Source: Candidatus Syntropharchaeum butanivorans
GTDB lineage: Archaea; Halobacteriota; Syntropharchaeia; Syntropharchaeales; Syntropharchaeaceae
DNA length: 64,000 nucleotides
NCBI GenBank assembly: GCA_001766825.1
Contig: LYOR01000001.1
Span: 287,746 to 351,745, forward strand
Direction of reading: 5' to 3'
In this document: positions 1 through 64,000 of the stretch, piece by piece
Numbering within the stretch: the first letter of the stretch is position 1
Layout: every line of letters begins with the position of its first letter
Program-made: the position numbers and the translations under genes
Notes under the pieces: generated by a model
Told to the model about the DNA's origin: nothing
The model's input: only the letters and a program-made list of their open reading frames with translations
The model's database searches: none

Positions 1-1
1 C

Positions 2-331
2 ATCGTCGATACATTCTCATTTTTTCTGGAGCTCAACGTTGATTCTTTCAGGATAATAAAGCTTGTCAACCTGATTTATGAGATCGTGAAAGAGTGTGGA
101 GGGCTTGCCTTTCTCTTTGTTCTCAGCGAGACGCATGACAGGAAGATTGAGAATGAGATCATGAACATCGCGGATGTTATCTTCAAGGTGGATATCGAAC
201 GTGTGGGGCACAGGATGAACAACCGGTTCTCGATCACGAAGGTCCGGGGGATGTCTCCGATACCAGAGTTCATCAAGTTCAGGGTTGGTCCCCAGGGCAT
301 TGAGATCGATACCTCGAGGGATATTGCGTGA
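2..331 (+). CDS. KaiC/RecA-superfamily ATPase, C-terminal fragment (5' end lies outside the window)
   Basis: Frame 2 is open from the window edge to TGA at 329-331. The translated tail IVDTFSFFL...ADVIFKVDIERVGHRMNNRFSITKVRGMSPIPEFIKFRVGPQGIEI resembles the C-terminal strands of archaeal KaiC-like/RadB-type ATPases. Its stop overlaps the next start (GTGA). Confidence 0.45.
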   Translation: MVDTFSFFLELNVDSFRIIKLVNLIYEIVKECGGLAFLFVLSETHDRKIENEIMNIADVIFKVDIERVGHRMNNRFSITKVRGMSPIPEFIKFRVGPQGIEIDTSRDIA

Positions 332-1143
332 TCAGAGCAGAGCGTGTTGCGATAGTTGCAAGAGATGACCTCTCCACAATGGCAGAGAAGGTCTTTAAGC
401 GAATCAAAGACAGGGTCGATGTAGTGGCAGACCCTAAGACCGCATACAGGCTGGGAACAAGAGGTGTTGCGATCCAGGACATGGACGTTGATATGGTGAT
501 CTGCATCGGTGGGGATGGAACGATCCTGAGAACACTTGCATCGATCGAGAGACCTGTTCCGGTTCTTGGTATCGGGATGGGTACGATTGGGTTTCTCGCT
601 GCACTCACACCTGAGGAGGCCCTGGATAATCTCTGTAAGGTCATCGATGGGTTTGAGGTCGAAGAGCGCACGAGACTTGATGTGATCGTGGATGGGGAGA
701 GACAGCCCCCTGCGATGAATGAGATCGTTGTTCTGACCATGCGACCTGCAAAGATGATACACTTCTCCATCTTTATAAATGAAGAGGAGTTTGAGGACCT
801 GAGGGCGGACGGGGTTGTATTCTCAACACCGACAGGTTCAACCGCCTACTCAATGAGTGCAGGGGGTCCGATCGTTGACCCCGGGATTGACTGCACGATT
901 ATCGTCCCACTTGCACCCTTCAAGCTCTCAGCTCGCCCCGCGGTTGTTTCAGGATCAGGCAGGATCAGGCTTGAGCTTCTTGATCCGGAGAAGGATGCGA
1001 TGCTTGTGATAGATGGTGAGGCAAAGCGGTCGATAAAGCAGGGTGATAGGGTCGAGATTGTAAGGTCCAGTCGACCTGCGCTCTTTGTGAAGGCACACGA
1101 GAGCTTCTTCTCCAGGGTCAGAAATAAGTTAATGAGAATGTGA
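328..1143 (+). CDS. nadK: NAD kinase
   Basis: 271-aa ORF with the GGDGT motif (ICIGGDGTILR) and the FSTPTGSTAYSMSAGGPIV block typical of PpnK/NadK. Confidence 0.9.
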   Translation: MIRAERVAIVARDDLSTMAEKVFKRIKDRVDVVADPKTAYRLGTRGVAIQDMDVDMVICIGGDGTILRTLASIERPVPVLGIGMGTIGFLAALTPEEALDNLCKVIDGFEVEERTRLDVIVDGERQPPAMNEIVVLTMRPAKMIHFSIFINEEEFEDLRADGVVFSTPTGSTAYSMSAGGPIVDPGIDCTIIVPLAPFKLSARPAVVSGSGRIRLELLDPEKDAMLVIDGEAKRSIKQGDRVEIVRSSRPALFVKAHESFFSRVRNKLMRM

Positions 1144-1839
1144 GTTAGACTCACTCAGACTCATATATGCCCTTATAAGCGGTTTTAAGATGTTCTTTGC
1201 CGCAATAAGATCGTGATATGCGTCTCTAAAGCACCTGTTAGCATTAACCAGATCTCCTTTTTCATAGAACCAGACACCGCGGTTGTATTCATCCCTTGCA
1301 GCCTCAATGTGGTGATTAAATCGTGATAGCTCCAACCGGAGGTCTCTGGCATCAACGCCCCGCCTCTCAAGTGCCCTGATCCTATCATTCATCCTCTCTG
1401 AGAACTCCTCCATTCTCTCAAGATTTCTTGAGAGGTGCCTCTGCATGATGAAGACCTTAGCGTATCTTGTATCCCCTCTAACCCTGACCCAGGTGGACCC
1501 AAGATCTCTTGCAACTGCAAGAATTTCTTCTTTACTCCTGGCCTTCTCAAGCTCGAGCTTAAGCGACTCAAGCTCATCGATATCTGCCTGAAGATCGTCG
1601 GATCCCACAGGAGGGTTCTCTCCACGTGCCTCAAGCATCTCGATCCTGCTCTTTATCACCTCAAGATATGCGATCGTGTGGTTTAAAGCCAGGTTAAGAC
1701 GTGCTCTTGTAGCTTCTATCTGATCTCTGGCACCTTTACCCCAGTGCCCGGGGTGTGCTGAGGTGATCCAGGGTCCCAGTGTAGCAGCAGCAAGCAGGAT
1801 CACCGCGAGTATGGAGACAACCCTTGAGCTTCGTCTCAT
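1129..1839 (-). CDS. secreted or membrane-anchored coiled-coil protein, unknown function
   Basis: 236-aa ORF. It has an N-terminal hydrophobic segment (VVSILAVILLAAATLG) followed by long Glu/Arg/Leu-rich helical sequence. No family recognised. Confidence 0.5.
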   Translation of the reverse strand: MRRSSRVVSILAVILLAAATLGPWITSAHPGHWGKGARDQIEATRARLNLALNHTIAYLEVIKSRIEMLEARGENPPVGSDDLQADIDELESLKLELEKARSKEEILAVARDLGSTWVRVRGDTRYAKVFIMQRHLSRNLERMEEFSERMNDRIRALERRGVDARDLRLELSRFNHHIEAARDEYNRGVWFYEKGDLVNANRCFRDAYHDLIAAKNILKPLIRAYMSLSESNSHSH

Positions 1840-1908
1840 CTCATCAACCTAAATTAATAGAGGACGGGAAGAGATAAATACTTCCCGCCAGCATGTGGAA
1901 TCCAGCCC

Positions 1909-2454
1909 TTATTCATGGAACAAGCCCCAGGCTCGATTCTTTCTCTCATGCATCATCCCAGGTGGCCCCATGGGGTGTACTTCATAGGGCTCGTCATAGG
2001 GCTCAACCTCTGTGTTCTCCCATGTTCTCCACTTCCCGATCTCCCAGTCACCGGATCCTCTTATTATCGCCATACCCTCGCCCCGGGCCGCAAGTCTACC
2101 TATCCCCTTTGCAAATACCGTCATATCCTCGCCCTTAACAATGGCAACACCCCTGCCACGGTATATCGTAACAAAGGGACCGAGCCTTATCACCTTCCCC
2201 CGACCATCTGTATGGGTATCAACGTCCTTCCCGACGACGATCAGCTGACCGGTCCCGTTCAATGCAACGGTGCCTGTACCCTCAAGAAGTGCACGTCCTC
2301 TGCCTTCTGCATATATCCATCCATCTCCTGCCACACGACCATCGCCTGATGTATCCTCGACCGCGAGTGCAGGGTATGCACCCACCACCAGGATCATCAG
2401 TGTGGCAAGTGCGGCAAGAGCTGCGGTACCAGATCTTCTCACATTCTTTTTCAT
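1909..2454 (-). CDS. secreted Gly-rich repeat protein, unknown function
   Basis: 181-aa ORF. The N-terminus looks like a signal peptide (KKNVRRSGTAALAALATLMILVVGAYPALA). It is followed by degenerate G-x-G/R-G-x-A repeats (AEGRGRALLEGTGTVALNGTG, YRGRGVAIVKGED, ARGEGMAIIRGSG). Confidence 0.5.
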   Translation of the reverse strand: MKKNVRRSGTAALAALATLMILVVGAYPALAVEDTSGDGRVAGDGWIYAEGRGRALLEGTGTVALNGTGQLIVVGKDVDTHTDGRGKVIRLGPFVTIYRGRGVAIVKGEDMTVFAKGIGRLAARGEGMAIIRGSGDWEIGKWRTWENTEVEPYDEPYEVHPMGPPGMMHERKNRAWGLFHE

Positions 2455-2602
2455 ACAGCATCCCTCCGTTTTGTTTTCGGGGTTTTATCCCCGAAACGAG
2501 TGTGTATTTTGAATAAAATAAGTATACTTACTCTAAAGATTAAAATAACCCTTTATGACCCTTTAAAATACTTTATAAAGCTTTATGAGCGGTTTTTAAG
2601 CT

Positions 2603-5600
2603 TCATGTTCCCCTGCTCATCCACTCCCTCACATAATCATCCGATCCAAGATCAAGCCGCGGGATGCGCTCGGTTGAGACCTTCTTGAGAACTCCGAAGA
2701 ACTCCTCCTCCACCCGTGCTTTTGCAGCCTCATCCCTGCCCTCAACCCTGCATATTACCATGGGCTGGGTGTTCGACTTCCTGATCAACGCCTGGCCCAC
2801 CCAGCCCTTATCATCGTACCACCTTATGATTCCACCATCCGTCCTATCGATCTCAAACCCCATTGCTTCAAAGATCTCAAGCGCCTTTCTCACAACCTCC
2901 TCCTTCTCATCGAGGTGGTTTGTAGGGAGCCTTATATTAATCTCAGGGGTTGCAGGGTATCTCGGGACCTCCTCGTCAAGATCGATGAACGTCCTGCCAC
3001 GCCGTTTTGCCTTTGCAATAACACTCAGGATCTTCACCGCTGCAAGTGTCCCATCATCAAACATCCAGTTCTCCTCCTGTCCTGACATCTGATGCCCTGA
3101 AAGCTCTGCTGCAAGAACCACTCCCTCCTCCCCCTTCTCCTTTGAGGCCAGGTATATCTCCTTCATCCGCTCCTTTATGAAGGCAAATCCAGTTGGAGAC
3201 ATGATATAGATCCCTCCATGGGAGGTTATAAACTCCTCAGTGACCCTTGAGAACTTTACCTCTCCCATAAACCTGGGAACCTTTCCCTTCTTCCTGTACT
3301 CCTCTATTATATCCTTTGCCTGGATTGCAAGCGTCCTATCTCCCTCAACGACCCTGCCATCTGATCTCACAAATATCACCCGATCCCCATCCTCATCATG
3401 ACCGAACCCAACGACCTCCTTCTCCTTCTCGCTCTCAGCAACCTTAACAGTTAACTCCTCAAGCTGTCTCCGGTACTTCGCCTTTATTGGATCTGGATGG
3501 TGTGCCGGAAACCTACCATCAGGTGTCTCATTAAGCCCCACGACCTCACAGCCCAGGTTCAGATATACGCTCTTTGTTCTCCACGTGGACCCGTTCCCGA
3601 AGTCTATAACTACCTTAAGACCATCAAGCGGGGCAGCAACCGCGGTCTCCGGCATCTCAATCTCATCCGGTATCCTGAGCCTCTTTTTGATCTCCTGCCA
3701 CCGCTTACCATCTGCTTTTCCTGGAAACTCGATTTCTGCCAGTGTATCAAGGAGTTCTTTCAGATCCCACTCCCTCAAGAGGTGTATCCATATCTCCCGC
3801 CCCAGCCTGCAGTTTGATTCAACGAGAAGGTTGTGATACCGGGGGATAAGCCCATCCTTGACCTTAACACGCTCCCCCTTTCCATAGAGAAAGTCAGATC
3901 CGAGGATTATCCGTTTTATCTCAAGCATCTGGTCTGCATTTATGCTCATTATAAACTCATCGTCGCTTCTTATCACCTGCTTGAGCCCGTTGTAGATTGC
4001 CTCATTGTGGGATGCTGTTATATTTATCCCACCATCTGCATGAAGGAAGGGGATTGCAAAGTAAAGTTCAGGGGTTGAGGTTATCCCGATATCATAGACG
4101 TTGACCCCACTTGAGCGGATCCCATCGATCAATGCCTTTCTTATCCGTTCTGTCGAGAGCCTTATCCCCCCTCCAACACATACCCAGTGCTCACTCTCCT
4201 CTCCCCTCTCACGCCTGAGGTACGTACCATACCCCTTTCCAAGGTAGTAGCATATCCTGTCCGGAAGCATCGTCTCAGGGGCCCTGACATCGTATGTCTG
4301 GAAGATCACAGGGTCTATATGCGAGGGGGTGCGAAGGTACGACTTTAAGACCTTCCCGTTTGATCTGAGCATGTATGAGGTGATTGAGGCAGGAATGAGA
4401 GCCGTCTCACCTGTGCTTAACCGCTCTTTCCTCCCATTATACTCGATCTCAGCCTCTCCTTCGATACACGTCAGCGTGTGGAATGATCCCTTCGTCTCCT
4501 GCAGACCGCTTGATGCGAGAGAGAGTGTGAAATAAACCGTATCAAGGAGCACGGTCTCACCATCAATCTCCCTTGGAGTCTGCTTCAGGCTCTCTGCATC
4601 CTGGTCGGTGATAGATACAAGACATGCCTTATCGAGATGGGTCTCTCGCTGCCGTCCCCAGTCCCAGACCCGGTAGGTGAGGTCAGAGGACTCCTGTATC
4701 TCAAAAAGATGGGTCCCCGCACCTATCGCATGTAGCGTTCCTGGGGGAACGAGAAAGACGTCCCCTTTCTTGATCTCAACCCCGTGGAGAACGTCCTCAC
4801 AGATCTCAGAAAGATCAGCGATCTGTCTTCTCAGAGAGAGGTATATCTTTGCACCCGGCTCTGCATCTATCACGTACCATCCTTCTGTCTTTCCGGGTTC
4901 AGGCTCTCCAAGCCGTGCTGCATCATCATCTGATGGATGCACCTGGACAGAGAGGTTCTCCCTTGCATAGATGAACTTGAGGATTACAGGAAACTCCCCC
5001 CTGAAATCTCTGTAGAGTTGATCCCCGATAATCTCCTCCCCCCGGTGGTTCAGGAGATGAATAAGCGATACATCGATCTCACCTACCTTTATCATCGATG
5101 GATTTTTTGGATGGCCCGAGCAGATCCAGGACTCGCTGCCCCATGGCTTTTCAAGGGTTGAGCCGCTCAGCCTTATGACTGAGCGGCTTAACTGCTCGAA
5201 TTTATCCCCGAGATTGAGCCTCCAGTATCTCTCCCAGGTCTCCCTCTCTCGAAGTGTATCATCGATTGGGACATCTCTCATGAGATGCTCAAGCTCACGG
5301 TATGAGTAAGGATTTGGAAGAAGTCTCATGTCCCAATCCTTCTTCCCGTCCCGTAGAATCCCCCTTTTCATCCTGATCTTACCTTTCATCGGGTGAAAGA
5401 GATCAGCAACCACGTTCTCATCCCCAAGATCAAACCCTGAAAGCTCGATGCAGTTGTAAATAAGGGACTTATTACCGCTAACACCCCTTATCATACTCGA
5501 TATTACGACGCATTCATTGAGATCTGAGTCCTCAACCCTGCTATCAACGACGACACACCCCCTGAGCATGCCTTCGACCTCAGAACCAATGATCCCGGAG

Positions 5601-6664
5601 CTATCTGCCCTGAAGAACGCTCGCATCACCTCCCCCTCCTCTGTATCCTGCGTGAGCTTGAGGAGGTGCTCGTGGTAGAGTATGGGCTGTCCGAGGTCCC
5701 ACCAGTACGTACCTGCTCCCATATCCTTATCACCGAAGATCGCACCTTTTGAGTCGAACCTCTTTATAAGCGGCTCAACCCGCGCTCGCTTCTCAGGCTC
5801 AACCCTGTCAGGAGATGTGAGTGGCATCCAGAGATCAGGGTCTGTATCAAGCTTCCTTCGCTCCTCCAGGTCCTTCTTAAACTCAGATAGAACCTCAATG
5901 AAGAACTCGTATGATATTGAGAAGCACCCAAGTCCCTTACCAATTATAATCCGTCCATCCTCCTGTTTTATCACACCATCCTCAACCAAACGCTCAAACT
6001 CATCCCAGCTCTGCTTCTCAAGCATCATACACCCATCTTCTCTCGGAATCACAAGACCATACGCCTGCCATTCACGCTCCCATTCCTCACGAGTATCTGG
6101 AGCAGGCTTTCTTATCGTGAAGAGCTCAACATGATGCTTCCCCTCAAACTCCACATCACCCGAGGGGATGAAGATCTGATCTGCCCAGAATACACATATC
6201 CGCCCTTTTCTGGATGGTGCAAATATCGAGGACTGGTATATCACCGCCTCAAGCAGCCGCATCGGGACCTTTCTTCCAGAAAGATTGAGAAGTCCGGGAA
6301 GTTTAATACCCGCCTTATCATTTCCCTCAGATTGAACAAGCGGTGCCATCCGTTTCCCATACCCTGCGGTGTGATAGATTGCAATCTTCCCCCCTTGCCT
6401 GAGAAGTGATTCGAGATCCTCATACGCTGAGACCTTCTCCCACGCGTTCAACGTGCCAAGAAGCTGTCCAGCCTCCCACTCCTCAACAACACAGTATATC
6501 CTCGCATCTTTACCGATGATCTGATCCTTCACAGCCTCAAGTCTCTCCTTCCAGAATGCTGCCTGTTTATCACTCGATGTGACGATAATGACCAGATCAA
6601 ACCCCTCAGATCCCTGGATGATCTCATCCATCCGCTGGATGTGGGTATAATAGCAGGTGCTCAT
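2603..6664 (-). CDS. three-domain sugar-activation fusion: N-terminal nucleotidyltransferase-like domain + type I phosphomannose isomerase + phosphomanno/phosphoglucomutase
   Basis: Single 1353-aa ORF. Residues ~500-780 carry PMI cupin motifs (EKPWGSESW, LSVQVHPSDD, GKTEGWYVIDAEPGA, PPGTLHAIG). Residues ~785-1353 carry alpha-D-phosphohexomutase motifs (GGINITASHNEAIYNGLK with the catalytic Ser, AAELSGHQM). Residues 1-480 (DLVIIVTSSDKQAAFWKERLE, FWADQIFIPSGD) resemble the fucose-1-P guanylyltransferase-type pyrophosphorylase domain. Confidence 0.8.
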   Translation of the reverse strand: MSTCYYTHIQRMDEIIQGSEGFDLVIIVTSSDKQAAFWKERLEAVKDQIIGKDARIYCVVEEWEAGQLLGTLNAWEKVSAYEDLESLLRQGGKIAIYHTAGYGKRMAPLVQSEGNDKAGIKLPGLLNLSGRKVPMRLLEAVIYQSSIFAPSRKGRICVFWADQIFIPSGDVEFEGKHHVELFTIRKPAPDTREEWEREWQAYGLVIPREDGCMMLEKQSWDEFERLVEDGVIKQEDGRIIIGKGLGCFSISYEFFIEVLSEFKKDLEERRKLDTDPDLWMPLTSPDRVEPEKRARVEPLIKRFDSKGAIFGDKDMGAGTYWWDLGQPILYHEHLLKLTQDTEEGEVMRAFFRADSSGIIGSEVEGMLRGCVVVDSRVEDSDLNECVVISSMIRGVSGNKSLIYNCIELSGFDLGDENVVADLFHPMKGKIRMKRGILRDGKKDWDMRLLPNPYSYRELEHLMRDVPIDDTLRERETWERYWRLNLGDKFEQLSRSVIRLSGSTLEKPWGSESWICSGHPKNPSMIKVGEIDVSLIHLLNHRGEEIIGDQLYRDFRGEFPVILKFIYARENLSVQVHPSDDDAARLGEPEPGKTEGWYVIDAEPGAKIYLSLRRQIADLSEICEDVLHGVEIKKGDVFLVPPGTLHAIGAGTHLFEIQESSDLTYRVWDWGRQRETHLDKACLVSITDQDAESLKQTPREIDGETVLLDTVYFTLSLASSGLQETKGSFHTLTCIEGEAEIEYNGRKERLSTGETALIPASITSYMLRSNGKVLKSYLRTPSHIDPVIFQTYDVRAPETMLPDRICYYLGKGYGTYLRRERGEESEHWVCVGGGIRLSTERIRKALIDGIRSSGVNVYDIGITSTPELYFAIPFLHADGGINITASHNEAIYNGLKQVIRSDDEFIMSINADQMLEIKRIILGSDFLYGKGERVKVKDGLIPRYHNLLVESNCRLGREIWIHLLREWDLKELLDTLAEIEFPGKADGKRWQEIKKRLRIPDEIEMPETAVAAPLDGLKVVIDFGNGSTWRTKSVYLNLGCEVVGLNETPDGRFPAHHPDPIKAKYRRQLEELTVKVAESEKEKEVVGFGHDEDGDRVIFVRSDGRVVEGDRTLAIQAKDIIEEYRKKGKVPRFMGEVKFSRVTEEFITSHGGIYIMSPTGFAFIKERMKEIYLASKEKGEEGVVLAAELSGHQMSGQEENWMFDDGTLAAVKILSVIAKAKRRGRTFIDLDEEVPRYPATPEINIRLPTNHLDEKEEVVRKALEIFEAMGFEIDRTDGGIIRWYDDKGWVGQALIRKSNTQPMVICRVEGRDEAAKARVEEEFFGVLKKVSTERIPRLDLGSDDYVREWMSRGT

Positions 6665-6697
6665 GTCTTTATCTTGAGTTCAGATTAAAAAAATGTA

Positions 6698-6770
6698 CGC
6701 CCAGGTCGGGATTCGAACCCGAGTCGAAGCCTCGACAGGGCTCCATGATGGGCCACTACACTACCCGGGC
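6698..6770 (-). tRNA. tRNA-Asp (GTC)
   Basis: Minus-strand 73 nt: GCCCGGGTAGTGTAGTGGCCCATCATGGAGCCCTGTCGAGGCTTCGACTCGGGTTCGAATCCCGACCTGGGCG. The 7-bp acceptor stem is GCCCGGG/CCTGGGC, the anticodon loop is CTGTCGA, and the T-loop is GGTTCGAATCC. No CCA is encoded. Confidence 0.9.
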
Positions 6771-6800
6771 ATGGCTATAGTATCCACTGCCCGACCCTAT

Positions 6801-7187
6801 TTAAGTCTTTTCTCTTATAAAGAGTATATGGGTATTGCTCCAGGGCAGGGCCTCCTCTACCCCCATATAATCCTCTCTGCACTCATCACATAGATCCCTG
6901 AGTGATATTGAACCAACCTCTGACGTCCCGGGTATCGTTGAAGCATAAATTATCTCAGGGTCGAGCTCAAGCTCTGCTGCCGCCTCTCTGAGAGTCGGGG
7001 TGATCTTTGGCGCGAAGATCTCCACCTCCTCCATCTCAAGCCCTGCAGTAAAGATCGTGATGCCGGTGCATCCGCAGGCAAAAGAGGATGCACTGAGCTG
7101 TACAACCCAGACCGTTCTCCCTGTGAGCCTGCCAAGCTCCTTCTCAATCGAAGCTCTCCACTCAAGAAGTTTCGCCGGGAGTTTCAA
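6801..7187 (-). CDS. hypothetical Cys-containing protein, last gene of the McrA-like operon
   Basis: 128-aa ORF whose start overlaps the stop of the upstream U32-like gene by 26 nt. It contains CGC and CDEC motifs. No family recognised, and the start is uncertain. Confidence 0.45.
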   Translation of the reverse strand: MKLPAKLLEWRASIEKELGRLTGRTVWVVQLSASSFACGCTGITIFTAGLEMEEVEIFAPKITPTLREAAAELELDPEIIYASTIPGTSEVGSISLRDLCDECREDYMGVEEALPWSNTHILFIREKT

Positions 7188-8214
7188 TCTGTTTCATCTC
7201 CTCCCATGCTGTTCCTTTTCCAACGTAAACCCTCATAACGCGCGCTGCCAGATCCCTGCAGAACCCGCACCTGTGACAGATCTTATCACACCGTTTCCAC
7301 CGCTCCAGTGCGCCATCAAGCTCCTCGTTCGGGATGTAGAATAAGCTCCGCATGCTGCGCGAGTAGTCCAGGATGTTCAGGAGATTGCCGTGATAGCTCC
7401 GCTCTTTATAAGCTGCTATCGTCTCAATTATCCAGCTTACAGGCTGATTTCTACCACTTATCTTGAATGTATCGATCCCTATCTCCTCATAGGCTCCAAG
7501 GTCCTCTGGTCTCACCCAGTTTGCCTTCATGATAAGCCAGGGTTTCTTCACCCTCAATGACCTGCATCTTCGCTGGTAATAGCTGAATGAAATTCTCGGG
7601 TGGGGTGGGGGGCCTGATGTGTGGGATACAACGTTGAAGTCAAAAGGCCTGAACGGGCACTTGTAAAGGCACCCCTCGTTCACAAGAATCCTTATCTCAC
7701 AGGAGACAGCATCCACAATCGCTTCAAGCAGGCGAAAGTCCCTGTTTATACTCGTGTCAGGTGTGATTGCATCTGCCCCAAGCTCCTCATAGAATATGGC
7801 CTTCTCTGGAGAGTCCACAAATGAGATACATGATACAACCACATCGAATGAGAAGTTTTTCGATGCCACCTCGATCAGGTAGGGGTCAGCAAGTGTCACC
7901 GCATCAACACCACATGATGCAAGATCCTCAAAGTATCGCATGTAGAGATTTATACCCTCATCGGTGAGGTGTTTTCCACCCACACACGAGGCGTTCATCA
8001 GGACGTTTATCCTCACACCATGCCGGTGGCAAAGCTCGGTCTGACGCTCTATGAGATCGTGATCATGAGGTGCTTCCCCAAGCCCCTGCCTTCCCGTGGA
8101 TACGTAATCGGATGATCCTGCAATATATACCTCATAAAGGTCGCCTGATCTCGCCTCCAATATCTCCTTAGTCCCGTCAAGGTGCCCGGGCAGTGGTGCA
8201 CAGAGCTTCATCAA
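7162..8214 (-). CDS. peptidase U32 family protein (Fe-S-type, UbiU/RlhA/TrhP-like fold family)
   Basis: 350-aa ORF, colinear by eye with U32 proteins. Matching blocks are N-terminal KLCAPLPG...EVYIAG (cf. ELLCPAG...DAVYIG), GVDAVTLADPYLIE, VNEGCLYKCPF and TFKISGRNQP (cf. KIEGRQRSP). It also has a C-terminal CDKICHRCGFC Cys cluster. Confidence 0.75.
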   Translation of the reverse strand: MMKLCAPLPGHLDGTKEILEARSGDLYEVYIAGSSDYVSTGRQGLGEAPHDHDLIERQTELCHRHGVRINVLMNASCVGGKHLTDEGINLYMRYFEDLASCGVDAVTLADPYLIEVASKNFSFDVVVSCISFVDSPEKAIFYEELGADAITPDTSINRDFRLLEAIVDAVSCEIRILVNEGCLYKCPFRPFDFNVVSHTSGPPPHPRISFSYYQRRCRSLRVKKPWLIMKANWVRPEDLGAYEEIGIDTFKISGRNQPVSWIIETIAAYKERSYHGNLLNILDYSRSMRSLFYIPNEELDGALERWKRCDKICHRCGFCRDLAARVMRVYVGKGTAWEEMKQIETPGETS

Positions 8215-8250
8215 AAGGGTCCAGGCAAAAATAAGGGGAAAAATAAAGAT

Positions 8251-8847
8251 TCAGGGGTGGCCATCTGGCCACATCATCGCCCTTACTTCCTTCCCGAGAT
8301 CATCATCACACTCGGTCTTCCAGCGCTTACCGTGTGCGAGCATGATGATATCCTTGAAATCGATCATCGCCGTCATGTTACCTCTCAGCACCGGGCCACC
8401 GTAAATCTCGTTGATCTTTCCGCTATCACAGATCGGATCTGTCGGCCTCTTCTCCCCAAGCAGGATCTTCACCAGGTCGTAGTAGTCGATCCTGAAGATG
8501 CTGTCGACCTCAACACCTGATCCAGGCTCAGGTTCACCCTTTCTTATCCCACCGGGGGATATCATGAACCTGTTGTACTCAAGCCCTCGCTCAGGGTGCC
8601 AGGTCTCGATGAGGATCGATCTGGGCGGGAACCTCGAGGATACGATCGTACACTTCGGGTTTGGCACGATCATGTTGACGTAGAAGTCAAAGAGCAGCTC
8701 GTAAGATGTTGGCTCGTGGTCCTTCACCTGGATCCAGTCAACGTCCTTCCACCACCCATCAGGCAGGGGCGGTGTTGGGAGGAAGTGCCCAGGTTGATTC
8801 TCATAGTCTGTGGGTGCAACCTCTCCATAGTACACCATCGACATCAC
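8251..8847 (-). CDS. hypothetical protein with a possible SCP2-like C-terminal segment; McrA-like operon member
   Basis: 198-aa ORF starting 6 nt after the McrA-like stop. It has no McrG/McrC/McrD motifs. The C-terminal DSIFRIDYYDLVKILLGEKRPTDPICDSGKI...LRGNMTAMIDFKDI loosely follows the SCP2 pattern (D..l..s..dl.kll.Gkl.p..Af..GKl...Gdm..a.k). Confidence 0.6.
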   Translation of the reverse strand: MMSMVYYGEVAPTDYENQPGHFLPTPPLPDGWWKDVDWIQVKDHEPTSYELLFDFYVNMIVPNPKCTIVSSRFPPRSILIETWHPERGLEYNRFMISPGGIRKGEPEPGSGVEVDSIFRIDYYDLVKILLGEKRPTDPICDSGKINEIYGGPVLRGNMTAMIDFKDIIMLAHGKRWKTECDDDLGKEVRAMMWPDGHP

Positions 8848-8853
8848 CTCCTC

Positions 8854-10725
8854 TTATCGCGCGGGTCTGATGAGGTCCCGCTCACCTGCAGGCTCATACT
8901 CCTTCGCAGCGCCCTTCGCGATGCAGAGCCTCACGTTCTTGAAGTCGAATGTAGAGTCAGGATCTGCAAATGCGACCTTAACCAGCGGGCTTGCACACCA
9001 TGAAGAACCCCTGCCGATCATAGCAGCGTATGTCCCGGTCACGTACCCCGGCGTGTGTGTTGCGGTGTATGAGAACATCGGATAGTTGGCCCCTCGAAGC
9101 TCCGGGAGTCCACCCTCCTCGATCCTGAGAGATGGCCCGTATGGAAGCCCTGCATGTGCCTGGACCTCCTGGCCTCCGAACCCGGTCCTGAGCCACCCCT
9201 CCTTCATGAGGAGTGAGACGACATAGTTCTGGACCATCATACCCATGAGCGAGTCGCCTGTCAGCAGGGATGCAAATGAGTTCGAGATTGCAGACGTGAT
9301 GAAGCATCTGATCGCACCACCCCAGTGAAGCTCCTGGAGTGTCGGATACTTCTCGTATGTCTCCATGAGATACAGGGCTGCGATCTCACCGAACCCCTTT
9401 GCGCAGTCCCAGGTGTCCGGTACACGTTCATGCCCCTCAAAGTTGTAGTAGCAGAGCTCGGTGAACCTGTTTAGCCAGTCATCCAGGATGTTACCGAGAT
9501 ACAGGTACGCGAACGCGGGGAACCCGACCCCGCCTGACATGTAGATACCATACCATACCGCATCAATCTGTGCCCCAACTGCGGCAGACTCAAGGACCGC
9601 TTGGGTCAGATCCTTTCCAAGCTGCATATCCCGATCAATGGAGACGACCTTGAGCCATGGCGTGTTCGGCATCTCCTTCTCCGCACAGCACATATCTGAC
9701 CAGTAACCGATCGGGATTCCACCGGGCTCATTCGGCGCATTTGTCCTTGAGAGCCACGTAGCAAGCCCCATGTGAATCGCCTGGGCGTGCCTCGTTGCGA
9801 AGGATATATCAGAGAGGACAGACTCACCTGTGAGTTTGTATGCAGCCACGAATGACATTGTCACCGCGATCGCAGCACTCCTGATCACAGCAGCGCCGTT
9901 TGTCATCCTCACCCTGAGTGTGTGGGTTCTGATCGTATTAAAGAGCCTGTTTCCGATCATCTCATTCAGAGGTTCAGCCCGTGTTGGATGGAACTCCTTA
10001 TCAATATTGAGCACCCATCTCCTGTCAAACTGATCCCGAAGGTCCGGGTTACCGGTTATGATCTTTGCATATGCATCTGTGACAAGCCCGGGATGTGTCT
10101 CTGCCATGTGCTCCTGGACAACCGCACCACCTGCAAGCACATGTTGGATCGTCTCCATGTAGAGGTTCATCGACTCAGGGGAGATCTCCTTACCGAGCCT
10201 GAGCTGGATGACCCGGTGTGGGACATCAAGCCCCATGATCACGGTCTTTCTCATGTCGTCCATCATCTGCTGGATTGCGCAGTTGTTGTAGACCGAGAAG
10301 TCATCATAATCCACGATGTAATCCGTGTTTGAGACAAGAACAGGCTCATAATATCGCTGGCCAAGCGGGATACCCATCTCACGGTTGTACTGTGGGATTC
10401 CACGCTCGATCGCGATCTTCTTACCCCATTCAACCCACATCCGCTTTGACCTGGACTGCTGGACACCACCATGCCGGTAGGATTGTTTATCCACGGTATC
10501 CATCGGCTCGCCCTCAAAGAGCGTGTGGAGCGCTTTGTACATCTCCCGCTGGCGCTCCACAGGCATGAACTGATCTTTCAGTTTCAGCGGATCGTACTGA
10601 TATGCAAGCTCCGTGGAAATGACAGTACCCTCTGTGACCTTGTGGAAGAGCTGATCCCGGTACCCTTCTGCAACCTCCTCAAGTGATGCTGGCTTTGCAC
10701 CAGCCTTCTTCTTCTTTTTTGCCAA
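8854..10725 (-). CDS. divergent methyl/alkyl-coenzyme M reductase alpha-subunit (McrA) homologue
   Basis: 623-aa ORF with a TTG start preceded by GGAGGTGAGGTGA. By-eye alignment to McrA is colinear over ~530 aa. Shared blocks are RGIPQYN, PLGQR, NNxAxQQMxDDxRKTVI, RLGKExxPE, GGAVVQEHMAETHP (axial-ligand Gln), AIHMG, NEPGGIPxGY, YMSGGVGF...NILDD, ELRGANYP, PLVKVAFADPD..FDF and EPAGERDLIRPA. Confidence 0.9.
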   Translation of the reverse strand: MAKKKKKAGAKPASLEEVAEGYRDQLFHKVTEGTVISTELAYQYDPLKLKDQFMPVERQREMYKALHTLFEGEPMDTVDKQSYRHGGVQQSRSKRMWVEWGKKIAIERGIPQYNREMGIPLGQRYYEPVLVSNTDYIVDYDDFSVYNNCAIQQMMDDMRKTVIMGLDVPHRVIQLRLGKEISPESMNLYMETIQHVLAGGAVVQEHMAETHPGLVTDAYAKIITGNPDLRDQFDRRWVLNIDKEFHPTRAEPLNEMIGNRLFNTIRTHTLRVRMTNGAAVIRSAAIAVTMSFVAAYKLTGESVLSDISFATRHAQAIHMGLATWLSRTNAPNEPGGIPIGYWSDMCCAEKEMPNTPWLKVVSIDRDMQLGKDLTQAVLESAAVGAQIDAVWYGIYMSGGVGFPAFAYLYLGNILDDWLNRFTELCYYNFEGHERVPDTWDCAKGFGEIAALYLMETYEKYPTLQELHWGGAIRCFITSAISNSFASLLTGDSLMGMMVQNYVVSLLMKEGWLRTGFGGQEVQAHAGLPYGPSLRIEEGGLPELRGANYPMFSYTATHTPGYVTGTYAAMIGRGSSWCASPLVKVAFADPDSTFDFKNVRLCIAKGAAKEYEPAGERDLIRPAR

Positions 10726-10762
10726 TTCACCTCACCTCCATAATTTTATAAAAATAAAAAAA

Positions 10763-11314
10763 TTACTTAAGCCCCCAGCGCCTGAGCTCATACTCCGCGG
10801 GATTCCCGTGCCCCTTGCCCTCAGGGGTGATCCCGTACTGATCAAGCTCATCCTGGGTGGGTTTGTACCCTTCTTTCTCGATCTTCTCCACGATCGCCAC
10901 ATACCCTGGCGGAGCCCTTGGCTCGCCATGCTCCTCGATCCAGCCAAACATCTTCCCCTCATTGGTGAACTTCTCCGCAGGCAACCTCAGGTTGTTCGTC
11001 CCAGGCTCAACCACCGGTACGTCACACCATCCTTCCCATCTCACCCACTTGTGACCATTCTCGCAGGTGTAGACGTAAAGTGGTGTTGCCTCCCCTCCAT
11101 AGACCATTGCCTTTGCCTTCGTCGTCTTTGGGCCAAGGAACCGCCCGGCATCAGGGACGTACGTGTAAAGCGGCTCCTTGTTCACGATCTTTGCCTTGCA
11201 TGCCGGTATATTATATATATCGTTATCAAAGCCGGAATGTGGACAGAGCTTGTCCACGTTTACCATACCATTCTCAATGATCTTCTTGGTAACGCTGTAA
11301 TCTATCGGCGGCAT
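10763..11314 (-). CDS. hypothetical protein (4 Cys), McrA-like operon member
   Basis: 183-aa ORF, 3 nt after the 375-aa gene and 37 nt before the McrA-like gene. Cys residues occur at CPHSG, PAC, TCENGH and GWC. I find no resemblance to McrG, McrC or McrD. Confidence 0.6.
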   Translation of the reverse strand: MPPIDYSVTKKIIENGMVNVDKLCPHSGFDNDIYNIPACKAKIVNKEPLYTYVPDAGRFLGPKTTKAKAMVYGGEATPLYVYTCENGHKWVRWEGWCDVPVVEPGTNNLRLPAEKFTNEGKMFGWIEEHGEPRAPPGYVAIVEKIEKEGYKPTQDELDQYGITPEGKGHGNPAEYELRRWGLK

Positions 11315-11317
11315 CTT

Positions 11318-12445
11318 TCACACCTCCTCCATCATCCACTCGGGATGCTCCTTCCTTGCTTTATATATGATCTCAGTGGCATCCCTGTGCGAGACCACAG
11401 TCTTTGCCGGGAGTGGATACTCTGTTGGATGCTGGACCCTTGCCTCCTCACCATAGATGTACTTGGACTGCTTGAACGTATCCGGGAAGACGTACCTGTC
11501 CATACCATACCTTATAATCCGCCTTGCGGTCTCCTCTGGAGTGCATGGAACGATCTCCATACCCTCTATCTCAAGGTGTATCTCATGTGGTGAGATCGTG
11601 TACTTGCTGGACCAGTTATCACCCAGAATCAGCGCGTTCCACCTCCAGTTGAAGATATCAGGCGGATTTTCCACGAGAAGCTCAAGCCCCACTGGCCTTG
11701 GTAGCTCATCGCAGGTTGACTTGAAGGGCCAGCCCATCTTCTCACAGTTGAAGAACGGGTACATCCCCATGACCGCGTCCATCGTGGATCTTGAGGGGAA
11801 AGCCTCGTTGTACCCGTGATGGGACTGCCAGCATCCCTGATGGTATGCAGACATCGCATACTCCGGAGTATCCTCGTTTCTGACATCCATCAGGATATCT
11901 CTGATGAGCATCACAGCCTCAAACGCTGGGTAGGAGTATGGGAGATCTCTCACCGGTTTTCCAACCTTCATGTGCTTCCGCTCAATAAGCTCCTGCCCCT
12001 CACCTGGATCCGTCATCGCGATGTACGTCATCACACCATCCTCGTAGTGGTACGAGACGGTATGAGGGTTTGCCCTCCCTGAGAAGTTATCTGATTGCAG
12101 CCAGCATAGATCGAGGGACTTGCCGAATAACGCAATCGTTGCCGCAGGATCAAGCGGAACAGCCGCGGAGTAACAGGGTGGATAACCAAGTGTAACGGTT
12201 GTTTTATCCGGGTCTGTCAGAAGCCCCTGGGTCCAGAGATTGACCGTCTGAGAGGATTCAAGCATCCCGATCCTCCACCACTGTGAGACCTCGGTCTGCC
12301 GATACTTATCAAGCGCCTGTGTAAGCTTGAGTGGGGTCTCACGCTTCGGGTCCCCGGGTCTTCCGACCACATGCGTCTCAAACATCCACCGCTCATACGC
12401 CCATTCCTCTGTGAAATCGTGATGCGGCCTTCCTATCTTCTCCAT
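11318..12445 (-). CDS. hypothetical protein, first gene of the McrA-like operon
   Basis: 375-aa ORF with an ATG start and GGAGG 7 nt upstream. It is Trp/aromatic-rich. The McrB hallmarks as I remember them (e.g. the C-terminal Gly-rich SIYGGGGPG block) are absent. No family recognised. Confidence 0.65.
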   Translation of the reverse strand: MEKIGRPHHDFTEEWAYERWMFETHVVGRPGDPKRETPLKLTQALDKYRQTEVSQWWRIGMLESSQTVNLWTQGLLTDPDKTTVTLGYPPCYSAAVPLDPAATIALFGKSLDLCWLQSDNFSGRANPHTVSYHYEDGVMTYIAMTDPGEGQELIERKHMKVGKPVRDLPYSYPAFEAVMLIRDILMDVRNEDTPEYAMSAYHQGCWQSHHGYNEAFPSRSTMDAVMGMYPFFNCEKMGWPFKSTCDELPRPVGLELLVENPPDIFNWRWNALILGDNWSSKYTISPHEIHLEIEGMEIVPCTPEETARRIIRYGMDRYVFPDTFKQSKYIYGEEARVQHPTEYPLPAKTVVSHRDATEIIYKARKEHPEWMMEEV

Positions 12446-12581
12446 CTAAGCGCCTCCTTTTATATCACAATTAATCTGCATATATATGCTTGCATACCCC
12501 TATCTCAACTCATTCTATATATAGTTAATGCTTTGGAGATTCACCGAGCCATCCTGAGATTCCTGAGATACCTGCGTGTGA
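12446..12581 (-). promoter_or_regulatory. putative promoter/leader of the McrA-like operon
   Basis: This is a 136-bp AT-rich spacer between the PolX stop and the 375-aa gene start. SD GGAGG lies at 12453-12457 (minus sense). Palindromic TATA-like elements are GCATATATATGC (12478-12489) and CTATATATAG (12515-12524). Motif-level evidence only. Confidence 0.3.
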
Positions 12582-14291
12582 TCACGGTTTCAGGGTCCTC
12601 AGAAGCTCATCAAGCGAGCGTGTATTGAGAACGTCATCCTTCTCAAGCCATCCACGCCTTGCCGTTGCAACCCCAAAGTGCATATACTCCATCTGGGACG
12701 TGTCATGTGCATCCGTTGAGATTGCGACCTTAACACCCTTTTTCTTTGCGTATCTTGCATGTGTATCTTTAATATCAAGCCGTCTCGGGTTTGCATTGAG
12801 CTCAAGGATCGTTCCGGTACTCCCTGCTGCATCGATTAAAGCCTCGATATCCACATCATACGGGTCTCTTTTACCGATTATGCGACCTGTTGGGTGTGCG
12901 ATTATATCAACATTGGGGTTCTCGATCGCACTCAAGATCCTCGCTGTCATCTCCTCCTTTTTCTGCGTGAGATTTGTATGAACTGCTGCAATAACGATAT
13001 CAAGCTTTTCAAGGATTTTGTCTGGTAAATCAAGCCTGTTATCAGATCTTATATCAACTTCAATACCTGAAAGTACCCTGAAATCATCAAGATCCCCATT
13101 TATCCGCTCAATCTCATCCATCTGCCTGATTAACCGCTTCTCATCAAGACCTCCGGTGATGCCAACAGCAGGCGTGTGGTCAGATATCGCGATGTACTCA
13201 TACTCCAAGGACCGTGCCTTATCAACGATCTCCCTGATCGAGGATCTGCCATCGCTCCAGTCAGAGTGTACATGAAGATCTCCCCGGATATCAGAAAGCT
13301 CAATGAGATCTGGAAGCTCGCCCCTTGCTGCCGCTTCTATCTCATCCTGCCCCTCCCTGAGCTCAGGTGGTATGAAAGAAAGACCCAGGCTGTGATAAAC
13401 ATCCTCCTCCCTCCTGCCAGCTATCTTCTCATCCTGCCTGAAGACGCCGTACTCATTGAGCTTGAGTCCTTTCCTGAGGGCAAGCTCCCTCAGCTTGATG
13501 TTATGAAGCTGCGACCCTGTAAAGTACTGAAGCGCTGATCCAAAGCTATCCGGATCTACAACCCTCAGATCTGCCTGTATATCACCTATGATCACGCTCG
13601 TCTTTCTCTCTCCACTCGCGATCACCTCACTCACACCCTCCAACGTCTTGAACGCATCCATGACATCCCTGGGTCTATGGGATGCAACCAGTATGTCGAT
13701 ATCCCCTATCGTCTCCTTCATCCGCCGGATGCTACCTGCATATGAGATCTCAACGGCTGATTCAAGATTTTTAAGGGACTCAACGATCCTCTTAGCCTGA
13801 AAATAAGCCACATCAAGGGGTGTTCGCTCCTTCTGTCTCCTGTAGAGTGCGATACCTTTTAATATCTTCTCCTCGGTCTTTGCACCCATCCCAAAGAGGT
13901 GCTGGAGCTCGTGGTTCTTTGCCGCCCTCTCAAGCGATGCAATATCGGTAATTCCACATTCCCTGAAGAGCTTTGCAACCGTCTTTGGGCCAACCCCCGG
14001 GATTGAAAGAAGCTCGAGGAGACCAGCAGGAAGAGAGTTTCTCAGATCCTCGTAATATTTCAGCCTTCCCGTCGTTATGATCTCGTAGATCTTCTTTGCC
14101 AGTGCATCTCCAATCCCTGGAAGCTTTTTAAGCTCGTTTTTCGATTTAAATCTTGACAAATCCGCTGTAAGATTTTCTATTGTTCTTGCCGCCCTTCTGT
14201 ATGCCCTGATCTTGAATTTATCACCATCCAGGACCTCTAAAATATCAGCAATCTCATCGAAGATCCTGGCCACCTCTCTGTTCTCAACCAT
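12582..14291 (-). CDS. polX: DNA polymerase X family protein with C-terminal PHP domain
   Basis: 569-aa ORF with the N-terminal PolX signature (NREVARIFDEIADILEVLDGDKFKIRAYRRAARTIE), HhH motifs (LPGIGDALAKKI, IPGVGPKTVAKL) and PHP histidines (GDLHVHSDWSDG). Confidence 0.9.
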   Translation of the reverse strand: MVENREVARIFDEIADILEVLDGDKFKIRAYRRAARTIENLTADLSRFKSKNELKKLPGIGDALAKKIYEIITTGRLKYYEDLRNSLPAGLLELLSIPGVGPKTVAKLFRECGITDIASLERAAKNHELQHLFGMGAKTEEKILKGIALYRRQKERTPLDVAYFQAKRIVESLKNLESAVEISYAGSIRRMKETIGDIDILVASHRPRDVMDAFKTLEGVSEVIASGERKTSVIIGDIQADLRVVDPDSFGSALQYFTGSQLHNIKLRELALRKGLKLNEYGVFRQDEKIAGRREEDVYHSLGLSFIPPELREGQDEIEAAARGELPDLIELSDIRGDLHVHSDWSDGRSSIREIVDKARSLEYEYIAISDHTPAVGITGGLDEKRLIRQMDEIERINGDLDDFRVLSGIEVDIRSDNRLDLPDKILEKLDIVIAAVHTNLTQKKEEMTARILSAIENPNVDIIAHPTGRIIGKRDPYDVDIEALIDAAGSTGTILELNANPRRLDIKDTHARYAKKKGVKVAISTDAHDTSQMEYMHFGVATARRGWLEKDDVLNTRSLDELLRTLKP

Positions 14292-14341
14292 CAGAGGATA
14301 CTTATCCCATACTCATAAATAATACCGGGTAGTAAGATGGG

Positions 14342-16648
14342 ATGATGATGTCTGATAAACCTGTTGTCTGGTTGCGGGATGTCGACTCATCAGATCTTGG
14401 ACTTGTTGGTGGAAAAGGGGCAAGTCTTGGGGAGATGATGAAGATAGGGTTACCCGTACCCGAAGCTTTTGCCGTTACAGCGACTGCATTCAGAGAGTTT
14501 ATAGACCGGACCGGGATTGCTGATGAGCTCTTCAGGGTGCTTGATGTGAATGTTGATGATGGGGTGGAGCTTAAAAAGGCCGAAGATGCAGCAAAGAAGC
14601 TCATACTATCTGCAGAAATGCCACCCCGGATCAAAGATGCGATTATTGATGCGTATGATGCGATGTGTGAGGAGGAGGGGGGTGAGGAGGTCTTTGTTGC
14701 GGTGAGATCGTCTGCCACCGCGGAGGATCTGCCTGATGCAAGCTTTGCAGGTCAACAGGATACGTTTCTTAACATCAGAGGAAAAGATGCAGTCCTTGAG
14801 GCTGTTAAGAAGTGCTGGGCGTCGCTTTATAATTCACGTGCAATATTCTACCGTGTTAAACATGGTTTCGAGCACCGTAAGGTGAACATCTCGGTCGTGG
14901 TTCAGAAGATGGTTAATTCAAAGAAAGCCGGGGTGATGTTCACCCGGGATCCCTCAACCGGTGCGATGAGGACGATCATCGAGGCCTCATGGGGGCTTGG
15001 GGAGGCAGTTGTCTCAGGCTCAGTCTCCCCGGATAGCTACATCGTCGATCGTGAGTCAAAGGAGATCATCAGCACGCATGTTGGGATGAAGGAGATCATG
15101 CATATCAGGGACCCTGAGACGGGTGAGACTGTTGTTGTCCCTGTTCCTGACGATATGAAGGAGAAGCGGGTTTTAACAGATGATGAGATCATGAAGCTCG
15201 TTGAACTCGGAGAGAAGGTGGAAGAACACTATGGAGTACCACAGGATACAGAGTGGGGGATCGAAGAGGATGGGAGGATCTACATGCTCCAGTCACGTCC
15301 TATCACAACGATAAAGGAGGTGAAAGAAACATCAACCTCTGAAGAGGGCGTGGGAGAAGATATAATACTTGTAGGTCTCGGGGCATCGCCAGGGGTGGCT
15401 TCAGGGCGGGTCAAGATCATAAGGAGTATCGATGAGCTCCCGAAGGTCGAGGAGGGCGATATCATGGTGACCCGGATGACAACCCCGGATATGGTACCCG
15501 CGATGAAGCGAGCGGTTGCAATTGTGACTGATGAAGGGGGGCTTACGTGTCATGCCGCGATCGTCTCAAGGGAGCTGAGCACCCCGGCGGTTGTTGGAAC
15601 CAAACGTGCGACAGAGGTTCTGAAAGATGGTATGATCGTCACGGTCGATGGTGAGAAGGGTAAGATATACAGGGGAAGCCTCATCAGGGAGGAGGCTCAC
15701 GAGGAGGTGCATTTCCAGGCTGTAAGCTGGAAACCGATAACAGCAACCGAGATTAAGGTCAATATATCAATACCTGAGGCAGCGGAGAAGGCAGCAGCAA
15801 CCGGAGCTGATGGCGTCGGGCTTCTGAGGATTGAGCATATGATCCTCGGGCTCAACAAGCACCCATCCCTCTACATCGCAGAAGGTAAAGAGGAAGAGTA
15901 CATCAACGAGCTTGTTAAAGGGATCAAGAGGGTGGCTGATGCCTTCTATCCGAGGCCGGTATGGGTGAGGACACTTGATGCCCCGACAGATGAGTTCAGA
16001 GCGATGAAAGGTGGAGAGCATGAACCGATCGAGCATAACCCGATGCTTGGATGGCGGGGTATACGGAGGGATCTGACAGATACTGAGCACTTCAAGCTTG
16101 AGCTCAGAGCCTTCAAGAAGCTCTTTGAGCTTGGATACAGGAACATCGGCATCATGCTCCCGATGGTTCAGCACCCCTCAGAGCTTAAGAGGGCAAAGCA
16201 GCTCATGGAGGAGGTCGGGATCGACCTTGAGACGACGACGATCGGGATAATGATCGAGACACCGGCGGCCGCGATCATAATCGAGGACTTCATCGATGAG
16301 GGTATCGACTTCGTATCATTCGGGACGAACGATCTCACCCAGTATACACTCGCGATCGATCGTAACAACGAGAACGTGGCAGCCCTGTATAATGAGCGCC
16401 ATCCAGCAGTGATGAAGCTGATTGAGTACGTGATCAGGGTCTGCAGAGAGCGGGGTGTGATGACATCGGTCTGTGGACAGGCGGGATCAAAGCCCGAGAT
16501 CGTCAAGAAGCTTGTTGAGTTTGGAATATCGAGCATCTCTGCAAATATCGATGCGGTAGAGGCCATCCGCAACACCGTTGCAAGAGAGGAGCAGAAGCTA
16601 CTCGTTGAACTCGTCAGATCCAGCAAAAAAGGACTGAATCGAGATTAA
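14342..16648 (+). CDS. ppsA: phosphoenolpyruvate synthase (pyruvate, water dikinase)
   Basis: 768-aa ORF with an N-terminal ATP-grasp (VGGKGASLGEM), the phosphohistidine swivel motif (GGLTCHAAIVSRELSTPAVVG) and a C-terminal PEP-utilising TIM-barrel block (SFGTNDLTQYT). Confidence 0.92.
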   Translation: MMMSDKPVVWLRDVDSSDLGLVGGKGASLGEMMKIGLPVPEAFAVTATAFREFIDRTGIADELFRVLDVNVDDGVELKKAEDAAKKLILSAEMPPRIKDAIIDAYDAMCEEEGGEEVFVAVRSSATAEDLPDASFAGQQDTFLNIRGKDAVLEAVKKCWASLYNSRAIFYRVKHGFEHRKVNISVVVQKMVNSKKAGVMFTRDPSTGAMRTIIEASWGLGEAVVSGSVSPDSYIVDRESKEIISTHVGMKEIMHIRDPETGETVVVPVPDDMKEKRVLTDDEIMKLVELGEKVEEHYGVPQDTEWGIEEDGRIYMLQSRPITTIKEVKETSTSEEGVGEDIILVGLGASPGVASGRVKIIRSIDELPKVEEGDIMVTRMTTPDMVPAMKRAVAIVTDEGGLTCHAAIVSRELSTPAVVGTKRATEVLKDGMIVTVDGEKGKIYRGSLIREEAHEEVHFQAVSWKPITATEIKVNISIPEAAEKAAATGADGVGLLRIEHMILGLNKHPSLYIAEGKEEEYINELVKGIKRVADAFYPRPVWVRTLDAPTDEFRAMKGGEHEPIEHNPMLGWRGIRRDLTDTEHFKLELRAFKKLFELGYRNIGIMLPMVQHPSELKRAKQLMEEVGIDLETTTIGIMIETPAAAIIIEDFIDEGIDFVSFGTNDLTQYTLAIDRNNENVAALYNERHPAVMKLIEYVIRVCRERGVMTSVCGQAGSKPEIVKKLVEFGISSISANIDAVEAIRNTVAREEQKLLVELVRSSKKGLNRD

Positions 16649-16650
16649 AT

Positions 16651-16685
16651 CAATAGATTGGGGAGTAAAATCCCCCACTCTATTG
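16651..16685. terminator. hairpin between the convergent ppsA and albA genes
   Basis: CAATAGATTGGGGAG-TAAAA-TCCCCCACTCTATTG. The 15-nt arms give 12 Watson-Crick pairs plus 1 G-U and 2 mismatches. The hairpin overlaps the albA stop. Its function as a terminator is inferred only. Confidence 0.3.
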
Positions 16686-16955
16686 TGCCTTCAAGAAGAT
16701 CTCGATGGAGGATACGCTTATCATATCCCCTTTACTACCTTGAAGCTCCTCAGTGGCAATCTCAATCTTGTCGACGACGACATTAGGCATGAACTTGTTC
16801 CTCACAACCTCAGCCGTGTCGACAGCCCTTGAGATCGCACGGCCACGTGCCTTTATCACCACCTCATCACTACCATCGTTGAACTGCGTCACCACCGCAA
16901 GCACATAGCTCATCACCGGTTTGTTGCCCACATATATCACATTGTCTTCTGCCAT
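16680..16955 (-). CDS. albA: DNA/RNA-binding protein Alba
   Basis: [25 protein letters not shown]...[24 protein letters not shown] is the classic Alba sequence. I place the start at the internal ATG (16955), giving ~91 aa. The ORF-track start at 17006 adds an implausible 17-aa leader. Confidence 0.9.
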
Positions 16956-17009
16956 TAAGATCGCCCTCCAATACCTTCTCCACGTAGGGATACGATAGCT
17001 TATCATTGC

Positions 17010-17564
17010 TTGTCATATTTAAGTCTATCCCAACCACTCAGGAGCTTCACCCTAAGTGGTACCACCATGAGAGCGCTGAGCGAAACGGTTATAAGGTACC
17101 GGGTAGCTGATATCCCGATGACCACCGATAAACTCGTTATAGAGGGGGTCAGAGGGGGGAGGAGAAAGCCGATCTGCCTCTTCCCTTGCTCAGGTTTCAA
17201 CATTCCGGGAGAGGCAGCAAGAAGGGCTTCTGCTATCATCTCAGAAGAGATTTTTCCGGATATCAGTGAAACGCTGGGGATTGTCGAGCTTACAAGGGCG
17301 TTCATCGATGGAAATACCCCTTCCTTCAAGAAGAAGCTTGGAAAACAGAAGGTTATAACTGTAGATGGCTGCTCATATCAGTGTGCACGGGAGTTTATCA
17401 CGAGGTTTCTGAGAATAGAGCCAGAAAGAGAGATTGTGATAGGTTTAGGTGGGAACAGAGAGGAGGAGGCAAGTAAGCTGACCCGAACGAGAAAAGAAGA
17501 TATAGATAGGGCAGTGCTTCTCATCAAGGAATGTATAGAGGAGATATACCCTAAAAGTGGATGA
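17010..17564 (+). CDS. DGC-domain (putative zinc-binding) protein
   Basis: [20 protein letters not shown]...[16 protein letters not shown] matches the DGC-domain pattern (Cys-Ser-Gly...DGC..C). The true start is probably an internal Met (17067 or 17118). Confidence 0.55.
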
Positions 17565-17618
17565 AGACAGGATAACCCATACCCATTTTTTCTTTTTCAG
17601 ATACCACATCAGTGAGTA

Positions 17619-17703
17619 TGCGGGGGACGAGATTTGAACTCGCGAACTCCTGCGAGACAGGGTCCTAAGCCCTGCGCCTTTGACCTGGCTTGGCAACCCC
17701 CGC
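17619..17703 (-). tRNA. tRNA-Leu (TAG)
   Basis: Minus-strand 85 nt: GCGGGGGTTGCCAAGCCAGGTCAAAGGCGCAGGGCTTAGGACCCTGTCTCGCAGGAGTTCGCGAGTTCAAATCTCGTCCCCCGCA. The acceptor stem is GCGGGGG/CCCCCGC, the anticodon stem-loop is CAGGG-CTTAGGA-CCCTG, and there is a long variable arm. Confidence 0.9.
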
Positions 17704-17731
17704 ACCTACACGAGCATCGAGCCGGATGAGG

Positions 17732-18079
17732 TCATTCACCACCAAGCTTCATTATCGCCTCGACAAGATCTCCGTTGGCACTCTCCAGCGCCTCTCTTGC
17801 CTCTTCCCTACCTGCACCGGTCTTCTCCATCACGATCTGGAGGTCCTCCTCGCTTATATCAGGCCCACAGGAGCGTTCCTCCGGTGTCCCCATGAGCTGG
17901 TAAACCGTTGTCCCATGCGCTTTCATCACCATCACCGTTGGTTCAGGGAAAACAAGCTCCCGATCGCCCATCCTGATGATGACCTCCCTGACATCCTCAA
18001 GCTCATCGAGTGAGACTCCCATCTGCTTCATCATCTGCTTCATCTTCCGGGGATTGACCCCACCCATTCCAGGAAACAT
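17732..18079 (-). CDS. nac: nascent polypeptide-associated complex protein (archaeal NAC)
   Basis: 115 aa. It begins MFPGMGGVNPRKMKQMMKQMG, has a NAC beta-barrel core and ends in a UBA-like tail (EEAREALESANGDLVEAIMKL). Confidence 0.88.
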   Translation of the reverse strand: MFPGMGGVNPRKMKQMMKQMGVSLDELEDVREVIIRMGDRELVFPEPTVMVMKAHGTTVYQLMGTPEERSCGPDISEEDLQIVMEKTGAGREEAREALESANGDLVEAIMKLGGE

Positions 18080-18080
18080 G

Positions 18081-18542
18081 CTACCTTGCTCCTACTCCAG
18101 CTCTAACACTGACCGCCACACCCCTCCTGAACGAGAGCATCTCAGCAGCTGAAAGCAGTGCCTTACCAGTTCCAAGAAGATTATCAGACCGATCAACGAT
18201 GAGTACCTCATCCAGTGCTCGGATCTCAGGATCAACCTCGACCACATGCCTTGCAAATGCGTTCTTACCATCCCTCACGAACCGTGCAGCCTCGTCCCCA
18301 ACTACAACCCGCATCCGGGGGTATGGCAGGTAGCGGTGCAGCATCATCGCACCCTCGATACTTAGAGTGAGTAATCCATCGGTCTTAAGTGTTGCTATCC
18401 TCCTTCCCTGATAGAGGATCTGCCTTATCCTTCCTGTCCTTGAGTAGTGAATCTCAGGTTTCTCTGGAAAAAGGGCTATCCCGGCCCCTCTACCAAATTG
18501 ATAGTTTGCTATAACCCGAACTCTCTTCCAGTCGTCCCTCAT
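18081..18542 (-). CDS. PUA domain-containing RNA-binding protein
   Basis: It has a C-terminal PUA pattern (EVLIVDRSDNLLGTGKALLSAAEM...GVAVSVR) and an N-terminal pre-PUA segment (VIANYQFGRGAG). I place the start at ATG 18542, which overlaps the upstream gene by 53 nt. Confidence 0.6.
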   Translation of the reverse strand: MRDDWKRVRVIANYQFGRGAGIALFPEKPEIHYSRTGRIRQILYQGRRIATLKTDGLLTLSIEGAMMLHRYLPYPRMRVVVGDEAARFVRDGKNAFARHVVEVDPEIRALDEVLIVDRSDNLLGTGKALLSAAEMLSFRRGVAVSVRAGVGAR

Positions 18543-19278
18543 CAAGACCCCGCTTGATCTCCTCAACCGCCGCTTCCAGATTTTTCCTGTTATCAAAGGC
18601 ATATACAAAGTATAAAAGATCGATCACCCGTGTATACCTGAAGCTCTTCGCGCTCTTGATCATATTCGGGATGGCCCGGACGACATTATCAACGATTGAG
18701 ATGTGAGCCATCCTGGATGTACGGGAGAATGGATTTAGATCGATCGCGATCACGGTCTTCCCCATACCAATGAGTGCCTCACATCTATCCCCATCCTCAA
18801 GTGGAACAAGGACCGTATCTGCACTGAATATCCCCTCCTTTGAGACCTTCGCCCGTTCACTCGAGAGACCTGGTATAGTTGCATCAGGGTTTAGCCCGAG
18901 AACATCCTTTGCACCGAAGCTCTCAAGGTACTCCTTGATTCTCGCCACCCGTTCCTCAGTCCTGTGGAAGAGATTCACCTCTATCTTCGCCCCTACAAGC
19001 TCGGCAAGCTCAACAATCCCTCCTGGAACAAGAGCTGCAGTGTTACCATTAACCGATATTACAGGGTTTTTCGAGGTGAGAAGCGCGGCAACAGCTGCCT
19101 CTTCTGCCTCTAACGCACTTGGAAGCGTCTTTTCACCAATAAGATAATCTATCGCCTCTCCCCGTCCGTGTGCTATAAGCCCCTGCCTGCTCGTAATCCC
19201 TGCTTCGACACATCTTGTTATCTCCTCCCGCAGTGCCAGCGACTCGTAGCGGGGATGATCCTTTGGAATCTCTGTCAT
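18490..19278 (-). CDS. 4-phosphopantoate--beta-alanine ligase (archaeal phosphopantothenate synthetase)
   Basis: 262 aa. HPRYESLALREEI...GLIAHGRGEAIDYLIGEKT is the hallmark N-terminus of the archaeal PPS (COG1701) family as I recall it. Confidence 0.72.
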   Translation of the reverse strand: MTEIPKDHPRYESLALREEITRCVEAGITSRQGLIAHGRGEAIDYLIGEKTLPSALEAEEAAVAALLTSKNPVISVNGNTAALVPGGIVELAELVGAKIEVNLFHRTEERVARIKEYLESFGAKDVLGLNPDATIPGLSSERAKVSKEGIFSADTVLVPLEDGDRCEALIGMGKTVIAIDLNPFSRTSRMAHISIVDNVVRAIPNMIKSAKSFRYTRVIDLLYFVYAFDNRKNLEAAVEEIKRGLDEGRLEESSGYSKLSIW

Positions 19279-19377
19279 CCTATAAGTGGCATGCTCACGA
19301 CGTAGATAAAGCTAACTGATGGAGGGTCGGTGGTAAGATTTAATAGTTCTGCGGTCAGAAGAAGGACGGTGAATGAG

Positions 19378-19959
19378 ATGGAGATATGTGGTAGTAAGGC
19401 TGTGGGTGAGTATCTTAACATAAACAGGATCGTACTGGCGTTTTTATTTGCAGGATTGACAGGGATTGCTGCCCAGATCAGGATTCCTTTACCTTTCACA
19501 CCCGTCCCGATAACAGGGCAGGTTCTCTTTGTTCTTCTCTCCGGGGTTATGATTGGAAGATACGGTGGGTTGAGCCAGCTCATCTACGTAGGTGCTGGTG
19601 CGGCCGGAGTACCGTGGTTCAGCAACTTTTCAGGTGGTGCATCGGTGCTTGGGGGCGTTACAGGGGGTTACCTCATCGGTTTTGTCGTTGCAGCATTTCT
19701 AATCGGAAGCGCTATCGAGGCCTATCCATCGATCACAGGAAACGTCAGAGAGCTATTTTTCCTGATGCTTGCAGGTCTCGGTGTGATATATCTCTTTGGG
19801 GTCATCCAGCTTTCACTTGTTCTTGGAGCTGGGATGAGAGAGGCAATCGCACTCGGGGCAGCTCCTTTCATCGCGGGTGATATCCTGAAGGCGACCGTTG
19901 CAACTGGCATAGCTGCAGGATATGGCCACGGGATCAGAATAATCCGAGGGTCAGTATGA
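19378..19959 (+). CDS. bioY: biotin transporter BioY
   Basis: Contains IRIPLPFTPVPITGQVLFVLLSGVMIGRYGG, GGYLIGF and APFIAGDILKA, and is multi-TM. The start is placed at the internal ATG 19378. Confidence 0.8.
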   Translation: MEICGSKAVGEYLNINRIVLAFLFAGLTGIAAQIRIPLPFTPVPITGQVLFVLLSGVMIGRYGGLSQLIYVGAGAAGVPWFSNFSGGASVLGGVTGGYLIGFVVAAFLIGSAIEAYPSITGNVRELFFLMLAGLGVIYLFGVIQLSLVLGAGMREAIALGAAPFIAGDILKATVATGIAAGYGHGIRIIRGSV

Positions 19960-21178
19960 TTGAGAGGATCCCGATCAGATCGATCGTGCTTGATGTAAGA
20001 GGAATTGAGTGGATATCAGGATCTGCACCCAGTTTGAAAGAGGCGCCTGCAACCATATAGGCGATCGCGCTGACCGCGAGCGTGGAGATAATCCCCGCGA
20101 TAAGGCTCATCGCGATAAGCACCAGTGGACCGGGGGAGGTGAAGCCCAGTACCTCCCCGAGTACATGGGTGAGTAGCCCAACGAGAGGGAAAATAATCAA
20201 TGAAAAGGCATAAATCGCGATGAAATTCTTAATTGCAGCCCTTTCCGGGATTTTACGAGGGTAGATGATACCCATGTGAAGCATCGAGGAGAGCCTTGCT
20301 GCGAGGATGCCCCCGAGGGCGTTGTTCACACCCAGGAATGGTGGTATCAGAACGAGAATTGCTGCAAGCTTGATCATCACCTCAAGTCTTGTGTGAATGA
20401 GAAAGCCCCCGAATGAGCCTATGGTTGACGTGAAAAGCAGTAAAGGAACACTCTCTTTGAATATCCTGCTCACAAGTCCCCCTTCTCTGATGCCGCATGC
20501 AAAAATCGGGATTGTGGTGATGAGTACCATCCCTGAGATGAGATCCAGTCCCATAGGATGCATTGAGATCTTCATTGCAGATATCGCGGCGATATACAGT
20601 GCCGGGATTGTGACAACGTCACCAAATGCGGTTATCATGGGAGCTGAGAAGTTATCGATGTCCCACCCCTTGCTGAACCCGATTATTGATATGGCCACAA
20701 CGATAGGAAGGAGAAGAATCGCCGAGATGATCCCACCCAGAAACGATATGAAGATGTACTCACTGATCGTGAGGGCTTCATGGCCGAAGGTATATGCAAC
20801 AAGTTTTGCAACGACACCCAGGATGACAGAGAGAAAAAGGGTCAAAAGAACCGATGCTTTGAGGTTTTTCGCGAGAACTGTATCTTTCATGAGGGATGGT
20901 GTAAATGTACCCATGTGCATCGAGGTCCCAAGCCGCGATGCAAGTGCGCCATAGACATTACCGCGCATACCCATCGCGGGTGGAACGAGGATTACAAGCC
21001 CTGGAAGAAGCTCGAGGATGTTGCCGAGTGATCCAAGCTCAATCCCTGCTATGAGGTCTCCAAGAATGCATATAATCAGACCGAGCGATCCATACCTGAA
21101 GAGGTCTGAGAACTCCTCTGAAAATGCAAAGGCACGGCTCATTAAGGATACAGTTACCTTTTTCTTTCTTCCTGCCAT
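19934..21178 (-). CDS. MgtE-family divalent cation transporter membrane protein (duplicated TM domain)
   Basis: 414-aa polytopic ORF with two copies of the MgtE integral-membrane pattern (PGLVILVPPAMGMRGNVYGALASRLGTSMHMG and LVLIPPFLGVNNALGGILAARLSSMLHMG). Confidence 0.7.
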   Translation of the reverse strand: MAGRKKKVTVSLMSRAFAFSEEFSDLFRYGSLGLIICILGDLIAGIELGSLGNILELLPGLVILVPPAMGMRGNVYGALASRLGTSMHMGTFTPSLMKDTVLAKNLKASVLLTLFLSVILGVVAKLVAYTFGHEALTISEYIFISFLGGIISAILLLPIVVAISIIGFSKGWDIDNFSAPMITAFGDVVTIPALYIAAISAMKISMHPMGLDLISGMVLITTIPIFACGIREGGLVSRIFKESVPLLLFTSTIGSFGGFLIHTRLEVMIKLAAILVLIPPFLGVNNALGGILAARLSSMLHMGIIYPRKIPERAAIKNFIAIYAFSLIIFPLVGLLTHVLGEVLGFTSPGPLVLIAMSLIAGIISTLAVSAIAYMVAGASFKLGADPDIHSIPLTSSTIDLIGILSIILTLGLF

Positions 21179-21602
21179 GCCATATACCTCGCACTATCTT
21201 CTTATCTGGTGGATCGCTCGTACCGTCTCCCATTTGATCACACATAACTTCCATAGGCTACCCCTCTTATCTTGGATGATGAATAAATATCTATTGATAC
21301 CCCTTTCAGAGGGAGGTTTTTGAGGTGGGAGGTGGAGTGTGCACCCAGATGGAGAAGAGGGAGGAGGCTGGAAGAGGTTTACGGGCCCCTTGAGCTTCTG
21401 AAGCGATCGGGATGCACCGGTGGACCACGCGCCCCACCCCACGTATGGCAGGAGTTTCCTGCAGTAGGTCTTATCCCCTCATTAGTAATAAACTTTTTGG
21501 TAATAGTAACATTAAATTAGAAAATAATGGCCAATAAAGAGTAATGTGATCGATCATGATCTGCTGTATGTACTGGGGTTTAAGGGGTTTTCAAAGCGCT
21601 CT

Positions 21603-22109
21603 TCAATATATCGTCAACCCTTTAACAGCAGGGATCGCCTTTAGATCGCGGATCAGCTCTGGTGGCACATCCGGATCTGTCACGATCGTGAGTCTCGGGT
21701 TATCAACGAGGTATGGATCATCTGATACCGCCTGACGTATGGAGAGTCCGTATGATGCGATTGTTCCTGTCACAGCCCCGAGTATGCCAACATCCCTCGC
21801 ATCATGCGGCTCGATCACGATAACAGCCAGGTTAAGAAGGGGTGCGACATCCCGAAGGAGTGGGATCGACCTCATATTCTCGAATATCTCCCTTAAATGT
21901 TCATCCTCCATGATGTTTCTGACGGTGGTATCAACAACCCTCCGATCAACACCCACCGCCCTTGCAGCATCTGTGTGTGAGATCTCAATCGAACCTGCCC
22001 TGATACGCCCATTAGGGCTTATCCCAAACCCATACTCAAGCATCAAAGATATCACACGCTGCTGTGCAGGAAAGCGATCAAACCTGCTCAGTATTTCACT
22101 CCACATCAT
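21603..22109 (-). CDS. ACT-domain putative regulator (COG2150-like)
   Basis: 168 aa. It has an N-terminal HTH-like segment and a C-terminal ACT-like segment (LNLAVIVIEPHDARDVGILGAVTGTIASYGLSIRQ). Confidence 0.5.
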   Translation of the reverse strand: MMWSEILSRFDRFPAQQRVISLMLEYGFGISPNGRIRAGSIEISHTDAARAVGVDRRVVDTTVRNIMEDEHLREIFENMRSIPLLRDVAPLLNLAVIVIEPHDARDVGILGAVTGTIASYGLSIRQAVSDDPYLVDNPRLTIVTDPDVPPELIRDLKAIPAVKGLTIY

Positions 22110-22824
22110 GATCCCCCTTTACATCCCCTATCCTGCCTATGAACGTCCCATCGAGAAGATACACCTCTGCCTCATCTATCCTGAGTACTCTGGATGTCAT
22201 CGGTCCTAAAAGATCTTCTTCGTGCCCGGCATTGAACGTGATACCCCCGCATAACTCGTTAAACGCTGGCATGATCATGCAGCACGGATCTTTCCAGCTT
22301 TGCAGCGAGGGATAGTGATCTTTCAGCACACTGAACTCGCACTTTGCACGGATCCAGACCCGCTCATGGATCGTGTACCCGAATGTGTCTTTAAACTGGA
22401 TGACCGGATGGTTATGCCCCATAATCAGATGCTCTGCCTCGAGAACCTCTTCAGAAGGCCATGCATGTCCGTGGAAGTACCCGACTCCATCTATCACTGC
22501 TCCTCCAGTGCCGTGGAGTATGACATTCGGTGTATCCGGGAGGAGGTCTCTGATCCTGCCATCATGGTTTCCAGGGATGATCTCAACCTGTGTATGCTTT
22601 GAAATCTGCTCGATGAGTGCCAGGATGCCCTTCTCCTCCACCCTTGTTACCTGAGGAATGTTATGCTTGATATCCCCAAGAAGCACAACTCTATCAGGAT
22701 TTCTCTCAAGTATGTAACCAAGAATCCGATTCAGTATCTTCTGTGTCTGATCCGGAAGGTGTAACCCGAATTGTGATAGCTCAACCTCGATACCAAGGTG
22801 TATATCTGCCATTACAAGTGTCAT
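22096..22824 (-). CDS. metallophosphoesterase
   Basis: Calcineurin-like motifs in order: ADIHLG, LLGDIKH, GNHD, HGH and GHNHP. Confidence 0.8.
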   Translation of the reverse strand: MTLVMADIHLGIEVELSQFGLHLPDQTQKILNRILGYILERNPDRVVLLGDIKHNIPQVTRVEEKGILALIEQISKHTQVEIIPGNHDGRIRDLLPDTPNVILHGTGGAVIDGVGYFHGHAWPSEEVLEAEHLIMGHNHPVIQFKDTFGYTIHERVWIRAKCEFSVLKDHYPSLQSWKDPCCMIMPAFNELCGGITFNAGHEEDLLGPMTSRVLRIDEAEVYLLDGTFIGRIGDVKGDHDVE

Positions 22825-22893
22825 CTCCCGGTTCTTAACAACAGCAACCGGCTCTCCTGCTACCGGATTTATCTCAGGCGTCAGGACTCCTCC

Positions 22894-24072
22894 TCAGATG
22901 GAGAATATGTGAACGATCGCGGTACCTCCTGTCCCACCAACATTATGGGTGAGCCCGATCTCTGCACCATCAACCTGTCGCTTACCTGCCTCACCCCGCA
23001 GCTGCCATACGATCTCAATCGCCTGCCTCACACCGGTTGCCCCTAAGGGGTTCCCACACCCCTTAAGACCGCCACTTGTGTTGATCGGTATCTCGCCATC
23101 AAGCCTTGTTGCACCCCGTTCCAGGGCCTTTCCACCCTCCCCCTTCCTGAAGAAGCCAAGATCCTCGATCGCCATTATCTCCGATATCGTATAGCTGTCG
23201 TGCACCTCTGCAAGATCGATATCCCCGGGTGTGATTCCCGCGATCTCAAATGCCTTTCTTGCAGCATGCACCGTTGCATCCATCGTCGTTATGTCCCTGC
23301 GATCATGCAACGCGATTGTATCACTTGCCTGAGTTGAGGCGAGCACCTTAACCGGGGTGTCTGTGTATCTTCTCGCTATATCGAGTGGAGCGAGAACGCA
23401 GGCTGCTGCACCATCTGCAATCGAGGAGCAATCAAGAAGACGGAGTGGTTCTGCAACTTTTCCCGCGTTAAGAACCGCATCCAGGCTGATCTTATTTTGA
23501 AACTGCGCAATCGGGTTGTAAGATGCGTTATCATGGTTTTTAACACTCACCATCGCCATTTCTTCGCGGGTTGTACCATACCGCTTCATATGCGCCCTTG
23601 CCATCATCGCGAAGAGCCCTGCAAGTGTTGCACCGTAAAAGCCCTCCCACTCACGATCGGTACACGATGCAAGCGCATCCTCTGCAAGTCCTGCAGAAAC
23701 ATCTGTCATCTTCTCAACGCCTGCAGCGACCACGATATCATGCCATCCGGAGGCAACCGCCATAATCCCACACCGAAGTGCAAGCGCGCCCGATGCACAT
23801 CCTGCCTCAACCCGTGTGGAAGGGATGTGAAGCTCTGATGCAAGCCCTGCATGATCCACAACCAGCGCTCCAACATGCTCCTGCTCGATGAACCTGCCTG
23901 CACTCATATTCCCGAGGTATATAGCATCGATATCCTCACCCCGGATCCCTGCATCCTCAACAGCCAGAAGACCTGCCTCAACAAAGAGGTCCCTGAATGA
24001 GTGATCCCAGAGTTCCCCGAAACGGGTGCATCCAACCCCAATAATCGCAACATCCCTCATAGAAAACCTCAC
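22894..24072 (-). CDS. thiolase (acetyl-CoA C-acetyltransferase, archaeal type)
   Basis: 392 aa with archaeal thiolase blocks, including an active-site Cys context ([12 protein letters not shown]) and C-terminal [17 protein letters not shown]. Confidence 0.88.
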
Positions 24073-25115
24073 AGGATGATTTTTCCCTTATGCTTGGCAT
24101 AAAGCCCATAATCAAGATATGTGCGCCTTGAAAGAAGCTCCTCAACCTTCGGTGCACGATCACGTATCTCTTTGATCCGGTCTGTAACACGCAGACTGAA
24201 CGAATCAGAACCTGCTCCTGATCCAAAAGATGTTAAGAGGATCCTTGAGCCGGGATCTGCCACATCAAGCGTTGCAGCAAGCCCGATGAGTGATGATGCA
24301 GAATAGGTATTGCCGATCTTTCGCACGATGAGGCCATGCTCGATCTGCTCCATCGTGAATCCGAGCTTCCTTGCAACCCTCACAGGAAACTTCCCGTTTG
24401 GCTGGTGGAATACCGCATAGTCAAAATCAGATGGCTCTGCACCGATTCGATCAAGAAGCCTGAGTGTTGCACCTGTAACATGCTTGAAATAGGCAGGCTC
24501 CCCTGTGAACCTCCCCCCGTGTGATGGATATTCTGCCCCTTCTCGCCTCCAGAAGTCTGGCGTGTCTGTCGTGAACGAACAGGTGTCCTCGATCTCAACG
24601 ACAAACTCAGCAGGATTGCTCCCTATCACAAATGCGGCACCACCGGCTGCAGCGCCATACTCAAGCGCATCCCCCGGTGCACCCTGGGATGTGTCCGCTC
24701 CCACCGCAAGCCCACAATCGATCATTCCTGATGCGGTCATCCCCATCAAAACCTGTATCGCAGCAGTCCCAGCCTTACATGCAAACTCAAAATCTGCGGC
24801 GGTTATCTTATTCTCAGCTCCTATAGCCTCTGATAGAATCGTTGCGGTAGGTTTAACAGCATAAGGATGGCTCTCTGAACCCACATAGATGGCACCGATT
24901 CTGCTCACATCGATAGAAGCCCTCTTTATCGCATACCTTGAAGCCTCGACCGAGATTGTGACCGTATCCTCATCAAGATCCGGGACTGACTTCTCATAGA
25001 TGTTGAGGCCGCTCTTTATCTCATCAGCGACCTTTCCCCACGTCTTTGCAATCTCCTCGATCCTGATCCTGTATCTGGGTATATAGACCCCATAACTTAT
25101 GATTCCAGTCCTCAT
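24069..25115 (-). CDS. hydroxymethylglutaryl-CoA synthase
   Basis: It has [34 protein letters not shown] (catalytic Cys) and FHQPNGKFP. The start is placed at ATG 25115 (349 aa). Its stop overlaps the thiolase start. Confidence 0.88.
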
Positions 25116-25168
25116 CCAGGATAATAATTCTCCGTAAGGTTGATAAACTTTTACCATGAAGTTCAAGT

Positions 25169-26023
25169 ATGAAAAAGCTCCTTGGTCTGGTCGGTTCTGC
25201 AAGAAAGAATGGTAACACAGAAGTCCTGATAAAAGAGGCATTGATGGCTGCAGAGGAGGAAGGTGCAGAGGTGGGGATGATCAGACTCACCGATCTTTCG
25301 ATCAAGCCATGCAAAGGGTGCATGGCATGCGTCTTCAAAGATGAAGGATGCTGGATTGAGGATGATGTCGAATGGCTCTTTGAACAGATGGTTGAGGCAG
25401 ACGGGATCATTCTTGGTGCGCCAACATACTTTCTCGGTGCAGCGGGGATCGTCAAGCTTTTCACCGACCGTATCCTTCAGTTCGCAACCCGTCTTGACAG
25501 GATGCGGGGGAAGGTTGGGGCAACGATTGCCGTAGCAGGACTTCCAGAATGGGAGGCATTTACCATCCCGATCCTCAACACATGCCTTCTTGCCCTGAAT
25601 GTAAGGCTCATAGGGACACTCATGGCATATGCCCCCGGACCTGGTCAGATACTCCTTGATGAAAAGGCGGTTGAAGGGGCAAAGACGATCGGTAAACGGC
25701 TTGTTTCAGGATCAAAGTACGATGGATTCAGGGGGCTCTGCCCCACATGCCATACAGATCTTCTGCGTATCACAGAAGATGGTGCCGTTTGCCCTGTATG
25801 TGATGCAAAAGCCGCAATTATCATTGAGGATGGATCCATCAGGGTTGAGTATGAGGAGGAGACGGTCTTAAATCACAGATGGACAGAGGAGAAATTTGAG
25901 GCACACCTGAACAACTGGATACGTGCGACAGAAGGGATGTTCAAGGCAAGGCTTGATGAGATAAAGGCCCTCAGCCGCAAGTACCGTGAATATGATCGCT
26001 GGATAGATATTCCCCGACAATGA
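25169..26023 (+). CDS. flavodoxin-like NAD(P)H-dependent FMN reductase / iron-sulfur flavoprotein-like protein with C-terminal zinc ribbon
   Basis: The N-terminus is [17 protein letters not shown]...CKGCMAC. A CPTCH...CPVCD ribbon lies near residues 190-210. Confidence 0.7.
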
Positions 26024-26766
26024 AGATAGAGGGGGTTCTCTTTGATATCTACGGCACTCTGATCTACGTTTCAGAGGAATCGATAAGAATGAGAAGCGGG
26101 ATTATCTCACGGTATCTGGAAAGGTATGGCATCCATCTCCAACCGGAGGATGTGGCACTTGAGGCGGCACACAGATGGATTGAGTTCTCGAAGGGTGAGT
26201 TTGCGGATGTTTACGAGTACTTCAGCGCGGTTCTATCAGGCTTAACAGGCCAGAGTGACTTTGATGAGGAGTTCATGGAAGGGCTTATCGAGGTCGGGGC
26301 ACTTGAATCAGAGGCAGAGCTTCTCCCAAACGTCGTTGAGACACTTGAATCACTTAAGAAGCTCGGAATCAAGCTGGGTGTGGTCTCAAACGCACCATGT
26401 TTCTATGCGATGCGGGATCTCAGGGCGCTCGGGTTGCTTGAGTACTTTGATGCGATCGGGGTCTCGTCACGATGGAAGATCACAAAACCGGATCCAGAGA
26501 TATTCTTAAGAGCTGCCGATTCACTCGGTCTCAAACCACAGAATGTGATTGTCGTTGGGAACGACCCGATTGAGGATGTTAAAGGGGCAAAGCTTGCCGG
26601 CATGAGATCTGTACTTCTTATACCACCGATTGAAGGGATGTGGTCCACAAGCAGGGCCGTATTTGGCGAGTGCGATGATGAGATTGAGTGTGAGCCAGAT
26701 TGTGTCATCGAGGACCTCAGTGAGATACTTGAGATCATCCAGAATGTGGGAAGCCAAGATATTTAA
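26020..26766 (+). CDS. HAD-superfamily hydrolase
   Basis: HAD motifs I-IV are present: [15 protein letters not shown](x)PDPEIF and [17 protein letters not shown]. Confidence 0.75.
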
Positions 26767-26801
26767 AAGAGGACGATTATTTAAATGGTGGAGGAAGAAG
26801 T

Positions 26802-27554
26802 ATGCAGATGATGCCACAGATGGGGTATGATAGGGCAATTACCGTTTTCAGCCCGGATGGACGTTTATTTCAGGTAGAATATGCCCGGGAGGCTGTTAAA
26901 AGAGGGACGACAGCAGTAGGTATAAAGGCAAAAGATGGTGTCGTCCTGCTGGTGGATAAGCGTGTTACAAGCCGGTTGCTTGAGGCAGAATCGATCGAAA
27001 AGATATTTCAGATCGATGAACATATAGGCGTTGCAACCTCCGGGCTTGTAGCAGATGCAAGAGCACTCGTTGATCGTGGGAGGGTTGAGGCCCAGATCAA
27101 CAAGGTTGTCTATGATGAGGCGATAGGTGTGGAGGTTCTTGCAAAGAAGATATGTGATTACAAGCAGACTTACACGCAATTTGGTGGTGTGAGGCCATTT
27201 GGAACGGCACTTCTCATTGCAGGTGTGGAGAGAGATATGGTAAGGCTCTTTGAGACCGATCCAAGTGGTGCACTGCTTGAGTATAAAGCAACAGCCATAG
27301 GTGCAGGTAGAAGCGAAGTTATGGAGTACTTTGAAGAGCACTACGATGAGGATATCACCTTAGAGGATGCGATCCTCCTCGGGCTTGATGTCCTCCACTC
27401 GATAACAGAAGGTAGATTTGATGTTGATACAATCGAGGTTGGCGTGATCGAGCTTGCGACAAAGAAGTTCAGAATGCTTGACAGGGAGGAGCTTGGAGGG
27501 TATCTTCAGACTATCAGGGAGCGCCACGCCGAGGAGGAGAAAGAGGAATCATAA
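26802..27554 (+). CDS. psmA: proteasome subunit alpha
   Basis: [35 protein letters not shown] is the canonical alpha-subunit N-terminus. Confidence 0.93.
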
Positions 27555-27556
27555 CA

Positions 27557-28261
27557 ATGGTAAGCCTCGATGATGCGGTTGTTGCAAGGCTCAAGCGTCA
27601 GGGTCTGACGTTTGAGATTCTTGTAGATCCAGAACTTGCATTATCATGCAGACAGGGAGAGGACCCGCCGACTGATAAGTTACTTGCGGTTGAGGAGGTC
27701 TTTGAGGATGCATCACGTGGTGATCGAGCATCTGAGGCAGATCTGAGGAAGGTATTTGGGACGCTGGATCTATCAGCGATCGTAAAACGGATAATAAGAG
27801 AGGGAGAAGTGCAGCTAACATCTGCACAACGAAGACAGATGCAGGAGGAGAAGAAAAGGCAGATTATCAATATTATCGCGCGAAACGGTATAAATCCCCA
27901 GACGATGACACCACACCCCCCTCAGCGGATTGAACGTGCAATGGAGGAGGCGGGAGTCCACATAGACCCATTCAAACGGACAGAGGATCTGGTCAACGAG
28001 GTAATGAAGGCGATAAGACCGATCATTCCGATCAGGTTTGAGGAGGTTTCAGTCGCGGTGAAGATTCCTGCACCTTACACCTCAGGCATCTATGAGCTTA
28101 AGAAGCTTGGAGATCTGATACAGGAGGAGTGGCAGCAAGATGGATCGTGGATCGGGGTGTTTGAGATTCCTGCCGGGATACAGGATGAGTTTTATCGTTT
28201 CATTAACCGATTTACAAAGGGTGAAGCCGAGACGAGGTTACTGAAGAAGAAGGTGACGTGA
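27557..28261 (+). CDS. ribosome maturation protein SBDS/Sdo1
   Basis: 234 aa starting [22 protein letters not shown], in the conserved position between psmA and rrp4 in the archaeal superoperon. Confidence 0.85.
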
Positions 28262-28926
28262 TGGATGCAGGTAAGATGCCAAGGATTGTAGTCCCCGGTG
28301 ATCTTCTATCTGAGGAGCCTGCAAAGGTCGGAGAAGGTGCCTACATTGAGGATGGTAAGGTCTACGCGAGTGTGTATGGGGTCCTCGACAAGAAGGATCG
28401 TATAAGGGTGATCCCACTTGCAGGAAAGTACATCCCCAAGCGGGGGGATACAGTAATAGGTAGCGTCACAGAGATCAGCTTCTCAAACTGGATCCTGGAT
28501 ATTGCCTCCCCATATGAGGCATACCTCCACATCTCAGAGTATCCAAGGCGCATTGAACCTGGCGAGATGAGTAAGTACATCCGTGTGGGGGATCTGATCG
28601 TTGCCACCGTACTTGATGTTGACTGGTCGATGATGGTGGAGCTGACCCTGAGGGAAAATCAGTTCAAGGTCCTGAGGGGTGGGAGGCTTCTTGAGATCTC
28701 TCATACCAGGGTTCCAAGGTTGATCGGACGCGGTGGTTCGATGATAAGCATGATAAAACGAGAAAGTAGATGCTCGATCTTTGTCGGGCAGAATGGAAGG
28801 GTGTGGCTCCAAGGCAAGCCGGAAAACATGAAGCTTGCAGCACAGGCGATAGAGATGGTCGTAAGGGAGGCACACACCCCTGGATTGACAAATAGAGTTG
28901 TAGAGTTCCTGAGAGCAAACAGATAG
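28258..28926 (+). CDS. rrp4: exosome complex RNA-binding protein Rrp4
   Basis: 222 aa with an S1 plus KH arrangement ([20 protein letters not shown]; [14 protein letters not shown]) in superoperon context. Confidence 0.88.
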
Positions 28927-28930
28927 GATT

Positions 28931-29689
28931 TTGATGATTGAAGGGAGTGTGTTAGGAATGGTCGATGGTGTGCATACATTCTTCAAAGATGGGTTGAGAC
29001 TTGATGGAAGGAAGAAGGATGAACTGAGACCCATCAAGATCAAGGCCGGCGTACTCAAGAGGGCAGATGGTTCATGTTACTTGGAGCATGGAGGTAACAA
29101 GATCATGGCGGCGGTGTATGGTCCGAGAGAGGTTCACCCCCGCCACCTCCAGCACCCGACCCGGGCGATTGTCAGATATCGGTACAACATGGCCTCATTC
29201 TCTGTGGACGAACGTAAGCGACCGGGTCCTGATCGCAGGAGCGTTGAGATCTCTAAGATAAGTAGAGAGGCGATGGAATCTGTCGTACTGAAAGAGCAGT
29301 TCCCGAAGACTGTTGTTGATGTCTTTATCGAAGTTCTCCAGTCAGATGCTGGAACAAGGGCCGCGGGAATCAATGCAGCGGCCGTTGCGATGGCCGATGC
29401 AGGCATACCGATGAAAGGTCTTGTGACCGCGTGTGCAGCAGGAAAGATCGGTGGAGAGGTTGTGCTTGATCTATGTAAGGAGGAGGACAACTACGGAGAA
29501 GCAGATATGCCGATTGCCATAGTCCCGAGAACCGGAGAGATCACGATGATACAGATGGATGGACACATGACATTTGATGAGTTCAGGGAGGGGCTGGAGC
29601 TTGCGCTTAAGGGGTGCAGACAGATATATGAGCTCCAGCGTGAGGCGCTGATCGAGCGGTATAAGAGTGGGGTTGAAGGAGAGGAGTGA
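28931..29689 (+). CDS. rrp41: exosome complex exonuclease Rrp41
   Basis: RNase PH fold motifs are present ([36 protein letters not shown]; RRSVEISK). The start may be an internal Met. Confidence 0.9.
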
Positions 29690-29695
29690 TGAGGC

Positions 29696-30496
29696 ATGGA
29701 TGATAACGATATTCTGACAGAGATTCATCGTGATCAGATGTATAACCTCCTCCAGCGGAAGGAGCGGGAGGATGGAAGGGCGTTTGATGAATACAGGAAG
29801 ATCTCAATCGAGACCGGGGTATTTGAGCGTGCAGAAGGATCTGCGATGGTCAAGATCGGTGACTCAATGGTTGCAGTCGGTGTCAAGATGCAGCCTGGTG
29901 AGCCTTTTCCGGATACACCGGATGTTGGGGTTATAATCACAAATGCTGAGCTCATCCCACTTGCATCACCGACGTTTGAGGCAGGACCACCCGGTGAGGA
30001 TGCGGTTGAGCTTGCAAGGGTTGTTGATCGTGGAGTCAGGGAATCTGGTGCCATCGACCTCAAGAAGCTCTGTCTGGTCGAGGGAGAGAAGGTCTGGCTC
30101 ATCTTCATCGATATTCACATACTCGACCACGGAGGGAACCTCATCGATGCATCTGCCCTCGGTGCAATTGCAGCGCTTCTTACAACCACGATTCCAAACA
30201 GGCGATATGGTATCGCAGAGGAGGATGAACCCCTGCCTGTAAAGGATATGCCAGTCTCTGTGACGATGATCGAGTTTGAGGGTAACCTGCTCGTTGATCC
30301 AGACTACCTTGAGGAGTCTGTTGCATCGGCCCAGCTCACCGTGATATCCAATAGCGATGGGTCCCTTTCAGGAATTCAGAAGCTCGGAAGTGGACCGATG
30401 CGAGTTGAGCTGGTCGAAGAAGCTGTAAAGCTCGGGATTGAAAAGGGGAAAGAGATCAGGGAAGAGCACCTTCTCCCGCTGATGAAGACAGCTTAG
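29696..30496 (+). CDS. rrp42: exosome complex component Rrp42
   Basis: 266 aa, RNase-PH-like (REDGRAFDEYRKISIETGVFERAEGSAMVKIGDSMV), immediately after rrp41. Confidence 0.88.
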   Translation: MDDNDILTEIHRDQMYNLLQRKEREDGRAFDEYRKISIETGVFERAEGSAMVKIGDSMVAVGVKMQPGEPFPDTPDVGVIITNAELIPLASPTFEAGPPGEDAVELARVVDRGVRESGAIDLKKLCLVEGEKVWLIFIDIHILDHGGNLIDASALGAIAALLTTTIPNRRYGIAEEDEPLPVKDMPVSVTMIEFEGNLLVDPDYLEESVASAQLTVISNSDGSLSGIQKLGSGPMRVELVEEAVKLGIEKGKEIREEHLLPLMKTA

Positions 30497-31501
30497 ATGG
30501 AGTCACCATTTATCGAGGTTCATAAGCGATCTGGCGAGCGGTTGAGAAGGTATCTTGCAGAGCACGGGCTGTTAAATCGTGGAGCTCTGATAAGATCAGA
30601 AGGGGATAAGCTCCAGATCCCGATAACCCGTGAGCCAGATGGACATGAGGTGGAGGAGATCAGGGAGATCACAGGTCATGAACCAGTTGTAAAGATTGGG
30701 GAGTTCAATGAGTCCCAAAGACAGCGTAAGATAGAGGATATTCTGGGGTTCAATCCTTCCTTTGAGGTAATAGGGGATATCGCTGTGATGTCCCCTCCAG
30801 ACAAAATACCAGTAAAAGAGGCTGCAGAGGCGATTCTGGCCATTCACAAAGGGATAAAGACGGTTGTCATACCCACAGGTCCGGTCTCAGGTGACTGGCG
30901 TGTGAGGCCCTTTGAGTGGGTGGCAGGGGAGCCGATCCACGAGGTCTGTGTCAGAGAGTATGGCATGAGATTCAGGCTGGATATTGAGCGGGTCTACTTC
31001 TCACCACGCCTTGCAACCGAGCGCCACAGGGTGGCAACACAGGTCAGACCCCATGAGCTTGTCGTTGATATGTTTGCCGGGGTTGGCCCTTTTACAGTTT
31101 CTCTTGCAAAACGGGCCAAAAAGGTCATAGCGATCGATAAAAACCCTTATGCAATCAGATATCTCAAGGAAAACCTCTCTTTGAACCGTATCGAGAACGT
31201 TGAGGTCAGAGAGGGGGATGTAAGAGAGGTTACCTCAGATCTCATTCGGCTTGCAGATCGTGTCATCATGAACCTTCCGCTGCATGCGTTTGAGTTTTTA
31301 CCACTGGCTGTTAAGATCGCAAAGCCAGGAGGGATCATCCACTACTATGATATAACAGGAGAGGAAGACCTCTTTGATAGCCTTGTCAGAAGGATCAGGG
31401 ATGCCATAGGCGAGGTCAAAGTTCTCAATCGCCGTGTTGTGAGGTCATACGCGCCACGTCTCTACAATGTGGTGCTTGATATCGCTATAATGGAGGATTA
31501 A
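30497..31501 (+). CDS. trm5: tRNA (guanine37-N1)-methyltransferase Trm5 family (Met-10+ like)
   Basis: Class I SAM motif VVDMFAGVGPFTV, the NLP motif (IMNLPLHA) and the FSPRLATER block. Confidence 0.8.
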   Translation: MESPFIEVHKRSGERLRRYLAEHGLLNRGALIRSEGDKLQIPITREPDGHEVEEIREITGHEPVVKIGEFNESQRQRKIEDILGFNPSFEVIGDIAVMSPPDKIPVKEAAEAILAIHKGIKTVVIPTGPVSGDWRVRPFEWVAGEPIHEVCVREYGMRFRLDIERVYFSPRLATERHRVATQVRPHELVVDMFAGVGPFTVSLAKRAKKVIAIDKNPYAIRYLKENLSLNRIENVEVREGDVREVTSDLIRLADRVIMNLPLHAFEFLPLAVKIAKPGGIIHYYDITGEEDLFDSLVRRIRDAIGEVKVLNRRVVRSYAPRLYNVVLDIAIMED

Positions 31502-32256
31502 AGCCTGGAGAGAACCAGTTCAGCTGCCTTTCTCCCTGAAAGAAGCATTCCACCGAATACAGGCCCCATGCGTGGCGATCCAAGGACAGCATTTGCAGCC
31601 ATGCCGGCAACGATGAGCCCCGGATAGATCTCTTTCGTATTCTCCACAACCGCGGCCTCACCGGCCTCTGCCCACATCGGCCGCTCACCCCTGACGGTAA
31701 GCGCCCCTCCTCCGAGCTTTTGCTCAACTATTCTGGCAACTTCCGCGGCGTGTCCTGTTGCATCGATCACATAATCTGCTATGACAGTCATCGGATCGAC
31801 ATGAAGCTTAGAGAGTTCAACAGCACTCCAGTTTATCACAACACCATGGATTCGATCATCATCTCGAACCACGACATCCTCCACACTCATCAGATTAAAG
31901 ATTCGTGCTCCGGCCCTGATAACCTCTGATGTGATCGTTGTTACGGCCTCGATTGCATCCGCGATGTAGTAACCTGGCTCATACTCACTGCAACGCACAC
32001 CGATCTCATCCAGTATCTCCCTGCCTGCATCCTGAACCACAATCCTGCTGAACATCATTCCACCCCCCCACATCCCACCTCCCACACTGAGCCTTCGCTC
32101 AAAGACTGCAACCTTGACACCCTCGCGTGCAAGATTGTACGCGGCAAGAAGCCCTGCAGGCCCCGCGCCTACCACCACAGTATCAAGCACCATCGAGTCG
32201 ATGAGATCCTTCATGTAACTCTCAGTTATCGCCTTGGATATTGTCACCTCATCCAT
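31498..32256 (-). CDS. thi4: thiamine thiazole synthase Thi4 family
   Basis: Contains DTVVVGAGPAGLLAAYNLA, ERRLSVGGGMWGGGMMF and DATGHAAEV. Confidence 0.88.
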   Translation of the reverse strand: MDEVTISKAITESYMKDLIDSMVLDTVVVGAGPAGLLAAYNLAREGVKVAVFERRLSVGGGMWGGGMMFSRIVVQDAGREILDEIGVRCSEYEPGYYIADAIEAVTTITSEVIRAGARIFNLMSVEDVVVRDDDRIHGVVINWSAVELSKLHVDPMTVIADYVIDATGHAAEVARIVEQKLGGGALTVRGERPMWAEAGEAAVVENTKEIYPGLIVAGMAANAVLGSPRMGPVFGGMLLSGRKAAELVLSRL

Positions 32257-32281
32257 ACTTTTAGCCCCTTCAAAAATTTAG

Positions 32282-32390
32282 TACCGGGGGCGGGATTTGG
32301 ACCCGCGACCTTCAGATATCTCAGGTTTCAGGCATCCATGCTTCCAATCCCTATGAGTCTGACGCCCTAACCAGACTAGGCCACCCCGGC
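32282..32390 (-). tRNA. tRNA-Met (CAT), elongator type, with ~34-nt intron at 37/38
   Basis: Minus-strand 109 nt. The acceptor stem GCCGGGG/CCCCGGT has a G1-U72 pair. The anticodon stem TCAGA...TCTGA is interrupted after CTCATA by GGGATTGGAAGCATGGATGCCTGAAACCTGAGAT (32318-32351). The T-arm is GCGGG-TCCAAAT-CCCGC. Confidence 0.8.
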
Positions 32391-32443
32391 TCAAGTCCAT
32401 CTTGACAGGGCGATAAATAAGGTTTGTGGTCATCTTCCCCTTC

Positions 32444-33337
32444 TCATACACCACCAAGTGGGAGCTGGATCATCGCACCTGCAAGAAATGCAATAAGCCC
32501 TGAAAGCAGTGCGATGAGACTCACCGATCGCAGACGATCCACACCCTCCCGATCCTCGGATGGTAGCCTGAATGTGACGTGAAGCAGGATCAGATCTGCA
32601 AATACGAGCGGAACCAAGTATGCGATGTTCATGAAGTAGGATGGATTGAGATTGATGAGAAATGGGATCGGACTTATTGTGATTCCAATGAGATAAAAGA
32701 GAGCAGAGATCTGCTTTGCACGCTTAACTCCCCACCGGCGAGCGATCGTTGAAACATCCCTTATGGCATCACCCTCGATATCAACGATCCCCTTCATCAC
32801 CTCCCTGCCGAAGCCAATGAGAAACGCGATGGATGCAAGAACAAGTAGGATCAGGTCAGGTTCAGGCTTCACAAGAAGCCCTCCAAATACAAAAGGGAGT
32901 GCCATTGTGAGGCTTATGTAGAGATTTCCACCAGGCCCTGTCTCTTTGAGCTTGATGTCATATAGTACACCGAGTACCGCTGCAATAAATGCCAGAAGGA
33001 GACATGGGATGGGTAGAAAAAGGGCGAAGAGCATCCCAGCTGCGATTAAGGTCCATCCCATGATAAAAGCCTCGTTCAGGCCGATTTCACCCGTCACAAG
33101 GGGTCTATCAAGGCGGTTATTCTTTCTGTCAACCTCAAAGTCATAGTAGTCATTGAGGGCGAATGTTCCAGCCTCAAGCATGATCGCTGTTATACATCCA
33201 GAAAGTACAACCTGTGCATCAGATACCCTGGCTCCTCCAAGCACCGCACCCACAACCACCCCTACAGCATACATGAGCCCATGCTCTGCCCTGGTGAGCC
33301 TCCAGACTGCCTTAAGATATGGTCTCACCCCACCCAT
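32444..33337 (-). CDS. UbiA-family prenyltransferase, probable digeranylgeranylglyceryl phosphate synthase
   Basis: 297-aa polytopic ORF with an Asp-rich motif NDYYDFEVDRKNNRLDRPL and a second motif in GREVMKGIVDIEGD. Size and motifs fit archaeal DGGGPS, but specificity is not provable by eye. Confidence 0.68.
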   Translation of the reverse strand: MGGVRPYLKAVWRLTRAEHGLMYAVGVVVGAVLGGARVSDAQVVLSGCITAIMLEAGTFALNDYYDFEVDRKNNRLDRPLVTGEIGLNEAFIMGWTLIAAGMLFALFLPIPCLLLAFIAAVLGVLYDIKLKETGPGGNLYISLTMALPFVFGGLLVKPEPDLILLVLASIAFLIGFGREVMKGIVDIEGDAIRDVSTIARRWGVKRAKQISALFYLIGITISPIPFLINLNPSYFMNIAYLVPLVFADLILLHVTFRLPSEDREGVDRLRSVSLIALLSGLIAFLAGAMIQLPLGGV

Positions 33338-33450
33338 CAGAGAGAGGTCGGCGGCATGGATAATTAACCTTTGGTAAGCGAAAGAGTAGGATAAATCATT
33401 TACTAACCTGTCAAATTCCTTTCCTTTTACTGCAAGATTTATTAGTCTAT

Positions 33451-34302
33451 ATGAAGATAAGTAAAGTAATGAATAGCACGGGGTTAATCAGGCTGATCCT
33501 TCTTGCAATCGGGATTATAGGAGTGACCTTTCTGGTGATGCCCCAGACGGTCTCGCTATTTGCAGGTCAGCATACGTGGTACAATCTATCAGGTGAGGCA
33601 AACGATCTACCATGTGAGAAGTGTCATGGGGATGTTTACGAGGAGATGATGAGTATGGAGCCGTTGAGTAAGAAACTTGCAGGTCAATCCAGTTCGCCGC
33701 ATAGTTATATGGACGAGAACTGTGAACTGTGCCACCGCACCTGTTTCAACAACACATTCAGTTGGAGCTCCGGCAAGTATGAGAAATCACCAGGATTCAC
33801 TTATGCTAGTGGCAGTGGAACGGGTTCAACACCCGGTGTGGAAGCTCATGCAGCCTCCATAATAGAATGCATGGACTGTCATGGTATCCCTGCGGATGAT
33901 GGATACTGGGAACACTGGAGCTATGCTGAATACAGTAGTCGGTGTTTCCTCTGCCATGGAGGTTCCGGATGGTATCGTGGACACTATATTACAATTCCCA
34001 GCAGGGGTTGGAGTGATTTCATCTCAGCAGGTGGTTTCGGGCTTGGTACAACCGAGACAGACACAGGTGAGAAAGCGGCACACAGGCAGTTCGTCCTTGA
34101 TGCCATCAACAACTCCCTCATGGAAGATGCGAACGAAGCTTGCATCGCATGTCACACAGAAAACCAGGTTCGGATGGAGTTTAATGTATCAACCGGGGTC
34201 ATAATCACGGTGAATAACTCATACACACAGACATCCTCGTACTGGAGCGTGAGTGATATCACACCATCAAATTATACGACGTATGTGGAGGTTAAGAGCT
34301 GA
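33451..34302 (+). CDS. membrane-anchored pentahaem c-type cytochrome
   Basis: 283 aa with an N-terminal TM helix and five CxxCH motifs (CEKCH, CELCH, CMDCH, CFLCH, CIACH). Confidence 0.85.
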   Translation: MKISKVMNSTGLIRLILLAIGIIGVTFLVMPQTVSLFAGQHTWYNLSGEANDLPCEKCHGDVYEEMMSMEPLSKKLAGQSSSPHSYMDENCELCHRTCFNNTFSWSSGKYEKSPGFTYASGSGTGSTPGVEAHAASIIECMDCHGIPADDGYWEHWSYAEYSSRCFLCHGGSGWYRGHYITIPSRGWSDFISAGGFGLGTTETDTGEKAAHRQFVLDAINNSLMEDANEACIACHTENQVRMEFNVSTGVIITVNNSYTQTSSYWSVSDITPSNYTTYVEVKS

Positions 34303-35543
34303 TGAGAAGGGAGATCCTCTTCATTGCATTCATCTTCGCGATCGCAGCCGTTATTCTCTACACATCCACAGATACCGTCTCACTCTTTGCAGGTCAGCAC
34401 ACCTTTATCGCAATCTCTGATTCAGGAAACCAGATCAACTGCACCTGGTGCCATTCAAGAATAAACAGTGAGCTTTCAAACTCCTCTCTCCACGAGGACC
34501 TGAGCTGTGAGGCATGCCACAGATATAACGGCACAGGAATTACGTTTGCATCAGGGGATACCTCGGGATCAACCCCTGGAAATGAATCCCATGCCGCGTA
34601 TGTACCTCGCTGTCTTGATTGTCATGACAGTGACGGGGCATGGATTGAGAACAGGACCGGGAGCCTGAAATATGCACCGCCTGCAAAGGCGTTCAGCGAA
34701 CCTGATCACGGGACAGATTACTCCGCACATAAGCGATTTGTGCTTGAAGCAAATGCATCAGATGCAAGCCCTGGTGAGAATGAGGCGTGTCTTGCGTGTC
34801 ATACAGATTATACAGTCAGTCTGAGCTACAGCTACTTCTGGAACATTGGTTATACACTTTCATCATGGAGCTTCACGAGCTTTTCATACAACGGCACAAG
34901 GAACTACAATATTAAGTGGAGCAAATCCGGGGCAAAGCATGAGTTTGTCAGCCTTAACAGTATAGACTGTACAGGATGCCATAAAAACATCTATGATGCG
35001 CTTGTCATTGGTACAGATGGGGGTTCAAACGAGGATTACCTGACGCACGCACCGGTGGAGATTGACGCCAGTCACTGGGATACGGATAACCCCTGGGGGC
35101 ATTACAGATACCATTACATCCCGGCTTCAAACAGAGCTACATGGGTCAACAGTACATACTGCCTGAAGTGTCACAACGTGACTGAATACGCGTCTGAGCA
35201 TCCATCGGATAATACGACCTACAGCTTGGCTGATGTGAGCATGGACACAAACTCAACCTCAGTCCACTGTGCTGAGGCTTTAACATGTGCAACATGCCAT
35301 GGCAGCGGGAAGACGAAGGCGGTTATAGATAATCCAGAGAGAAGTGGAACAGGACACAGCGGATCAAGCTTTGTCGATAACATCGCCTCAAATTATGCAA
35401 GAACCTTCAACGGTGATATATGTATGGGCTGTCATGAGGCGGCGGTACATCCACAGAGCATGGGATGTAGTAGATGCCACTCAAAGGGAAATGTGGATGT
35501 TACGATCGAATCAGAGCCATCAGGATATTGTACGAATAACTGA
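34302..35543 (+). CDS. membrane-anchored nonahaem c-type cytochrome (paralogue of the preceding gene)
   Basis: 413 aa with an N-terminal TM helix and nine CxxCH motifs (CTWCH, CEACH, CLDCH, CLACH, CTGCH, CLKCH, CATCH, CMGCH, CSRCH). The start overlaps the upstream stop (ATGA). Confidence 0.85.
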   Translation: MRREILFIAFIFAIAAVILYTSTDTVSLFAGQHTFIAISDSGNQINCTWCHSRINSELSNSSLHEDLSCEACHRYNGTGITFASGDTSGSTPGNESHAAYVPRCLDCHDSDGAWIENRTGSLKYAPPAKAFSEPDHGTDYSAHKRFVLEANASDASPGENEACLACHTDYTVSLSYSYFWNIGYTLSSWSFTSFSYNGTRNYNIKWSKSGAKHEFVSLNSIDCTGCHKNIYDALVIGTDGGSNEDYLTHAPVEIDASHWDTDNPWGHYRYHYIPASNRATWVNSTYCLKCHNVTEYASEHPSDNTTYSLADVSMDTNSTSVHCAEALTCATCHGSGKTKAVIDNPERSGTGHSGSSFVDNIASNYARTFNGDICMGCHEAAVHPQSMGCSRCHSKGNVDVTIESEPSGYCTNN

Positions 35544-35608
35544 AGCTCTCTCTGAGATGCCTGGAATGAGGGGTTAAAGATATAACACATACTTTTTATA
35601 GAGGGAGT

Positions 35609-37255
35609 ATGGGATACAGGGTTGCACTTGCACAGATAAACTCAACAGTTGGAGATATACCTGGAAACACCAGAAAAATCATGGAATACATCAAAAAAGC
35701 AAGAGAAAGACGTGCAGATCTTGTAGTATTCCCGGAACTTGCAATTACAGGTTGCCCACCCAGGGATCTACTGCTGAAGCCATCTTTCATCAGGGACAAC
35801 AGGCGGGCGCTTGAGATGATTATAGATGAGACAGAAGAGATTACGGCTGTTGTTGGTTTTGTCGATTATTCTGAGCTGCCCCTTGTTAAAAATATCTATG
35901 ATCCATCGGTTCTTCCAAAAAATCCGCTCTATAATGCTGCTGCACTCATTAGAGATAAAAAGCTCATTGGTACACAGTACAAGATACACCTTCCAAATTA
36001 TGATGTATTCGATGAAAAACGGTACTTTGAGCCCGGGAGCGAGAGTTCAATCTTTGATCTTGACGGAATCAGGATAGGAGTGAACATCTGCGAGGATATC
36101 TGGATAGATAATGGGCCTTTTGAGGTACAGGCAAAGAAGGGAGCAGATCTTATCGTGAATATCACTGCTTCCCCGTTCTATGTCGGAAAAACAAGGATAA
36201 GAAGGGAGCTTATCAGAAGAAGAGCAAAAGAGAACCGGGTTGCAGTGGTATATCTCAACCTGGTGGGGGGTCAGGATGATCTCGTCTTTGATGGCGGTAG
36301 TTATCTCTTTAACAGAGAAGGAGAGCCTATCGCCTGCTGTAAGCAGTTTGAGGAGGAGCTTCTTGTAGCAGATCTTGATGGTGATAAGATAACCCTGCCG
36401 GAGGCAGATCCGATCGAGGAGATATATGGTGCACTCCTTCTTGGGATCGGAGATTATGTGAGAAAGAACGGATTCAGCAAGGTTGTAATCGGTTTGAGCG
36501 GGGGGATAGACTCCGCGGTAACGGCAGCACTGGCACGAGATGCGCTTGGTGCAGATAATGTAGTGGGCGTCTCGATGCCGAGTAAGGTCACCTCTCGATC
36601 AAGTATTGAGGATGCTGAAAAGCTATCTCAGAACCTGGGTATAACATTCAAGATCATCCCGATCCATAGAATCGTTGATGCGTATACCGATGCCCTCTCC
36701 AGTGAGTTTGAGGGGATGGCACCTGATGTGACAGAGGAGAATATCCAGGCAAGAATCCGTGGGAATATCCTGATGGCACTCTCAAACAGGTTTGGGTATC
36801 TCGTTCTATCAACAGGAAACAAGTCTGAGCTTGCCGTTGGTTACTGCACCCTCTATGGAGATATGGCTGGAGGGCTTGCTGTGATCTCTGACGTTCCGAA
36901 GACACTTGTGTATGAACTTGCAAGGTATATCAATACGATCGGAGAAAAAGAGGTCATTCCAGATAATATCCTCAAAAAAGAACCCTCTGCTGAGTTAAGA
37001 GAAGGACAAAAGGATTCTGATGCCCTCCCACCGTACGAGGTGCTTGATGCAATACTGCATGCCTATATCGAGGAGCATAAGAGTAAAGATGAGATAATCG
37101 AGATGGGCTTTGATGAAAAGGTCGTCTCTGATGTGATCTGGAGGGTTGATCACAACGAATACAAGCGCCAGCAGGCACCCCCGGGGATCAAGATCACACC
37201 CAGAGCCTTCGGCTCTGGTAGGAGAATGCCGATAACAAACAGATATGAAGGGTGA
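35609..37255 (+). CDS. nadE: glutamine-dependent NAD+ synthetase
   Basis: It has an N-terminal CN-hydrolase domain (VVFPELAITGC, ICEDIW) and a C-terminal NAD synthetase PP-loop (GLSGGIDSAV). Confidence 0.9.
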   Translation: MGYRVALAQINSTVGDIPGNTRKIMEYIKKARERRADLVVFPELAITGCPPRDLLLKPSFIRDNRRALEMIIDETEEITAVVGFVDYSELPLVKNIYDPSVLPKNPLYNAAALIRDKKLIGTQYKIHLPNYDVFDEKRYFEPGSESSIFDLDGIRIGVNICEDIWIDNGPFEVQAKKGADLIVNITASPFYVGKTRIRRELIRRRAKENRVAVVYLNLVGGQDDLVFDGGSYLFNREGEPIACCKQFEEELLVADLDGDKITLPEADPIEEIYGALLLGIGDYVRKNGFSKVVIGLSGGIDSAVTAALARDALGADNVVGVSMPSKVTSRSSIEDAEKLSQNLGITFKIIPIHRIVDAYTDALSSEFEGMAPDVTEENIQARIRGNILMALSNRFGYLVLSTGNKSELAVGYCTLYGDMAGGLAVISDVPKTLVYELARYINTIGEKEVIPDNILKKEPSAELREGQKDSDALPPYEVLDAILHAYIEEHKSKDEIIEMGFDEKVVSDVIWRVDHNEYKRQQAPPGIKITPRAFGSGRRMPITNRYEG

Positions 37256-37467
37256 TGAGGGTGTCTTCTCGATCTGCAGACCTCTTCCAGTGCTTCTTTT
37301 TATGATACAACCCGCAGGATGGGCTGTATTCGGATATCAAGATGCACGTTCTCAAAAATCTCCATAAATATTGACATATTTGTGTCATCTGTTCATTCGA
37401 TGTTCCCATCAAAAATCCAGAATCTTCATATATCTGATCGGAGTTTTAATACCAAAGTGAGAGAGGT

Positions 37468-38604
37468 GTGAGAATGGAGTATGGAGAGGTGTGTGAGACA
37501 GAATGGGGGGATGAGCTTGGGAAGAATATCTCTACAATAGAGGAGCTAAAAGCACATGTTAAGCTATCGCCAAGGGAGGAAAAACAGCTTCGGAAGGTGA
37601 TAGAGAGACATCCGATGAGTATCAGCAGATATTATCTTTCTTTGATAGATTGGACCGATCCTGACGATCCGATAAGAAGAATGGCGGTTCCTCGAAGTGA
37701 GGAGCTTGTTCTTGCAGGCTCTTATGATACGAGCGGTGAGCTTGAGAATACGAAACTGCCAGGTCTGCAGCATAAGTATGCTCAGACCGCCCTCATCCTG
37801 GCGACAAACAGGTGTGCAATGTACTGCAGGCACTGTTTCAGGAAGAGAATGGTTGGTATCACGGAGGATGAGGTGATACACCGATTTGAGATGGCGGTGA
37901 GCTATATCCGGGAGCATGAGGAGATCAATAATGTCTTGATCACCGGTGGTGACCCTTTCATACTGTCATCTGAGACCATTGGAAGGATGCTTGAGATGCT
38001 CTCAGATATTGAGCATCTCGATTTTATCAGGTTTGGGACGAGGGTTCCTGTAACGTTCCCTGATCGGATCATCCATGATGATGGATTGCTCGATCTGTTG
38101 AGGCTCTACTCGGATGATGAGAGAAGAATCTATGTCGTGACCCAGTTCAACCATCCGAGGGAGATAACACCGCAATCGATATCTGCTGTTGATAGCCTGA
38201 TCCGTTCTGAGGTTATCGTTAATAACCAGGCGGTTCTGCTCAGGGGCGTGAATGACGATCCGGAGACGATGGCAGAGCTTCAGAACCGGCTCGTTGCTAT
38301 CGGTGTTAACCCCTATTACGTCTTCCAGTGCAGACCTGTGAAGCGGGTTAAGCATCACTTCCAGGTCCCGCTATACAGAGGTTATGAGATCATTGAAGCT
38401 GCTAAAAAGAGGTTAAATGGACACAGCAAGCGGTTCAAGTATATCATGTCCCATAAAACAGGGAAGATAGAGATTGTAGGTATAATTGGTGATGAGATCT
38501 ATCTCAAGTATCATCAGGCGAAGAACCCGAGGAATATCGGAAAATTCTTCAAACGAAGATTGAACAAAACGGCAGGATGGCTGGATGAGCTGGATCGTAT
38601 CTGA
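37468..38604 (+). CDS. KamA-family radical SAM aminomutase (lysine 2,3-aminomutase-like)
   Basis: Contains TNRCAMYCRHCFRKR (CxxxCxxC), ITGGDPF and VTQFNHPRE. The start may be ATG at 37474. Confidence 0.8.
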   Translation: MRMEYGEVCETEWGDELGKNISTIEELKAHVKLSPREEKQLRKVIERHPMSISRYYLSLIDWTDPDDPIRRMAVPRSEELVLAGSYDTSGELENTKLPGLQHKYAQTALILATNRCAMYCRHCFRKRMVGITEDEVIHRFEMAVSYIREHEEINNVLITGGDPFILSSETIGRMLEMLSDIEHLDFIRFGTRVPVTFPDRIIHDDGLLDLLRLYSDDERRIYVVTQFNHPREITPQSISAVDSLIRSEVIVNNQAVLLRGVNDDPETMAELQNRLVAIGVNPYYVFQCRPVKRVKHHFQVPLYRGYEIIEAAKKRLNGHSKRFKYIMSHKTGKIEIVGIIGDEIYLKYHQAKNPRNIGKFFKRRLNKTAGWLDELDRI

Positions 38605-38674
38605 TCCAAAAGCTTTATTACCCTTTATAGAGCTCAGATAATATAGCATAATCTTCAGGTCCTTGTGAGGGGAT

Positions 38675-40483
38675 TTGATGGGGGGAGCTTTAACAGTTGC
38701 CAAATGGGAGGTTTTAAAGGCAAAGGGTACGATGAAGAAAGAATCTCTCCTGACCCTTCTTGTTCTTCTCATCCTTCTCGCATTATTTGTAGCCTCTGCA
38801 CCAGCAGAAGATCTCGAGATGGATGATAAGATATACACCATAGCGCTTGCAGGAAAAGAGCACCTGTCGCTTGTAGCATCTGATAACCGCTTTGATCTGG
38901 TTTTGACAGATCAAAACGAGGGTTTCAAGCTTCTGGAGGAGGGAAAGGTGGACCTTCTCATTCTGGGGGATAACGCATATCTCTATGACCGAGATAAGTC
39001 GTATGCTGCCCTGAACGCACTGAAAGAGGCTTCCCGGTCCTACAGGATCAATCTTCTAAGCTCAAAGGTTGAGAGTGGTGAGTTTGAGCCATATGAAGCA
39101 TTTCCGGTCTGGATCAAGATACACTATCTCAGGCGGGAAGAAGGGTTCAGCCTCCCATCTGTTAAACCGGAGAAAGAGGGGGGAGAGGTTGAAAGCGCCC
39201 CTGAAGAAACCCCGGATGTGGGAGGGCACCCATCACTTACCCCGATAGCATCAGAGCCTGTGAGCGATGGGGAAAGCTCAGGTGGGCCGGCAGGTCTCAA
39301 AAGGCGGCTATTTGAGAATGACCGGCTGACAACTCCCTCTGATCTCACACCTCCGCTCCCATTCAGGGCCATCTTAATCTCCTTCGTATTCATCTTCCCG
39401 CTCTACTTCATCACCCAGCTCTACTCCTCGAGCATCATGGAGGAGCGGGTAAACAGAAGGGGGGAGTTTCTGCTTGTGGCACCTGTGAAAAGATGGGAAC
39501 TTGCTGGGGGGAAGCTCCTCCCATACCTGCTTCTATCGATCCTGATTATGACCGGAACGCTCATCTATCTCGGAGAAAAACCGATGGATATCATCCAGAT
39601 ACTCCTCATACTCCTCCCTGTTGTTTTCTTCTTCCTTGCAACGTTCTTTGTTGCGGGAATCGTGACACGAAGCTTCAAAGAGCTCACATTTATATCGCTC
39701 TTCTTCGCAGCAATCACCTCGGGTTATCTCTTCTTCCCCGCGGTCTTCATGAACATCCACGCGATAAGCAGCATCTCCCCGATGACACTTGTAATAAGGA
39801 TCCTTGAAGGGGGTACAATCGGTCTGGATGAATATATCTTCTCAACACTTCCATTCTACCTCACATCCTCCTTCCTCTTTGGAGGAGGGCTTCTAATCTT
39901 CAGAGAGGAGGATCTATTCACCCAGAAGCGTGTGCATGAGAAAATTCTTGATATATTTGATCTCTTCCTGAGAAATGAGCGAACAGGAAATGTCTATCTC
40001 TCAGTACTCATATTATCCATGCTCATGATTCCATTTGCATACATGATGGAGCTCATCTCAATCTCACTTCTTTTCAGCATACCGCTCCCCTACTCAGTCA
40101 TCGGGGTGATCCTTGCCGGAGCATCTGTGGAAGAGCTTATAAAGTCGACAGGTGTCCTTACTGCACTGAAAAGGCGAATTGTAGCGGTGAACCTTAAGAA
40201 TGCGATCGTACTTGGGGTACTTTCAGGACTCGGGTTTTTCATCGGTGAGAAACTGCTTCTTCTTGCCACCATCACGTCGATTACAGGTTCTATATTCGGT
40301 ACATCGTTATTTATGACTGGAAAGCTATTGTTACCGCTCTTTCTTCACATCTTAACCCCAGTAATCACTGCACTTGGAATTTACCGCTATGGATCGAGGG
40401 GCTTTCTCCCATTTCTCAGCGTGGCGATTATCATACATAGCCTGTATAATATCACAATCGTCTGGGGGTATATATCTGGGTAA
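38675..40483 (+). CDS. polytopic membrane protein: ABC-2-type permease-like region fused to a PrsW-like intramembrane protease region
   Basis: 602 aa. The mid region resembles ABC-2/NatB permeases (MEERVNRRGEFLLVAPVKRWELAGGKLLPY). The C-terminal region has an EExxK motif (SVEELIKS) and an HxxxN motif (IIHSLYN), as in the PrsW family. Confidence 0.5.
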   Translation: MMGGALTVAKWEVLKAKGTMKKESLLTLLVLLILLALFVASAPAEDLEMDDKIYTIALAGKEHLSLVASDNRFDLVLTDQNEGFKLLEEGKVDLLILGDNAYLYDRDKSYAALNALKEASRSYRINLLSSKVESGEFEPYEAFPVWIKIHYLRREEGFSLPSVKPEKEGGEVESAPEETPDVGGHPSLTPIASEPVSDGESSGGPAGLKRRLFENDRLTTPSDLTPPLPFRAILISFVFIFPLYFITQLYSSSIMEERVNRRGEFLLVAPVKRWELAGGKLLPYLLLSILIMTGTLIYLGEKPMDIIQILLILLPVVFFFLATFFVAGIVTRSFKELTFISLFFAAITSGYLFFPAVFMNIHAISSISPMTLVIRILEGGTIGLDEYIFSTLPFYLTSSFLFGGGLLIFREEDLFTQKRVHEKILDIFDLFLRNERTGNVYLSVLILSMLMIPFAYMMELISISLLFSIPLPYSVIGVILAGASVEELIKSTGVLTALKRRIVAVNLKNAIVLGVLSGLGFFIGEKLLLLATITSITGSIFGTSLFMTGKLLLPLFLHILTPVITALGIYRYGSRGFLPFLSVAIIIHSLYNITIVWGYISG

Positions 40484-40487
40484 AAGG

Positions 40488-41549
40488 ATGATAATCGCAA
40501 AGAAAGAGCTTAAAGGCCTTCTGAACGAGAAGACACTCATCCTTGCTCTGCTGATTCAGCTTTTTATCGCATCGTTCTCCTCATTCCTCGTCCTCGGCCT
40601 CGTCTCGCTCTACAACCCCGGGGTACTCGAGGATTATAACCTCAAAGGAGCAACAATCGGAGTTGTTGGGGATTCTAAGGGGCTTCTGACAGGATTTATT
40701 AGACTGGATGGGAAGCTCAGAGTGTTCAGCTTTGAGGATATCAAAACAGCAGAAGATGCGTTCTTCAGGGGTAAGATAGACGGGATACTCGTGGTTCCTG
40801 ATACACCTCCTGAGGGAGATGAGCCGATCCAGCTTGAACTTTATCTCCCGAAAAACAGCATAAAGGCGACTGTTATCATGGTTCAGCTCAAAGAACCACT
40901 TGAACGATTCGAGAAATGGATCCGGGAGGTCAGAGGGGTTGAGATACCAGAGATAAACCTCGATCTACCGGAGGGGGTGGACAGTGGTAAGAAGAGATCG
41001 ACCGCCTTCTTCGAGTTTATATATGGACTTCTCATACCGCTACTCATGCTCACACCAGCTTTCATATCAGGTGGCTTAATGATCGACCTTGTGACAGAGG
41101 AGATTGACAGAAAGACGCTCGATATGCTGCTTGTATCACCGATTGGGCGGGCTGAGATACTCGATGGGAAGCTGCTTGTTGCAACCCTGATTGCACCCCT
41201 CCAGGCTTTATGCTGGCTGAGCCTCATGAGATTAAATGGCATTGAGATCCAGAACATTCTCTTAACGCTGTTGATCGTACTTGCGGTAACAGCGGTTTTC
41301 ACCCTGATCTGTGCGATATTATCTGTGAGGTTGGCCCATCGAGGAAACGTCCAGCTTCTGTACTCACTCTTTCTCGTAGTGCTCTTCGCAGCGACATACA
41401 CATTCCCTGTGATGCCGTTTAATCTGGTAACACGGCTTACAGCAGGAAGCAATGGAGCATCCCAGGATGCGATCTTTGTCCTTGTAACGTATGCACTCCT
41501 TGCAGCTCTTCTATATGCACTTCTTCGAAGAAGCCTGAAACCTCAGTGA
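40488..41549 (+). CDS. ABC-2-type transporter permease (NatB-like)
   Basis: MIIAKKELKGLLNEKT... and EEIDRKTLDMLLVSPIGRAEILDGKLL are typical of ABC-2 permeases. The start is set at ATG 40488, 5 nt after the upstream stop. Confidence 0.65.
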   Translation: MIIAKKELKGLLNEKTLILALLIQLFIASFSSFLVLGLVSLYNPGVLEDYNLKGATIGVVGDSKGLLTGFIRLDGKLRVFSFEDIKTAEDAFFRGKIDGILVVPDTPPEGDEPIQLELYLPKNSIKATVIMVQLKEPLERFEKWIREVRGVEIPEINLDLPEGVDSGKKRSTAFFEFIYGLLIPLLMLTPAFISGGLMIDLVTEEIDRKTLDMLLVSPIGRAEILDGKLLVATLIAPLQALCWLSLMRLNGIEIQNILLTLLIVLAVTAVFTLICAILSVRLAHRGNVQLLYSLFLVVLFAATYTFPVMPFNLVTRLTAGSNGASQDAIFVLVTYALLAALLYALLRRSLKPQ

Positions 41550-44254
41550 AGACATCTTCGCACAGGACATCCAGATGCATACTCTGTATCAAGTTCGATA
41601 TGGGCATCAAGCGTTAACACCTGCTCGTGCCTGCTTCTGTACCTGTAAACCGTGATACCTTTACACCCGAGCCTGTGAGCGAGGAGGAAGACCTCTCGCA
41701 CATCCTCAAGGGTTGCATCATGCGGGAGGTTCACGGTCTTTGAGACGCCATTATCGACATACCGCTGGAACGCAGCCTGCATCCTCACATGCCACTCTGG
41801 TGCTATATCCATCGCCGTCTGGAAAATATCCCTGATATCAGATGGGATCTCCATGATATCCCTTATCGTACCGGATTTTGCGATCCTTTTCATCAAATCA
41901 GAACTGTAAAAACCGTGGCTTCGTGAAACCTCCTCAAAGACGTGGTTTACCTCAATGAGCCTCCTTCCATCCATCACATTCCTCACGAATGCAAGCCCGA
42001 AGAGTGGTTCTATCCCACTTGTTGTCCCTGCTATGATGCTGATTGATCCCGTTGGTGCGATCGTTGTGAGTGTTGCATTTCGTATCGCGCTGTACCCTCT
42101 TTCATCCCAGATACTCCCCTCAAAGTTTTTAAATGGTCCCCGTGCCTCTGCGATCTCCTGTGATCGTTTTCGTGCCTCGTTGGCTATGAAGGACATGACC
42201 CTCTCTGCGACCTCAATACCCTCCTCTGAACCATACGGGACGTGAAGCCTCAGGAGAAGCTCTGAAAAACCCATCACTCCGAGGCCGATCTTCCTGTTAG
42301 CCCTTGTAATCTCTTCAATCTGGGGTAGTGGATACCTGTTCACGTCAATTACATTGTCAAGGAAGTGAACGGACGTTCTTACAGTTTCAGCAAGCAGATC
42401 CCAGGCGATTTCACCGTCATCGGTCACCATCCTTGCGAGGTTTATCGAGCCCAGGTTGCATGACTCATAAGGTAATAATGGCTGTTCACCACAGTTATGC
42501 AGATGGAACCCGTTTGCATCAAAGCTGTTTATTCCCGGGACCTGAAGATCATATACGTCCTCAACCCCATCAGGAACCAGTTCCTTCACCGTGGCTACAA
42601 ATCTTTCAGGAGGTATTCTCCCCCTGTAACATCTTATGGCCTGATAAAGCCGATTCATCTTTTCCTTATCCCCGAAGCCAATTTTGTTATAGAAGTGTAG
42701 CACGCTCCTGCCTGAGATCACAAGTTCATTGGGTTTTAGAGGGCGATCCTTCAACCCAAAGCCTGAAATCCTGGAGAATATGCCCATCCTCAACAGCATA
42801 CGTTGCATTGCCTTGAGAAGCTCGAGATTCTCATGGGATAACTTTATAACAACACCTTTCAAGTGATCTTCCTGAACCGATCCACTTACATCGAATATCC
42901 CCCTGATTAACCCTCTATAGAATTCTGACGATGATCTTTCCATCTCTTCGGTTATTATTTTATTTTTAAGATCAAGACCAAGCTCTTTTGAGATTAACTT
43001 CATGGACACACATTCTCTGCTATTTTCAGATGAGTATGGGCCCATGTATTTTCTCCCATCACCCAGGAGCAAACCGGCGATGTAGCCCTCTTTCTCGGTG
43101 AACCTCCCATCCCATCCGCCCAGTGAGGTATGATCATTCACGATGAGCTTATCCCCGGGTCTGAGATCCTGAGCCCTGATCCATTCCCCTTCAACCCTGT
43201 GGCCTCCTCTTCCCACCCTTTTAACCGGATGATCCGGGGTAAGTCGTAGCTCAAAACCTTCCAAGGTCACCAACCTCAGGACCTGCTTTATCCCTGTTCT
43301 GAAAAATCCCCTCCGGGTGGTTTCCCATTTCTTACCATTTACAACAACTGCAAACCTCTTTCCAACCAGTTCTCTGACCTGTCTCGCACCCTCTGCGGTC
43401 ATAATCCATGTATCTGACGTGATGCATGGGTTCGTTGCCTCGATCACACCAACCCCCGGTGTTGGATTTTTCCGGTTGATCTCATCTATAAACAGCATCC
43501 CCGGTTCACCGTTTTTGTGTGCCATGTGAACGATGAGGTCAAAGATCACCTCTGCATCAAGCTCCACCGTCACCTCGCCTGTGCGAGGGTTAACGAGCGG
43601 GTATGATTCTCCGTGGTAAAGCGCATCCATGAACGCGTCTGTAACACCCACAGATATATTGAAGTTTCTCAGCACCCCCTCATGCTCCTTCGCCCTGATA
43701 AACTCGATGATATCAGGGTGTGAGACACTGAGAACCCCGATGTTTGCCCCCCTTCTCCTGCCACCCTGCTTTATCACCTCGGTCGCAACATCAAATATCC
43801 GCATGAATGATACCGGGCCTGATGCAACCCCTTTGGTGGATCCGACAATGTCCCCTCTGGGCCTCAGCCTTGAGAAAGAGAAGCCGGTTCCACCACCACT
43901 CTGCTGGATCAGCGCCATGTGCTTGAGTGTATCGAATATAGATGTAAGCGAGTCGAAGACCGGTAGTACGAAGCATGCACTGAGCTGCCCGATCTCTGTA
44001 CCTGCGTTCATAAGCGTCGGGGAGTTTGGCAGAAAGTAAAGGGACGTCATGAGCCTGTAAAACTCCTCCTCGCTTGAGGCGGGATTATCACCATAGAGAG
44101 CGTCTGCTGCTGCCACCGCCTTTGCAACACGCCTGAACATCTCAACAGGGGTCTCTATGACCTCTCCTTTCTCATTCTTCAGGAGATACCTTCGCCTGAG
44201 AAGTGTGATCGCGTTATCAGAGAGCTTAAGGTCGCTTTCATCCCCTATCATCAC
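41543..44254 (-). CDS. nrdJ: adenosylcobalamin-dependent (class II) ribonucleotide reductase, intein-containing
   Basis: 903-aa ORF with [36 protein letters not shown] and the split active-site motif [21 protein letters not shown]. A 311-aa insert interrupts it. Confidence 0.9.
   Translation of the reverse strand: [903 protein letters not shown]
42494..43426 (-). mobile_element. intein with LAGLIDADG homing-endonuclease domain inside nrdJ
   Basis: Residues 277-587 begin with Cys (CITSDTW) and end in HN, followed by +1 Cys ([10 protein letters not shown]). The LAGLIDADG blocks are [11 protein letters not shown] and [15 protein letters not shown]. Removing the insert restores TNPCGEQ. Confidence 0.85.
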
Positions 44255-44416
44255 TACCTCCCGGAAATCAAAAACACTGTATTCTCACGCTCAATATCAG
44301 ATATCATCCTGCAATATCCTTTAAATCTATATATCTTTACCCTCGTTTGTAGCAGAGCACCCCCTCTCCAGAAATAAACTCAACCCGGGTTCAATGCCCG
44401 CGGCCCAGATAACACC

Positions 44417-45838
44417 TCAATGAAATCTCAGAATGTTCACATCAAGCCGTCCCAGGTCAAGCAATGCGGCGCACCCGGGTGTCGGCTTTATATTGAGCTT
44501 CCTCTGATATTCTGTCTGATCCTGCCACGCTCCAGCGTTTATCACCGTGACGCCCCGGTACCTCCCAACCCCAACGGTATGCGTATGTCCGCAGTGTAAA
44601 ACATCCGGAATCTGCTCGATAACACCTGAATCGATGACAGAGGGCACAATCGGGACCTTTCCACCATATATGGGAGAGAGATGACGCCTCTTGAGCATCT
44701 CGATCATAACATCCTCTGGATGATCATACGTGAGCCCCGGGATTGCCATAATCAGGTCATCAAATGATTGTCCGTGGTATACAAGAATAGACACGCCTTC
44801 AAGCTCAATGAGTGCAGGATTACTCACAAAGACCGTGTTCTCATGTTCTTTAAAGAGATCCTGGATCTTTTCAGGGAGCCTGGGTTGTGGATCGGCCTGT
44901 CTTACCGCATCATGGTTTCCCGGTGCGATTATGATCTTGACCCGTTCTGGTATTCTTGCAAGCGATTCTGCCACCATCCTGTACTGTTCCATCAGATCCG
45001 GAACCTCGAGCTCTTCCTCCTGGTTTGGATACACCCCGATCCCATCGACGATATCACCGGCGATCACGAGGTATCTCACCCTCTCTGATAGCCCAACTTC
45101 CCGCTCACTCCCAAGTTCACCACAGATCCATGCGATGAAACGATCCCATGCTCCATCCAGAAATGTCCGGTTTCCAGCGTGAATATCAGAGATCAGGACG
45201 GCGAAACTCCCGTTTTTGGAGTAATCTGGTCTGAAGTTACTCGGTACATCCGGAAAGATAATCCTGTCAGCGACAAGAAGCGATCCATCCTTTGTCAGCT
45301 GGCCCTGGACCCCTATCACCTCATCCAGAAGAATATTCTCGTTTATCTTGTCCTTCATAAGGAGAACCGGGAGTCTTCCCGTCATATCCTCAAGTTCAAG
45401 GAGTGTATGCCCATTTTGAGTCCTGTTGATCTCAGATACTATCCCGATAACACCTATATTTCCTGTGTCATGCCTCTTTATCCGCTTGATCCCTTCGATG
45501 CTCCTTGCGTTCAACCTTCCCTGCAAGATCCGTGATAACTTCTCAAACCTGTCACAGAACCTTCTTACAAACCCCTCTTCACCTTCTGCGATAATTCGAA
45601 GATCTGAAGCATCCATAAGTACACGAAAAGATCCTTCTTTCTCCCTTTTTCTCTCTTTTTTACCTGCAAAGAGGGGGGATAGGTCTGAGGGGCATATAAC
45701 AACCTTGGACTCATCTATTGAGCTTATGATCTCTTCAATCAGATCTTCTCCAACTGCCTGCTCTGAGAGGATTCGTGCAGCATCGGGATGCAACTGGTAT
45801 CCGAGCCTTGCAAACCGCTCAACGATCGTTTCAAGCAT
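44417..45838 (-). CDS. DNA polymerase II (PolD) small subunit DP1
   Basis: 473 aa with an OB-fold region followed by calcineurin-like phosphoesterase motifs (LISDIHAG, IAGDIVDG, APGNHD, HCGHTH). Confidence 0.9.
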   Translation of the reverse strand: MLETIVERFARLGYQLHPDAARILSEQAVGEDLIEEIISSIDESKVVICPSDLSPLFAGKKERKREKEGSFRVLMDASDLRIIAEGEEGFVRRFCDRFEKLSRILQGRLNARSIEGIKRIKRHDTGNIGVIGIVSEINRTQNGHTLLELEDMTGRLPVLLMKDKINENILLDEVIGVQGQLTKDGSLLVADRIIFPDVPSNFRPDYSKNGSFAVLISDIHAGNRTFLDGAWDRFIAWICGELGSEREVGLSERVRYLVIAGDIVDGIGVYPNQEEELEVPDLMEQYRMVAESLARIPERVKIIIAPGNHDAVRQADPQPRLPEKIQDLFKEHENTVFVSNPALIELEGVSILVYHGQSFDDLIMAIPGLTYDHPEDVMIEMLKRRHLSPIYGGKVPIVPSVIDSGVIEQIPDVLHCGHTHTVGVGRYRGVTVINAGAWQDQTEYQRKLNIKPTPGCAALLDLGRLDVNILRFH

Positions 45839-45839
45839 T

Positions 45840-46457
45840 TTAAACCTCCCGCTTCAGCCTGACCCTCCCGGACGCTCCATTCACATAAAATCCCAGACTC
45901 CTGAGGTAGGATGATGCCTTTCCATCACCGTGTATCAGAAGCTCGATTAGATCTGACTCTTCATCCATATCAACAGCCGCAAGGAAGGAGTAGTAAATAC
46001 GCAGGCTCAGCCCCCTCTCTCTTGCGATAGAGATGTGGTCCTGGAGGCTGTTGCCGTAGTAATCAACCCTGAACCTTGAAGGAGACCTTAAAAGCAGTAT
46101 ATTCGTCCCCCCTCCCATTCCCGGTGCGATCACGACCTCCTCCTCAAACCCCAACATCTCGTCTATCACAGATCCGGTTAAAAGCGGGAGGTCAGACATC
46201 ACGATCATCACCGGGTCAACCTCATCCATCAGTATAGAGTTTATCGCACTGTTAAGATCCCTCTCATCTACGAGATACTCGACCCCGTATGGTGCAGTGA
46301 TCTCGGTGATGCCATCCGGGGATGTTGCCAGGATGACAATCTCATCGAGGCTTGATGACTTCAAGGACCTTATCACATCCTCAAGCATCGAGAATGCAAA
46401 AATCTCTCGCTCTTTATCGTTTAAAATATTAGAGAGGCGGGATTTTGCACCACTCAC
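45840..46457 (-). CDS. cofC: 2-phospho-L-lactate guanylyltransferase (F420 biosynthesis)
   Basis: Contains GAKSRLS..L...ERE, VMSDLPLL, APGMGGGTNILLL and DMDEESDL. Conserved N-terminal residues (IRAYIPFKV) lie upstream of the first canonical start, so the true start is unresolved (see findings). Confidence 0.72.
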   Translation of the reverse strand: MSGAKSRLSNILNDKEREIFAFSMLEDVIRSLKSSSLDEIVILATSPDGITEITAPYGVEYLVDERDLNSAINSILMDEVDPVMIVMSDLPLLTGSVIDEMLGFEEEVVIAPGMGGGTNILLLRSPSRFRVDYYGNSLQDHISIARERGLSLRIYYSFLAAVDMDEESDLIELLIHGDGKASSYLRSLGFYVNGASGRVRLKREV

Positions 46458-46508
46458 CTTAAAAGGGATGTAAGCTCTGATGCAACCGCCTCCAACAGGG
46501 GGGTCTTC

Positions 46509-46820
46509 TCAGCTTCTGAGGACGATCTCGATATGCACATCCTTTGGGACCTGAATCCTCATGAGCTGGCGTAACGCACGCTCATCTGCCTCCAGATCAA
46601 TCAATCGCTTGTGGATACGCATCTCCCAGTGATCCCATGTCTCTGTACCCTCGCCATCAGGGCTCTTCCTGCATGGAACGACGAGTTTTCTCGTTGGTAA
46701 GGGGATTGGGCCTCTACACCCAACTCCCGTCATATCAGCTATCTTCTTGATCTGAGCGCATATCTCATCAAGCTGGCGAGGGCTCCTTCCTGCAAGCCGT
46801 ATCCGTGCTACCTGGCTCAC
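46509..46820 (-). CDS. rps10: 30S ribosomal protein S10 (uS10)
   Basis: [14 protein letters not shown]...[10 protein letters not shown]...[12 protein letters not shown] is uS10. I place the start at GTG 46820 (103 aa), with GGAGAG just upstream. The ORF-track TTG at 46844 would overlap tuf. Confidence 0.9.
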
Positions 46821-46833
46821 GATCTCTCCTCTA

Positions 46834-48099
46834 TCACTTCTCAACGATATCTATGACCATCCCAGCTGCGATCGTCTGTCCCATATCCCGGATGGCAAAC
46901 CTCCCAAGCTGTGGGATCTCCTTTGCCCTCTCGATCACAAATGGACGGGTTGGTTTGATCTTGACGATCGCAGCATCGCCGGTCTTGAGGAAGGACGGGT
47001 TCTCCTCCTTAACACCCCCGGTCTTGGGATCGATCTTCTTCTGAAGCTCCACAAACCGGCATGCCACCTGTGCCGTGTGGCAGTGGAAGACCGGTGTGTA
47101 CCCGACCGTGATCGCACTCGGGTGCTGAAGCACAACGATCTGAGCTGTGAACTCTGCTGCCACGGTCGGTGGGTTATCAGTATGACCACAGACATCTCCT
47201 CTCCTGAGATCGCCCTTACCGATACCACGCACGTTCCACCCTATGTTATCCCCGGGGAACGCCTGTGGGATCTCCTCATGGTGCATCTCTATCGACTTGA
47301 CCTCGCCTGACTTCATCGTGGGGCTGAAGATGACCTTATCACCCTTCTTCATTGTACCGGTCTCAACCCTACCAACGGGAACCGTTCCAACCCCGGAGAT
47401 TGAGTATACGTCCTGCACCGGGATTCGAAGCGGAAGATCAACCGGCTTTTCAGGCTCCTTCAGCGCATCAAGTGCCTGGACGAGGGTCGGCCCCTTGAAC
47501 CACGACATATTCTCACTCGGCTTTACCACGTTGTCCCCTTTGAGCGCGGATACCGGAAGGAATGTAACCATCTCATCCTTATACCCGACGATCTTCAGGA
47601 GATCCTGAACGTCCTTCTTCACCTCGTTGTATCTTTCCTCACTGTAATCGACCGTATCCATCTTGTTCAGGGCAACGATGACCTGGTTGATCCCTAAGGT
47701 CCTGGCTAAGAATACGTGCTCTTTCGTCTGAGCCATAACACCATCCTTTGCATCCACAACCAGAACAGCTGCGTCTGCCTGGGATGCCCCGGTGATCATG
47801 TTCTTGACAAAATCCCGATGTCCGGGACAATCCACGATGGTGAAGTAGTACTTATCAGTGTCAAACCTCTGATGGGCGATATCAATCGTGATACCGCGCT
47901 CTCGCTCCTCCTTCAGTGAGTCCATTACCCATGCAAACTCGAACGTTGCCTTTCCCTTTGCCTCTGCCTCCTTTCTGTACTGCTCAATCACATGCGGGTC
48001 TATCGTTCCGGTCTCAAAGAGCAATCTCCCAACAAGTGTTGACTTTCCATGATCAATATGGCCAATTATAGCCAGATTCATGTGTGGTTTCTCTGCCAT
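46834..48099 (-). CDS. tuf: translation elongation factor EF-1 alpha
   Basis: [26 protein letters not shown] and NKMD GTPase motifs are present. The start is at ATG 48099. Confidence 0.95.
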
Positions 48100-48170
48100 A
48101 TCCGATTCCTCCAAATATTGCGATCAAATCATAACCGTCTACCCTGTATTGACACCACGTCTTTATTAAT

Positions 48171-48872
48171 CTAACCCTCTCCCGAATCCTCCATCTTCAA
48201 TCGTTTAAGTGCGCTCATAAGCCACCCAGTTGCATCCTCCATTGCCTGGACAGCTTGCTTGAGGTCATCCTGCACATCGCGAAGGCCAAGATCTCCTGCC
48301 TCCTCCATAGCCTTCCTGTAACTCTCGAGATGCCCCTCACTGTGCTCAATCCAGTGCTCAAGCTTATGCCTCAACCGTTCCGCGGTCATATAACGCCTCC
48401 TTAAAAGCTCCTCTGTTTTTCTGATGTTCTCCCAGTGCCCCCCCTCCCAGAAGACCTGCCCACAACCGGTGCACTGCCAGAACTCCCGGTCATCAGGGGG
48501 TGAAACAGGTATGTAATCATACCCTTCCTCCCTTAGCGCTTCGAGTTCATCCTTATTCAACCTTTTGATCTGATCGTTGCAGAGCGTGCAGCGGATCATC
48601 TTGGGGGAAGGATCAACTCCGAGATGGATCATCACCTCGGTCAGCTGCCCGACTATATCGAGGGATCTGATCTGTACCGCCCTCACCCCCCTCCGCCTGC
48701 ACCGCTCAACGAGTGCCTTATCCCGGCTCAGGAGGATCCTGCCCTCGTGCTTTGCCCTTAAAAAGAGTGTACCATCCTCCTCTCCCTCCTCAGCATAGAT
48801 CGTATCGTACCCAAAGAGCCTGAGCCACGATCGCATTCGACCGAGCATCCGATCAAGGATGAACCTCATCAT
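48171..48872 (-). CDS. Mut7-C RNase domain (DUF82) protein with helical C-terminal extension
   Basis: It has MRFILDRMLGRMRSWLRLFGYDT (the PIN-like Mut7-C N-terminus) and a zinc ribbon (CTLCN...CTGCG). The start is at ATG 48872. Confidence 0.65.
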   Translation of the reverse strand: MMRFILDRMLGRMRSWLRLFGYDTIYAEEGEEDGTLFLRAKHEGRILLSRDKALVERCRRRGVRAVQIRSLDIVGQLTEVMIHLGVDPSPKMIRCTLCNDQIKRLNKDELEALREEGYDYIPVSPPDDREFWQCTGCGQVFWEGGHWENIRKTEELLRRRYMTAERLRHKLEHWIEHSEGHLESYRKAMEEAGDLGLRDVQDDLKQAVQAMEDATGWLMSALKRLKMEDSGEG

Positions 48873-48948
48873 CTTAAATCCTTGCACAGAGCATATATTA
48901 CTGATGGTGATGCGGGTATCACCCGGCTCACTCGACTGGCTGGTTGGC

Positions 48949-50232
48949 ATGAGGTTCTACCTCACAGGCGAACAGGGGGTTGGGGGGGTCATAAAGCAGA
49001 GACCGGAAGACTTCGTCGTTGAAGAGATATCAGAGCAAGATCTGAACTCTGAGGGTAGATACCTCATCGTCGAGCTTGAGAAGCGAGACTGGGAGATGCA
49101 CAACCTCGTGCGAGAGATCGCTGGCATACTCAGAATCAGCCGTAAGCGGATTGACTGGGCTGGAACGAAGGATAAACGGGCTGTCACCAGGCAAAGAATC
49201 AGCATCTGGGACGTTGACGAGGATATGATCGATCGCATCAGGATACCCGGCGTCAGGCTCAGGGTTCTCGGAAGATCACGAAGGAAGATAGCACTCGGGG
49301 ATCTCCATGGCAATCGGTTTGAGATTGTCATAAGAGGGGCCAGGAATGACGGAAACCTTGAAGGAGATCTCCAGAGGATTCAGGATACAATTAGAGTACA
49401 TGGTGGTGTGATCAACTACTTTGGATACCAGCGTTTTGGGATCCAGCGACCGATAAACCACACCGTGGGTGAACTCATCGTAAGGGGAAAGCTTGAGGAT
49501 GCGGTACGGGTAATACTGACTGCCAGATTTGGTACAGAGGATGAGGCCGTTGAGAGAGCACGGGAGTTCATCCACGAGACGTGGGATCTGAAAGAGGCGA
49601 TCAACCTCATGCCACAGGGGCTTCTCATCGAACGTTCGATGATACACGCACTTATAAACAGGCCAGGGGACTACCATGGCGCCTTCATGTCACTGCCGAG
49701 AAGGCTCTACAGGATATTTGTTCACGCCTACCAGTCCTACATCTTCAACCTCATCGTCTCAGCCAGACTCGAGGAGGGGCTTGGGCTGAACGAGGCCTAT
49801 GAGGGGGATGTTGTCTGCTTCAGAGGGGAGAATGGGTTTCCCGATGTCACGAGGTGGCAGGTGGTGCGAAGCACAGAAGTTGATGCGATTAACCGTCTGA
49901 TAAAGATGGGAAGGGCCTTTGTTACAGCCCCGATCGTCGGGTTTGAGACCGAGATTGCAGATGGTATTCAGGGAGAGATAGAACACAGAATCCTTGAATC
50001 CCTCAAGATAACACCCCAGGACTTCAGAGTACCTCATGCCGAGGAGTTTGCATCAAAAGGGCTGAGAAGGGAGATTAAACTTCCTGTGGATCCATCATTT
50101 GAGGTGCTGGGGGATGGAGATGTGAAGATCTCATTCACGCTCCCGAAAGGCGGATATGCAACGACCGTACTGCGAGAGTTTATGAAGAATGAGATCACGC
50201 CGGGAAAGGGATTTGAACCCTTGAGGGGATAA
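48949..50232 (+). CDS. truD: tRNA pseudouridine synthase TruD/Pus7 family
   Basis: Contains GVIKQRPEDFVVEEI, the catalytic block AGTKDKRAVTRQ and the NYFGYQRFG motif. The start is at ATG 48949. The last 35 nt overlap a convergent tRNA-Ser. Confidence 0.8.
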   Translation: MRFYLTGEQGVGGVIKQRPEDFVVEEISEQDLNSEGRYLIVELEKRDWEMHNLVREIAGILRISRKRIDWAGTKDKRAVTRQRISIWDVDEDMIDRIRIPGVRLRVLGRSRRKIALGDLHGNRFEIVIRGARNDGNLEGDLQRIQDTIRVHGGVINYFGYQRFGIQRPINHTVGELIVRGKLEDAVRVILTARFGTEDEAVERAREFIHETWDLKEAINLMPQGLLIERSMIHALINRPGDYHGAFMSLPRRLYRIFVHAYQSYIFNLIVSARLEEGLGLNEAYEGDVVCFRGENGFPDVTRWQVVRSTEVDAINRLIKMGRAFVTAPIVGFETEIADGIQGEIEHRILESLKITPQDFRVPHAEEFASKGLRREIKLPVDPSFEVLGDGDVKISFTLPKGGYATTVLREFMKNEITPGKGFEPLRG

Positions 50233-50315
50233 TCCCCACAGGCTACCTGGAGACGGAAACAACCTTTAATATAGCTCTACTCCAGGCCTGCGCCTTACCA
50301 CTCGACCATCCCGGC
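50198..50315 (-). tRNA. tRNA-Ser (GGA) with ~35-nt intron at 37/38
   Basis: Minus-strand 118 nt. The acceptor stem is GCCGGGA/TCCCGGC. The anticodon stem CAGGC...GCCTG is interrupted after CTGGAG by a 35-nt insert (50245-50279). The 3' part of the insert (TCTCCAGG) can pair with the anticodon region. The long variable arm is TGGGGATTATCCCCTC and the T-arm is AAGGG-TTCAAAT-CCCTT. Confidence 0.8.
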
Positions 50316-50463
50316 ATGAAGTGATAAAATCTTCTGTATGCAGGTATTTAAATTTGATCGATAGATTGACCGTCTTTGTAAAAAAGAAAAGTTTTTAATA
50401 TAGGAGTAGAAATGGATGTGCGAGTTGATATCGAGTATTCTAAGGATCATTGGAGGAGTTTCA

Positions 50464-52548
50464 TTGCTAAGACCTGCCAGAATGAAACGGATACGGGCTG
50501 TCGTCCTCGATGAGTATACGAATGAGGTTGTGAAAGGGCTTGAGCGGGCAGGTGTGATCCATCTCACAAATGTTGTGGAGGATATCGATAGATGGGAAGG
50601 GTTACTCACACCCTGTACCCACGATGAGGCGATGGCCAGGTCTTCTGAGCTGTTGACAAGGATAAACACGGTGCTTGAACGACTCGGTGGAGATGAGGAG
50701 AAGAAGGGTATACTGAGCCTCTTCAAAGGAGAGGATGTGAAGCGAGTTCGAGTGGAGGATAAACCACTTGGAAGTTATAGTGAAGAGATTGAGGCAAGCT
50801 TTAGCGAGATTGAGAGGGAGGTTCTGGAGATAACGTCACGGCTTGAAACACTCAAAGAAGAGCTGTCAACGGCCCGGTTTACAAGAGAGATCCTTGGAGT
50901 CCTTGAGAGGCTCGGTGTAGATCCCGATTATATCGGTGAGTTCAGATTCTCCTCAACAGTAGCAGGTGTACTCCCGAGCCAGAACCTGCCTGACCTTGAG
51001 AAGTTTCTTGAGGAGAACCTCAAGGAGGAGTATCTTCTCATAAAGGAGGATATGGGTGACGGAGAGAGGACTCTCGTCATAATAGATAGCCTGATTGAGC
51101 GGCGGGATGAAATTTACAAGTTCCTCAGGATAATCGATTTTGAGGTGTTCACCCCCCCACCTGATCTTCCAGGAAAGATAAAAGAGGCAATCGATAAGAT
51201 AACTCCGGTGATTGAGGGGCTTGAGAGTGAACAATCCGCCTTAGAGAGTGAGCTTTTGAGGATCAGGGATGAGAAACGGGGTGAACTCCTTGTCATGCGT
51301 GAAATCGTTCAGATAGAGGATAGTACCCTTCGGGCAAAGCTCAACTTTGGTTCCACCGAGACGGTTCATCTCCTTGAAGGCTGGATCCCGGAGGGCAGGG
51401 TTTCTGAGATCGAGGAGCTGATAAGGAGAAGATCTGAAGACCACTGCCTGGTGGAATTCAATGATCCTTCCGAGGATGACCTGCCTCCCACACTGCTCCA
51501 GAACCCGAGGTTTGCAAAGCCGTACGAGATGATGGTCAAGATGTTCGGTATCCCCCATTACAGGGAGTTCGATCCAACACTTCTGATGGCGATCGTCTTC
51601 CCGTTCTTCTTCGCGTTCATGTTCCCTGATGTTGGCCACGGTCTTGTTGTGCTCTTACTCGGCGTACTTGTGGCCTTCTTCATGAAAGGGATAGGACCCA
51701 GTATGAGGGATCTCGGGTTGATCATGATCCCATGTGGTGCTGCATCGATGGTTACAGGCGCGCTCTTTGGTGAGATCTTTGGATGGGGAGAGGCGGCAGA
51801 GGCGTTTGTTGGAGAACAAGTAAAACCGCTGATGGAACCCCTCTGGTTTGATCCGATACTGAAAGCGCATCATCCGATCATATTCGGAATTGAGAGTGGC
51901 GTTGTTGCGTTCTTCGTGATAACCCTCATCTTCGGTGGTATACATCTCAATCTTGGGGTAATACTGGATGTTATCAAACGAATCCGGATGAAGCAGAGCC
52001 CACTCTTCCCGGTGCTCTGCCTCTGGTTCTACTCCGGTTTCCTCTTCTGGCTGATGTACCTGGTTGTGAAGGGCGGTCTTTACCCTGATCCGAAGCTCTA
52101 TGGGTGGATGTGTCTACCGCTTCTGATCGTATTTGCAGAGGGTGTGAAGGAGAAGCGGCATGAGTCGATCGAGGCAGGAACATCCGGCGCGATGGAGGTC
52201 GTGATATGGATACTCGGTGGGCTGATCGAGGTGCTTGATGTCTTCTCAAGGTTCCTCTCAAACACGATCTCTTACGGGAGGATACTGGCGATGGCGCTTG
52301 CGCACATCTGTCTTATGGTTCTTACGATCCTCATCGCATACATGCTTGCAGGAATAGGTCTTATCGGTCCGATACTCTTCGTACTCGTCATAATCGCCGG
52401 TAATATCGTTGTGATAGGGCTTGAGGTCTTCCTCGTCACGATCCAGGATCTCAGGTTGCATTTCTACGAGTTCTTCACAAAGTTCTACGATGCATCAGGG
52501 ATAGAGTATGAGCCGCTCAGGGTAGAGCGGATATACACAGAGAAATGA
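50464..52548 (+). CDS. atpI: A/V-type ATP synthase subunit I
   Basis: It has an N-terminal cytoplasmic coiled-coil domain plus C-terminal TM domain with LSNTISYGRILAMALAH (essential Arg). I prefer TTG 50464, which gives MLRPARMKRIRAV and has GGAGGAG 5 nt upstream. The alternatives are ATG 50416 and ATG 50482. Confidence 0.85.
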   Translation: MLRPARMKRIRAVVLDEYTNEVVKGLERAGVIHLTNVVEDIDRWEGLLTPCTHDEAMARSSELLTRINTVLERLGGDEEKKGILSLFKGEDVKRVRVEDKPLGSYSEEIEASFSEIEREVLEITSRLETLKEELSTARFTREILGVLERLGVDPDYIGEFRFSSTVAGVLPSQNLPDLEKFLEENLKEEYLLIKEDMGDGERTLVIIDSLIERRDEIYKFLRIIDFEVFTPPPDLPGKIKEAIDKITPVIEGLESEQSALESELLRIRDEKRGELLVMREIVQIEDSTLRAKLNFGSTETVHLLEGWIPEGRVSEIEELIRRRSEDHCLVEFNDPSEDDLPPTLLQNPRFAKPYEMMVKMFGIPHYREFDPTLLMAIVFPFFFAFMFPDVGHGLVVLLLGVLVAFFMKGIGPSMRDLGLIMIPCGAASMVTGALFGEIFGWGEAAEAFVGEQVKPLMEPLWFDPILKAHHPIIFGIESGVVAFFVITLIFGGIHLNLGVILDVIKRIRMKQSPLFPVLCLWFYSGFLFWLMYLVVKGGLYPDPKLYGWMCLPLLIVFAEGVKEKRHESIEAGTSGAMEVVIWILGGLIEVLDVFSRFLSNTISYGRILAMALAHICLMVLTILIAYMLAGIGLIGPILFVLVIIAGNIVVIGLEVFLVTIQDLRLHFYEFFTKFYDASGIEYEPLRVERIYTEK

Positions 52549-52766
52549 ACAGATATACGGCAGAGGGGCTTGGGTATGCACTTGAGATCGTCACTTCTGT
52601 CGTGGTTGCCTCTTTTTTTGGACTGCTTATAACAGGGTGGAGGCCTGGCGAGGCCATTGAGGGTATCCAGATCCTCGGGCTTTTTCTCGGTGCGATTGGG
52701 GGTTTCGCCCTCTCCATTTACGGTGTAATCAGGAAATACCAGCCAAAGGATGGGAAGCAGCATTGA
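52545..52766 (+). CDS. small two-TM membrane protein (AtpZ/ATPase-gene-1-like?)
   Basis: 73 aa with a start overlapping the atpI stop (ATGA). It has two hydrophobic helices. LGYALEIVTSVVVASFFGLLITGW...LGLFLGAIGGFALSIYGV loosely resembles AtpZ-type proteins, not the c/K proteolipid. Confidence 0.4.
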   Translation: MNRYTAEGLGYALEIVTSVVVASFFGLLITGWRPGEAIEGIQILGLFLGAIGGFALSIYGVIRKYQPKDGKQH

Positions 52767-52926
52767 ATGTGAGCTAAGTTCCGATTTTTCAAAGACCTTG
52801 AACGAGCGGTTAGAGGGGCGTCTGTCTCAGTGGATTCAAAGCGATAATAAAAGTCGCAAGGCTCATTAACTATCCCTTTTAAGGAGGTACCAAACTTTTT
52901 AAACCCTTCTACCCCTCTATCTTTCG

Positions 52927-53460
52927 ATGCTTGAATCGGTGCTCATCATACTTCCTAAGGCTCTATGGCTGATTCTCCCGGCATATGTCGCAAACTCATC
53001 TGCTGTTCTCTTTGGTGGGGGAGTACCCATTGATCTCCGGGTTAAAATAAGGGGAAAGCGCATCCTTGGGGATGGTAAGACCTACAGGGGGCTTATCCTG
53101 GGAACATGCTGTGGGGTGCTCGTTGGAATCTTTCAGAACCAAATGGCAGGTCTTCTTGGTGGTGTGATCTTTCCACCTGTTGTACTTCTCTCACTTGCAT
53201 TTGGTGCACTTTTTGGAGATATCACAGAGAGCCTGATAAAGAGGCGACTTGGTATCAAACAGGGCGCACCCTTCTTCCCCTTCGATCAGCTTGACTTTAT
53301 AGCCGGAGCGTTCATTACCCTCTGGCTCACCTCAGAGGAGTGGTTCCTCACTCACTTCAGCCTGGATGTGATCATAACGATACTCATAATCACGCCAATA
53401 CTTCACCTTCTTACAAACAGGATCGGCTACATCATCGGTAAGAAAGACGTCCCGTGGTGA
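52927..53460 (+). CDS. carS: CDP-archaeol synthase
   Basis: Contains LWLILPAYVANSSAVLFGGG.PID, ILGDGKTYRGL, GDITESLIKRRLGI and PFFPFDQLDF, matching the CarS (DUF46) family. Confidence 0.8.
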   Translation: MLESVLIILPKALWLILPAYVANSSAVLFGGGVPIDLRVKIRGKRILGDGKTYRGLILGTCCGVLVGIFQNQMAGLLGGVIFPPVVLLSLAFGALFGDITESLIKRRLGIKQGAPFFPFDQLDFIAGAFITLWLTSEEWFLTHFSLDVIITILIITPILHLLTNRIGYIIGKKDVPW

Positions 53461-53682
53461 ATAAAATCATCTTTGATAAAGGGTATTATAGATACAAAAA
53501 TTACGTGCCTGAAAGAACCATGATAGCGGACATATTCAAATGCTACACAGAGCGCTCAGTCAAAATATTAACTCAAAGGAGGGGTTACGGGGATTATTGA
53601 GTGGTAGGTGAGGAGGGGAGTAATAATCTCTGAAATGAAATTAGATATCTTCTGGATCGCATGTTATTTGAGTTACTTTTTC

Positions 53683-53699
53683 GGTTTTGGGACAAAATT
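53683..53699. repeat. left terminal inverted repeat of the IS-like element
   Basis: It is a 17/17 reverse-complement match to 54474-54490. Confidence 0.8.
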
Positions 53700-54221
53700 A
53701 CCTCACCCTGATTGCAAAGACAGTGTGCCACAGACCAACAGCAAACAGAGCCATCTCTCTTCTATCTTCTCTTTTCTGCCTGATCAACCAGTCAAATCCT
53801 ATTCTCGCCAGATTCTTCTTTGGAATCACATAGACAGCAGTTTCCTTACCAAACACCTTTAAAGTCTTTCTTGTGCTGTAATACCTATCCAGGGAAATAG
53901 AATTCATCTTCGCTCCCATTTCCTTGAGTATCTTCATTGCTTTGTTGAATGCATCCTTCTCTGACCTGCTTGAGTAACCAAATCCAACATACATTCCAGT
54001 ATCAATGTCTATTATCCTGAAAACATATCTGAAGTCCTTGCCTTTGGTCTTCCAGCTTTTTTATGAATTCTGATCATCGCAAGAGCTTCCCTAACATATT
54101 CTGGAAGCTTTCTCAGCCTTTCCTTAACAATTTCTCTCTTTCTTTCCCATTCAGCATATGGGTACTTCTCTTTCTCTTCTCTCCTTATCTCTTGACCAGT
54201 TCGTCTAAAACAACCAACAAC
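53698..54221 (-). pseudogene. transposase-like gene, split over two frames and lacking a start codon
   Basis: The upstream frame reads ...EKYPYAEWERKREIVKERLRKLPEYVREALAMIRIHKKAGRPKA then stops. The -1 frame continues KSWKTKGKDFRYVFRIIDIDTGMYVGFGYSS...SISLDRYYS...VIPKKN. The frames join at an A6 run (54057-54062, minus sense CATAAAAAAGC). There is no ATG/GTG/TTG near the 5' end of the upstream frame, and the total length is only ~175 codons. Confidence 0.5.
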
Positions 54222-54310
54222 TCATTAACGACTTCTTTGTTACTCTATTCCAGGTTCATATTCAGATTTTAACCAAAAAGTATTTAAGTATTTCTATGGA
54301 TATACTAAAA

Positions 54311-54470
54311 TATGAGAAGGATTGAAGTGAAGAAAGGTGATTTTGTGTTGAGGGAAGAAGTTGAAGTTGTTTTCGAGAAGAAAGTTACTCCTTTCGGTAA
54401 TTCAGCGAAGGTTGATGTGCCAAAGAGGTATCTGGGGTGGAGAGCATATGTGATTGTTGTCAGGGATTAG
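54311..54470 (+). pseudogene. DUF2080-like transposon-associated small protein, apparently frameshifted
   Basis: ATG 54311 gives MRRIEVKKGDFVLREEVEVVFEKKVTPFGNSAKVDVPK. The family-like ending RYLGWRAYVIVVRD* (stop at 54468-54470) is in the -1 frame after the CCC run at 54419-54421. As written, the frame instead runs on to TGA at 54500-54502. This ORF is not in the supplied track, so treat it with caution. Confidence 0.35.
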
Positions 54471-54473
54471 TTG

Positions 54474-54490
54474 AATTTTGTCCCAAAACC
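54474..54490. repeat. right terminal inverted repeat of the IS-like element
   Basis: It is a 17/17 reverse-complement match to 53683-53699, and lies 45 nt upstream of the leuA/cimA ATG. Confidence 0.8.
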
Positions 54491-54534
54491 CCTTTAAGGT
54501 GAGACTTATAAGATCTCACGGAAAGAGTATCACG

Positions 54535-56064
54535 ATGAATCTTTTCAGGGATGAGCTGCGAGGAGAGAAGGTAAAGGTCTTTGATACGACGCTCAGGGAT
54601 GGGGAGCAAACTCCAGGGATTGCATTTACGATGGATGAGAAGCTTGAGATCGCAAGACAGCTCGATAAGTTAGGGGTGGATGTGATAGAGGCGGGATTTC
54701 CAGTCTCCTCAAGGGAGGAGTTCAATGCTGTCAGGATGATCGCAGACGAGGGGCTTGATGCAGATATTTGTGGGCTTGCCCGGGTAATAAGGGATGATAT
54801 TGATGCGTGTATTGATTCTGGGGTAGACATAATCCATGTGTTTGTTGCAACCTCTGATATCCAGCGTGAGCACACGATCAAAAAAAGCAGGGATGAGGTT
54901 TGCAATCTTGCGGTTGAATCTGTGGAGTATGTGAAGGATCACGGTATCAGATGCCTCTTTTCTGCGATGGATGCAACCCGCACAGATCTCGATTACCTGA
55001 TGAAGGTGCTCAATCTTGTGGAGGATGCAGGGGTTGATCTCATCAACGTCCCTGATACAGTCGGTGTAATGTCTCCATCCGCAATGTACAGGCTTATAAG
55101 GCATATCAGGGATAGAATATCGGTGCCCCTGGATGTTCACTGTCATAACGATTTTGGGCTTGCTGTTGCAAACACACTGATGGCTGTTGAGGCTGGAGCA
55201 CGCCAGGTGCAGGTTACCATCAATGGAATCGGTGAGCGTGCAGGGAATGCAAGCCTCGCAGAGGTCGTGATGAGTTTACATGCGATATATGGTGTTAAGA
55301 CTGGGATCAGAACTGAGTATCTATACGAGACCTCGAAGCTCATCGAACGATTGAGCGGTCTTCATCTACTCCCAAACACCCCAGTTGTTGGTGAGAACGC
55401 ATTCTCGCATGAGTCAGGTGTGCATGCACACGGTGTCATCGAGGAGAGCTCGAGCTTTGAGCCAGGGATCATGACACCTGAGATGGTTGGACACAGGCGA
55501 CGGATCGTTGTGGGAAAACACACAGGAGCGCACGCTGTTGCTGAAAAGCTCGAGGAGGCCGGCTTTGAAGTCACAGAGGATCAACTTGCGGAGATACTTC
55601 GTAGGGTGAAGGAGCTGGGTTCAAAGGGGAAGATGGTGACAGATGCCGATCTTTATACGATAGCAGAGGTTGTTCTTGGGGAAATAGGTGAAAGAGAGCA
55701 GATTCTAAGGTTGAAAGAGTTATCTGTCATGACAGGAAATAAGATGACTCCAACCGCGGTGGTCAGGGCGATTGTGCATGGTGAGGAACGGGCTGTTGCT
55801 GAGATCGGAGTTGGACCTGTTGATGCCGCCCTCAACGCTGTTAAAAGCCTGATAGGTGAGTTTGAGAAGATAAAACTCAGAGATCTCAGGATTGATGCAA
55901 TAACAGGAGGATCTGACGCGCTTGCCGATGTTATGATCGTCGTCGAGGATGAGGAGGGCAGGATCGTGAGTGCCCGGGGTGTGAGGGATGACATCGTCAT
56001 CGCATCTGTGGAAGCCCTTGTTTCAGGGATAAACAGGCTTTTTCTCTTGAAGCGGAGGGATTGA
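54535..56064 (+). CDS. 2-isopropylmalate synthase / (R)-citramalate synthase family (LeuA/CimA)
   Basis: Contains [24 protein letters not shown] and the C-terminal LeuA-dimer regulatory domain. The start is set at ATG 54535; the ORF-track TTG at 54478 lies inside the IS inverted repeat. LeuA and CimA cannot be told apart by eye. Confidence 0.85.
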
Positions 56065-56805
56065 ATGGATCTTGTTGATGCCCACTGTCACCTCGACTTC
56101 AAGCAGTTTGATAAGGACCGGGATGAGGTGATAGAAAGGGCCAAGAAGGCAGGAGTATGTACCATAATAAACTCGGGAGTAGATTATGAGACAAATCTTA
56201 GCACGCTGATGCTTTCATCCTCTCACGATCTCATCAAGGTGACACTCGGTCTTAACCCGAACATGATACATGAGACGGATGTGGATATGACATTCGAGCT
56301 GATCGAAGAGCGGGCAGAGGATCTGCTTGGGATCGGTGAGGTGGGTCTTGACTACTACAGAATGAAGACATCAAAAAAGGAGCAGAAAGAGGTCTTTCTT
56401 CGTGCTATCGAGCTTGCCAGGCGGCTTGATAAGCCGATCATACTCCACTCAAGGGATGCCGAGGGTGAGTGCTTCGAGCTTGTTAAAGGCCTTGATCGTG
56501 TTATTTTTCACTGTTATGGGGGTAGTGCTTCTCTGATGGAGCAAATCGTTGATAGGGGCTTTTATATCTCACTTGCAACGGTTATATGCTACTCAGATAG
56601 TCATAGAAAGGTTGTTGAACGGGTCCCACTTGAGAACCTCCTTATCGAGACGGATAGTCCATTTCTATCACCCTTCAGGGGTAAGCGAAACGAGCCGGCT
56701 TATGTCATGGAGGCTGCAAAGAAGATCGCCGAGGTCAAGGGGATCTGGGTTGAGGAGGTTGCAGATGCAACTCTCATGAATGTGAAAAGGGTTTATGGCA
56801 TCTGA
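56065..56805 (+). CDS. tatD: TatD-family metal-dependent hydrolase
   Basis: Contains DAHCHLD, GEVGLDYYR, ILHSRDA and ETDSPFL. Confidence 0.85.
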   Translation: MDLVDAHCHLDFKQFDKDRDEVIERAKKAGVCTIINSGVDYETNLSTLMLSSSHDLIKVTLGLNPNMIHETDVDMTFELIEERAEDLLGIGEVGLDYYRMKTSKKEQKEVFLRAIELARRLDKPIILHSRDAEGECFELVKGLDRVIFHCYGGSASLMEQIVDRGFYISLATVICYSDSHRKVVERVPLENLLIETDSPFLSPFRGKRNEPAYVMEAAKKIAEVKGIWVEEVADATLMNVKRVYGI

Positions 56806-57734
56806 GATTGGAGAAGACCCTCGAGGAACCTGATCGATCGTACGATCGTCTCGTTCACAGGTGTCGGTATCCCGTGCTTCCTGCCAAGCCTCACAAAAAC
56901 CCCGTTCAGAAAGTCGATCTCAGTCTTTTTGCCTCTCTCTATATCTCGCAGCATTGAAGACCTGTGGCGCGCAGTTGGGGGGATAAGTGAGTTTTTAAGA
57001 TGATCAAGATATCTCTCTGGATCATCCCAGAAGAGCTTAATTCCCTCTGCTGCTGCCACCTCGAATGCCTCTTTGATTATCTCCCTTATGATTGCGAAGG
57101 CATTGGAATCAAGGAGCCTGCCATAGTTGACCCTGAAAATCGCGCTCAACGGGTTCAGTGCTGCATTATATAGTGATTTAGCCCAGATATGCATATTTAT
57201 ATTATTAACCGCCTCTGCCGGAATCCCTGCATCGTTGAAGATGGCAACGATCTCCTCCAACCTCTCAGTAATACTCCCATCAAGCTCACCGATCTTTGTC
57301 GTATCTGCAGAAACCGTGACTTCAACCTCTCCTGGAGCCCGCATCTCAAACCCTGTTATCACCATCCCGCCCATCGTACGCCCCTCTCCAAGGTGTCTTG
57401 CTATAATCTCTTCATTCCCTATGCCATTCTGCAGGCTTATTACAATCGTATCACGCGAGATAACAGGTTTAAGATCCATCACAGCCCTTTCTGTATCAAA
57501 CGACTTTGTTGTGAGAAGTACAACATCAGGCCTGTGCTCTTGCTCTGGCTTTGAAGCTGTAACAACATCCCGGATGATGCGTTTGCCCCATATTCCAGTG
57601 ATCTTAAGTCCACGTTCTTTTATCGGTCTCATGTACCTTTCTCTTCCAATAAGCACAACCTCATAGCCTCCATCTGCCAGCATGCCACCAAACGCACACC
57701 CCAGGGCTCCTGCACCCATTACAAGAAACCTCAT
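56793..57734 (-). CDS. panE: 2-dehydropantoate 2-reductase (ketopantoate reductase)
   Basis: It has the Rossmann N-terminus MRFLVMGAGALGCAFGGMLA, the LTTKSFDT block and the C-terminal SSMLRDIERGKKTEIDFLNG. Confidence 0.85.
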   Translation of the reverse strand: MRFLVMGAGALGCAFGGMLADGGYEVVLIGRERYMRPIKERGLKITGIWGKRIIRDVVTASKPEQEHRPDVVLLTTKSFDTERAVMDLKPVISRDTIVISLQNGIGNEEIIARHLGEGRTMGGMVITGFEMRAPGEVEVTVSADTTKIGELDGSITERLEEIVAIFNDAGIPAEAVNNINMHIWAKSLYNAALNPLSAIFRVNYGRLLDSNAFAIIREIIKEAFEVAAAEGIKLFWDDPERYLDHLKNSLIPPTARHRSSMLRDIERGKKTEIDFLNGVFVRLGRKHGIPTPVNETIVRSIRFLEGLLQSQMP

Positions 57735-58040
57735 GCTCCACAGCTCCGGTATCGATCCTGATTTAAGACTATAGGACTCACTATTATAAACGGGTTTTGA
57801 GCTTTGTGAGGGGGTTGGTGAAAGCTTGAACCGGAGAATCCAGAAAAGGATCTCTAAAGAGAACTACCTCTTTTTTATCAAGATATACTTTTCAGCCTTT
57901 GCCCTGATTCACCCTTTGGACGGCAGGGTATGTGACAACGGAATGTCACTTGCTAAGATAGGCTTTTTAGTTTGAGAGACAAAACCAGCACTCATTGCAC
58001 CCCCCACTCCTATTTCTACATTGCGTTCTAAGGCATGAGT

Positions 58041-58772
58041 TTATTCATTTCCCTTTATAACCTCCTCTGCCTCTTTCAAATCCTCTTCTGAGTTTATATT
58101 AGTATATGCATCACAAATATCAAAAATCTTCACCACCTGCCCGTCATCGACCGCACACTGTATCAGGTCAGGGAGCTCCTTCTCTCCCCTCTCAGGATGT
58201 ATCGGTGTTCTTTCGATATAGGAGAGAATCTCATTTTTGAATATGCAGTGACCAGTTCCCTGAAAGTTGTTTAATGCTTTTTTGGGCTTTTCTATCAATC
58301 TGAAGACCCTACCCGCATCATCCACGATCACGGTATAGGTTCTGCTGATCTTTGTTAGATCGTGCTGAAAAACAACGCCACATATCCCAAATAAATTTTC
58401 CTGCTTGAACACCTCCAACATCTCTTTATGCCTGCTATTCACCAAAACCTCATCTCCAAGCAGGAGGAAAAAATCATCCTTTCCTATGGCATCCTTAGCG
58501 CATTCAATCGCATGGACCAGTCCTTTTTGTTCCCACTGGATCACATATTGAATTCTTTTTCCATTGTAGCTTATACCATATCTGTTTATTATCTCTTCTG
58601 CCCTATGCCCGACGACAACCACGATCTCTGCTATCTCTTCAATCTCTGCTGCTCTCGCAAGATTATACTCGATCACTGGTTTGCCACCAAGCCCAATCAT
58701 GCATTTGTTCATCGAGTTTGTCAGATTCCCAAGCCTTCTCCCTCTTCCACCTGCAAGAATAAGTGCTTTCAT
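58041..58772 (-). CDS. sugar-phosphate nucleotidyltransferase
   Basis: MKALILAGGRGRRLGNLTNSMNKCMI is the canonical NTP-transferase G-loop. The protein is 243 aa. Confidence 0.8.
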   Translation of the reverse strand: MKALILAGGRGRRLGNLTNSMNKCMIGLGGKPVIEYNLARAAEIEEIAEIVVVVGHRAEEIINRYGISYNGKRIQYVIQWEQKGLVHAIECAKDAIGKDDFFLLLGDEVLVNSRHKEMLEVFKQENLFGICGVVFQHDLTKISRTYTVIVDDAGRVFRLIEKPKKALNNFQGTGHCIFKNEILSYIERTPIHPERGEKELPDLIQCAVDDGQVVKIFDICDAYTNINSEEDLKEAEEVIKGNE

Positions 58773-58777
58773 ATGAA

Positions 58778-59806
58778 TTAACCTCTAAATATCTCCTTAT
58801 TCTCTTCAACCCACTCAACCAGCCGTTCAATCCCCTCGCGGTTGGATACTGTGGGCTCCCAGTTCAACTCGTGTTTGGCTTTTGTTATATCACAGACGAA
58901 ATACGCAAGATCCCCAAGCCTGCTATTCTCATATACGATAGTCTGCTCTTTACCTGTTATCTCCTTTATCAGATCCAGACACTCTATCAGAGAGATTGCA
59001 TGATCAATCCCTCCTCCGATTGTATATAACCCAGGCTTTTTACGCCTGTAGAACGCATCAAAGGCTTTAGCAACATCAGAGGCATAGAGTATATCTCTCA
59101 CCTGTTTACCGGTTCCAAATATTGTTATCGGTAACTCCATGACCGTCCTTATCACAAAGTTTGCAACCCATCCATGATCGACTCCCCCGAACTGCCGCGG
59201 CCCGTACATCCCTGTCAAACGAAATGTAGCGGCTTCGAGGTTGTAGGTATCGATGTAGCATTGAACGTAGAGTTCTCCCGACCTCTTTGATGCATGAAGC
59301 GGTGTGATAGTTCCCTGCATTATAGGATAATTCTCATCGATTGAAGGTGGATCGCATGTGTATCGTGTCTCTTCTTCTCTCAGGTTTTCGTTGATTTTAT
59401 TTCCATAGACGTGAATGGTAGAGCAGTTAACCACTGGGATATCATACCTTCTTGCGGCCTCCAAGACGTTGAATGTACCAAGAACATTTGTCCTGAGATC
59501 AAGCTCTGGTTCCTCTATGGCGATGGTCATCGCGGGTTGTGCCGCTGTGTGGACGATGTAATCACAACCTTTTGCAGCCTCAAGAATCTCTGGAAGATTG
59601 CATACATCACCCTTAACCATTCTGACACCCAGATCTTCCAGAAACTTCCAGTTATGTTCTCTGGCAACACGTGAGTTATACCCTGTTCGCTTAAGTTCAT
59701 ACTCTGTCATATTATCGAAAGCAACCACTTCATCCCCCTTTTTGATGTAGTACTCACAGGTATGAGAGCCTACAAATCCGCAACCTCCTGTAACCAGTAC
59801 CTTCAT
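58778..59806 (-). CDS. NAD-dependent sugar epimerase/dehydratase (extended SDR)
   Basis: Contains MKVLVTGGCGFVGSH and a Y-x3-K context (LHASKRSGELY). The protein is 342 aa. Confidence 0.85.
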   Translation of the reverse strand: MKVLVTGGCGFVGSHTCEYYIKKGDEVVAFDNMTEYELKRTGYNSRVAREHNWKFLEDLGVRMVKGDVCNLPEILEAAKGCDYIVHTAAQPAMTIAIEEPELDLRTNVLGTFNVLEAARRYDIPVVNCSTIHVYGNKINENLREEETRYTCDPPSIDENYPIMQGTITPLHASKRSGELYVQCYIDTYNLEAATFRLTGMYGPRQFGGVDHGWVANFVIRTVMELPITIFGTGKQVRDILYASDVAKAFDAFYRRKKPGLYTIGGGIDHAISLIECLDLIKEITGKEQTIVYENSRLGDLAYFVCDITKAKHELNWEPTVSNREGIERLVEWVEENKEIFRG

Positions 59807-60949
59807 TTACATCACCTCCTCAAATATCTTCACCATCTTTTCACAGAACCTGTTCCAGCTTAAGTTTTCATAAACCCATTCTCCACCTGCCTTTGCCATC
59901 TCCTGATATCGTTCCTGTTCAGTATAGATTTCCAGTACAGCCTGGGTAAAATCATCCGTGACAATACCCAGAGCTTCTCTTTCTATTATACTCGATGCGG
60001 TCATCGAGGTGGATACGACAATGGGCAGACCGGCAGATAAAGCCTCGAATGGTGATAACCATCCACCCTGCGATTTAATAGGGAAGAGCGCCACATCAGA
60101 GGCGTGGTAGAGGTCCCGTATCTCATCTTGTGACAGTTGCCCGGTAAATACCACACACGAATCCAACCCCTTCCTACAAACATAACTCCTCAGTAGCTCT
60201 GCATATTCACCATCTGCAAGGCCTGCCAGTACCAATTTAAGATTGGGGATTTTCTCTTTTAAAGCTTCTACAGTCTTTATGCTTTCCATCTGATTTTTTA
60301 ACGGGGTTAACATGCCTACCTGAATCAGAACAAAATCATTATGTAAATTAAATCGATCTCTGGCACTCTTTCCATCTCCTCTTGAGAAAAATTCGTAATC
60401 TACACCATAATTGATAATATCAGGCTTTATACCGTAGATCCTTTCAAACCTCCTCGCATTAAATTCATCGGCTACAACTACTCTCTCAATATATCGCCTG
60501 ACTACAAAACGCTCCAGCATCAAGAAAAACCGGTTAGCAATCTTCAAAAGGAAAGATACAGATTGATATCTTGATTCAGACCCCAAATACATTTCAGGTG
60601 GCTCGTTGCACATCCAGACCACTGGCTTGGGACAAGAGAGAATCGAAAGTTCAGATGGGAAGTTATGGACATTTATCAGATCGAAATCGTTAATGTTCTC
60701 AAGTATGTACTTACGAAGCGTTAAAGCCTCGTGGATGTGGGATAAAAGCGTCATAAAACCCCTCTTAGGCTGTTTTTTTGGGATGATTGTCTCAGTCCCT
60801 TGTAGATCTTTTTGGATCTCCGGAATTATGGAGGTTGTCAAGAGGGTATTTTTAATACCCTTTTCGCTTAAATAGTTGGCAAGTTTTACTATTACTATTT
60901 CGGCACCTCCATAGACATACATTGCCGGGTGAACAATCAGAACGTGCAT
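59807..60949 (-). CDS. glycosyltransferase family 4 (GT-B)
   Basis: 380 aa with the C-terminal GT1/GT4 pattern (FPIKSQGGWLSPFEALSAGLPIVVS). Confidence 0.8.
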   Translation of the reverse strand: MHVLIVHPAMYVYGGAEIVIVKLANYLSEKGIKNTLLTTSIIPEIQKDLQGTETIIPKKQPKRGFMTLLSHIHEALTLRKYILENINDFDLINVHNFPSELSILSCPKPVVWMCNEPPEMYLGSESRYQSVSFLLKIANRFFLMLERFVVRRYIERVVVADEFNARRFERIYGIKPDIINYGVDYEFFSRGDGKSARDRFNLHNDFVLIQVGMLTPLKNQMESIKTVEALKEKIPNLKLVLAGLADGEYAELLRSYVCRKGLDSCVVFTGQLSQDEIRDLYHASDVALFPIKSQGGWLSPFEALSAGLPIVVSTSMTASSIIEREALGIVTDDFTQAVLEIYTEQERYQEMAKAGGEWVYENLSWNRFCEKMVKIFEEVM

Positions 60950-60955
60950 TTATTT

Positions 60956-62053
60956 TTATCTCCCTACATCATAAAGGCAACAATTTTTACAAGGCTCTGG
61001 TACTTCTCCTCGGCGTATCTTTCTTCTAAGTTCCTTATACTTAGCCCCTCGCCATATCTCCTTAAAACTCGCCTCAAAGACATTCCCAAGGCTGGTTTCT
61101 TTCTGAAATTCCCGTTGATTCGCCTCATTACCAGAACAACAGGGAATAACATGTCCTGTCACAAAGATGAAAGGCATATACCACGCCACACAATGATTTA
61201 TTGGCGGTTTAACTGCAGGAACATCGAGATTCCATGATATTTTTACCCCAAGATCTCGGGCTTTAGCCTCAGCATGTTCGACGATCTCTTGAGGAATCTC
61301 CACAAAAAGATCCTTTGTCTCTTCGAACTCATGGAGCATCCTCGTAAAGAATATCTCCGGTGTATCGGGGACTAACGATCTTATTAATTCAATGTAATCC
61401 GGAACCTCGTGAACATTCGCCCTTGAGATAATATAGTGAAATTCCATCTCGGGAAAGTGTGAGTTCATCTCGTTTTTCAAACGAATGAAATTTTTAAGGT
61501 TATTTACAACCCGATCAAAGTCCGAACCAACCCGTATTTTCTCATAAGTCTCTTTAGTTGCAGCATCAAATGAAAGTATGAGCTTATCTACTCCCAGTTT
61601 TATCAGTTCTTTTGCGTTATTTTCATCTATGAAATAAAAGGTATCATAGAGTTCTACATAAATCCCCTTTGACTTAACGTATCTGAGCATCTTTATGAAA
61701 TCCTTATTAAGGAAGCTCTCTCCAATACCTGTAAGACCAATCCATTTCAACTTTGGGAATTGATCTACAATTTTTTTAAAGTCCTCAAATGACATATCTC
61801 TGCTTGGCTCATCCCAATAGGTATGTTCACACATTATGCACTTCAGGTTGCACTTTGTGGTTATCTCTACCTCGATGTAAGATGGGTATGGTTCAAGCCA
61901 CTGGAGCAATTTGATCAAAAGAGGATTCTTTGTCATATAAAGTGTACTGAAATGGATATAATTATATGTCCATCTAAAACCTTTATTCCTTAGTAAAAAT
62001 ATCAATCTCTTGATTTTAGGTGTGAACCTCATATTCTTACTCCTATATTGCAC
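60956..62053 (-). CDS. radical SAM protein with C-terminal SPASM-like Cys cluster
   Basis: Contains TTKCNLKCIMCEH (CxxxCxxC) and C-terminal cysteines (HCVAW, VIPCCS, PCKNCCLY). Confidence 0.8.
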   Translation of the reverse strand: MQYRSKNMRFTPKIKRLIFLLRNKGFRWTYNYIHFSTLYMTKNPLLIKLLQWLEPYPSYIEVEITTKCNLKCIMCEHTYWDEPSRDMSFEDFKKIVDQFPKLKWIGLTGIGESFLNKDFIKMLRYVKSKGIYVELYDTFYFIDENNAKELIKLGVDKLILSFDAATKETYEKIRVGSDFDRVVNNLKNFIRLKNEMNSHFPEMEFHYIISRANVHEVPDYIELIRSLVPDTPEIFFTRMLHEFEETKDLFVEIPQEIVEHAEAKARDLGVKISWNLDVPAVKPPINHCVAWYMPFIFVTGHVIPCCSGNEANQREFQKETSLGNVFEASFKEIWRGAKYKELRRKIRRGEVPEPCKNCCLYDVGR

Positions 62054-62828
62054 TCCAGACTATGCTATATGGCGCGCGGTTAGCGAATGAATCAATTTCA
62101 TGCTTTACTGCATATCTGGTAGGGAGATCATGTAAGTTACTTGGTGAGGGGGCAGGGATAAAAAATCTTTTGATTTTATCAACACAAGGAATTCTTGAAA
62201 TCAAATTAGATGCCAGAATAGAACATCTCTTTGAAATGATTTCTCTCAAACTGTAAAATCGTTGCCCATATAGTTTGACGTTAGAAAAGTATTCTCTCAA
62301 CAGTTCGTTTATTTCTTTCATATGAAACTCATGGGTGTGGTGTGGGCTTTCTACTCTTCTATCCCAGAAGACCCTTCCCTGCAAGATATCAACAAGCGAA
62401 TGGTTAATGGTTGATCCAACAAATATCCCATCGATCTTCAAAACTCGTCTTATTTCCTCTAAAAACCTGCGGTAGTCTGCTATATGTTCTATGGTTTCAA
62501 TAGAAACTACTACATCAAAATATTCATCTGGAAACGGCAAGTTTGTTCCATCTAAACGCACAAAGTTCAGATTCGCTCTATTGTAATGTGATACTGCATA
62601 CTTTAATGCCATTTTATTAATGTCCCCCCATACTTGCACTGCATTCTCTGCCAGATAGTTCGAGCCATACCCGCTTCCACAAGCAACATCTAAAACTATC
62701 TTATCCTTAACAAACCTCGATGCAAAAGCACACTTGCCCATATGACGCTGGTAGTTTTTCTCTGAGACCTTACCTGGTACACCAAGCTCTCCGGTAAACT
62801 CCAACTCCATCTCGTATTCATCACTCAT
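62043..62828 (-). CDS. class I SAM-dependent methyltransferase
   Basis: It has motif I VLDVACGSGYGS and post-I FDVVVSIETIEH. Confidence 0.8.
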   Translation of the reverse strand: MSDEYEMELEFTGELGVPGKVSEKNYQRHMGKCAFASRFVKDKIVLDVACGSGYGSNYLAENAVQVWGDINKMALKYAVSHYNRANLNFVRLDGTNLPFPDEYFDVVVSIETIEHIADYRRFLEEIRRVLKIDGIFVGSTINHSLVDILQGRVFWDRRVESPHHTHEFHMKEINELLREYFSNVKLYGQRFYSLREIISKRCSILASNLISRIPCVDKIKRFFIPAPSPSNLHDLPTRYAVKHEIDSFANRAPYSIVWSAI

Positions 62829-62832
62829 AGCT

Positions 62833-63948
62833 CTACACCCTCAGCGATTCATAAACCCCCAAAGTCTCCTCAGCGCACTTCTCCCAGCTGAACATCTTTG
62901 CCCTTTCCAATCCCCTTTTTACCATTCTATCTCTCACATCCATATTATTTAAAACTTTGTACATCACATCTGCGATTTTCTTCACATCAAGAGGATCGAC
63001 AAGGATCCCTGCATCTCCTACCACCTCCGGTAGAGAGGATGTATTGGATGTTATAACAGGAGTGCCACATGCCATAGCCTCCAACGGGGGTAGTCCAAAA
63101 CCCTCGTACAGTGAGGGGTAGATAAAGAGGTCTGCTGCGTTGTATATCTTTGGGAGATCCTCACTGGGGATGTACCCTGTAAATATGACCTCTTTTTGCA
63201 GATTCAACTCATTCACTGTTTTGTATACGCTCTTATACTTCCATCCCTTTCCCCCTGCTATAACAAGCCTGTGCTGGATGCCTTTCTTCTTAAGTAGATA
63301 AAAAGCCCTTAACAATGTAGGGATATTTTTTCTCGGCTCCAACGTCCCGACATAAAGGATGAAGGGGTGCTTTATCTCATACTTCTCCTTCACATCTTCC
63401 ATCTCATCCTCGTGTAGAACTTGGAATATCTCATCAACCCCGTTATAGATGACCTTAACCCTCGCTTCGGCAATTTTAAAATAACTGATAATATCGTTCT
63501 TCGTGCTATTTGAAACTGCAATAATAGAATCAACGCGCTTTAGGGATCTTGGAAGGATGTTATTCTGCAAAAAAGTGTGTATCCCCCCGTGGGTCTCTGG
63601 AAAGAGGATCGGTGTTAGATCATGGATCGTTAAGACCTTCTTTGGCGAAGGGTTGAATAAGAAGGGGCTTATCTGAGATGGATCGTGTATGATATCAAGT
63701 TTGTATTTCCTTAACTTGAAGGGAAGTAGAATGTTATTCCCAATCGTCTCCCTTAAAGGTATCCGTGGAAAGGGTATTATTATCTCATCCGCTTCCCTGT
63801 ATATTGGATTGTCGGTTTGATACCTATGAATCAGGACATATTCATTCTCATTATCGATCCTTAGCAAATTTCTGGTTAAATTATATGTATATGAACCGAT
63901 ACCTGTCCTATTTCCATCCATTGAACTTGTGATTATCCCAATCCTCAT
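62833..63948 (-). CDS. glycosyltransferase family 4 (GT-B)
   Basis: Contains [37 protein letters not shown] (E-x7-E region). The protein is 371 aa. Confidence 0.85.
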
Positions 63949-64000
63949 TTTTGTTCTTTCAGAAAGTCAAGCAAGCTCGCTATAGACGTTGATAGTCTCT

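Follow-up and report, generated by a model that had tools for sequence, protein, structure and literature searches.

In methanogens, the mcrBDCGA operon carries a small non-catalytic gene set, mcrD and mcrC, between its structural genes. McrD is assumed to help in assembly or to deliver F430, and McrC to serve in activation. Alkyl-CoM reductases (ACRs) are, to our knowledge, the only known archaeal route for the anaerobic activation of non-methane alkanes. We know of no active ACR from heterologous production so far, and the reviews known to us call accessory proteins unknown. A further system that bears on this study is UbiT-UbiU-UbiV, in which anaerobic ubiquinone synthesis relies on an SCP2 carrier together with an O2-independent hydroxylase of the U32 family. 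ANME-1 archaea, which are relatives of the organisms studied here, are without mcrD, and their mcr operons contain neither mcrC nor mcrD (PMC9081873).

We analysed a 64-kb stretch of DNA from Ca. Syntrophoarchaeum butanivorans (the window), in which two ORFs of 375 aa (P1) and 183 aa (P2) lie directly 5′ of a gene for an ACR alpha subunit, acrA (Table 1). Like mcrD and mcrC, P1/P2 form a small gene set among structural genes, and their slot is comparable: in relatives they follow acrG and precede acrA, and these operons have no visible mcrC or mcrD. In other respects the two sets differ. There is no sequence similarity, and the Pfam families MCR_C and MCR_D give no match even at E ≤ 10. The sizes are 375–443 plus 105–183 aa for P1/P2, as against roughly 200 plus 160 aa. 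Moreover, P1/P2 are always paired, often occur in several divergent copies per operon and belong to one ACR clade only. Operon position, and only that, suggests a functional analogy with McrC/McrD. P1 and P2 are best read as a previously undescribed two-protein module, with a large and a small subunit, that is dedicated to one ACR clade.

Structure of the locus

Table 1 Features of the P1/P2 locus, in coordinates of the window
Feature	Position	Strand	Description	Basis
P1	11318..12445	−	375 aa, ATG start; OFV67023.1 / SBU_000316, annotated hypothetical	ORF list, homologues
P2	10763..11314	−	183 aa, ATG start; OFV67022.1 / SBU_000315	ORF list, homologues
P1 Shine-Dalgarno AAAGGAGG	12446..12465	−	7 nt 5′ of P1 ATG; AT-rich TATA-like stretch ahead	sequence
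P1/P2 junction GAGGTG-TGA-AAG-ATG	11315..11326	−	3-nt spacer	sequence
P2-acrA spacer TAA-GTAATTTTTTTATTTTTATAAAATTATGGAGGTGAGGTGAA-TTG	10726..10762	−	37 nt, AT-rich	sequence
AcrA	8854..10725	−	623 aa; OFV67021.1 / SBU_000314, ACR alpha subunit	
P4, SCP2-like (sterol-carrier-protein-2 type)	8251..8847	−	198 aa, 6 nt past acrA	
U32-family protein SBU_000312	7162..8214	−	350 aa	Peptidase_U32 match
DUF5402 protein	6801..7187	−	128 aa; final gene of conserved six-gene block	4.9e-25
Antisense ORF	10808..11593	+	261 aa; shadow of P1/P2, no gene	

The ORF list and the sequence agree with the initial annotation on the arrangement of P1, P2 and the McrA homologue. The region 5′ of P1, AAAGGAGGcgcttagATG, contains upon inspection the GGAGG Shine-Dalgarno that had been described there. 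P1 and P2 are translationally coupled, and the Shine-Dalgarno of P2, GAGGTG, is situated within the 3′ end of P1. Since the P2-acrA spacer contains a run of seven T, the element TTTATAAAA and the Shine-Dalgarno GGAGGTGA, acrA may have a promoter of its own at this place. P1 is indeed rich in Trp and aromatic residues, as originally noted (3.2% Trp; 11.7% Trp, Tyr and Phe).

P1 and P2 are real genes, since they have homologues and since synonymous codon differences exceed non-synonymous ones in comparison with the orthologues of Syntrophoarchaeum sp. L004 (108 versus 35 for P1, 62 versus 43 for P2). These counts indicate purifying selection on both genes. The opposite-strand ORF had been suspected of being a shadow, and this is supported by L004, in which the antisense open stretch spans at most 118 codons.

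AcrA and its beta and gamma partners

The 623-aa AcrA matches the Pfam families MCR_alpha_N (1.6e-87) and MCR_alpha (4e-22), and scores 483 bits against TIGR03256, for which the cut-off is 768. In the PDB, it matches MCR alpha chains best (1e-131), and ethyl-CoM reductase at 4e-88. Judging from these scores, it is a true McrA, albeit a diverged one. It has a loop deletion (239-246), which opens a cleft.

This protein (OFV67021/SBU_000314) is known as the stand-alone, most-expressed ACR alpha subunit of Ca. S. butanivorans, and OFV66073/OFV66072, an orphan pair at another place in the genome, were assigned to it as beta and gamma subunits (PMC9118554). The supplement of PMC11543930 gives the orphan pair as SBU_001010/SBU_001009. 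Within the 64-kb window, we found neither mcrB nor mcrG. S. butanivorans has four acrA genes, and one P1/P2 pair was found.

In Alkanophaga, acrA_3 is among the top 4–19 expressed genes and is located apart from acrBG (PMC10322722). The McrA N-terminus of the related locus L005 is the same as that of Alkanophaga acrA_3. Beside acrA_3, the source table of PMC10322722 has two genes without annotation (1155 and 459 bp), which agree with the P1 and P2 homologues in length and position. In each of the two cultured genera, the acrA that adjoins P1/P2 is the one with high expression (SBU_000314 in Syntrophoarchaeum, acrA_3 in Alkanophaga).

Homologues of P1 and P2

The initial annotation recognized no family for P1 or P2, and searches of Pfam, NCBIfam and PDB sequences bear this out. 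P1 has no match in Pfam or NCBIfam at E ≤ 1, and 59 members of its family have none at E ≤ 10. P2 has no match in Pfam, its 25 family members have none at E ≤ 10, and the P2 profile matches no PDB sequence. The families that were absent from the Pfam and NCBIfam results include the McrB domains (MCR_beta_N, PF02783; MCR_beta, PF02241) for P1, and McrC, McrD and the methanogenesis-marker activation families for P1, P2 and P4. MCR_gamma (PF02240) is likewise without a Pfam match to P2, including the 25 family members at E ≤ 10.

An exhaustive search with a P1 profile HMM gave 74 matches at E ≤ 1e-3 among 1.84 billion representative proteins; no McrB is among them. A further homologue search with a broad P1 profile returned hypothetical proteins only. 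When the P1 and P2 profiles were aligned to McrA, McrB and McrG with hhalign, probabilities were 0.1–0.4% (0.1% for P1 with McrB and for P2 with McrG), and P1hel, the Helarchaeota homologue of P1, reached 1.8% with McrB. The same method found no mutual relationship among P1, P2 and P4, and no P2 hidden in the distinct C-terminus of P1hel.

The named P1 matches come only from Syntrophoarchaeum, Alkanophagales, other Syntropharchaeia, tar-biofilm Halobacteriota and Helarchaeota/Promethearchaeota. As far as these matches indicate, named members of the P1/P2 families thus occur in ACR-bearing lineages only. Matches in bacterial bins (Deferrimicrobium, Desulfobacterales) share synteny with Helarchaeota and are probably misbinned. 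The profile and homologue searches found no P1 match from the ACR-bearing Ethanoperedens, Methanoliparia, Hadarchaeota or Bathyarchaeia.

P1 and P2 are tightly associated. A same-strand P2 occurs within 200 nt of 27 of 28 P1 genes, and the exception is at a contig edge. Pairwise distances of P1 and P2 are correlated (r = 0.83), whereas the maximum in 1000 shuffles was 0.35. Tandem P1-P2 paralogues group in subclades, and these are orthologous between genomes. In Helarchaeota, at least one genome has a dozen or more dispersed P1hel paralogues.

Conservation of gene order

Co-occurrence with the McrA clade in other genomes, a check proposed at the outset, was found across related acr loci (given below by L number). 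One arrangement is acrB-acrG, one to three P1-P2 pairs, acrA and an SCP2-type gene (L003, L009, L012, L018, L063, L076, L077). P2-P1-acrA or P1-P2-acrA occurs in the window and in L004, L068, L071, L072, L075, L008 and L010, and P2-P1-YcaO-acrA in Alkanophaga (L001, L005, L073, L074). In Helarchaeota, the order is acrA, P1hel, a gene for a 537-aa ABC-type ATPase, an SCP2-type gene, acrB and acrG (L020, L024, L088, L090-L092). We tentatively take this ATPase to be component A2. In five more loci (L098, L102-L105), P1hel lies within about 2 kb of acrAGB. The placement in acr operons, with same-strand spacers of a few nt, is thus kept in two archaeal phyla.

In at least ten related loci, the P1/P2 homologues share an operon with bona fide McrB and McrG genes and are placed between acrG and acrA. 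Pfam confirms MCR_beta and MCR_gamma in L003 and L063, and phmmer identified McrB/McrG in L009, L011, L012, L018, L076, L077 and L086. These loci contradict a proposal of the initial annotation, namely that P1 and P2 replace McrB and McrG. As it also suggested, the two may perhaps be a substrate-related module.

Some acr clusters have two to four divergent P1-P2 pairs (L003, L007, L008, L063). Other pairs are situated away from any acr gene (L013, L017, L019, L065), one of them adjoining a thermosome gene. YcaO and B12-radical-SAM genes neighbour P1/P2 in acr clusters. YcaO acts in thioglycine formation, and the B12-radical-SAM enzymes are of the Mmp10/MgmA type. In three lineages, genes of the P1 family have ADP-forming acyl-CoA-synthetase-like genes nearby (L001, L065, L069/L070), and in one case a gene for aldehyde:ferredoxin oxidoreductase, but the synthetase association does not recur among about 50 Helarchaeota loci.

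Clustering the neighbourhoods of about 55 P1hel genes revealed no strongly recurrent partner. Radical-SAM genes are neighbours in about 4 of the 55 cases and acyl-CoA-synthetase-like genes at a few loci, which is suggestive at most.

The downstream genes

In the P4 family, 5 of 11 members match Pfam SCP2 (best 1.2e-5) and 4 match Alkyl_sulf_C; the match of the window P4 on its own is below the SCP2 threshold. The P4 profile matches the SCP2 chains 4uei, 1c44, 2c0l and 1qnd in the PDB at 2e-4 to 7e-4, with a C-terminal G-x-l-x-i-x-G-n helix-strand motif aligned. By these profile matches, the P4 family is predicted to have the SCP2 sterol-carrier fold. SCP2-like P4 genes are kept past acrA or inside acr clusters in both Syntropharchaeia and Helarchaeota.

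The U32 protein matches Pfam Peptidase_U32 (6.6e-11; 42 bits, cut-off 22.4) and PDB 5d88 (1.7e-21). A specific assignment to UbiU was rejected (NCBIfam E = 0.027; 13.6 bits, cut-off 440). The position of the gene is kept in three further Syntrophoarchaeum-type loci and is syntenic within Syntrophoarchaeum only.

Sequence features of the two proteins

Across 81 family members, the invariant or near-invariant residues of P1 are D112, H133, E135, G137, R156, R/K157, H158, G162, D183, D187, R189, N190, E191 and P194. Some P1 homologues are 434–443 aa long, and their extra length is an acidic insert that is missing from the window P1.

P2 had been described as having four spaced Cys. All four are present (Cys 24 in CPHSG, Cys 39 in PAC, Cys 84 in TCENGH and Cys 97 in GWC), but only the first three are conserved, as C97 is Ala in nearly all relatives. 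Together with H88, C24, C39 and C84 are invariant in 25 P2 sequences, and the conserved core reads C24...C39...C84-E-x-G-H88-x3-R-P-x2-W-A-D-V-P. The last ~70 residues of P2 are an extension confined to Syntrophoarchaeum, relatives being 105–152 aa long.

The Cys3-His motif is a putative metal site. As in zinc-ribbon and treble-clef Zn sites and in 3Cys-1His Fe-S sites such as CDGSH, there are exactly three Cys and one His. P2 also has a C-x3-H element (C-E-N-G-H) and is a small beta-rich protein. By contrast, the spacing C-x14-C ... x44 ... C-x3-H fits no classical CxxC knuckle or CDGSH signature. No zinc-ribbon or other metal-site profile matched P2 in Pfam, nor did the P2 profile match one in the PDB.

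AlphaFold2 models had a mean pLDDT of 38.9 for P1 (10-sequence alignment) and 39.3 for P2 (3-sequence alignment). A Foldseek search of the PDB with the low-confidence P1 model found no match at E ≤ 0.001, and no TM-score exceeded 0.10.

Possible functions

We give about an even chance to the explanation that P1/P2 are an accessory heterodimer dedicated to ACR, with a role in maturation, assembly or activation or as an auxiliary subunit. The products of the tightly coupled genes would form a P1-P2 heteromer, in which P1 would hold a functional site made up of the invariant His, Glu, Asp and Arg constellation, and P2 would supply a Cys3-His metal centre, with either Zn or an Fe-S cluster of small size. 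Made together with AcrA, the heteromer would act on the ACR itself; we infer that the ACR protein, rather than its product, is the target. It might serve in assembly of the apo-enzyme, cofactor loading, a clade-specific modification or activation, or might stay bound as an auxiliary subunit. P1/P2 would thus fill the operon slot that is taken by McrD and McrC in methanogens.

Several findings favour an accessory role. The acr clusters in which P1/P2 lie contain true acrB and acrG as well, and MCR maturation genes (YcaO, B12-radical-SAM) belong to the same clusters. The near-constant adjacency of P1 and P2, their co-diversification, their extreme rarity and the restriction of named members to ACR-bearing lineages point in the same direction, as do the purifying selection on both, the high expression of the adjoining acrA in both cultured genera and the lack of mcrD in the related ANME-1. 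On the other hand, neither a chaperone nor a stoichiometric subunit would usually have two to four divergent pairs per acr cluster and many P1hel paralogues, and some pairs are away from acr genes. The many invariant charged residues of P1 suggest an active site more than they do a scaffold, and the maturation genes could be clustered owing to acrA rather than P1/P2. In addition, ACRs in general can apparently mature without P1, since Ethanoperedens, Methanoliparia, Hadarchaeota and Bathyarchaeia gave no P1 match.

The main alternative, although a rather unlikely one, is that P1-P2 is a metabolic enzyme that acts on the ACR product, either in a step from the alkyl-CoM thioether towards acyl-CoA or in the proposed rearrangement of 2-alkyl-CoM to 1-alkyl-CoM. 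P1 would have the active site, with conserved Arg residues that could bind the CoM sulfonate, and P2 a centre of Zn or Fe-S. Transport of the hydrophobic substrate would fall to the SCP2-like P4, and each paralogous pair would be suited to another chain length or isomer. The enzymes leading from alkyl-CoM to acyl-CoA are explicitly unknown (PMC10322722; PMC11543930). As the comparative genomics of the latter source found no universal candidate, individual lineages may plausibly have solutions of their own.

Terminal and subterminal alkyl-CoM isomers are documented (PMC10322722), and the retention of divergent pairs as orthologous subclades fits substrate diversification. An enzyme would also account for H133, E135, R156, R157, H158, D183, D187, R189, N190 and E191 of P1 and the Cys3-His of P2, for the hydrophobic-ligand carrier in the same clusters, for the acyl-CoA-synthetase-like and aldehyde:ferredoxin oxidoreductase genes nearby, and for the pairs that stand alone. 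However, the family was not found in the four lineages named above, which are proven or predicted to form alkyl-CoM, so that it cannot be a general solution. S. butanivorans has one identified pair for its four acrA genes. In multi-ACR genomes, every acr cluster has its own pair or pairs, which is more like a protein-specific partner than a shared pathway enzyme. The association with acyl-CoA synthetases is weak, and neither protein has a cofactor-binding or enzyme-family signature.

A broader form of this alternative, to which we attach slightly less credence, includes the downstream genes. P1-P2 and the SCP2-like P4, in Syntrophoarchaeum perhaps with the U32 protein as a putative O2-independent hydroxylase, might constitute the missing machinery that converts alkyl-CoM to aldehyde, acid and acyl-CoA, or might isomerise subterminal to terminal alkyl-CoM. 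For the two downstream genes, though not for P1/P2, UbiT-UbiU-UbiV offers a comparison: in Syntrophoarchaeum, the gene directly after the SCP2-like P4 is of the U32 family and has Cys-rich motifs. Unlike in that system, no second, UbiV-like U32 gene adjoins and the similarity to UbiU is very weak. If this scheme were true, acr clusters of Syntropharchaeia and Helarchaeota would encode alkane activation plus the step after it, which has long been sought, and the enzyme family responsible would be one without known relatives.

It is improbable that P1/P2 are functionally unrelated passengers near acr genes, be it as mobile or selfish DNA, as a regulator or as a general stress or housekeeping pair. 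The many dispersed P1hel paralogues in Helarchaeota and the pairs away from acr genes, including the one beside the thermosome gene, would fit such an origin. Against it, Pfam and NCBIfam reveal no transposase, defence or regulator domain, the acr-operon position is conserved across two phyla, and named members come from ACR-carrying lineages only. Close Helarchaeota paralogues have only about 68% DNA identity (64–72%), their similarity ends at the coding sequence, and they lack shared flanks or terminal repeats. An insertion sequence or mobile element as the explanation of multicopy P1hel was rejected, in view of this confinement of identity to coding sequence and the lack of a transposase domain.

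Scarcely credible is an alpha-P1-P2 reductase in which P1/P2 are extremely diverged or structurally analogous McrB/McrG replacements: the position directly 5′ of a stand-alone mcrA, the window devoid of mcrB and mcrG, and the McrB-like length of the 434–443-aa P1 forms would suit it, but the last is due to the acidic insert, homology to McrB/McrG is undetectable by hhalign or among the P1 profile matches, S. butanivorans has an orphan acrBG pair assigned to this alpha subunit, and it is refuted by the operons that encode P1/P2 side by side with genuine McrB and McrG.

Implications

The loci described here correct a misreading, that of an ACR without beta and gamma subunits. The ACR literature that we searched, including part of the PMC11543930 supplement, contains no mention of SBU_000315/316 or OFV67022/67023; as far as that literature shows, the pair beside the flux-carrying acrA is unannotated and undiscussed. 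Whether as a maturation factor or auxiliary subunit, or as a downstream enzyme, P1/P2 are concrete and cheap candidates, which may be needed to build ACR or to process its product.

P1 and P2 in an alkyl-CoM reductase operon

The minus strand of the window carries a compact block of six genes, P1-P2-McrA-P4-U32-DUF5402 (see table), with spacers of 3, 37, 6 and 36 nt and then a short overlap between the last two genes. The initial annotation correctly described a Shine-Dalgarno sequence before P1 and a 3-nt coupling of P1 to P2, because the sequence upstream of P1 is AAAGGAGG and the junction reads GAGGTG-TGA-AAG-ATG. Its account of P1 as rich in Trp also holds (3.2% Trp), and the 261-aa antisense ORF is indeed a shadow, since the orthologous region of a Syntrophoarchaeum sp. 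(L004; L001-L132 denote related loci) is not open. For both P1 and P2, synonymous codon differences from L004 exceed non-synonymous ones.

By exact-sequence look-up the proteins are those of Candidatus Syntrophoarchaeum butanivorans, with P1 as OFV67023 (SBU_000316) and P2 as OFV67022 (SBU_000315), both annotated as hypothetical, and the McrA homologue as OFV67021 (SBU_000314). This 623-aa protein matches Pfam MCR_alpha_N (1.6e-87), and PDB MCR alpha chains (about 1e-131), and scores 483 bits on TIGR03256 (cut-off 768). Judged by these results it is a true McrA, though diverged. P1 and P2 belong to a system of a known kind, a reductase operon of MCR type that includes accessory genes; the P1 and P2 genes themselves are neither named nor discussed in the literature searched.

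The very AT-rich spacer between P2 and acrA, the gene for the alkyl-CoM reductase (ACR) alpha subunit, has a T7 run immediately past the P2 stop and a TTTATAAAA element ~20 nt before the acrA Shine-Dalgarno sequence. The spacer may combine an archaeal terminator with an internal promoter, which would express acrA separately and more strongly. Two Syntrophoarchaeum species encode a 1353-aa fusion protein directly downstream of their acr block. Its L068 orthologue has mannose-6-phosphate-isomerase/cupin and phosphoglucomutase/phosphomannomutase domains (Pfam), and the N-terminal part looks like a nucleotidyltransferase.

Coordinates of genes and other features in the window and in related loci
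Feature	Location	Strand	Description
P1	window 12445..11318	-	ORF, 375 aa
P2	window 11314..10763	-	ORF, 183 aa
P2 C-terminal extension	window 10763-10972	-	residues ~114-183
P2-acrA spacer	window 10726-10762	-	37 nt
McrA homologue	window 10725..8854	-	ORF, 623 aa
P4	window 8847..8251	-	ORF, 198 aa; SCP2-like
U32-family gene	window 8214..7162	-	ORF, 350 aa
DUF5402 gene	window 7187..6801	-	ORF, 128 aa
1353-aa fusion	window 2603-6664	-	
1353-aa fusion	L068:14627-18712		
Tandem P1-P2 arrays	L003:6334-17250; L007:1908-7038; L008:3-4916; L063:4204-11094		
P4 homologues	L003:15010-15561; L012:14781-15326; L018:13397-14035; L020:7955-8455; L030:4571-5086; L076:4923-5537; L088:10656-11159		
U32 after SCP2-like gene	window 7162-8214 with 8251-8847	-	
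U32 after SCP2-like gene	L004:14220-15284; L068:13098-14159; L071:7072-7701		
Acyl-CoA-synthetase-like near P1	L001:5803-9199		Alkanophaga
Acyl-CoA-synthetase-like near P1	L065:7683-9152		tar-biofilm MAG
Acyl-CoA-synthetase-like near P1	L069:3995-7063		Helarchaeota

The P1 and P2 families

As single queries, P1, P2 and P4 have no match in Pfam, NCBIfam or PDB sequences, and a broad P1 alignment likewise finds nothing among PDB sequences, or in Pfam at E<=10. A word-indexed homologue search returned nine clusters for P1 and three for P2, no more, and an exhaustive HMMER search of 1.84 billion representative proteins with the P1 profile returned only 74 at E<=1e-3, with no McrB among them. At the level of sequence, the two families are without detectable relatives. 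Named members of the P1 family belong to Syntrophoarchaeum, to Alkanophagales, to other Syntropharchaeia (among them the DAOWMC01 lineage, which PMC12533140 counts with the ACR-bearing Syntropharchaeia) and to tar-biofilm “Halobacteriota” MAGs.

Across 81 sequences, the near-invariant residues of P1 are G108, D112, H133, E135, G137, R156, R/K157, H158, G162, D183, D187, R189, N190, E191, P194, P249 and P251. Such conservation suggests a site for catalysis or ligand binding, and not a protein with a structural role alone. P1 forms of 434-443 aa contain an acidic helical insert, which is missing in the window P1.

P2 relatives are 105-152 aa long. The ~70-residue tail of P2, ending ...GKGHGNPAEYELRRWGLK, occurs in Syntrophoarchaeum only; no other P2 homologue has it. 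Residues C24, C39, I43, Y82, C84, E85, H88, R92, V99 and V102 are invariant, and E47, P48, G87, P93, W96, A97 and D98 nearly so. The four Cys motifs noted initially are all present, but the fourth Cys (C97) is not conserved among relatives. Because of the conserved positions, the candidate metal ligands are three Cys and one His, and P2 carries a putative Zn or small Fe-S site.

P1hel is a divergent P1 subfamily hosted by Helarchaeota/Promethearchaeota, and its similarity to P1 is confined to ~200 central residues (hhalign probability 99.9%, E=8.5e-34). Its C-terminal domain differs, ending in a conserved I-I-S-x-G-x-G-x-x-T motif, and it has no P2 partner. Helarchaeota have many P1hel paralogues (L020-L062, L088-L132, e.g. 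L022:5125-11122), with at least 12 loci in the LW55_61 genome alone. Most are dispersed, and some lie inside acr clusters beside an A2-like ABC ATPase. Contigs binned as bacterial also carry P1hel: L036, L039 and L062 (‘Candidatus Deferrimicrobium’) and L051 (‘Desulfobacterales’). L039 has the Thi4/ThiN/ADP-ribosylglycohydrolase synteny found beside P1hel in Helarchaeota/Promethearchaeota (L027, L028, L067, L069), and is probably a misbinned archaeal contig.

P1-P2 pairs and genuine beta and gamma genes

We mapped 62 loci from GTDB species genomes and 62 independent metagenome loci by ORF calling and phmmer, with E-values of the locus scan relative to the candidate stretches only. A same-strand P2 lies within 200 nt of 27 of the 28 full-length P1 genes, the lone exception being at a contig end. 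Pairwise distances in P1 and P2 correlate (r=0.83; at most 0.35 for shuffled partners), and subclades of tandem paralogues are orthologous across genomes. Hence the two genes duplicate and diverge jointly, as would be expected of an obligate heteromer. In uncultured Syntropharchaeia relatives, two to four divergent pairs stand in tandem inside one acr cluster or next to it, in both orders (P1-P2 and P2-P1).

Four arrangements recur: acrB-acrG-(P1-P2)n-acrA-P4 (L009, L012, L018, L076, L077), P2-P1-acrA (L010, L072, L075), the Syntrophoarchaeum type P1-P2-acrA-P4-U32-DUF5402 (window, L004, L068, L071) and the Alkanophaga type P2-P1-YcaO-acrA (L001, L005, L073, L074). Longer operons read McrB-McrG-P1-P2-P1-P2-P1-P2-(B12 radical SAM)-McrA-P4-P2-P1 (L003; McrB, McrG and McrA Pfam-confirmed) and McrB-McrG-P1-P2-P1-P2-McrA-P1-P2-rSAM (L063). 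True beta and gamma genes are thus present alongside P1 and P2.

Neither mcrB nor mcrG occurs within the 64-kb window. Ca. S. butanivorans has four ACR gene sets, three of them in operons (PMC9081873). Lemaire and Wagner modelled the “most expressed MCR” as OFV67021 with OFV66073 and OFV66072, a beta/gamma pair encoded elsewhere in the genome (PMC9118554). The PMC11543930 supplement lists SBU_000314 as one of four AcrA genes, and an additional AcrG/AcrB pair, SBU_001009/SBU_001010. The third acrA of Alkanophaga is likewise spatially apart from acrB and acrG, and on every alkane its cluster ranks in the top 4-19 by gene expression (PMC10322722). The L005 McrA has the N-terminus of this acrA_3. 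Next to acrA_3 and YcaO, the source table of that paper has a 1155-bp and a 459-bp gene, neither of them annotated. Both are drawn in the paper without discussion, and they match the L001/L005 P1 and P2 homologues in length and position. The acrA adjoining P1/P2 is the important one.

Neighbouring genes

P4 is SCP2-like (sterol/lipid carrier family): 5 of 11 family members match Pfam SCP2, and the family profile matches solved SCP2 structures (about 2e-4). Since it is also conserved after acrA or within acr clusters in both Syntropharchaeia and Helarchaeota, it is a plausible carrier of alkane or alkyl-CoM. In Helarchaeota, an ABC ATPase read as component A2 lies between P1hel and P4.

After the SCP2-like gene, Syntrophoarchaeum has a gene of the U32 family, whose product bears Cys-rich motifs (CX3C; C-terminal CX3CX2CX2C). 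The same pairing of SCP2 and U32 is found in UbiT/UbiU-UbiV, an O2-independent, prephenate-dependent hydroxylation system. This resemblance suggests the U32 protein as a candidate for the anaerobic hydroxylation of alkyl chains or alkyl-CoM. According to PMC11543930 and its supplement, the U32 family occurs in 5/7 ACR-bearing Syntropharchaeia and the unannotated family of SBU_000313 (P4) in 3/7, each against 0/54 relatives.

Genes resembling ADP-forming acyl-CoA synthetases (CoA_binding + Succ_CoA_lig) lie within ~1-2.5 kb of P1-family genes in three lineages, and in Alkanophaga (L001) a tungsten-type aldehyde:ferredoxin oxidoreductase is also nearby. This proximity could be chance; it did not recur when about 280 P1hel-gene neighbours were clustered.

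Possible roles of P1-P2

There is about an even chance that P1-P2 is an ACR-dedicated accessory heteromer acting on the enzyme itself; we infer both complex formation and target. The pair is fixed just upstream of acrA, in operons that also hold MCR maturation genes: YcaO and B12-binding radical SAM genes are present in P1/P2-bearing clusters, and the ABC ATPase read as A2 in those of Helarchaeota. Where a genome has several ACRs, each acr cluster comes with a pair of its own, and the pair has passed between distant phyla together with acrABG and the SCP2 gene. Further, these operons contain neither mcrC nor mcrD. P1-P2 resembles McrD/McrC in operon position, but its proteins do not belong to those families.

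Three observations count against this accessory reading. It would be unusual for a chaperone to have several paralogous pairs in one operon, or dozens of genes in the scanned Helarchaeota genomes as P1hel has; moreover, the conserved charged residues of P1 look catalytic. The main rival reading, possible if doubtful, is that P1-P2 is an enzyme on the alkyl-CoM thioether, catalysing its oxidation or a rearrangement of subterminal to terminal isomers, steps that the literature calls unknown. In sequence searches, the organism-named subset of matches placed no P1 family member in other ACR lineages, ANME-1 or methanogens; this absence from other alkyl-CoM-forming archaea argues against a general pathway role. 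That P1/P2 are an unrelated or selfish pair is improbable: co-occurrence across other genomes bears out the proposed functional tie to this McrA clade, and mobile-element behaviour is excluded. The initial proposal that P1 and P2 replace McrB and McrG is refuted, with next to no probability left to it, because true McrB and McrG share operons with them (e.g. L003, L063), because profiles of P1, P2 and P4 align to those of McrA, McrB and McrG with only 0.1-0.4% hhalign probability and because the P1-profile search lacks McrB; they are members of neither family.

As an accessory heteromer, P1-P2 would serve ACR maturation, assembly, cofactor loading or activation, and may stay bound to ACR as an auxiliary subunit.
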